A stretch of DNA of 64,000 nucleotides from the human T2T-CHM13v2.0 reference genome, Homo sapiens. The stretch lies in assembly GCF_009914755.1 (NCBI RefSeq), contig NC_060940.1; one strand, written 5' to 3'. The notes below the pieces were generated by a model, which saw only the letters and a list, made by a program, of their open reading frames with translations, was not told the origin of the DNA and did not search any database. Of this stretch, positions 1 to 64,000 are shown piece after piece (positions within the stretch are counted from its first letter, which is position 1; each line of letters starts with the position of its first letter). Both the position numbers and the translations under genes were made by a program.

Positions 1-243
<243 letters not shown>

Positions 244-354
244 TCAGCCCACCCTCAGCTCCCAGGGAGCTCCTGGCAGCTCCTGGACCTTTCTGCTGCA
301 CTGCACACCTGCTTACATACTGCACCTCAAAGCTCCACTCTCTAGATTTCCAGG

Positions 355-874
355 TGTGATGGTTAATCCTAGGTAACAACTGGTCTGGATTGAGGGATGC
401 CTAGACGGCTGGTGAAGCGCTGTTCCTGGGTGTGTCTGTGAGGGTGTTGCCAGAAGAGGCTGACATTTGTCAGTGGACTAGGAGAGGAAGACCCATCCTC
501 CATATGGGTGGGCACCGTCCAGTTGGCTGCCAGCATGGCTGGCACAAAGCAGGCGGAAGAAGGGGGACCAGCAGCTTGCTGAGTCCGCGTGCTGGCTCTG
601 TTCTGTGTCACGCCGGACACTTGGCCTCCTCTCCCCTTGCCCTTGGACATCAGACTCCAGGTTCTTTGGCCTTTAGACTCTGAGACTTACACCTCTCAGG
701 GGCTCTCAGGCCTTAGGCCTCAGACTGACAGCTGCACTGCTGGCTTCCCTGGTTTTAAGGCTGGCAGACTTGGACTGAATTATGCTACCAGCTTCTCTCT
801 TTCCTCAGCTTGCTGATGGCCTATCATGGGATTTCACCTTGTAATCGTGAGGCAATTCTCCCTAATAAACTCAT

Positions 875-925
<51 letters not shown>

Positions 926-1292
926 CATATATATACATATATACATATATATGTATATATATACATATATATACATATATACATATATATGTATATATAT
1001 ATACATATATATGTATATATATATACATATATATACATATATATACATATATATACATATATGCATATATATACGTATATATACACATATATACGTATAT
1101 ATATGCATATATGTATATATATACACATATATATGTGTATATATACACATATATATGTGTATATATATACGTATATATATATACGTATATATATATACGT
1201 ATATATATATACATATATATATACATATATATATACACACACATATATATATACACACACAGAGTTCTGTCCCTCTGGAGAACGCTAACACA
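355..1292 (+). mobile_element. MLT2-family (ERVL) solo LTR with internal microsatellite expansion
   Basis: Starts TGTGATGGTTAAT, ends ...GAGAACGCTAACACA, with MLT2-like internal sequence. 5-bp TSD CCAGG at 350-354 and 1293-1297. Confidence 0.85.
873..1260. repeat. Compound (TG)n/(TA)n/(TACA)n microsatellite, ~390 bp
   Basis: Directly visible alternating purine-pyrimidine tract. Source of the spurious YI/CV-rich ORFs. Confidence 0.97.
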
Positions 1293-1892
1293 CCAGGCCT
1301 CCACGCTCCCCAGTGTCTCTAACCACCATTCTGGTTTGTTGCCGCCTCCTTCTCTAACCCGGTGGAAGATCGCTCCGGGATCCTCTTCTCATTCTCTAAG
1401 CACTCCCTAAGCATTCTCATCAGCTTCAGGCTAAACTTCCAAATCAGTGTCACCAACCCTGACCTCTCAAGGCTCCCAATTCAGACTTCCAACTGCCCCC
1501 TGAATAATCCCACTGAGATGCACCCGCAGATGCTCACACTTCCAGTCCCGCACTGCTCTGCCTTCTAGATGCTGGTTAACAGCATTGCTGCACAGCTGGC
1601 TTCCCAAGCTGGGAATGCAGCCCCCTCTCTCCCACCACACTTGTCATTGTTTTAGTTTAGGTCCTCATCACCTGTCTCACTGTCTCATGTGGTTGTTCAT
1701 AAAGTCTGTTTCTCTTGGCCAGGCACAGTGGCTTAAGCCTCTAATCCCAGCACTTTGGGAGGCCGAGGCGGGCAGATCACCTGAGGTCAGGAGTTCAAGA
1801 CCAGCCTGGCCAACATGGCAAAACCCTGTCTCTACTAAAAATACAAAAATTAGCCAGGTGTGGTGGTGTGCGCCTGTAGTCCCAGCTACTCA

Positions 1893-2149
<257 letters not shown>

Positions 2150-2766
2150 CTATCGCTACAGGCAACTAGTTGTTTCTTGGGTATTCCTTTAAAGATATCC
2201 CATGTACATATAACAAGAAAAAATGGTGTGTATCTCATAAAAGCTTTTGCTGACAAAGACACACAGATAGACACACAACACACAGAGGTTGAAACTTTCA
2301 GGGAGAGAGCTGACCACGTGGTCTGGAAGATCACTGTGCCTACTGGGTAGTGCCTAGCCTGGCAGAACCACCTCATTTTGTAATTTCACAATAAGCTCTT
2401 GCTATCCCTGGATCCCATCAGCCACGAACTTTCAAAGTGGACCATCTAACTGTGCCCACTGCCTTGATGCCCCTTGCCTCTGGCACGTATCTGGCGAATG
2501 GCAACACACTCTTACCACGCAAACATCCTCTCTTCTTTGTGGCCTCCTTGGCTACCAACAGTTATTACAGAACCTCTGCCTCCCCAGAGCACTCTGGTCA
2601 CCCCTGTTTCCAATTATCTCCCTTTTTCCCCTAATTAAGGTGAAAGAAAAATGCAACATTAAAGGATGTTTTAAAGCAAATCCCAACAACCTCAAGTGAT
2701 TTTCATTCTGTATCCACCTTCTGTAAATGTTATATAACCACAATCAGAGCACACACACCCTTTTAA

Positions 2767-3057
<291 letters not shown>

Positions 3058-4233
3058 TGATCTCAAACTCCTGGGCGCAGGCAATCCTCCCGCCTCAGCC
3101 TCCTTAAAGTGCTGGGATGACAGGCATGAGTCACCATGAGCGGCCAAGAACTGTCTTAATGGATTGTCTTTGCATCTTGGTACCCAAAATAAAGCCTGAA
3201 ATACAGGAGGGCTTGGATCCCCATTTGTCAGACCTTACTTGGGAAAACACTGAAGAGGCGAGCAGCATGCCCAGCATCAATACAAGTATAATTTCCCACA
3301 AAGAAATGAAGTACGCCACCTGCCATACAGCCATCAGGGAAAGGAACTGGACCTTCATGTTCCAGGAATAGTCCAAGGAGGGGGAAGGGAGAGAACAACT
3401 GTAAAGTTCTCATAAAGCCTCACACTCACCCTGGATGAATTATTTAACCTTTCTGGGTCTCAATAAAATTAAAACAAGAGCACCTACTTGATGATCAACT
3501 ATCTAAGAAAGGTCCTAGGCAGTGGCCGGCCCAGAGCATGCACTTAGTGAACGCTAGTGGCCCTTCTCATCTGGAGGCCAGGGGTCTGCTGTTACACTGA
3601 GCAAAAGAGCCAATCGCACAAGCAAAAGAAATGCTGACGCTTGCCAAACCTAGGAATAACCCCACGATGATGGCCTGGCCAAAGACCACACCATTTAAGG
3701 GCTCTCGTTTGAGCTTTGCCTACTGGGTAGTGGCTTGTCTGAGAGAACAAGCTCTTCCTATGATTTTACATCAAAGTGCTGCTATCTCTGGATCTGGTCA
3801 GTCATAAGTCTAAACTTCCCCAGGAAACATGTTCTAAGTAGAAGCAAAGGTTTCTGTGACCTTCTGAGAACAAATGCCAAGCCTGCTGGTGCAAAGCAAG
3901 TGGGAATGAGGCCCTGGGGTTGGAACCATAATGAATTGGAAGGCCAGATGAGGGGACACTGCACTTCCAGGCCAAGTGGCTGGTTTTATCAGAGTCCGAG
4001 GGTGCCAGCTAATCTTATCACAATTCTATCATGTAAACAAAACTGTCCCAAACCCTGAGAGGCTCAGCAATTCCAGCAAGGTTTCAAGCATTCTTAGGAA
4101 TGCTGAGGTAACGCCCAGTACCCTAAACTTTTTGACTCCTAGCATGCTCGTGTTCCCACTGACTTAGAAGGCCACATCTTTTCTTTCTTTCTTTCCCCTG
4201 CACCTTTTGTGTTTTTTTGTTTTTTGTTTTTAG

Positions 4234-4497
<264 letters not shown>

Positions 4498-4658
4498 TGA
4501 GCCACTGTGCCTGTCCAGCTAATTTTTAAACTTTTTGTAGAGATGGGGTCTCACTATGTTGCCCAGGCTGGTCTTTAACTCCTGGGCTCAGGCGATCCTC
4601 CCGACTCAGCCTCCCAAATTGTTGGGATTATAGGTGTGAGCCACCACACCTGGCCTGA

Positions 4659-4992
<334 letters not shown>

Positions 4993-5108
4993 TAGCCAGG
5001 ATGGTCTCGATCTGCTGACCTCGTGATCCGCCTGCCTTGGCCTCCCAAAGTGCTGGGATTACCGGCGTGAGCCACTGCGCCGGGCCCGTTCATTGCCTTT
5101 TTTTGTAA

Positions 5109-5438
<330 letters not shown>

Positions 5439-6201
5439 TGAGCCACTGTGCCGGGCCCATTCATTGCCTTTTTTTGTGAACACAGATCATATTTTCCTGT
5501 TTTGTAAAAATATATTTTAAAATTTTCGTGGTTTTTTTTTTTGAGTCAGAGTCTTGCTCTGTTGCCCAGGCTGGAGTGGTGGCACGATCTCAGCTCAACC
5601 TCCACTTCCTGGGTTCAAACAATTCTTGTGCCTTAGCCTCCTGAGCCTCCTGTGTACCACCACGCCTAGCTAATTTTTTTGTACTTTTAGTAGAGAAGGG
5701 GTTCTGCTATGTTGGCCAGGCTGGTCTCAAACTCCTGTCCTCAAGTGATCTGCCTGCCTCAGCCTCCCAAAGTGCTGTGCTGGGTTTACAGGCATAAGAC
5801 ACCATGCCCAGGCCATTTCTTGTGTCTAAGAATTTTGGATTATATCCTGGACATTGTAGATGATGTGTTGTAGACTCTGGATTCTGTTATGTTCTTGAGA
5901 GTTTGGTGTTTTGTTTCTGTTAACATGCAGTTAATCACAGCTGAACTCAAACTCCAAATCTAGCTTCCCTGAGGCAAGCATCAGCTGAAATCTGTACTGA
6001 TCTTTTAAACTTGGCTAAGTTGCTTGGAATATGCCCCATGTTTGTCTAGTTCAGAGGTTTAGGCAGACTTTTTAAAATAACAGCTTAATGGGCCGGGTGC
6101 GGTGGCTCACACCTGTAATCCCAGCACTTTTGGAGGCCAAGGTGGGCAGATCACTTGAGGCCAGGAATTCGAGACCAGCCTGGCCAACACTGTCTCTACT
6201 A

Positions 6202-6387
<186 letters not shown>

Positions 6388-6730
6388 TTAATGAAGATAA
6401 TTCGCATGCCATACAATTCTCTATCTCTCTATCTACTTATTTGAGACAGGGTCTCACTCTCATTGCCCAGGCTGGAGTGAAGTGGTGTAATTACAGCTCA
6501 CTGCAGCCTTGACTTCTTTGGCTCAGTCAATCCTCCTGCCCCAGCCTCCCAAGTGGCTGGGACTACAGGTGTGCACCACCACGCCCAGCTAATTTTATAA
6601 TTTTCTGTTGAGATGAGGTCTCATCATATTGCTCAGGCTGGTCTCAAACTACTGGGCTCAAGCAATCTTCCTGCTTCAGCCTCCCAAAATGTGCTGGGAT
6701 TAAAAATGTGAGCCACCGCACCCACCCCAA

Positions 6731-7110
6731 TTCACTTTTTTAAAGTGTGCAATTCAGTGTTACGTTAGTCACAAGGTTGTGCAAATATCACCACTATCTA
6801 ATTTTAGAACATTTTCACCAACTCTCCTTAAAACCTTATACTCATTAGCAGTCATTCCCCACCCCCTTCTCCTCTCAGTCACTGGCAGCCATTATTCTAA
6901 TTCATATTTGTAGATTTGCCTATTCTAGACATTTCATATAAATAGAATTGTACTGTGACCTTATGTGACTTGCTTCTTTCACTTAGCATGTTTCCAAAGG
7001 TCATCAATGTCACAGCATGTATCAGTAACTTCATTCCTTTTTATGGTTAAATAACATTCCATTCTATGGATAGATGTCATTTTTAATCCACTCATCTGTT
7101 GAAGAATTTG
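6731..7110 (-). mobile_element. Old L1M 3'-end fragment
   Basis: Typical antisense L1M 3'UTR phrases (TTTGCCTATTCTAGACATTTCATATAAATAGAAT; CTTCTTTCACTTAGCATG; TTCATTCCTTTTTATGG). Confidence 0.7.
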
Positions 7111-7428
7111 TGAAGAATTTGGAATCCCTTCTCTGGGGCTATCTTCTTTCCATCATGGGCTTTTTAATGCCTCATGACAAGGCATTTAACAAAACCAATA
7201 AACAGGCGGGTCGCAGTGGCTCATGCCTGTAATCCCAACACCTTGGGAGGCCAAGTACAGAGGATTGCTTGAGCCCAGGAGTTTGAGACCAGACTTGTCA
7301 ACATAGCGAGGCTCTATCTGTACCAAAAATAAAAAGTACCCAGGTGTGCAGCCAGGCGTGGTGGCTCACACCTGTAATCCCAGCACTTTGGAAGGCCAAG
7401 GCGGGTGGATCATGAGGTCAAGAGGTCA

Positions 7429-7731
<303 letters not shown>

Positions 7732-7895
7732 TCAAGACCAGCCTGGGAAACACAGCAAGACCCCGTCTCTGAAAAAAAAAAAAAAAAAAAAAAAAAACAG
7801 AGAAAGAAAAACAGAAAATACTGGTGACATAATTTAGGCTTCTGGATAGAGTCCCATCTGAAACTGATTTACTCCAGGACTCTTCAGCTACAGTC

Positions 7896-8438
7896 TGTGA
7901 GGAAAAAACAAAACTTTCTCCTCTGCTGTCACAATATAGGATAATCAACACATAAGATTTCCGTGGCCAAATGTGTGGAGATTTCTCCCCAACACCAATC
8001 AATCCATTGAGTCTGCAGTGGATACACGCTGGATGTCCTCTAATTCAGTTTATTTCCAACACTATCCACCCAGACAGAGTGTCAAACCCCACAGGTTGAG
8101 GGCTCAGTCCCACGAGCATGTCCCCCCAATTCTCAATGCCAGTCACAAGCCCCCAGTTGCTTTATTTGTGCTTCTGACCAACTGACTATAAATCAGGGTT
8201 TCCATGACTCCCTCCTTGGGTTCCATTAATTTGCAGGAGCAGCTCTCAGCACTCAGGGAAACACTTAGGTTTACTGGCTTATTATAAAGGATGTCACAAT
8301 GGATACAGATGAAGGAAGAGGTGCACAGGGCAAAGCATGTGGGAAGGAGCGAAGAGCTTCCATACCCACCCTGGGCACGCCACCCTCCAGGAAGCTCCAA
8401 ACTGGGATACAAACCAGATATATATTTTACAATATCAC
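7896..8438 (-). mobile_element. MER21-like LTR
   Basis: TG...CA boundaries and MER21-like motifs (CCCACAGGTTGAGGGCTCAGTCCCAC; CTCAGGGAAACACTTA...GGTTTAC). Subfamily from recall. Confidence 0.6.
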
Positions 8439-9049
8439 AGAGTCAACAAACACCCCTTTCAGCTTAGGCTAGTCAGAGTAGCTTTTTGTTATCTGCAACT
8501 GAGTAGCTTGACTAATAAGAACTTTCATTAAGCACGGTCTGAAGAGATAGCCAATTCTGAGGGACAAAGGCTGCAGGGTAGAAGCATATGTTAACCACTA
8601 ATACCCAGCCTAAAATTGCTGGCCCTTTTACTATAATAGCATAAAAGGCCTCAAATAAACAAATCCAAATATCCTACACTTAAGCCACTCTAAGATTAAT
8701 CCCACAGGGCTTAAAACAGTAAGAGCTTTGTTCTGGGTCAAAGGGAAAGAGGAACCTAATACCCCACACTCACATCCCACACTCTCAACCCAGTCACTAG
8801 CAATGAGAATCTGCAAACTGGGTGCAGTGGCTCATGACCGTAATCCCAGCATTTTGGGAGGCCGAAATGGGAGGATCACTTGAAGTCAGGAGTTCAGGAC
8901 CATCCTGGGCAACACACGGAGGCCCTGTCTCTACAAAAACAAAATAAAATAATCAGCTGGGCAGGGTGGTGCACATGTGTAGTCCTAGCTACTCAGGAGG
9001 CTATGGCAGGAGGATCACTTGAGCCCAGGAATTTGGGAATAATGAGCTA

Positions 9050-9426
<377 letters not shown>

Positions 9427-10000
9427 TTAGCCAGGCATGGTGGTGCATGCTTGTAATCCCAGCTACTCAGGAGGCTGAGGCAGGAGAATCACTTGAACCC
9501 GGGAGGCAGAGGTTGCAGTGAGTTGACATTGCACCACTATACTCCGGCCTGGGTGACAGAGCGAGACTCCATCTCAAAAATAAATAAATAAATAAATAGA
9601 ATCTATATTCATCAATTGGTTAAAGAGACATTAAGAAGACAATTTTTTTCCTTCATGCCTCTGTATTGCAACTTATGCCAGTGTTTCTCATTTAAACCTT
9701 ACAGCAATCCTATAAAATAGATAACAGAATAGTAAGTATAGTGAAGAAACTGAAATTCAGATAGGTTATGCTAGGTAACTCAGGAAAAATAGGTAGTTGA
9801 GCTGGGGCTGCAAGGCTGCAAGTTCTAAAACCTATGCTCTTCCTCTGAATTCCAAGTTGTGTCACGACTTCAGCATATTCAATAGTAAAAGAGATCACAA
9901 AAGTGGAAGCTGCCAACCCACCATTAGGCTATTATGACAACACTCAAAGTATCACCAGTAAAATGATGATTGAGGCAACTGAAAAACAAAGCTAGGGAAA

Positions 10001-10200
10001 TGTGATGGTTAACTTTATGTGTCAAACTGATTGGGCTAGGGGATTCCCAGATAGCTGGTGAAACACTTTAGAGTGTGTCTGTGAGTTTCCTGAGGGTTTG
10101 CTTTCCTGGGCTTCCAGCTTGCAGATGGCAAATCTCGGGACTTCTCAGCCTCTATAATAGTGTCACCCAATCCATCACAATAAATCTCTTTTAAAATAGC
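10001..10200 (+). mobile_element. Internally deleted MLT2-family LTR fragment, followed by a Tigger2-like DNA transposon end (~10205-10275)
   Basis: TGTGATGGTTAACTTTATGTGTCAA start. TA+CAGTTGACCCT... terminal motif follows. Confidence 0.6.
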
Positions 10201-10276
10201 TATACAGTTGACCCTCAAACAATGCAGGTTTTAATTGTGCAGGTCCACTTATATGTGGATTTTCTTCCACCTCTAG

Positions 10277-10441
<165 letters not shown>

Positions 10442-10516
10442 TAATTTTTTTTTTTTTTTTTAGAAGAGACTGGATTTCACCACGTTGCTCGGGCTGGTCT
10501 CAAACCCCTGAGCTCA

Positions 10517-10621
<105 letters not shown>

Positions 10622-11139
10622 TCATGCCTGTAATTCCAGCATTTGGGGAGGCTTTGGTTAGGAGGACTGCTTAAGCCCAAGAGTTTGAGGCTGCAGTGAG
10701 CTGTAATAGCACCACTGTTCTCCAGTCTGAGCAACAGAGAACGTGTCTCTAATAAAAACAAAAATGTGAGATGATGCCTAGGTTAGAATCAGCAGAGGAG
10801 AAGCCAGAGAGAGCAGAGGCAAAGGAAGAGAACGTTCAGCAAGCCAAATGAAAACAGTGTTTCAAGGAGGGGCAGTGATCCACAGCATCAAATGCTGAAC
10901 AGGACTGAGACCTAACTTAACAATGAATTTGGCCACCTAGAGATCACTGGTGGCTTTGACAAGAAGCCTTTTTAGTGGAGTGGTGGAGACCAAAGCCTGA
11001 CTAGAGGCTCAAGGGTTCAAGACTTGGAGGAGAAAAGGCATTAGTGAGGGTAGACTAAGGCCTTTGGCTGCAAACCGGAGCCGAGGAGGAGGTAACTGGA
11101 GGATAGCGAGGGTGAAGGAGGCTGTTTTGTCGTTCTTAA

Positions 11140-11960
11140 GACGGGCATTTTTTGGCCGGGCGCGGGGGCTCACGCCTATACTCCCCACACTTTGGGAGGC
11201 CGAGGCGGGAGGTTGAGCCTCCTGGGCAAACGACGAGCTGTTAGTGTATCTTGTTAAGAACTATATATATATACAAAATTTTTGTGCAAATCATAAAATA
11301 AGTGCTGGAGTTCGGGGCCCATCCTCTGTCCGCATCTTCGTGACCCGGGTCCGAGTACCCCACCTGGAAGCTGCGTCCGTGCCGAGCCCAGCGTGTCGCT
11401 GTTTCCCACCCTCGCCCGGGATGGAAGCACGCAAGCGCAGACCTCGAGCGGCCGGGCGCAGGGCCCGCCCTCCCCGAGCCCCGGCCCCGCCCTCCTCTCC
11501 CGCCCCCACCCCCACGAGCCCCGCCCCCCTCCCGCCCAGAGCGCGTGCGCACCGCCCCTAGAGCGCCGCCTCAGGGAGGTCGGGAGCCGCGGCGTGGAGG
11601 GAGGACTCAGCCCTTCGCTCCCGCGTTTCGCCGGAGGTCTCAGGCCACGGCCCGTCGCCACCTACCGAGTCCGGGACAAAACAAGCTCGTCGGGCTGGAA
11701 ACTGCGACGAGGGGAGCAGGCGCGTTCCTCGAACCCTTTTTCGGAGTCTGCGGATGATCACAGACCTGCGTTCGAAGATTGGCGGCACGTCGAGAACCGC
11801 ACACGCTTTTTTTCCTTTTATGAGCGTAGTCGCGCGCGGAGGACCTTGCACGCATGCGTAGTCGTTCCTCTGTGACGTGACCCGCTGCCCCGTGGGAAAT
11901 GTAGTTTTCACTTGGCACACCGCTCCGGCTCTTGGCGGAACCCTAATTTAACCAACCAAA
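11140..11960. promoter_or_regulatory. SGF29: CpG-island promoter of SGF29 (CCDC101)
   Basis: Strong CpG/GC enrichment. ZNF143/THAP11-type motif ACTACATTTCCCA on - (11893-11905), NRF1-like palindrome ACGCATGCGT (11850-11859), CRE/E-box-like GTGACGTGAC (11872-11881). Gene identity inferred from synteny, ~15 kb upstream of and divergent from NUPR1. Confidence 0.8.
11666..11850 (-). other. SGF29: Probable non-coding exon 1 of SGF29; 1-11665 would be intron 1
   Basis: Minus-strand donor TCG|GTAGGT at 11666/11665, just downstream of the promoter motifs. No SGF29 coding sequence recognised in the window. 5' end approximate. Confidence 0.6.
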
Positions 11961-12247
11961 GTGCTTGTGCGTTTTCAGCGTTTTCTCCCATTTCCCCAGA
12001 CTCTATTTAAAACAAAATGCAATAAATAAATAAATAAATAAAACTTGAAAGCGAACAGATTGCTGCTTGCTGGAGGTGGGTGGGCGCAGGGGTAATATGA
12101 AAACTGTACTTTCTGCTCAATTTTGTTGTGAACCTAAAAATGCCCTAAAAAATAAAAGTCTGTTGTTAAAAAATTAATTAAAAACAGGCCGGGCGCGGTG
12201 GCTCACGCCTGTAATCCCAACACTGGGACGCTAAGGCGGGCGGATCA

Positions 12248-12590
<343 letters not shown>

Positions 12591-15056
12591 TTATCGAAAG
12601 CCATCCTGGTATCTTAAAGTTTCTTACATAACCTACAAATGTCTGTAATTATTTGTTGATTATTTGATAAACTTGCAAGTCCTATGAGATTGGGATCATC
12701 TTGTGTTCACCTGTGTATTCCTAGTACCTAGCACAGTGCCTGGCCATCACATGTTTCTTTTTTTTTCTCTTTGAGACAGGGTCTCGCTCTGTTGTCCAGG
12801 TTGGAGTGCAGTGGTGCCATCAGGGCTCCTGAGTAGCTAGGACTACAAGCACACACCAGCACATTCTGCTGATTTTTAAATTTTTTTTGGTAGAGATGGG
12901 GGTCTTGCTATGTTGCATAGGCTGGTCTTGAGTTCCTGGGCTCAAGCGATCCTCCTGCCTCAGCCTCCCAAAGTGCTGGGATTACAGGCATGAGCCACCA
13001 ACCTCAGCCCCGTCAGTATTTTTCTGTTTATTAGAGAATCTCAGGCGTTAGCACTGAAACTATGTTAACCCCAAAATTAATGCATCATTTTCTTCCATCA
13101 CACTTGCAGTTCTTTCTGTGGGCGTCAGGTCAGTGAATGACATGCCCATCCACCCAGCTGCAGTTCTACTTACTGCCTTTTATGAAGGTTATGCTTTGAG
13201 GGATTTTGCAAATTTTGCATTTGTAAAGGTCTCAGGGGCTCTTTTTCCTGATTGTTAAATATCAGCCCTAGCTAGGCCAGGCGTGGTGACTCACGCCTGT
13301 AATCCCAGCACTTTGGGAGGCCGAGGTGGGCAGATCACGAGGTCAGGAGTTTGAGACCAGCCTAGCCAATATGATGAAACCATGTCTCTACTAAAAATAC
13401 AAAAATTAGCTGGGCATGGTGGCACGCACCTGTAGTCCCAGCTACTCTGGAGGCTGAAGCAGGAAAGAACCACTTGAACCCAGGAGGCGGAGGTTGCAGT
13501 GAGCCAAGATTGCGCCACTGCACTCCAGTCTGGGCAACAGAGCAAGACTCTGTCTCAAAAAATAAATAAATAAAATAAATTTAAAAAATCAACCCTAGTC
13601 ACTGATCAGGAGAGATGTAGAGCTTACAGTTGTTTTTTAAATTATTTTGGTCTCTGCCCTGTTTTAAAATTTTATCGTTAATTTCTGATTTTTCTACAAT
13701 AAACATGTATTTATTAACTTTTTAAAAAGTGTTTTAGAGTGTTGTCCACATGTAAGGAATTGCTCTGTCTTCTCCACATCCACATTTCTCAAAAGAATCA
13801 TCTATACTCAGTTTTCATGTCCCACCTCCTACTTAGTACAATGTCCTGAGCCAGCACCTGGGGGTTATCCCTGACATCACCCTTTCCCTCCCCTCCCTCA
13901 TTCAATCCACCACGTGTCTGCAATATAAAAACACATTTGTTAGGCACTTGCTATGCACCGGGCACTGTTCAAAATCCTTTACACATATTCATTCATATAA
14001 CACAATCCACCTACTTTTCACCTCCACCACATCCACCCTAGGCCAAAGTAGGGACACCTTCCCTAAACAACTGCAAAGGTTCTCTGTTTTTTAATCGCTG
14101 GTGCTAAGGTTGAGTTACTTATTTCTACTTAATGACACACTTCGTCATTGGGCTCTGCACGGCCTCTCTATTTATTTGTTATTTTAAAAATTTTTTTGAG
14201 ACAGAGTCTCACTCTGTCACTCAGGCTGGAGTGCAGACGCGCGCCACGACGCCCAGCTAATTTTTTATATTTTTAGTAGAGATGGGGTTTCACCATGTTG
14301 GCCAGGCTGGTCTCAAACTCCTGACCTCAGGTGATCCACTAACCTCAGCCTCCCAAATTTCCTGGGATTACAGGCGTGAGCCAGCGCGCCAGGCCTCAGC
14401 CCTCTGCTTTCAACACCTGTCATTGTGGGCACACTTTACCTATGACTTACAGCAACCATGCAATATTTCGAAGTGGGCAGCAACATTTCAGTTATGATGG
14501 ACCTGTAAGTTGCCTCCAACTACTACTGGCTACCACAAACAATGCCACAGTGAACAACCTCATGCTTATTCCCCTGCGGTCTATATGAAGATTTCTCTGA
14601 GATGTATGCCCACTAGTGAGACTGAGCAATGCCATCTTAAATGATCTCCCCTCATCTATTCGGGCCAGAGTGGCACATGCCTACAATCCCACTGCTTTGG
14701 GAGGCTGAGGCTAGAGGATCACTTGAGGCCAAGAGTTCAAGGCAACAGTGAGCTATGATTGTGCCACTGCACTCTAGCCTGGAAAACATAGCAAGATCCT
14801 GTCTCTACAAAAAAAATCTTTTTAATCAGCCAGGCGTGGTGGCATGCACCTGTAGTCCCAGCTACTACTGAAATTGAGGCAGGAGGACCGCTTGAGCCCA
14901 GGAATTCAAGACCAGCCTGGGTAACAGAGTGAGATCTCATCTCTACAAAAAATTTAAAAATTAGCCGGGCGCGGTGGCTCACACCTGTAATCCCAGCACT
15001 TTGGGAGGCCGAGGTGGGTGGATCACAAGGTCAGGAGATCAAGACCATCCTGGCTA

Positions 15057-15287
<231 letters not shown>

Positions 15288-15390
15288 TCACACCTGTTAT
15301 CCCAGCACTTTGGGAGGCCAAGGCGGGCGGATCACGAGGTCAGGAGATCGAGACCATCCTGGCTAACACGGTGAAACCCCGTCTCTACTA

Positions 15391-16169
<779 letters not shown>

Positions 16170-17084
16170 TCAGGATCTGACCTCCCATGGCAAAGAGGAA
16201 ATTGTAACTATTCACAATTTAATGGTTTTTGTCCCCGCTGCAGGCACACGTAGCCATATCATGACCAGAAGGTGGCATAGTGTGCCTGCAATCCAAAAGG
16301 AAAAAGATGAAATACATTAACTCTTAAATGTTGCCTTTTTTTCTGATATACATTGTGCAAAAGTCCAACACTACAGAGATCTGGAGTCCATAAAGGAGAA
16401 AGTAAAAATTATCCAGAACCCCAGTCTAGGATATAACCACTTTGGAGAGTTTGGTTTACATCTCATTGCCCCCCCTACTTTTATTTTCAATAATGAAAAT
16501 AATTTTTCTGGCCAGGTGCGGTGGCTCACGCCTGTAATCCCAGCACTTTGGGAGGCCGAGGTGGGGGGATCACCTGAGGTCGGGAGTTTGAGACCAGCCT
16601 GGCCAACATAGTGAAACTCGTCTCTACTAAAAATACAAAAAAAAATAGCCAGGCGTGGTGGCCCGCACCTGTAATCTCAGCTGCTCAGTACTTGGGAGGC
16701 TGAGGCAGGAGAATCGCTTGAACCCAGGAGGTGGAGGCGGTGAGCCAAGATCATGCCGCTGCACTCCAGCCTGGGGGACAGAGTGAGACTCCGTCTCAAA
16801 AAAAAAAGAAAAAGAAAAAGAAAATAATTTTTCTTGCAAAAATGGGAGCACAGATGCACCGTTGCGGAGGGCGACAATGATGTCTGGGCTCGCTTCATTC
16901 TACATGGGTTGGGGCATGGGGTAGGGGGGCACGGCCCCTTGGCCCGAGGTGGGAGGGTAGGGGACGGTGTCTGTGGCCCAGGGGTGGGTGGGGTGGGACA
17001 ACGCATTGTTTTCAGGGCACTCCGTCTACACCCGTTACACTCCGCAGCAAAGCCGTCCCAGGTCTCCACCCACCACCCCACCCA

Positions 17085-17705
17085 TCAGGACACCAGGAAG
17101 ATGCACTTGACCTGCAAGAGACTGTTTGAATACATCTTCCCTAAGAGGATGGACTGATGCTGCAGGCTGGACAAACCGCCAAGCTGAGCTCCAAGGTCCC
17201 CCTGACTGAGCCCTGGGATCCTCTTGACCTTCAGCAGAACTCCACCTTTGAAGTCCGGTACCCACCAGGCGGCTGGATGAGCGTGCCTCCATGCAGGGGC
17301 GCTCAGGCAGAAAGTCAGCCAGAGCAGATGAAACCTGAATTGTTATCCCAACCAAAAATTACAGCACGATGTTGCCCTCCCTTGTTTTTTTGACATACAC
17401 CTGGGTGTTAAAGACCCCTCCATGTTGACCCCGTGGGGCATGGGCCAGACAGCCCAGTGGAGGAGACGACCAGGACCAGCCCTGGTGAACGTGAAAACCC
17501 AGAAGTGACAGCATTGGACATCAGATATCAGTGACCCCAGCTGGAAACAGATTTGATATTTGAGAATTTTCACTGGAGCTTAAATATGATAAGTTTAGGA
17601 CGGTAGACATTTTTATGGGTTTTTTTGTAAGTATGATCTTGACTAATCAAACTGTCTATAAAAGAAATTGAATGGGCTGAATCAATGGCTAATATGGATA
17701 CCTCA
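17085..17705 (+). pseudogene. Processed pseudogene (retrocopy) of ependymin-related protein 1 (EPDR1), 5'-truncated and frameshifted
   Basis: Colinear peptides CKRLFEYI, LTEPWDPLDLQQNSTFE, RKSARADET*I, FFDIHLGVKDPSMLTP and terminal TGG-TGA (to 17488) match recalled EPDR1 CKRLFEYI/LTQPWDPLDIPQNSTFE/RKSARSYETWI/FFDIQLGIKDPSVFTP/W*. No introns. 3'UTR-like sequence runs to ~17705. Confidence 0.9.
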
Positions 17706-17749
17706 GGGGTTTTTGTGTGTTTTTTTTGTTTTGTTTTGTTTTGTTTTGA

Positions 17750-18055
<306 letters not shown>

Positions 18056-19001
18056 TAGCTGGGATTACAGGTGCCACCATGCTGGGCTAGTTTTTGTATT
18101 TTTAGTAGAGACAGGAGTTTCACCATGTTGCCCAGGCTGGTCTGGAACTCCTGACCTCAAGTGATCTGCCTGCCTAAGCCTCCCAAAGTGTGGGGATTAC
18201 AGGCATGAGCCACCGCTCCCGGTCTTAATTTTTGTATTTTTTTGTATAGACGAGGTCTCGCCATGTGGCCCAGGCTGGTCTCAAACTCCTGGGCTCAACC
18301 AATGTGCCCTCCTCAGCCTCCCAAATTGCTGGGATTACAGCGTGAGCCACCACGCCTGGCCTCGTTTTTTTTTAACAGTGCTAAGAGGTAAGGAGGACTC
18401 CCTAGGAGCAGTTCGCAGTGGCAGGGAGGCATATTTTATTACTGACATTGTTGAGAATTGATAGTGATAATAAAAGGCAGAATGATTTGGATCAGTTTAA
18501 TTATTAAGTTCTTTATAGACAGCCTGGATCAGGGTAGGGGACTGCTCCCACTGCCCTGTCCCAAAATGCTCCCTTAAAATTATTTCCAGATATTTAAGAG
18601 CTTTATGGCATGACCCAATTGCTATAAAAATTTTAACTTGAAGGAAAATCTATACTATAAAGTAATCGTTTCTTTAAAGATACATTTTAAGCAAGAGGGT
18701 TTGGAAAAATCTTTATGTCTACACCTGGTAAGCACAAGCCATGTATATTCCGTTTTTCTTTCTTTCTTTCTTTCTTTGTTTTTGTAAAAAAATTTTGTTT
18801 TGAGCCAGGGTCTCACTCTGTTGCTCAGGCTGGAGTGCAGGGGCGCAATCACCGCTCACTGCAGCCATGACCTCCCCAGGCTCAGGTGATCCTCTGGCGT
18901 CAGCCACCTGAGTAGCTGGGACCACAGGCACGAGCCACCACACCTGGCTAACTTTTGTATTTTCTGTAGAGATGGGAATTTCGCCATGTTGCTCAGGCTG
19001 A

Positions 19002-19364
<363 letters not shown>

Positions 19365-19367
19365 TAA

Positions 19368-19559
<192 letters not shown>

Positions 19560-19677
19560 TAAACATTTGCAGACTGGAGAATGCATGCCTCTCTGGTCTT
19601 TACTTTCCTCTTCTGTTAAATGGGGTCGGGTTTGCTGATCTCCCAGAAGACATCAGTAATAAAATTTATTATTTTAG

Positions 19678-20100
<423 letters not shown>

Positions 20101-20578
20101 TAGTTGTCAGGAGAAAATGTCACACCTCTATTATGGTGAAAACTGTGTATTACTCATAGTTATCTATACATTTAATGCAAAAATATAATTTGTAGTGTAC
20201 ATGATGTTCTGCAACCTGTGTTTTTCATTAGGAATGTATTATGGACATCTTTCTCATCAGAGATAGAGATACATTCTCTCTCTAAAGAGTATTGAATGGC
20301 TACAGTGTTTCACAGAAGGAAACTGATCAGTCACCTACTGATGGACATTTAGGTTGTTTCCGATTTTTGGTTTTTGCTTTTTTTAGAGACAGGGTGTTGC
20401 TCTGTCGCCCAGGCTGGAGTGCAGAGGCACCATCATGGCTCAAGCCATCCTCCTGCCTCATCCTCCTGAGTAGCTGGGACTACAAGTACACACCACCATG
20501 CCAGTCTTTTTTTTTTTTTTTTTTAGATATGGGGTCTCGCTATGTTGCCCAGGCTGGGTTTCCTGTTTTTCACTACTA

Positions 20579-21013
<435 letters not shown>

Positions 21014-21356
21014 TCAAAGAAAAAAAAAAAAAGACAGCATCCACTGATATTTAAAACGATGATATCACACAGCCAAGAAAACTTGCAAATGCAGCTGCCA
21101 GATTTGACATTTTTATCTGGGATGGGGTTGTGAGATCATATGGATATATTTTGTTTAACCTCATTTAGATTTCTTGTGTCCTCTTGGAACACAGCAATGT
21201 CCAATCCACCTTAATTACGTATTCTGCCTTCAGCCTGGGAAGCTTCTGTTCCTTTGAGCTAGTGACTTCGTACATCCCTCAGGCTATCCAACAGAGAGGA
21301 AGTCTTGCTGTGTTGCCTAGGCTGGAGTGCAGTGGTGCGATCATGGCTCACTGTAG

Positions 21357-21737
<381 letters not shown>

Positions 21738-21990
21738 TAAAATTAGCTGGGCATGATGGTGCGTGCCTAAAGTCCCAACTACTTGGGAGGCTGAGGTGGG
21801 AGGATCCCCTGAGCCCTAGAGGTCGAGGCTACAGTGAGCAAGGTTGCTCCACTGTATTCAGCCTGGACGACAGAGTGAGAACCTGTCTCAAAAATAAATA
21901 AATAGGCCGGGTGCGATGGCTCATGCCTGTAATCCTAGCACTTTGGAAGCCGAGGCGGGTGGATGACTTGAGGTCAGGAGTTTGAAATCA

Positions 21991-22239
<249 letters not shown>

Positions 22240-22489
22240 TTAATTAAAAATAAAAGAATTAGAAAACAAGCTTCACCTCCTCCAGGAAGTGTGCCTTCAT
22301 CTCCCTATCTCCAGAGAGGTTAGGTGCCCTCCTGGGAGCTCCCAGCCCTCTGCGTTTACTCCAAGCTGATGGCGCTGGGTTGTCATAGGTGTGCCTAGCA
22401 ACGTCACGAAGGTGTAACTCTAAGCAGGAAGAAAATAAACTTCCTCGTGGCAGATTTTACATGCACCTGGAGGCTTGAGGATGGGAAAA

Positions 22490-23070
22490 TGAAACCATCC
22501 CTGTAAACCTCATGCAATTAATCAGAGAACAGAGAGGAGAAATGGAAACAAGCCAGGCTTGCAGCACACCCAGCGCTGATCATGAGGTCAGCTGCCCCCT
22601 GATCTGCTTCCTCTTAGTTGTCTGGTGCCTGCTGTTCTAGAATCACGTAGACCTGGTTACAAGATCATAGTTCCCCTTAACTGCACTAGAGATAGCAACT
22701 TGAACGTTATGAAACATTAAATGTTACTTTTGAGAAATTCCTTCAGGTCCTGCGTGCCGGTGAAGCGACTGACTCCGCCAGCCTGAAGGACCCCACCAGG
22801 AGCTAACTCCCCAAAAATGTCTTTTTCACATCATGATGATTTCATTTCCCTTGCTCTGACCAATGACCCCAATTTTCTAGCCTCTCACCCTCCATAATCC
22901 CCTTAAAAGCCCCATCCCAGAATTCCCTGGGGAGATGCATTCGCAGGTCTCCTCCTATCCCCTTGCACAGTGCCCTGTGATTATGAAACTCTCTCTACTG
23001 CATCCCTGCTGTCCAGTGTAATAGGGCTGTGACAGGGCAGCAGGCATACAAATCTGCTGTTCCTGTAACA
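22490..23070 (+). mobile_element. ERV1-class solo LTR (LTR26-like)
   Basis: Begins TGAAACCATCCC, ends CCTGTAACA, 581 bp, flanked by AAAA on both sides (4-bp TSD). Subfamily from recall. Confidence 0.7.
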
Positions 23071-23092
23071 AAAAGCACACCTCTACGTCTAG

Positions 23093-23317
<225 letters not shown>

Positions 23318-23336
23318 TGAACTCCTGACCTGGTGA

Positions 23337-23879
<543 letters not shown>

Positions 23880-24023
23880 TGATCTTAGCAGAGCCTCATG
23901 TATTCAACTAGACATTTACTGAGCTCAGACTGAGTGCCAGGCATTGAGGATACAATATGGCAGGCAAGATTCCTGCCCCGAGAATAATGATAATTAAAAT
24001 AGCAAGCATTTATTGCACACTGA

Positions 24024-24248
<225 letters not shown>

Positions 24249-24867
24249 TAGCTAGGCTGGTCTCGAACTCCTGATCTCGTGATCCACCCACCTCGGCCTC
24301 CCAAAGTGCTGGGATTACAGGTGTGAGCTACCGTGCCCGGCCCCAACCTTCTTTTCTTTTTCTTTTTCGAGTGCAGTGGCACGATCATAGCTCACCGCAG
24401 CCTCAAACTCCTGACCTCAAGTGATCCTTCCACCTCAGCCTTTCAAAACAGTGGGATTGCAGGTGTGCCTCACCTTATCCAGCCTAGGTGCCATTAATCC
24501 CACTGTATAGACGAGTAAACAAACATGCAGACTAAGCTTGTCTAAGAGCACACAGCTAACTAGGGGGCAGAACCAAGCTTTAGACCTGAGAAGCCCTGTT
24601 CCAGAGCCTACTCCTTTAACCATTAACTAAACTAAACCAACGGTTGCATGCCAGTGGGGACAAATAATGGTAAAGCAAACAAATAAAAAAGATACTGGCC
24701 AGGTGGCTCACGCCTGTAATCCCAGCACTTTGGGAGGCCGAGGCGGGCAGATCACCTGAGGTCAGGAGTTCGAGACCAGCCTGGCCAACGTGGTGAAACC
24801 CCGTCTCTACTAAAAATATAAAAATTAGCCGGGCGTGGTGGCACAAGCCTGTAATCCCAGCTACTCA

Positions 24868-25017
<150 letters not shown>

Positions 25018-25135
25018 CTATTGCCCAAGCTGGCCTTGAACTCCCAGCTTCAAGCAATCCTCCCAGCTTACCCTCCCAGAGCCCTGGAATTACAGGCATG
25101 AGCTACCGCACTAGGCCAATCTTTGCTTAATTTAA

Positions 25136-25567
<432 letters not shown>

Positions 25568-26719
25568 TGAACTCCTGACCTCAGGTGATCCACCCACTTT
25601 GTGGATCTCCCAAAGTGCTGGGACTACAGGCATAAGCCACCACGCTCGGCCTCATTGTGTCTTCTGCCTCAGTACATCCATATTTTGAAATACATATTAT
25701 TTTATTATAATTTGTTTTTGAGACAGGGTCTCCCTCTGTCACCGGGCACTGTAGCATGTGTCTTTCAAACATTATCTCATTTGATCCTCTCCCCAACTCT
25801 AGGAAGAAGATACAATTATTATCATCCTTATTTTACAGAATTGGAAACCAAGGCACAGAGAGGTGAAGGGACTCGCCCAAGGTCACACGGAAAGTGGTGG
25901 GTCAGGGGATTGAACTGAGGGCAACTGGCTCCAGACCCTGAACTCTCCAACCCTCTGCCACCCTCCTCCTAGGTGAGGGAGATTACATTACTGGGGACCC
26001 TGTTTCAGGATATTAAGGGGTTTTCCAAGATGTTTCTCATAGAAAAAAGAAAAAAAAGGGTGTGGCTCATGCCTGTAATCCCAGCACTTTGGGAGGCCGA
26101 GGCAGGCAGATGACTTGAGGTCAGGAGTTCAAGATCAGCCTGTCCAACATGGTGAAACCCCATCTCTACTAAAAATACAAAAATTAGCCAGGCATGGTGG
26201 CAGATGTCTATAATCCCAGCTATTCGGGAGGCTGAGCCAGGAGAATTGCTTGAACCTGGGAGGAGGAGGTTGCAGGTTGCAGTGAGCCAAGATCACACCA
26301 CTGCACTCCAGCCGGGCGACAGAGACTCCATTTCAAAAAAAAAAAAGAAGACAAGCAAGATGTTGAGTGTGACTGGGTGGAAGCCACTGACTTGTCCCTG
26401 GCACAAGTGTGCTGATATCCCTTCCCCCTCCTTCCTCACATCCTGCATCTCAGCGAGAATTGGGGTGCCGGGGTTAGCTGTGTGGCCGTCATCCCAGGCC
26501 CAGGTGAAGCCCTCGATCAGGTGAGGCCATGATCCCAACGAGTGTTTTAGCCCAGATCCTGCCTCTTCCCTGCTTTCTGCCGAGAAGCGGGACCTCCTCT
26601 ATGGAAAATATCCAGCTGGGTGAGCCTGGGAGGGAGGAGGTGAGTTGGGCTGGACTCAGGGACCGACTCTTCCCGTCTCATGACTGTGTTTACTGGGCTG
26701 GATTTTGGGAAGGGGCCAG

Positions 26720-26728
26720 ATTGCATCA
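26720..26728. promoter_or_regulatory. NUPR1: C/EBP-ATF composite element (AARE/CARE) of NUPR1 promoter
   Basis: ATTGCATCA (= TGATGCAAT on -), an exact ATF4-C/EBP consensus ~55 bp upstream of the TATA box. NUPR1 is an established ATF4 stress target. Confidence 0.85.
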
Positions 26729-26782
26729 GACAGGGCCTGATGGGCTGGAGCCAGACTGTGGTCTGAGGAGGAGACACAGCCT

Positions 26783-26788
26783 TATAAG
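26783..26788 (+). promoter_or_regulatory. NUPR1: NUPR1 TATA box
   Basis: TATAAG ~95 bp upstream of the ATG. Confidence 0.75.
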
Positions 26789-26878
26789 CTGAGGGAGTGG
26801 AGAGGCCCGGGGCCAGGAAAGCAGAGACAGACAAAGCGTTAGGAGAAGAAGAGAGGCAGGGAAGACAAGCCAGGCACG

Positions 26879-26990
26879 ATGGCCACCTTCCCACCAGCAA
26901 CCAGCGCCCCCCAGCAGCCCCCAGGCCCGGAGGACGAGGACTCCAGCCTGGATGAATCTGACCTCTATAGCCTGGCCCATTCCTACCTCG
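26879..26990 (+). CDS. NUPR1: NUPR1 (p8/COM1) coding exon 1, MATFPPATSAPQQPPGPEDEDSSLDESDLYSLAHSYL-G
   Basis: Recognised N-terminus. Donor TCG|GTAAGG at 26990/26991 (phase 1). Confidence 0.98.
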
Positions 26991-27576
26991 GTAAGGCCCA
27001 CTCAGCCATCTCCACGGTCCTTCCTCCTCTCCCGAAATCAGGACCCACCCCTCTTGTTTCCTCTCATTTCCTTTCCTTTCCTCTTCGTTTCTTTCTTTCT
27101 TTTTTTTTGAGAGAGTCACTCTGTCACCCAGGCTGGAGTGCAGTAGTGTGATCACAACAACTCAAACAACTCACCGCAGCCTCGAACTCCTGGGCTCAAG
27201 TGATCCTCCTGCTTCAGCCTCCTGAGTGGCTGGAACTTCAGGTGTACACCACCTGCAGTGGTGAGATGGGGTCTCACTATGTTGCCCAGGCTGATCCCAA
27301 ATTCCTGGGCTCAAGCAATTCTCCTGCCTTGGCCTCCCAAAGTGCTGAGATTACAGGAGTGAGCCACCCTGCCCAGCCCACTCACCCTTTTCTAGCCAAC
27401 CTGTTCCTTGGACCCTCACGTCACCCCTGTCTAATCCCTTATCCCAGGAGTGCTATGTTACTCAGCCTGGGACCTCACACACATCTGGGGTCCCACATTC
27501 CACAGAGGGGAAGCAGCAGGCTTCTCCCTGCTCTTCCCATCCCCACAACCCTGAACCCCTGCCTCTCCTCTGACAG

Positions 27577-27630
27577 GGCCTCTCATCATGCCTATGCCCA
27601 CTTCACCTCTGACTCCTGCCTTGGTTACAG
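27577..27630 (+). CDS. NUPR1: NUPR1 alternative 54-nt 5' extension of exon 2 (100-aa isoform; adds PLIMPMPTSPLTPALVTG)
   Basis: Upstream acceptor CTCTGACAG|GG at 27576/27577. In frame, 18 codons, no stop. Confidence 0.88.
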
Positions 27631-27767
27631 GAGGTGGAGGCCGGAAAGGTCGCACCAAGAGAGAAGCTGCTGCCAACACCAACCGCCCCAGCCCTGGCGG
27701 GCACGAGAGGAAACTGGTGACCAAGCTGCAGAATTCAGAGAGGAAGAAGCGAGGGGCACGGCGCTGA
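27631..27767 (+). CDS. NUPR1: NUPR1 coding exon 2, GGGRKGRTKREAAANTNRPSPGGHERKLVTKLQNSERKKRGARR*; exon continues to 27780
   Basis: Acceptor TTACAG|GA. 112+137=249 nt = 82 aa + TGA. Donor GAG|GTAAGG at 27780/27781. Confidence 0.98.
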
Positions 27768-28116
27768 GACAGAGCTGGAGGTAAGGAGTCGGGGGGCCCA
27801 GAGAGCTCAAGGTGGTGCTTCTGCCATGAAGGACAGGCCGGAAGGTGTGTGATTGGGTGGGGAGGAGGGATCAGGCAACTGTTGTCTTGATGCAGAATAA
27901 AACGAGACATATGTTTGATTGTGAGTTTCCTAGTGGCCAGAGCAAAGTGGGAACACAGAACCTTTCCAATTGAAGGGAAATTTGACTTACAGAGACAGAA
28001 ATTGAGGATAGAGAGGGTGGGTCCTTCCCTGGAGTCACAAATCAAGTGAGTGGGAGAGGCAGAATTAGAACCCAGATCTCTGTCCCTTTTACCACCTGCT
28101 TTTCCTCACCCCCCAG

Positions 28117-28420
28117 ATGAGGCCAGACCATGGACACTACACCCAGCAATAGAGACGGGACTGCGGAGGAAGGAGGACCCAGGACAGGATCCAGGCCGGC
28201 TTGCCACACCCCCCACCCCTAGGACTTATTCCCGCTGACTGAGTCTCTGAGGGGCTACCAGGAAAGCGCCTCCAACCCTAGCAAAAGTGCAAGATGGGGA
28301 GTGAGAGGCTGGGAATGGAGGGGCAGAGCCAGGAAGATCCCCCAGAAAAGAAAGCTACAGAAGAAACTGGGGCTCCTCCAGGGTGGCAGCAACAATAAAT
28401 AGACACGCACGGCAGCCACA
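28117..28420 (+). other. NUPR1: NUPR1 exon 3 (3'UTR), to the proximal poly(A) site
   Basis: Pyrimidine tract + CCCCAG|ATG acceptor at 28116/28117. AATAAA at 28394-28399. 3' end approximate. Confidence 0.85.
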
Positions 28421-28470
28421 GCTTGGGTGTGTGTTCATCCTTGTTCTTTGTGTGTTTTTGTTCGGGCATG
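28394..28470 (+). terminator. NUPR1: NUPR1 polyadenylation signal and GU-rich downstream element
   Basis: AATAAA at 28394-28399 followed by GGGTGTGTGTT...TTTGTGTGTTTTTG. Confidence 0.85.
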
Positions 28471-28943
28471 TGTGTGCTTGCCTGTGCCTGCACATTCATG
28501 AGCCTGAGAGAGCATCTTTGATGTGTATTTGTGTTTGGTGTATGTATCTGGGGCAGGGAGTGTTCCTGCTCTTGCAGGGTCTACGCTGTGAATGCAGCTT
28601 TTGGTTTGTTTGCTTTTGCTTGCATATATTTTAGTGCATACATTTCTGTGGGCTCCTACGTAGTGGAAAGGAATTTCTTCTGCTTTTTTGCGATACTGCC
28701 CATGAAACACGGCCCTCCCCAGCACCTGTTTTTGTTGATTGTGTCCTGTTCATAGACGGGAACGCTACTTATGAGTGCCATCTAAAAGTCAGAGAAAACT
28801 GAGATTTAAAATATTAAAAGCCAGGGCCGGGGGCAGTGGCTCACGCCTGTAATCCCAGCACTTTGGGAGGCCGAGGTGGGTGGATCACAAAGTCAGGAGT
28901 TCAAGACCAGCCTGACCAACATGGTGAAACCCCATCTCCACTA

Positions 28944-29192
<249 letters not shown>

Positions 29193-29412
29193 TTACTTGA
29201 GCCTAGGAGTTTGAGACCAGCCTGAGCATCATAGTAAGACCCCATCTCTACAATTTTTTTTTTGAGACAGAGTCTCACTCTGTTGCTCAGGTTAGAGTGC
29301 AGTGGCACCATCTTGGCTCACTGCAACCTCTGCCTCCCGGGTTCAAGCAATTCTCGTGCCTACGCCCCCTGAGTAGCTGGGATTACAGGTGAGCACCACC
29401 ACGCCTGGCTAA

Positions 29413-29727
<315 letters not shown>

Positions 29728-30052
29728 TAGTAGAGATGGGGTTTCATCATGTTGGCCAGGCTGGTCTCAAACTCCTGGCCTCAAATGATCTGCCCACCTC
29801 AGCCTTCCAGCCTTTGGGAGGCCAAGGAGGGAGGATCGCTTGAGGCCAGGAGTTCGAGACCAGCCTAGGCAACATACCAAGGCCCTGTCTCTACAAAAAT
29901 TTAAAAATTAGCAAAGCATGGTGGCTCATGCCTGTAGTCCTAGTTGCTCAGAGGCTGAAGTTGGAGGATCCCTTGAACCCAGTTGGAGGCTACAGTAAGC
30001 CATGATGGTGCCACTGCACTGCAGCCTGAGCAATAGAGTGAAACCATGTATT

Positions 30053-30183
30053 GAAAAAGAAAGAAAGAAAGAAAGAGAAAAAGAAGGAAGGAAGGAAAAG
30101 AAAGGAAGGAAGAAAGAAAAGAAAGAGAGAAAGGAGAGAAAAAGAAGAAAGAGAGAGAAAGAAAGAAGAAAGAAAGAAAGAAA

Positions 30184-30215
<32 letters not shown>

Positions 30216-30257
30216 AAAGAAAGAAAGAAAGAAAAGAAAGAAAGAAAGAAAGAAGGA

Positions 30258-30309
<52 letters not shown>

Positions 30310-30312
30310 AAA
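30053..30312. repeat. (AAAG)n/(GAAA)n polypurine microsatellite; second (GGAA/GGGA)n tract at ~30480-30576
   Basis: Directly visible, derived from Alu tails. Confidence 0.95.
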
Positions 30313-31652
30313 GAGCGAGCCCCGGCACAGTGGCTCACACCTGTAATCCCAGCACTTTGGGAGGCCAAGGCAGGCGGATCACCTGAGGTCAGTAGTTCGA
30401 GTTCGAGGCAGAAGTTGTGGTGAGCCAAGATCACGCCATTGCACTCCAGCCTGGGCAACAAGAGCAAAACTCCATCTCAAAAAAAGAAAAAGAGAGAGAA
30501 AGAAAGAGAGAAGGAGGGAAAGAAAGAGGAAGGAAAGGAGGGAGGGAAGGAGGGAAGGAGGAAAGGAGGGAAGGAAATATTAAGGGATTTGCCCTAGCTC
30601 ACTCAGGGCTCATATTCAGGGATCTTATTGTCTTCAGATATGAGGTGGGTCCCCAGGCCAAGGGGGCTGTGGGACAGGGTTCTGGGAAGTGAGATGGGGG
30701 AGGGAGATTCTTATTCAGTGCTATGTCTCAGGACCAGAGTTGAAGAAAAATATGGGGCAAACAGGAAGTGTGGTTGGAGCTGAGATTATTTGTTGATTGA
30801 GATACAGGTTTGGGTTGCTATTATGAAGAATCAAAACAGGATACAAAGTTACTCCTCTCTTACTTAGCCCCAAGTCCTCCTGGGTTCAAATGGCAGCTCC
30901 ATTGTGTTGAGGATTCCAGCTATTTTTACTCACTGTTCTGCCACACCCAAAACATGGCTTCCACTTTGAGGCCCAAAATAGCTACTCCAATACCTGCCAT
31001 CACGTTTGCATCTCAGCCTGTGGAAAGAGTGTGGAAGAGACAGAGGAGGCCACACCTCTTCAATTTTAGGGCATAATCTAAAAGTAGAACACATCACATC
31101 TGCTCCGAATGTGGCTACATGGCCACACCCAACTACGAGAGAGGTTGGGAAATGTAGCATTGAGCTGCTTAGCCACGTGGTAGCCAAAACTTGGGCAACA
31201 GCAGGGTTTTATGATGAAAGGGAACCAGAGAGAGTGAATACACGAAGAAGCTAGCAAGAAACATTGCCCACATGCAGACTCAACAGATGTCGGGGGAGAA
31301 AACTCTGAGATTGGGCCCCGGGCAGAGCCTGTTTCCTTTTCCCCTGTCCCTTTCACATAAGCCCCACACTGCAGAACTTGGAGTCAGTGGTTCATGGGGA
31401 CCCAAGGACATCCACAGAAGACCGAAGTACCTGATAGAGCAGGAACAGATGCACGTCAGACTACGACCAGCTTGAACCCTTGGGGACCTGTATCCATCCC
31501 CTTCCCTTGAGTCCAGCCTAATCACAGCCACAGAATGAATCCATGACCGGGAAGGACATTTAAGGACCTCTGGCCCAACTCTCCCCACGCAACAGTGGGA
31601 TTGCCTCTGCTTGTTTGAATACCACTATGGAGGGGGAACTTGCTACATTTAA

Positions 31653-32034
<382 letters not shown>

Positions 32035-34353
32035 TAAATAAGCTTCTGTTTTTCTGGTCCTTTCTGTCTGAGATGACTTTAATTCCTCCCCCGACCCCAT
32101 CTCATGAGGCTCAGCTTAGATGTTTCCTTCTCTTCCTCCCTGATGGCTGCGTGCAGAAGCTCATACCTGCAATCCCAGCACTTTGGGAGGCCGAGGTGGG
32201 AGGATTGCTTGGGCCCAGGAGTTCTAGGCCAGCCTAGCAACACAGCAAGACCCTCTCTCTACAAAAAATTAAAAATTAGCCAGGTGTGGTGGCTTGTGCC
32301 TGTGGGCCCACCTACTCAGGAGGCTGAGGTGAGAGGATCTCTTGAGCCTGGGAGGTGGAGGCTGCAGTGAGCCATGATCTCACTCCAGCCTGGGCGTCAG
32401 AGTGAGACCTGTCTCAAAAAAACAAAAACCAAAGTTTTCCTTAACTTGCAATCCTCCACCCATCTCCTGACCTCCACCCCAGGCCGACCCTCCTCTGGGA
32501 TCACACGGAAGCCTGGGCCCAGAATCTTACAGTCTACCTTGGAAATCCTTCAGATTTTGCCTCCAACTCCTCTTTCCATACAAGTTACATATTAACTCAA
32601 TCAATGCTTATTGGATGCCTTCTGAGTTACCAGGATGCTGCTGGAGGCCTGTGCTGCTGAGAGGGACAAATAGAATCCTGATATGACTGGAACCAGGAAT
32701 AGGGCCACCATCAGCTCTAGAACCCAGGGAGCAAATGGCAGGAGCAACACCAGGCAGTCGGCCCTCAGCCCAGCACAGACCTGGTGTGTTGGCTTCAGAA
32801 AATCCTGGAAACATCTCTGCTGTGTTTGGAGCTCCTATTCTGTGAGAAGTGTTTTATAGGCTTTGCTCCATTTAATCCTTACGATAACCCAATAGGACAT
32901 ACTATTAATGATCCCCTTTTTTTCAGACCGGAAAACTGAGGTTCGGAGACATTAAGTAATTTGCCTAAAGTCACACAGCCACATCCTGTAGGACTTGGAA
33001 TTATGAACTCAGGTCTATCTGAATTTTAAAGCCTGGATTTTTCCCCCTTTGCTACATGCCTGGGAAGAACCATGTATTGACAATGAAGAATCCTAAACTC
33101 TCGTTAATTTCTGGTCAATTACTCCTCTGGGCCTGGGTTTCCTCACCTGTCAAATGGTGAGACTGGCCTCTCTTCTGTCAAAAGAGAAAATGAAGGCTGG
33201 GAAGCACTGTGTCCCTAGCTGGAATGGCCACTCCCTGTCCTGGGTCCTTTGACACCAGCCAGGAGTCCTCACACACTGCCCCTCCCTCCTGGCCTCTGAT
33301 TGGCCTTTCCTGGCCTCGCCCTCGCCTGGCACAGCCTCTGCCTGAGAGGCCTTTAAGTGGCTGTTCTGGGAATTAAGGCAATTCTTGGAATTGCAGAATT
33401 TTTGGATCCGAAAGGATCCTACCCAGACTCTTCCTCTTCTGTCTCCATCCCCTTTCCTAAACCCTTTCTTTTTCTTCTGGTTGCATGTCTGTTTCCCCAT
33501 TTTGGGGGGATCCCCCTGAGAACTAGAGAAATCACTGACCTCTGTCCTACCCCAGGGGCTTACAGAATTGGCCCTGTCAGGCTTCTGTAACTCAAAGGAC
33601 TCCCGACTCCTTGCAGAGAACTGAGAAACTCACCATGGGGTTGTCTGTCTGTTCTGCAAGCAACCTGATTCTCTTCCACCTTCCCCTTTCTCAAAGGCCA
33701 GCTCACAGATACAGGAGTACATTTTTAAATTTCAGAATCACCCTCAGTTTTCTCTTTTTTGAGACAGGGTTTCAGTCTATCACCCAGGCTGGGGTGGAGT
33801 GGTGCAATCACTGCAGCCTTGACCTCCTGGGCTAATTTTTAAATTTTTCGTAGAGATGAAGTCTCGCTGCTATGATGCCAAGGCTGGTTTCAAACTCCTG
33901 TCCTCAAGTGATCCTCCTGCCTCGGCCTTCCAAAAGTGGTGGGATTACAGGCATGAGCCACCGTGCCCAGCCCCAAAATTGATTTTTTAACTAAAATCCC
34001 CTAAAGTTAATGCTAATGACAGTAATAGTTCCAGCTACCACTATTGATAATCTACCTTAGGGTTTTCCCAACTTCATCTTTCCCATAGCACTTTTGTGAT
34101 TGATTTCTGCTGTCTATACATTCAAACTATACTATATATATTATGCTATATTTACTTAGCATTTAAAAACTACCTCCTGCCAGTCACAGTGGCTCACGCC
34201 TGTAATCCCAGCACTTTGGGAGGCCAAGGCGGGCAGATCACCTGAGATCAGGAGTTCGAAACCAGCCTGGCCAACGTGGGGAAACCCCATCTCTACTAAA
34301 AATACAAAAATCAGCCAGGCGCAGTGGTGGGTACCTGTAATCCCAGCTACTCA

Positions 34354-34476
<123 letters not shown>

Positions 34477-34571
34477 CTACCTCCTTATCCTTTTCACTCA
34501 AATATACTTAAAAAGGAAGCTACAGCATATAACCACCAACAATGGAAAACCATGGTCATATGTCATAATTA

Positions 34572-34862
<291 letters not shown>

Positions 34863-35069
34863 CTATCTCAAAAATAAATAAATAAATAAAATAAATTAAC
34901 TGTAAAGGCTGAGCATGGTGGCTCATGCCTGTAATCCCAGCACATTTGGAAGCTGAGGTGGGTGGATTACTTGAGGTCAGGAGTTTGAGACCAGCATGGT
35001 GAAACCCCATCTCTACTAAAAATACAAAAATTAGCTGGGTGTGATGGCACACCCCTGTAATCCCAGCTA

Positions 35070-35273
<204 letters not shown>

Positions 35274-35276
35274 CTA

Positions 35277-35414
<138 letters not shown>

Positions 35415-35564
35415 TTAACTAAAACTTTTTTTAAAGTTCATCCAGCCAGGCGCGGTGGCTCATGCCTGTAATCTCAGCACTTTGGGAGGCTGAGGCAGGC
35501 GGATCACCTGAGTTCGGGAGTTTGAGACCAGCCTGACCAACATGGAGAACCCTTGTCCCTACTA

Positions 35565-35690
<126 letters not shown>

Positions 35691-35807
35691 CTAGAGGGAA
35701 ACTGCATCTCAAAAAAAAAAAAAAAAGGCCAGGCACGGCGGCTCACACCTGTAATCCCAGCACTTTGGGAGGTCGAGGTGGGTGGATCACCTGAGGTCAG
35801 GGGTTCA

Positions 35808-36759
<952 letters not shown>

Positions 36760-37727
36760 CGGTGAAAGGTGAATAGGAGAAACTCCACCTTGGTTTGTAT
36801 ATAAAAATATTATCCAGGATGGTGGCTCACGCCTGTAATCCCAGCACTTCGGGAGGCCAAGGCGGGCAGATCACCTGAGGTCAGGAGTTCAAGACCAGCT
36901 TCGTCAACATAGCGAAACCCCGTCTCTACTAAAAATACAAAAATTAGCCAGGCTTGGTGGCTCGTGCCTATAATCACAGCTACTAGGGAGGCTGATGCAC
37001 AAGAATTGCTTGAACCCAGGAGGCAAAGGTTGCACTGAGCCGAGAACACTCCACTGCACTCCACTGAGCCACTGCACTCCAGCCTGGGAGTGAGACTGCC
37101 TAAAAAAAAAAAAAATCTAGCCACAGCCATTATTATCACACTGGATATTTACCAAAGCCTGCACTAGGGAAAAACACCTGGGTCACGGGTTCACTGCTGG
37201 TTGGAGGCTGAGCCAAGAGCAAACTAAGTGTGCTGATACCCATGCCCCTGATTTCTAGGGAGTTCTGTGGCCTTCAGGGAGTCCCAAGGGAGCAAGATTA
37301 GAGCACCCAGTCCCTGAGTGCCCTGCTATCAGCGGCCTTGACAGAGGCGATCTCTCCTTGGTGGCTGGAATCAGCATCCAGGGCTCTGTCAACTATTAGA
37401 GAAACATTTTATTCTTTTTGTAAAACAAAAGTTCTCTTTTCTTTTCTGATTACAAAAGAAGTTATTGCTGTGGAATCGCAAGATAATCCCCATCCTCTGG
37501 TCTGTCTGTCCTTTGTTCCCATGACTGAACTCCAACTTTTGCAAAACACTTACTTTTATTTTATGTTTTATTCTAGAGACAGGCTCTTGCTCTGCTGCCC
37601 AGGCTGGAGTGCAGTGGTGTAATCTCGGCTCACTGAAGCTTTGACCTCCAGGGTCTCAAGTGATCCTCCCACCTCAGCCTCCTGAGTAGCTGGGACTACA
37701 GGCACACGTCACCACACCCTAATTTTT

Positions 37728-37824
37728 GTATACACACACACACATATATATACGTATATATATGTGTGCGTATATGTGTGTGTGTGTATATATATATAGT
37801 GTGTGTGTGTGTGTGTGTGTGTGT
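37728..37824. repeat. (CA)n(TA)n(TG)n microsatellite in an Alu middle A-rich linker
   Basis: Directly visible. Confidence 0.92.
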
Positions 37825-37826
37825 AG

Positions 37827-37970
<144 letters not shown>

Positions 37971-38065
37971 TAAAATTAATGTTTCTTTGTCAGCACTTCA
38001 TGGAATCAGTACTTCATGGAATTCTCATATCAGCTTTGTATCCTGTTCTCTTTTCTGGAAACTAG

Positions 38066-38313
<248 letters not shown>

Positions 38314-38977
38314 TGATCTGCCTGCCTCAGCCTCCCAAAGTGGGATTACAGGCATGAGCCACCGCGCCTGGCCAGAAAGGTTCATTTCTTTAACTGTTTG
38401 GGGAAATATCATTTATTCCCTCGACAAATACTTTCTGAGTACCTACCATATGCCAGGGAATAGTCTAAAACTGCAGACACCACGGTAACTAGACATACTG
38501 TCCTTTCCTCATGGAATTTACCTTCCAGTGGGGGCAGAAAAACAATTATAAGTGAACAAACAAATAAGAATTTCAGCAATGCTTCACTGAGGAGGCATTT
38601 AAGCAAAGGCCAGAAGGAAGTTTCAGTCATGCTGAAATTCCTGTTTGTTTCCTTAAGAGCAGGTTATTACCATCTGGCATGCTATGTATTTTACTTATTT
38701 ATTTATTGGCTGATTTTTTCACCATTGTCTCCTCAGTGCCTGAACATAGTAGGTGCTTAATAAATATTTATGGACTAATAACACTTTGAAGAAAATAAGC
38801 AGAGCCAGGCGTGGTGGCTCACACTTGTAGTCCCAGCACTTTGGGAGCCTGTGGTGGGAGGATTGCTTGAGGCCAGGAGTTTGAGACCAGCCTGGATAAT
38901 ATGGTGAAACTCCGCCTCTACAAAAAAAAAAAAAAAAGAAAATTATCCACGTATGGTGTCACGCACCTGTAGTCTCA

Positions 38978-39106
<129 letters not shown>

Positions 39107-39722
39107 CTATCTCTAAAAGAAAAACACCAAAAACCAAAAAAGAGGGCGAGAGAGGGAAACAAAGCCAGACAGCAGTTAAAGTCACAAGGACAGATCTTAA
39201 TCTGTAATATACTGTTGCAATAGGGAACAGAGTCCAGTGTGAACTGAACTCCTATTTGTACAGAGAATGAGGGAATGGGAGTGGGGGTGAGGAGCAGGGG
39301 TTCAGTAAAGTCAAGGCAGTGAAAAATTACAAAACACATGAAGAGGGGAGGGGTTGGCCCAGGTGAAACCCATCTGGGCTTGCTAACTGGTGCTTATCAA
39401 CAGCGATGTTGAGCTCTTACTCTCCCACAGGAGCTGGGAGATGGGGCCCTATCCTCAGGTGTTGGCTGGAACAAACAGTAAGTTCTTTTGGCAGGCTTGA
39501 GTTTTCTCAGGCAGGCACTTTTAGAGGGTCATTCCAGGGATGAGACCTTGAGCTATTAGAAACTATGTCGGTGTTTGGCAGGGCACAGTGGCTCATGCCT
39601 GTAATCCCAGAACTTAGGGAGGCCAAGATGGGCAGATTGCTTGAGCCCAGGAGTTCGAGACCAGGCTGGCAACATGGTGAAACCCCGTCTCTACAAAAAA
39701 TGCAAAAATTAGCCAGTCTCAT

Positions 39723-40051
39723 TGTAGCAGGACGAGCCACAGACAAAACTCCTCAGACACTGGATTAAAGAAGGAAGAGGTTTATTCAGCCAGGAGTGTC
39801 GGCAGACTTGCGTCTTAAGAGCCGAGCTCCCTGAAAAAGAAATTCTTGGCCTTTTTAAAGGCTTACAACTCTAAGGGGTCCACGTGAAAAGGTCGTGATA
39901 AATCGAGCAAGCGGGGAACGTGACTGGGGGCTACATGTATCAGCTAACAGAACAGAAAGCTTTGCAATGCTTTTTCATACAATGTCTGGAATTTACGGAT
40001 AGCACAAGTAGTTTAGGTCAGGGGTTGATGTTATTATTATTACTTTTTTAA
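39723..40051 (-). mobile_element. Inverted partial LTR2B (3' part of U3, R, U5; 329 bp)
   Basis: Reverse complement of 40216-40544 with 10 substitutions by manual comparison. Confidence 0.93.
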
Positions 40052-40061
40052 TAAGGGGGAA

Positions 40062-40544
40062 TAAGGAAGGAGACCACTACTACTCCTGCTGTCCTTCTCC
40101 CCCCACCTTGCCTAGTTTACAAGACAGGAGGAAAGAAAAAAAGCAAAAAGTTAAAAAGAAACAAAAGTAAGATAAATAGCCAGACAAACTTGGCACCACC
40201 ACCCGGCCCTAGGAGTTAAAAAAGTAATAACAATAACATCAACCCCTGACCTAAACTACTTGTGCTATCTGTAAATTCCAGACATTGTATGAAAAAGCAT
40301 TGCAAAGCTTTCTGTTCTGTTAGCTGATACATGTAGCCCCCAGTCACGTTCCCCGCTTGCTCGATTTATCACGACCTTTTCACGTGGACCCCTTAGAGTT
40401 GTAAGCCTTTAAAAAGGCCAAGAATTTCTTTTTCAGGGAGCTCGGCTCTTAAGACGCAAGTCTGCTGACGCTCCCAGCCGAATAAACCTCTTCCTTCTTT
40501 AATCCGGTGTCTGATGAGTTTTGTCTGTGGCTTGTCCTGCTACA
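40062..40544 (+). mobile_element. Full-length LTR2B (HERV-E/Harlequin-type LTR), preceded by a polypurine tract
   Basis: Starts TAAGGAAGGAGACCACTACTACTCC, has AATAAA at 40481, ends GTCCTGCTACA. AAGGGGGAA (40053-40061) lies immediately upstream. Confidence 0.9.
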
Positions 40545-40670
40545 TCATAACCTGGCCCCAAAATAAAAATACAAAAAAAACTATGTTGGTGTCTGGCTAG
40601 CTTGGCCAAGGAGGGAATCTTTGTCAGATGACCAGGAAAGGCCTCCTAGAGGATCAGCCATCAGTGAGGA

Positions 40671-44215
<3,545 letters not shown>

Positions 44216-44355
44216 ATCTCCTCATAAGAATGACTCTCTCCTTACCCAGAGCTTATACCCTTTGCACCTCTTGCTACAGTCCCACCTATTTTAGGGTAGT
44301 TTGTGTCTATATCTGCTTCCCCTTGTTTTATTTTGTTTTGTTTTGTTTGAGATAG

Positions 44356-44454
<99 letters not shown>

Positions 44455-45283
44455 TGAGTAGCTGTCACTACAGGCATGCACCACCACGTCCAGCTAATTT
44501 TTTGTATTTTTAGTAGAAACAGGGTTTTGCTATGTTGGCCAGGCTGGTCTTGAACTCCGGCCTCAAGGGATTCGCTCACCTTGGCCTCCCAAAGTGCTGG
44601 GATTACAGGCGTGAGGCACCGCGCCTGCCTGCTTCCTCTTTAAATGAGAACAGAGTGACGGGGGTGGTCGATATAACTTTGCTGCTGCTATTTGAGTTAG
44701 CTGGGCCTGCTCTATTCTCCTTCAGTACCAAGTGGGACTGTAGTCTTCTGAGGCTCAGACCAGCAACGATGGTGGTGAAGACGTTGATGTCCTGACCAAC
44801 TAGCTCTGCATGGCAGACGCCTGGTGAGCAGGAACAGTTTACCCACAAGCTGCATCACCTGCAGAGGTGGGTGTGAGCCAGGATGAGGGTCAAAGAAGTG
44901 CACTGGGGAAGCTTGATGTGGCTGTGACCTCTGACCCCTGCCCCACCTCCCTTTCTGACAGCTAGGTTCTAAGAACGTCCTGACATTTACTGAGAAAGCT
45001 TGGAATGCATATTCCTACCCCTGAATTACCAGAGCAATAGGAGAATTAGGGGAACGGCTATGAGATTTCTGGTGGGGAATGCGTGGAGTCCCAGGCGGTT
45101 GGGAGACTTCCTGACTCCCACACCTTTTCTTTCACCCTGTCATTTATATTTATTTATTCATTATTTTTGTTTTGTTTTGTTTTGTTGTATTTTTTTGAGA
45201 TGGAGTCTTGCTCTGTTGCCCAGGTCAGAGTGCAGTGGCATGATCTTGACTCACTGCAACCTCCACCTCCTGTGTTCAAGTGA

Positions 45284-46043
<760 letters not shown>

Positions 46044-46046
46044 TGA

Positions 46047-46235
<189 letters not shown>

Positions 46236-46601
46236 TGAGCCAGGCTGCTTTGGTTCAAGTTTCAGTTCTGGGCTGGGTGCGGTGGCTCGCGCCTGTAATC
46301 TTAGCACTTTGGGTGGCCAAGGCAGGCAGATCACCTGAAGTCAGGAGTTCAAGACCAGCCTGGCCAACATGGTGAAACCCCATCTCTACTAAAAAAAAAA
46401 AAATACAAAAATTAGCTGGGCGTAGTGACGGGTGCCTGTAATCCCAGCTACTCGGGAGGCTAAGGCAGGGAGAATTGTTTGAACCCGGGAGGTGGAGGTT
46501 TCAATGAGCCGAGACCACGCCACTGAACTGCAGTCTGGGCAACAAAGCGAGACTGTGTCTCAAAAAAAAAAAAAAAAAAGTTGACCGGGCGTGGTGGCTC
46601 A

Positions 46602-46913
<312 letters not shown>

Positions 46914-47079
46914 TCACGCTGGTAATCCCAGCACTTTGGGAGGCCAAGGAGGGTGGATCACTTGAGCCCAGGGGTTCAAGACCAGCCTGGGCAACAGTGA
47001 GACCCCATCTCTATAAAAAAAAATTTCAGTTCTGTCACTTGTTTAATCTCAGTTTCTTCATCTGTAAAATAGATTGTCT

Positions 47080-48076
<997 letters not shown>

Positions 48077-48204
48077 TACATGAGTTTTGCATGTAAAGCT
48101 GCTAGAAGAGTGTCTGGCATACAGGGGAGGGTCAGTAAATGCTGGCTGCCACACCAGGCAGCATCATATAGTAGTTAAGAAAGCTGGCCAGGCGTGGTGG
48201 CTCA

Positions 48205-48534
<330 letters not shown>

Positions 48535-48745
48535 TCACTTAACCTCTCTGGGCCTGTTTCATCTTTTGTATAAAATGAACATAACCAGCCCCAGCCCTGG
48601 CCCCAGCCCCAGCTTCAGCCTCAGGAAACAATAAAATAATACAATAAAACATAGTACAATAAAATACAATTAATAAAATATTTTAAAAACATGAACAATA
48701 ATATTACTTGTAGGTAAAACATGCAATAACCTAGATAATAGATAA

Positions 48746-49090
<345 letters not shown>

Positions 49091-49381
49091 TAAGCCAATA
49101 GTTGAGAAGTGCCTGGCACATATAAGCATCTGATTCTATTTTAGTGGTTATTTTATTTTATTCAATATAAACACACAGAGCTTTGTATCAGCTTCATTTA
49201 CCTCTGTATCTCCAATGCCTAGAACAATGGCTGGGGCGTACTGACTTGGTGCTCAGTAAATATTGGCTGAAATATTGACACTTTTTTTAAATCTAAATTG
49301 CCCTTGCTGCTGGCTTCTGACACAAGACTCTTTCCACAGTAATATACTGTTTGACTTTGTCATTTTTTTTTTTTTAAATGA

Positions 49382-49671
<290 letters not shown>

Positions 49672-49689
49672 TGATTTCTTTATCTAGTG

Positions 49690-49720
<31 letters not shown>

Positions 49721-50205
49721 GGAGACAGAGTCTTGCTGAGTCGCCCAGGCTAGAGTGTAGTGGTGCAATCTCGGCTTACTGCAACCTCCGCCTCCCAGTT
49801 CAAGCTATTCTCATGCCTCAGCCTCCTGAGTAGCTGGAATTACAGGTGCCCACTATACCTAGCTAATTGTTTTTATATTTTTAGTAGAGACAGGGCTTCA
49901 CTATGTTAGCCAGGCTGGTCTTGAACTCCTGGCCTCAAGCAATCTGCCTGCCTTGGCCTCCCAAAGTGCTGGGATTACAGGCATGAGCACTGTGTTCAGC
50001 CTATCTAGTCTGATTTTTAACATTAGAAAATTAATTTGGAAGAGTAGATCAAAATGGGGGGAACATGTGGTGCAAGTGGCAGAAACAGATCGAACTGACT
50101 TAACAAAAACTCAGGATTGACTCATGAAACTGAACATTTCAGAAGTAATTGCTTCAGAAATGGTTGGATCTAGGAGCTCAAAGTAAATAATAATCAAGAT
50201 TCTTA

Positions 50206-50439
<234 letters not shown>

Positions 50440-52227
50440 CTACAAAAAATAAAACATTTAGCCTGGCATGGTGGTGCATGCCTGTGGACCTAGCTACTGG
50501 AGAGGCTAAGGCGGAAGGATCACTGGAGCACAGCAGGTCGAGGCTGTGCCACTGCACTCCAGCCTGGGTGACAGAGCAAAACCCTGTCTCAAGAAAGAGA
50601 AAAGGAACATGGAGCCATGGGAATTAGGGAGTGAGTCCTGCAGGCAGCCTGTTGGGACCCCAAACCAGAACTGAGGCAGAGGAAGCAAGGTAGGGGGGCA
50701 GCAGAAACATATATGGTTCATAGATTTTTTTTTTTTTTTCAGACGGAGTCTCACCTGTCACCCAGACTGGAGTGCGGTGGTGGGATCTTGGCTCAAAGCA
50801 ACCTCCGACTCCCGGGTTCAAGTGATTCTCCTGCCTCAGCCTCTTGAGTAGCTGGGATTACAGGCATGAGACACCACACCCGGCTAATTTTTGTATTTTT
50901 GATAGAGACAGGGTTTCGCCATGTTGGCCAGGCTGGCCTCGAACTCCTGACCTCAAATGATCCACCCTCCTCGACCTCCCAAAGTGCTGGGATTGCAGGC
51001 ATGAGCCACCGCATCCGGCCCGTAGATTCTTTTGTACAAATCAACCAATACATAAAAATATGAGCAGCGAGTGGACATGTGTTCCAGGTGTGTCCTCTTT
51101 CTGAGGAGTAAACGGTGCACTCGCCTGGGCAGTGGACAGGACATGACAGTCAGGAGTGACTGAGCCCCCATGGAGGCAGCCAGCTGAGGGTGCTGGGACA
51201 GGAATGGGGTCCCATATTAGCCTGGGAGCTGGGGGCCACTGGAGGACCAGGCGTGTCGGCCCAGGGTCTGCCTCCCCTCTCAGACCCTGGGCAGGGCCTG
51301 TCCTGGGGCTCAGTATGTCTGCGTCCTCATCCCAGGGAGGCTGATGAGCCGGCCAGAGGTGCCTGCCGCTGTGCAAGGAGAGGGCTCTGAATACAAGCAG
51401 CACTTGGGGTAGAGCCCACCCCACCAAGCTGGCCTGGGACCTGAGTCCCACCCAGTGGTCCTCGCCTCTGAGGCTGCGCACACCCTGGCCCAGGGCCTGA
51501 CTGGCCAGGCCCCTGAGATTTCTGCCTCTGGCCTGAACTCTGCTCTGACTTATGACTCCATCCTCTTCTCCCTGCATGGCTCTCCTTTGCCTTTTTTTGC
51601 AGGGGGAGCGGGGAGACAGAGTCTCATTCTGTCACCGAGTCTGGAGTGCAGGAGTGTAATCATAGCTCACTGCAGCCTCGAACTCACAGGCTCAAGCAAT
51701 CCTCTCACTTCAGCCTCCCGAGTAGCTAGGACCACAGGTATGTGCCACCAACCCAGCTAATTCTTTTTTTCCCTTGCATTTCTTTATGACAACTGATGTG
51801 TCTGGAGACCTTCCTGTGGGTCAGGCCTTGTGCTACTAATAACAGCTAAAACCTGTGAGTCTTACCACAGGCCAGGCCCTGTTCTAAGTGCTTTACACAC
51901 AGTAACTCACTGAATCCTTTAAGCAGTTGTATGCATTTGTATTATTTCCCTCACGTTCTAGATGATGAAACTGAGGCACAGAGAAGTTGAGTAACTTGTC
52001 TGAGATCGCAGAGCTCTTCGGTGGCAGGGCTGTTTTAGATGCATAGTGGTCACGGCAAGTCCTCTCCAGCTGCCATAAGCATCGTCCTCAACTGGCAGTT
52101 GAGCCAACAAACACAGAGAGGCTTCAGGCCTTGATCAAGGTCACACACTGGGAAGTGCTGGAGCTCTGAAGGGAGGGGCGGAGGTCTGTCTGGCTCCCAA
52201 CTCAGCTGGGGGGGCTTGGACACATGA

Positions 52228-52611
<384 letters not shown>

Positions 52612-52925
52612 TAGAGTGTGTGGCCATCTTGCCCAAGCAGGCACACACAGGAAGTGGCAGAGCCCAGCCAGTAATTGAACTGGGACTTTTCATGCGCAGA
52701 CTGGTGATTTTCCTCTGCAGCCCCTGCCTCCTGCAAGCTCTTCCTTCTCTGAACTCAACAGCCCTGGCTTCTCACCTTCCCACACCCTCAGAACTCAGTC
52801 TTCCCAGGCCTGCATTCACATGTCATTTATGTCTGGGAAGAGTGGCCCCTCAATCTCTTCCTCTCAGCCCTCCCCAGGTGCCTGCCATGGCTGCAAGAGT
52901 ATGGGGGTACCCAGCATCCCCCTTA

Positions 52926-53669
<744 letters not shown>

Positions 53670-54063
53670 TCACCGAGGGGTTAGTTCCAGGCCTTGCAGC
53701 TGACATCATGGAGTGCAGGGATTCCCCGCACTGGCCCACGCTGAAGATAGGGGACTTGAGTTCCAGTCTTCCTTCTGCTACCGACCGGCTTTGTGACCTT
53801 GAACAAGACTTCCCCTCCCTGATTCCATCCTCATGTCACATCTGAAGCCTCCAACTTCTGTCACTGAGCTCAGGATTCCCAGGCAAGCCCACGGAGTGCC
53901 CCACAGGGTCAGAGCCGTAACAGGACTTGGAAAATAACCCGAAAATTGGTGCATGGTTCTTTTCTTTTCTTCTCTCTTTTTTTTTTTCGGGTTTTAATTT
54001 CCCTATGTAATAATAATGATTTGCTATCACTTTTCTTTTTTATTTATTTCTTATTTTATTTAG

Positions 54064-54361
<298 letters not shown>

Positions 54362-55960
54362 TGAGGAAAATGAAGTCCAGAGCAGGCCAGTGACTCCCCT
54401 GGGGTGACCAGAAGGGGTGGCTACACACAGGTGTCTACATCCCAGGCTACCCAATTTCCCTTCTGTCTATCCTTATCCCTCACTACCTTCCTTCCATTTC
54501 CTGCTGGCACTAACCCAGGCCTCAGCCCATCAGCCAAAACCCACCTGGCTTGTGGAACCTGTATTCTAATGAATGGAGACAGACAAAAAAGTAAATGGGG
54601 CCAGGCGTGTTGGCTGACGCCTTGAATCCCAGCACTTTGGGAAGCCCAAGACATGAGGATTGCTTGAGGCCAGGAGTTCGAGACCACCCTGGGCAACATA
54701 GGAAGCCCCTATCTCTACAAAAAATTAAAAAAATAGCCAGGTGTGATGGCGCGCACCTATATCCCAGCTACTCAGGAGGCTGAGGTGGGAGGATTGCTTG
54801 AGCCCTCAGTGAGTCGTGATTGCACCACTGCCTCCAGCCTGGGCAACAGAGCAAGACTCAATCTCTACAAAAATAAGTAAATGATTTTTTAAATTAATAA
54901 AATGTAAAAGTGAAAAAAAGTTTAAAAATGTAAAAAAAATGTAAAAGTGAAATGTTCATTTGAGACAAGAATTATGGCAGGAAAGGATAGCCATTCAGTG
55001 GGGCAGCCAGAGACGAAGAGTATGGTACAGGGATTGGGGAGAGGGAACTCCAGGCAGACAGAAGAGCTTGCACAAGGACCAGGAAGTACCAGATGGCTCA
55101 TCACCTCCACACAAGCAGCAAGTTGCTAGAGCTGGCATAGGTTGAGAATGAGGCATGAGGCTGTAGGCACTGGCTGAAGCCAGGTTAAGAAGAGAAGAGG
55201 AAGCCAGGCGTGGTGGCTCACGCCTGTAATCCCAGCACTTTGGGAGGCCAAGGTGGGCGGATTGCTTGAGGTTAGGAGTTCGAGACCAGCCTTACCAACA
55301 TGGTGAAACCCCGTCTCTACTAAAAATACAGACCAAGCTCGGTGGCTCATACCTGTAATCCCAGCACTTTGGAAGTTTGAGTCTGGCGGATCACTTGAAG
55401 CCAGGAGTTCGAGACCAGCCTGGCCAACGTGGTAAAATCCTGTCTCTACTAAAAATACAAAAATCAGCCAGGCGTGGTGTTGCATGCCTGTAGTCCCAGC
55501 TACTCGGGAGGTTGAGGCACAAGAATCACTTGAACCCAGGAGGCGGAGGTTGCATTGAGCCAACATCATGCCACTGAACTCCAGTCTGGGTGAGAGAGCA
55601 AAATTCTGTCTCAAAAAATAATAATAATAAAATAAAAATAAAAATAAGGCCGGGTGCAGTGGCTCACGCCTGTAATCCCAGCACTTTGGGAGGCCAAGGT
55701 GGGTGGATCATGAGGTCAGGAGATCAAGAACATCCTGGCTAACACAGTGAAACCCTGTCTCTACTAAAAATGCAAAAAATTGGCGTGGCGTAGTGGCGGG
55801 CGCCTGTTGTCCCAGCTACTCGGGAGGCTGAGGCAGGAGAATGGCGTGAACCCGGGAGGTGGAGCTTGCGGTCCAGCCTTGGTGACAGAGCCAGACTCCG
55901 TCTCAACAAAATAAAAATTAAAAAAAATAATTAGCCAGGCACTGTGGCACACATCTATAA

Positions 55961-56422
<462 letters not shown>

Positions 56423-56424
56423 TA

Positions 56425-56827
<403 letters not shown>

Positions 56828-57064
56828 TTAATTGATCCTCCTGCCTCAGCTTCCCATAGTGGTAGGATTACCAGCATGAGCCACGGCACCCAGCCAACCG
56901 CCCCCTACCCTTTCTTTTTCTTTTCTTTTCTTCTTTTTTTTTTTTTTTTTTTTTTGAGACAGTGTCTTGCTCTGTTGCCCAGGATGGAGGGCAGTGGTGC
57001 AATCTTGGCTCGCTGCAACCTCCGTCTCCCAGGTTCAAGCGATTCTCCTGCCTCAGCCTCCTAA

Positions 57065-57388
<324 letters not shown>

Positions 57389-58886
57389 TGAGAGGTAAGG
57401 CAGTTCTGGGTGACAGTAGAGGTTGGGAGGGGCCATGGAGAGAGCCGAAGCGAGGCCCCATGTGGTCAAGGGGGTGAGCAGGTGGCATGCCTCCAGGACC
57501 CGCTGTGGGGAGCCCCAGCTGCATAGGCTGCCGGGGAGTGAGCTGCCACCACTGGGGGGTGCTGCAGAGGAAACAGGGGCTGGACTCCAGCCCCAGTTCC
57601 CTGTCCGTCTCCAGTGGCCTGTGGGGCTGCTCCCTCGGCAGATGTTGGTATTTCCCTGGTGCGCTCGTTCCCAAGTGGCCTGGTGGGCAGTGCCCAGGCA
57701 GGCCGAGGAGGCAGAGAGCAGGAAGGGGAAGCCCCGCCTGGTTTCTATCTCACACCAGGGACCCGGCAGGGAAACCCCACAGGTCCTAAAAAGAAAGTGG
57801 CAGCAGTTGTTCTTGGGGAAGACCAAGAAACCCCATCCTCTCCCTGAAGATGGGAAATCCAGGGCGGGGCTGAGGGTGGGGCTGTGCTGGAAGGGAGACC
57901 TGTGGTCCATGTGGCCCAGCCCTGACCATGGCCTCTACAGAGCAGAAACACCAAGATTATTCTTGGACCTGGTTGAGCCCTGATCCTGACCTCACTCAAC
58001 TCGAGCCTGGCCACAGGCTGAGCCCCGATCCTGGTCACTGACTGAGCTCTCATCCCAGCCCAAGCCTGGACCCCCTGCTGAGTCCCAGTCCCAGTCAGCA
58101 CCTTGGCCAAAGACCAAGCTCTAGACCCAACCCTATAGGCCACAAGCAAAGCCCCAGGTCACTGATAGCTCTGACCCTAAACACAGACACAGCCGGGACA
58201 TTGGCCCGGGACTAGGCTGTGAGTTCAGCTGTACACTGATTCCTGATCCTGATTATAGACTGAAATCAAATCCTATATCTGACTCAGGTTAAAGATGGAG
58301 ACAGAGCCCTTGGCCCTGGAAAAAACCCTAACCCTGGTCCCAGATATGGCCTCGGACCTGGTTTTATCCAGCCCTGACCCTAGTTACAAACTGAGCTCCA
58401 ATCCCACCCTCACGCTGAGCCTCTGCCTGGCCCCATGCAAAGGTGCATCCCAGCCACCCACTGAGCACTGACTCTCTCTGCGCCACCTCCCTCAGCCATC
58501 TGGTAAACCATAAGGGAGTCAGATGACTCAAAACCCCGAATCCCCTCGGGTGGGCAATCCCCTTACCTGGCTATCCATCTTTGGAAGGACAGTAGACCCT
58601 AGGATGATGGTGGCAGAGCCGAGAATCAGGAGGGGGTTTGGGACTCTGGGATCAACCAGTGAATAGGGCTGGATGGCTCACCCAAGCATGGGACATTGAG
58701 GACAGGGCTGGACGTGGGAGCTTAGCAGTGAGTCTGGAGCTTGGATGTCCCGAAACCCCAGCTTCCCGTCACCCCCCATCATACCTCCCACCCCCTCCGG
58801 GAAGGGAAATTACATTTCCCCATTTTAGCAAGGGGTGGCGAGAGGGAAGAATGAGTGAACACAAAGCTGAAAGTACAAGCAGGACG

Positions 58887-58897
58887 GAAAGTGAAAC
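58887..58897 (+). promoter_or_regulatory. IL27: ISRE/IRF-binding element of IL27 promoter
   Basis: GAAAGTGAAAC matches GAAANNGAAA, ~17 bp upstream of TATAAG (58914-58919). IL27 is established as IRF-inducible. Confidence 0.85.
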
Positions 58898-58913
58898 CGG
58901 GCACAGCCCCCAG

Positions 58914-58919
58914 TATAAG
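58914..58919 (+). promoter_or_regulatory. IL27: IL27 TATA box
   Basis: TATAAG 53 bp upstream of the ATG. Confidence 0.75.
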
Positions 58920-58966
58920 ACCCCCCCTACCCAGGAGATGGCTGACCAAAGAGGCTGGGCCCCGCC

Positions 58967-58997
58967 ATGGGCCAGACGGCAGGCGACCTTGGCTGGC
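58967..58997 (+). CDS. IL27: IL27 (p28/IL-30) coding exon 1, MGQTAGDLGW-R
   Basis: Strong Kozak GCCATGG, recognised N-terminus, donor GGC|GTGAGT. Too short for the ORF track. Confidence 0.96.
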
Positions 58998-60881
58998 GTG
59001 AGTTTGAAGCCAGGGGTGGGGGGCTTGGTTGAGTTTGGGCAGAGAATGGACGAGCTTGGCTGGTGCAGATGGGGGGTCGAGAGCTGAGAGCAGCAACTTG
59101 GCCAAGACTGAGGATTCGGCTGGCTGCTGCATGGGAAGGGAGGCTGGCATGACTGGGTGGGGGCCTGGGGCAGTGGGGTGGTGGTCTGACCCAAGGCTGG
59201 GCAGAGGATGAGAAGGAGGCCTTGGCTAGTGGGAATGGGGAGGGTTGGACCAGCAATTTGACAAGGACCAGGTCTAGGCAGATAAATGAAGAGTTTGGAG
59301 TGAATAAGCAGAAGCCAAACAGCTTGGCTAAGACTGAGAATGGGGCCGGCTGGAGGAAGAGCAGAACGAGGTGCTGGCACAAGTGGAGCGCTGGGACCAA
59401 GATGTCAGCAGCCTCACTGGGTCAAAGGTCTTTAGTTTGATGTTGGAAAGAGGTCCAATCTGCGGCTGGTGGCTGCAGAACTCAGGGGCTAGAACCAGAG
59501 CAGTAGGCAGTGGAGAAGGTAACATGCCACGTAGGGCAGGTAGGGACCAAAGGCTGGAGGATGGAGACAGAGCCTTCAAAGGCCAGAGCCAATGACCCAG
59601 GATCAGCTGCAGAGGGTAAGGAGGGGGTCTGGGGTCTCCAGAGGTCAGGTTGGAGATGGCACAGCTCACTTACGGTTGGGCTTGATCCACCAGGGCCTGG
59701 GGGCACCCACCCTGTCCCCAACATTGAGCTAGGAAGAACCCCACTCTGCCTTAAGTCTCCAGGATGTCAGAGGGTCCGAGTGGCCCCAAAACCAGGGAGT
59801 CTGAATGCCAGAGATCTTACGTTAGGCATCGCCCACCACATCTGCAAGCCCACGAGGGAGGTAGATGTCCCTAGAAGCTCCCCTTCACCTTTATCAGGGG
59901 ACATTTCGAAGAGCAGAGCCCAGGGGTTAGAGATTGAGAGAGGACAGGGAAGAGGCAGGGAGAGAAGGGAGAGCAGGATGGACTTCGGGCCAGTTTTGGT
60001 TTGTGTTTCGAGGAGAATTGTGTAACTCTTGTGCTTGCTAGATTTCCTCTCCCTGAGGGGGAAATTGATGAATGCTGCCCTCTTCCTAGAGCGCCCATCC
60101 GCTGCCCCTCTTTCCAGGAAAACACAGGTCAGGAAGCACACTCGGAATTCAGCCATTCTGGGCTGGGCGCAGTGGCTGATGTCTGTAATCCCAGCACTTT
60201 GGGAGGCCAAGGCAGGCGGATCACCTGAGGTCAGGAGTTGGAGACCAGCCTGGCCAACACGGCAAAACCCCTCTCTACTAAATATAATAAAAATTAGCCA
60301 GGCGTGGTGGCTACTCAGGAGGCTGAGGCAGGAGAATTGCTTTAACCTGGGAGGTGAAGGTTGCAGTGAGTCGAGATCGTGCCACTGCACTGCAGCCTGG
60401 GTGACAGAGTGAGAATCTGTCTTAAAAAAAAAAAGCTCCCATACTGTGGATTCGCCCCAGGCAGGTTACCCTGCTAGGATCCACCTGCCGTGGTGGAAAC
60501 TGGACAAACCTGTCCTTTTGACTCCCTGGAATAGAGCCTCTGGCATTGCCAGCCCATCCCTGGGGACCTCATGGCCAGTTCAAGCCATCAGAGCCGCTTG
60601 GCTGAGCCCAAAGAATCCTTGCCAGAACATGGTGTGCCCACTCCTGGGGCAGATGGCTGCCTCCCTCTGCATTCTCTGGGGAAAACCCATGGGCTCTGCA
60701 TTTGGAAAAACCTGGAATCCAGTCCTGGCTTCCCACCTTCTGGCTATTTGACCTTGGGCAAGTCAACCTCACTGAGCCTCACCTGCAAATTGGGGAGAAC
60801 AATAGCACTGAGGCTGCCACACGTGGTTGTGCAGGTTGCTCACTGAAAAAGGCATTTGGCCAAGGGAGTTTATGGGGGTCA

Positions 60882-61191
<310 letters not shown>

Positions 61192-61276
61192 TCAGGCTTC
61201 TGGTCTTTTTGCAAAAGTGGGCACACCATGCGGAGATGCCATATGGGGGCCGTGCTGGCTGCATCGTGGGGTTTTG

Positions 61277-61307
<31 letters not shown>

Positions 61308-61730
61308 TGAGACAGAGTCTGGCTCTGTCGCCCAGGCTGGAGCACAGTGGTGTTAGCTCACTGCAGCCTCTGCCTCCCAGGTTCAAGCGATTCTCCTGCC
61401 TCAACCTCCTGAGTAGCTGGGATTACAGGCATGCACCACCACGCCCAACTAATTTTTGTATTTTTAGTAGAGACAGGGTTTCGCCATGTTGGCCAGGCTG
61501 GTCTTGAACTCCTGGCCTCAGGTGATCCGCCCGCCTCGGTCTCCTAAATTGTTGGGATTACAGGTGTGAGTCACCGCACCCAGCCTCCATTGTGGTTTTG
61601 AGGAGGCAGAGGAATGATGCTGGTCAAAGTGCCTGCACCGTGCTCACAGCTAGCACAGGCTCAGAAAAGGCATGTTCCCTTCCTTCTCAAGCTCTCTCCC
61701 TGTCTTGCCACCCTCTTCCCATCTCTCCAG

Positions 61731-61903
61731 GGCTCAGCCTGTTGCTGCTTCCCTTGCTCCTGGTTCAAGCTGGTGTCTGGGGATTCCCAAGGCCCCCAGG
61801 GAGGCCCCAGCTGAGCCTGCAGGAGCTGCGGAGGGAGTTCACAGTCAGCCTGCATCTCGCCAGGAAGCTGCTCTCCGAGGTTCGGGGCCAGGCCCACCGC
61901 TTT
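61731..61903 (+). CDS. IL27: IL27 exon 2 (signal peptide + helix A: LSLLLLPLLLVQAGVWGFPRPPGRPQLSLQELRREFTVSLHLARKLLSEVRGQAHRF)
   Basis: Acceptor CTCCAG|GG, donor TTT|GTAAGT. 31+173 = 204 nt keeps frame. Confidence 0.98.
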
Positions 61904-61969
61904 GTAAGTCCCCCTAATGCAGCTGGCGCTGGAGATGGGCAGACCCCCAATCCCTTCTGGCCCCCACTA

Positions 61970-62404
<435 letters not shown>

Positions 62405-62780
62405 TCAGGAGGCTGACATGGGAGGATTGCTTGAGCTCAGGAGTTGGAGGCTGCAGTGAGTTATGATCCTGGACTCCAGGATGGAGAACAGAGGGAAACC
62501 CTGTCTCAGAAAAATAAATAAACTGCCAGGCGTGGTGGCTCATGCCTGTAATCCCAGCACGTTGGGAGGCTGAGGAGCACGGATCACCTGAGGTCAAGAG
62601 TTCAAGACCAGCCTGGCCAACATGGCGAAACCCCATCTCTACTAAAAAATACAAAAATTAGCTGAGCGCAGTGGCTCACGACTGTAATCCCAGCACTGTG
62701 GGAGGCTGATGTGGGTGGATCACCTGAGGTCAGGAGTTCGAGACCAGCCTGACCAACATGAAGAAACCCCACCTCTACTA

Positions 62781-63203
<423 letters not shown>

Positions 63204-63646
63204 TTAGGAATGAGGTTGGAGATGGGATGGAAAGATGGAAAGAGTGAGACTGGGCACATGGAGGAAGGATGGAGTTGGGGTTAGGAATGGGAATGAGGCT
63301 GAAGATGGGATGGAAACACATGGGCAGGAGGTATGATGGGATGGTGGAGGAGGGAAGGGAACAGGGCTGTGGATGGAGAGTGCTTCAGGGACTGAGAGGG
63401 GGTGGGTTAGAGAAGATCATTGGCATAGGAGTGAAAGGGAGGCTGGAAAAGGAGATGGGACAAATGTCCCAGACAGTGGAGATGGAAGGAATGGGGACAC
63501 AGCTGGGCTGAGGTGGGGGAAGAGCTACAGGGATGGACTGGAGGCTGGAGCGTGGAATGGGAAGGAGACCCGGATAGGGAGGGGGTGGGTGTGATATGGC
63601 CATCCTTGGCCTGTGGACCTTTCCTGACCATCTCCCTCCCCTTCAG

Positions 63647-63805
63647 GACCCGGAGCGTCTCTGCTTCATCTCCACCACGCTTCAGCCCTTCCATGCCCTG
63701 CTGGGAGGGCTGGGGACCCAGGGCCGCTGGACCAACATGGAGAGGATGCAGCTGTGGGCCATGAGGCTGGACCTCCGCGATCTGCAGCGGCACCTCCGCT
63801 TCCAG
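63647..63805 (+). CDS. IL27: IL27 exon 4 (DPERLCFISTTLQPFHALLGGLGTQGRWTNMERMQLWAMRLDLRDLQRHLRFQ); exon 5 is outside the window
   Basis: Acceptor CTTCAG|GAC, donor CAG|GTAGAG. 159 nt. Confidence 0.98.
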
Positions 63806-63884
63806 GTAGAGCCCGGCCACCCTCCACCACCCCAGACCACGTGGGAAAGAAGACTCGCTGGCTCATTCAGTGATCCCATGCTCT

Positions 63885-64000
63885 GAGTGTGTGTGAGTGT
63901 GAGAGTGTGAGTGTGACTGAGTGTCCATGAGTGTGTGGGTTCATGAGTGTGAGAGTGACTGTGTGGGTCCGTAAGTGTGGGAGAGTGAGTGTGACTGTGT
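63885..64000. repeat. Degenerate (GT/GAGT)n simple repeat in IL27 intron 4, runs off window
   Basis: Directly visible. Confidence 0.85.

What the first reader, a model, noticed from the sequence alone, without database searches (positions are those of the whole stretch)
39719..40548. LTR2B palindrome integrated as one unit with two U5 ends: candidate fossil of fold-back reverse transcription
Seen: TCAT - [inverted U5-R-partial U3, 39723-40051] - T+AAGGGGGAA - [complete LTR2B, 40062-40544] - TCAT. The arms are 329 bp each (39723-40051 / 40216-40544) around a 164-bp spacer. Both outer ends are the exact U5 terminus (TGTAGCAGG.../...CTGCTACA). One 4-bp TSD brackets the whole composite, and removing it restores a continuous Alu-monomer tail (AGCCAGTCTCAT-AACCTGG). 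Known: class I ERVs typically make 4-bp TSDs, and a solo LTR does not keep the PPT. The complete copy is therefore a 3' LTR, and this is neither an ordinary solo LTR nor two independent insertions. Inference: minus-strand cDNA passed the PPT, folded back at a TTAA microhomology (40048-40051 vs 40216-40219), recopied U3-R-U5, and the ~0.8-kb U5/U5 product was integrated.
Basis: partly seen in the sequence, partly recalled or inferred. Interest (0 to 1): 0.8.

Follow-up and report, generated by a model that had tools for sequence, protein, structure and literature searches.

The report
Retroviral LTR palindrome, two U5 ends
An ancient retrovirus left an 822-base mirror-image copy of its end sequence here, apparently inserted in one step from a misfolded DNA copy, and a few smaller insertions of the same odd kind exist elsewhere in the genome.

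Summary
Arms 39723-40051 and 40216-40544 form a 329-nt inverted repeat with 10 mismatches. Both outer ends are the family's U5 terminus, TCAT flanks both sides, and a complete 483-nt HERV-E-type LTR (40062-40544) sits behind a G-run like the family's polypurine tract.

Family data support a single integrase-made insertion. All 19 solo-like copies have 4-nt flanking repeats. The G-run word occurs before 4 of 6 3' LTRs and 0 of 32 other copies.

A genome scan for two outward-facing U5 ends (about 0.04 expected by chance) found three more independent loci. Two are clean: C12, 209 bp, AAGG/AAGG; and C1, 276 bp, where an empty-site test inside an Alu passes. These small ones hold R-U5 only, as expected of self-primed minus-strand strong-stop DNA.

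Best reading (0.62): a strand-switched or fold-back reverse transcript with two U5 ends, inserted in one event. Not shown:
- the TTAA microhomology
- the "continuous Alu tail"
- how a hairpin became a duplex with two ends

The arms (3.0%) are more alike than provirus LTR pairs (5.1-6.7%), which means a later insertion or gene conversion. No orthologue test was possible, and no precedent turned up in the searchable literature. Interest is moderate.

The parts
39560..39579 (+). Left copy of the 20-nt direct repeat (TSD) of the older Alu-monomer-type retroposon that hosts the composite
   Evidence: family D1: 39560-39579 and 40578-40597, 90% identical
39580..39718 (+). Left part of the host Alu-monomer-like element. 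Alu homology runs to about 39713-39716.
   Evidence: 141 hits of the left flank to other Alus in the window, most ending at query positions 154-157
39719..39722 (.). Left copy of the 4-bp target-site duplication, TCAT
   Evidence: sequence. Family habit of 4-bp TSDs: 19 of 19 solo-like copies with 4/4 or 3/4.
39723..40051 (-). Inverted partial LTR (left arm): family LTR positions 483 down to 155, i.e. U5, R and the 3' part of U3. The outer end is the exact U5 terminus.
   Evidence: (G000:C16:28869723-28870051, minus strand, 97%, query 177-505)
40052..40061 (+). Junction: one T, then AAGGGGGAA. It resembles the family's polypurine tract (the plus-strand primer site) directly before U3.
   Evidence: GGGGGA upstream of 4 of 6 3' LTRs and 0 of 32 other copies. 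Caveat: also 7 of 10 to the LTR's first 10 nt.
40062..40544 (+). Positions 40216-40544 form the right arm.
   Evidence: (40 other copies, 86-93% identical, most spanning query 23-505)
40052..40215 (+). 164-nt single-copy centre of the palindrome: junction plus U3 positions 1-154
   Evidence: (164 nt between the arms)
40408..40486 (+). Promoter-to-poly(A) landmarks of the complete LTR: TATA-like TTTAAAAAGG at 40408-40417 (LTR 347-356), GGGAGC at 40436-40441, GCTCCC at 40470-40475, AATAAA at 40481-40486. They place the start of R near LTR position 375 (inferred).
   Evidence: sequence read. The three small composites elsewhere reach no deeper than LTR 364-388.
40545..40548 (.). Right copy of the 4-bp target-site duplication, TCAT
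40549..40577 (+). Right part of the host retroposon: a short unique stretch, then an A-rich tail
   Evidence: It lies directly before the second copy of the 20-nt repeat.
40578..40597 (+). Right copy of the 20-nt direct repeat of the host retroposon
   Evidence: family D1

Best explanation
The 822-bp composite is a single integrase-made insertion of an aberrant reverse transcript of a HERV-E-type retrovirus.

Proposed route:
1. A minus-strand DNA was made normally through the first strand transfer (U5, R, U3, polypurine tract).
2. It stopped at or just past the 5' edge of the polypurine tract.
3. Its 3' end then switched onto minus-strand DNA at U3 position 155, either its own 5' part (fold-back) or the copy made from the second packaged RNA.
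4. It copied back out to the U5 terminus.
5. The resulting short linear DNA carried a proper U5 end (...CA) at both sides. Integrase joined both ends to the target 4 bp apart, giving the TCAT duplication.

Shown: the anatomy, the exact termini, the TSD, the PPT-like word, that the family makes 4-bp TSDs, and that other U5/U5 composites with 4-nt flanking repeats exist.

Inferred: that the switch happened during reverse transcription; the place and cause of the stop; whether the switch was within one molecule or between two; and how both ends came to be duplex.

The smaller composites elsewhere look like the earlier-stage version of the same accident: self-primed or mutually primed minus-strand strong-stop DNA that holds R-U5 only.
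For: - Exact geometry.
- LTR boundaries fixed by 40 other copies and their printed ends.
- The family makes 4-bp TSDs: 12 of 19 solo-like copies have 4/4 and 7 of 19 have 3/4. The outer pair here is 4/4, and the inner boundaries have no matching 4-mers.
- GGGGGA lies directly upstream of the complete copy, as in 4 of 6 3' LTRs and 0 of 32 other copies.
- Both flanks lie inside one older retroposon bracketed by its own 20-nt repeat, so the flanks are not rearranged.
- Recurrence: the scan for two outward U5 ends over inner lengths 17-504 gave 4 places, which are 3 independent loci, against 0.04 expected. The inward-facing control gave 0, and reversed-pattern controls gave 0 in every call.
- C12 (L046, 209 bp): flanks AAGG/AAGG, turn at the self-complementary words GGGAGC/GCTCCC, 28-nt centre.
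- C1 (L043, 276 bp): removing it plus one 4-mer restores an ungapped Alu in 75 of 87 alignments, against 0 of 87 with both 4-mers kept. Its interior is several re-copied minus-sense R pieces, which fits repeated polymerase jumps.
- All three small composites reach no deeper than LTR 364-388, just past the TATA-like box. This is as expected if they stem from strong-stop DNA.
Against: - No orthologous empty site could be examined, so 'one event' rests on anatomy alone.
- The PPT identification rests on about 8-10 nt and is only marginally better than a duplicated LTR start (8 of 10 with a shift against 7 of 10). The family's CTCAAAG just upstream of the PPT is absent here.
- The arms differ by 3.0%, against 5.1-6.7% for four provirus LTR pairs (P = 0.019). 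Non-CpG differences are 2 of 329, against 7-15 per roughly 330. If not due to gene conversion or a late insertion, this would fit a duplication made after integration.
- A fold-back hairpin has one duplex end only, and the step that gives two is not evidenced.
- Folding of the presumed minus strands shows no special structure (z = 0.27).
- The window's type (with U3 and PPT) is so far a single case. The pattern found only this locus, and composites with more than 504 nt between the two end words could not be scanned.
- The third locus (C2) cannot be tested, because the far end of its provirus is truncated.
Confidence: 0.62

Rival explanations
1. The U5/U5 DNA was made by host end-joining, not by reverse transcriptase. 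Two right-end fragments of unintegrated viral DNA, one broken at the PPT and one within U3, were ligated head to head in the cell, and integrase then inserted the product.
For: The junction has a 1-nt filler (T at 40052) and at most 2-4 nt of possible microhomology, which is also the signature of end-joining. The outcome (two U5 ends, 4-bp TSD) is the same as in the best explanation. It also explains directly why both ends are duplex.
Against: The C1 composite holds three to four re-copied minus-sense R segments in a row. The C12 composite turns exactly at a pair of self-complementary 6-mers. Both are more natural for a polymerase priming on short pairings than for ligating fragments. All three small composites stop at LTR 364-388, the presumed 5' end of the RNA, which points to strong-stop products rather than random breaks.
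Confidence: 0.15
2. A normal provirus or 3' LTR was integrated here with a TCAT duplication. Later a chromosomal event (a replication template switch or fold-back repair with deletion) replaced the 5' LTR and interior with an inverted copy of part of the 3' LTR.
For: The arms are more alike (3.0%; 2 non-CpG differences) than the LTR pairs of four family proviruses (5.1-6.7%; 7-15 non-CpG differences). A duplication younger than the integration would explain this. Fold-back inversions by hairpin formation are a known class of chromosomal rearrangement (PMC7467729, search listing and abstract only).
Against: The inverted copy would have to end exactly at the last base of U5 and abut the old left TCAT exactly. 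TCAT is not self-complementary, so it offers no pairing for such a switch (reasoning). The same exact-terminus-plus-4-nt-repeat geometry recurs at C12 and C1, which independent chromosomal accidents would not reproduce. The window LTR is only 2.4% from the family's majority states against a median near 3.3%, which fits a late insertion and so explains the low arm divergence without a second event.
Confidence: 0.13
3. Two independent insertions in opposite orientation at nearly the same spot, trimmed by later deletions.
For: LTR copies do nest and cluster. The C2 locus shows that an inverted U5 piece can sit beside a provirus.
Against: Neither copy has its own TSD: the 4-mers at the inner boundaries do not match the outer ones. 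Only the outer pair matches. Deletions would have to stop exactly at both termini. The arms differ from the family's majority states at only 6 of 308 positions each, and 4 of these are shared, so they derive from one source molecule.
Confidence: 0.04
4. Assembly artefact: a palindrome created by a chimeric or fold-back read.
For: Library-made fold-back reads can create false palindromes.
Against: The arms differ at 10 positions. Eight are CpG-type, including one CpG decayed to CA in one arm and to TG in the other. That is evolutionary divergence, not a copying artefact. The flanks are unique and continuous (one search finds this place once).
Confidence: 0.01

Closest known systems
Self-priming of retroviral minus-strand strong-stop DNA (HIV-1 in vitro; Guo et al. 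1997 and Driscoll & Hughes 2000, as cited in PMC6088434)
   Same: A nascent minus-strand DNA folds on itself, primes on its own 5' part and copies back to the U5 end, giving U5'-...-U5 on one strand. The C12 composite (R-U5 only, turn at self-complementary words in R) has just this form.
   Different: The review describes it as a dead-end product of in vitro reactions that is suppressed by nucleocapsid protein and not detected in endogenous reactions (passages read). Here the products are integrated in a germline with TSDs. The window's composite also contains all of U3 and a PPT-like word, so its switch came after the first strand transfer, not at strong stop.
Ordinary solo LTR or provirus of HERV-E (LTR2 / LTR2B / LTR2C groups; PMC4379568)
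   Same: Same LTR sequence family (86-93% identity to 40 copies), same termini and same 4-bp TSD.
   Different: A provirus or solo LTR has a U3 start at its left outer end. This element has a U5 terminus at both outer ends, two copies in inverted order, and a PPT-like word between them.
Concerted integration of two U5 ends by retroviral integrase in vitro (standard intasome assays; recalled, not read here)
   Same: Two U5 ends joined to a target with the virus-specific stagger.
   Different: That is a laboratory substrate choice. Here it would have happened naturally, with an aberrant cDNA. The search for 'two U5 ends / U5-U5' found no paper on natural cases.
Twin priming of L1 elements, giving inverted or truncated L1 insertions (recalled, not read here)
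   Same: One insertion event that contains two inverted parts of the same element within a single TSD, produced by a second priming event during reverse transcription.
   Different: L1 uses target-primed reverse transcription on the chromosome, with long variable TSDs and a poly(A) tail. Here the ends are LTR termini, the TSD is the 4 bp of an integrase, and the product would be made before integration.
Retroviral autointegration products (Lee & Coffin 1990, seen only as a reference-list entry in PMC12789967; the content is recalled)
   Same: An aberrant outcome of integrase acting on viral DNA that can invert viral segments.
   Different: Autointegration gives rearranged circles or internal inversions of the viral DNA itself. 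It does not give a short linear palindrome with two U5 ends inserted in host DNA.

Membership tests
   40 other copies at 86-93% identity, most spanning query 23-505 (window 40062-40544)
   12 of 19 solo-like copies have 4/4 and 7 of 19 have 3/4. The window has TCAT/TCAT.
   6 5' LTRs are followed by the same word, tttcttggtt(c/t)cctg. That this matches tRNA-Glu is recalled, not tested against a tRNA sequence.
   No Dfam or Repbase library is on hand. The review PMC4379568 lists LTR2B loci in other coordinates and does not list this locus in the passages read.
Ordinary solo LTR | One LTR, U3 start at one outer end and U5 end at the other, no internal sequence | tested here: not met
   two inverted copies, both outer ends U5, G-run before the complete copy
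Ordinary provirus | Two LTRs in direct orientation around an internal region | tested here: not met
   the copies are inverted, and only 10 nt lie between the arm and the complete LTR
Self-primed minus-strand strong-stop DNA product | Contains only R and U5 sequences, no U3 and no PPT | tested here: not met
   the window composite holds LTR positions 1-483 plus the G-run. The criterion is met by the C12 composite (deepest position 364) and by C1 (368-388).
Self-primed minus-strand strong-stop DNA product | The turn lies at a self-complementary stretch at the 3' end of the nascent strand | tested here: inconclusive
   TTAA (self-complementary) lies at the arm's inner end, but the family sequence at the matching place before the PPT reads TCAA. 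Folding gives no signal.
Integrase-mediated concerted insertion | Both inserted ends are exact LTR termini ending in CA, flanked by a direct repeat of the family's length | tested here: met
Integrase-mediated concerted insertion | An empty site with a single copy of the repeat exists in genomes that lack the insertion | not testable with these tools
   No other primate genome or human assembly is held. The in-genome substitute failed for this locus (0 crossing Alu alignments) and succeeded for the C1 locus.

The most novel reading that the evidence does not exclude
Primate genomes hold a small, unrecognised class of insertions made from 'dead-end' reverse-transcription intermediates: self-primed or mutually primed strong-stop DNA (about 200-280 bp, R-U5 only) and, as here, a post-transfer fold-back that kept U3 and the plus-strand primer site (822 bp). 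All were inserted by integrase acting on two U5 ends. They would be natural records that (i) fold-back or inter-copy priming occurs inside real infecting particles, not only in vitro, (ii) an intasome can assemble on two U5 ends in vivo, and (iii) the two packaged genomes can prime on each other to give a linear duplex palindrome. The junction at the 5' edge of the polypurine tract would mark run-off at the end of a plus-strand primer.
Probability: 0.45. Interest if true: 0.7.

Novelty: new variant of a known kind. Interest (0 to 1): 0.55.

Why it matters
Self-priming and aberrant strand switching by reverse transcriptase are textbook in vitro side reactions, treated as dead ends. If these composites are what they seem, such products were completed, recognised by integrase at two U5 ends and fixed in the germline. 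That gives a natural read-out of reverse-transcription errors in an extinct virus, and a search image (outward-facing U5 termini within one TSD) that can be applied to any LTR family and to integrated DNA of present-day retroviruses and vectors.

For genome annotation, these elements are currently bound to be read as two unrelated LTR fragments.

Locally, the element is a 329-bp-arm inverted repeat carrying promoter-bearing LTR sequence in an intron of a long IL27 transcript model, about 240 bp downstream of that model's first exon. No function was tested or is claimed.

Tried and rejected
- **Rfam scan of 39000-41500:** 0 families.
- **DNA folding of the presumed minus strands:** the R-U5 strand (108 nt) and the strand up to the PPT (497 nt) both gave z = 0.27. 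No special hairpin appears, so the turns rest on short words only.
- **Empty-site test by homology for this locus:** 0 Alu alignments cross the junction.
- **Wide-gap patterns:** these were meant to capture composites of any length and to use the 822-bp composite itself as a positive control. A different anchor pair served as positive control instead.
- **Full list of the 924 U5-terminus hits:** only the first 100 are printed, so no complete pairwise analysis was possible.
- **C2 locus (L044/L045):** first taken as a third clean case, then set aside. Its left 'terminus' continues into the primer-binding-site word, so it is the U5 of a deleted provirus's 5' LTR. That provirus's far end is truncated, so there is no TSD test. 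L044 and L045 are one locus in a segmental duplication (98.5% over 3.2 kb).
- **Literature:** nine searches found no description of integrated U5/U5 or fold-back LTR composites. The library lacks most subscription journals, where the older retrovirology literature sits, so absence from print is not established.
- **Rejected readings:** two independent insertions and assembly artefact (see rivals).
Full report
**1. What is there**

- TCAT
- an inverted partial LTR (39723-40051)
- T plus AAGGGGGAA (40052-40061)
- a complete LTR (40062-40544)
- TCAT

The repeat finder reports one inverted pair, 39723-40051 / 40216-40544, 329 nt, 97% complementary, with 164 nt between the arms. That is 10 mismatches of 329.

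A search of the window's own genome with 40040-40548 returned 40 other copies at 86-93% identity. Most span query 23-505, i.e. window 40062-40544, and the left arm itself came back as a minus-strand match to query 177-505. The printed ends of those copies show a family LTR of about 483 nt that starts TAAGG and ends CTGCTACA. Both outer ends of the composite are therefore true U5 termini, and the right-hand copy is complete.

On the LTR ruler the composite is [minus 483..155] + 10 nt + [plus 1..483]. Rfam finds nothing here.

**2. Is it one insertion?**

The family makes 4-bp target-site duplications. Of 19 solo-like copies with both exact ends, 12 have identical flanking 4-mers and 7 have 3 of 4. 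Here the outer pair is TCAT/TCAT, while the 4-mers at the inner boundaries match nothing. Neither copy has a duplication of its own.

Each arm differs from the family's strongly predominant base at 6 of 308 positions, and 4 of these are shared between the arms. The arms therefore come from one source.

The whole block 39580-40577 lies between two copies of a 20-nt direct repeat (39560-39579 / 40578-40597, 18 of 20), with an A-rich run before the second copy. Both flanks thus belong to one older Alu-monomer-type retroposon and have not been rearranged.

Alu homology of the left flank ends at about 39713-39716, and none of the 141 alignments of the computed empty site crosses the junction.

**3. 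The PPT question**

Six 3' LTRs of proviruses in the fetched set are all preceded by ...CTCAAAG plus a G-run directly before TAAGG. The word GGGGGA occurs in the last 14 nt upstream in 4 of 6 of these and in 0 of 32 other copies (solo or 5' LTRs). The window has it.

The evidence is thin, however:
- Only about 8-10 nt are retained, and the family's CTCAAAG is absent.
- The 10-mer matches the family PPT at up to 8 of 10 positions, and only with a 1-nt shift. It matches the LTR's own first 10 nt at 7 of 10.
- The TTAA 'microhomology' is simply the inner end of the arm. The family has TCAA at the corresponding place before the PPT, so 2-4 nt of shared sequence is possible but not shown.

If the piece is the PPT, the junction falls at the 5' edge of what would be the plus-strand primer. 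That suggests the nascent minus strand stopped there, by pausing or by running off a template that ended with that primer. This is an inference.

**4. Recurrence elsewhere in the genome**

A pattern for the U5 terminus has 480 + 444 matches genome-wide and 0 for the reversed control. Chance predicts 0.04 outward-facing pairs within 600 bp.

Patterns asking for two outward-facing U5 ends were run over inner lengths of 17-504 nt. They found four places:
- C1:206680886-206681161
- C2:87210816-87211033
- C2:112186597-112186814
- C12:113132972-113133180

A positive-control pattern (inverted U5 end followed by a U3 start) returned only the window's locus. An inward-facing control returned nothing.

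The two C2 places are one locus in an inverted segmental duplication (98.5% over 3.2 kb).

*C12 (209 bp).* This is a clean fold-back, [minus 483..409][plus 364..483 with a 26-nt tandem duplication]. It has a 28-nt centre, turns at the self-complementary words GGGAGC/GCTCCC, and has flanks AAGG/AAGG.

*C1 (276 bp).* It lies in an Alu with flanks CTAC/CTAT. Removing it plus one 4-mer restores an ungapped Alu in 75 of 87 crossing alignments, while keeping both 4-mers forces a gap in 87 of 87. Its interior is a run of re-copied minus-sense R pieces, ending in a 38-nt plus-sense U5.

*C2.* This locus is different. Its left U5 runs on into the primer-binding-site word, so it belongs to the 5' LTR of a heavily deleted provirus whose U3 is replaced by a short inverted U5 end. 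The provirus's far end is truncated, so no TSD test is possible.

All three small composites reach no deeper into the LTR than positions 364-388, just past the TATA-like box at 347-356. [quoted passage not shown]

**5. Mechanism**

[quoted passage not shown] The review I read in passages describes the products as dead ends, suppressed by nucleocapsid protein and not detected in endogenous reactions (PMC6088434). The C12 composite has exactly the form of such a product.

The window's composite is a later-stage relative.

The 4-bp duplications imply concerted joining of two duplex ends, and a simple hairpin has only one. Two routes would supply the second end:
- The fold-back strand is copied from a primer at its 3' end.
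- The 3' end primes on the minus strand made from the second packaged RNA, while its own 5' half is covered by plus-strand strong-stop DNA.

Neither route is evidenced here. DNA folding of the presumed strands shows nothing special (z = 0.27).

A rival that the data do not exclude is head-to-head ligation of two viral DNA right ends by host end-joining before integration. The multiple re-copied segments at C1, the turn at complementary words at C12 and the common stop at the start of R all favour polymerase switching.

**6. Age, and the main point against**

The arms differ by 3.0% (8 CpG-type and 2 other differences). Four family proviruses have 5'/3' LTR divergences of 5.1-6.7%, with 7-15 non-CpG differences in the arm-equivalent part. 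The chance of 10 or fewer differences at the provirus rate is 0.019.

With the 0.3% per My clock used in the HERV-E review (PMC4379568, passages and table read), the arms give about 10 My (5-19) and the proviruses 17-22 My.

Three readings are open:
- A late insertion. The window LTR is 2.4% from the family's majority states, in the lower half of a 0.9-8.3% range.
- Gene conversion between the arms.
- A duplication made after integration. This needs a chromosomal breakpoint exactly at the last base of U5, abutting the old TCAT, and it would not explain the same geometry at C12 and C1.

One CpG decayed to CA in one arm and TG in the other. The arms have therefore evolved apart for some time, which also excludes an assembly artefact.

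**7. Known or new**

Nine full-text searches and passages from three papers gave no description of integrated U5/U5 or fold-back LTR composites. The library lacks most subscription journals, so this is not proof of novelty.

I file the element as a HERV-E-type LTR by sequence, termini and TSD. It is neither an ordinary solo LTR nor a provirus, and the window's copy does not meet the 'R-U5 only' criterion of a self-primed strong-stop product. It works like a fold-back or strand-switch product made after the first transfer.

**8. Verdict**

One insertion of an aberrant cDNA with two U5 ends is the best reading (0.62). The specific TTAA hairpin route is one of several.
- The finding is a new variant of a known kind, of moderate interest (0.55). 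Its value is raised by the further loci found here, and limited by the lack of an orthologue test and by there being only one example of the post-transfer type.

Noticed in passing
L046 1501-1709 (G000:C12:113132972-113133180): A 209-bp fold-back of R-U5 only, with two U5 termini, flanks AAGG/AAGG, a 28-nt centre, a turn at GGGAGC/GCTCCC and a 26-nt internal tandem duplication. It has the form of an integrated self-primed minus-strand strong-stop DNA.
   Followed up: partly
L043 1501-1776 (G000:C1:206680886-206681161): A 276-bp composite with two U5 termini inside an Alu, flanks CTAC/CTAT. The empty-site test passes (75 of 87 against 0 of 87). The interior is three to four re-copied minus-sense R segments, each ending near LTR 368-388, then a 38-nt plus-sense U5.
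   Followed up: partly
L044 1501-1718 and L047 about 7546-10000 (G000:C2:87208400-87211033); duplicate at L045: A heavily deleted provirus whose 5' LTR lacks U3 and is capped by a 55-nt inverted U5 end after about 55 nt of unassigned sequence. It may be a full-length relative of the U5/U5 class. Its 3' LTR end is truncated, so no TSD test is possible. The locus is present twice, in an inverted segmental duplication (98.5% identity).
   Followed up: partly
window 40062-40066 and the LTR starts in L002-L042: This LTR family starts with TA (TAAGG) rather than the usual TG, in nearly all copies printed. The most diverged copy (L034) has TGAGG. The U3 end would thus lack the canonical CA on its processed strand, whereas a U5/U5 molecule has two canonical CA ends. 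Whether this favours U5/U5 integration is speculation.
   Followed up: no
5' LTR copies in L005, L010, L011, L025, L031, L038: The word after the 5' LTR is tttct followed by tggtt(c/t)cctg. Five bases, not the usual two, lie between the integrated U5 end and the TGG that would start a primer-binding site.
   Followed up: no
window 39560-39579 / 40578-40597: A 20-nt direct repeat (18 of 20) brackets an Alu-monomer-like element with an A-rich tail. About 19 nt between the end of Alu homology (about 39716) and the A-rich tail, interrupted by the composite, match no Alu in the window.
   Followed up: partly
window 39090-39477 versus 39719-40548: By the hub's gene table, the first exon of an alternative IL27 transcript ends about 240 bp upstream of the composite. 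The complete LTR has the same orientation as IL27, so the palindrome sits in that transcript's first intron. No expression data were examined.
   Followed up: no
L023 and L024 (G000:C16:29025086-29025566 and C16:28650680-28651160): Two copies of another LTR of this family, with identical flanks in opposite orientation about 375 kb apart on the same chromosome as the window. They are presumably part of the 16p11.2 segmental duplications and are unrelated to the composite.
   Followed up: no
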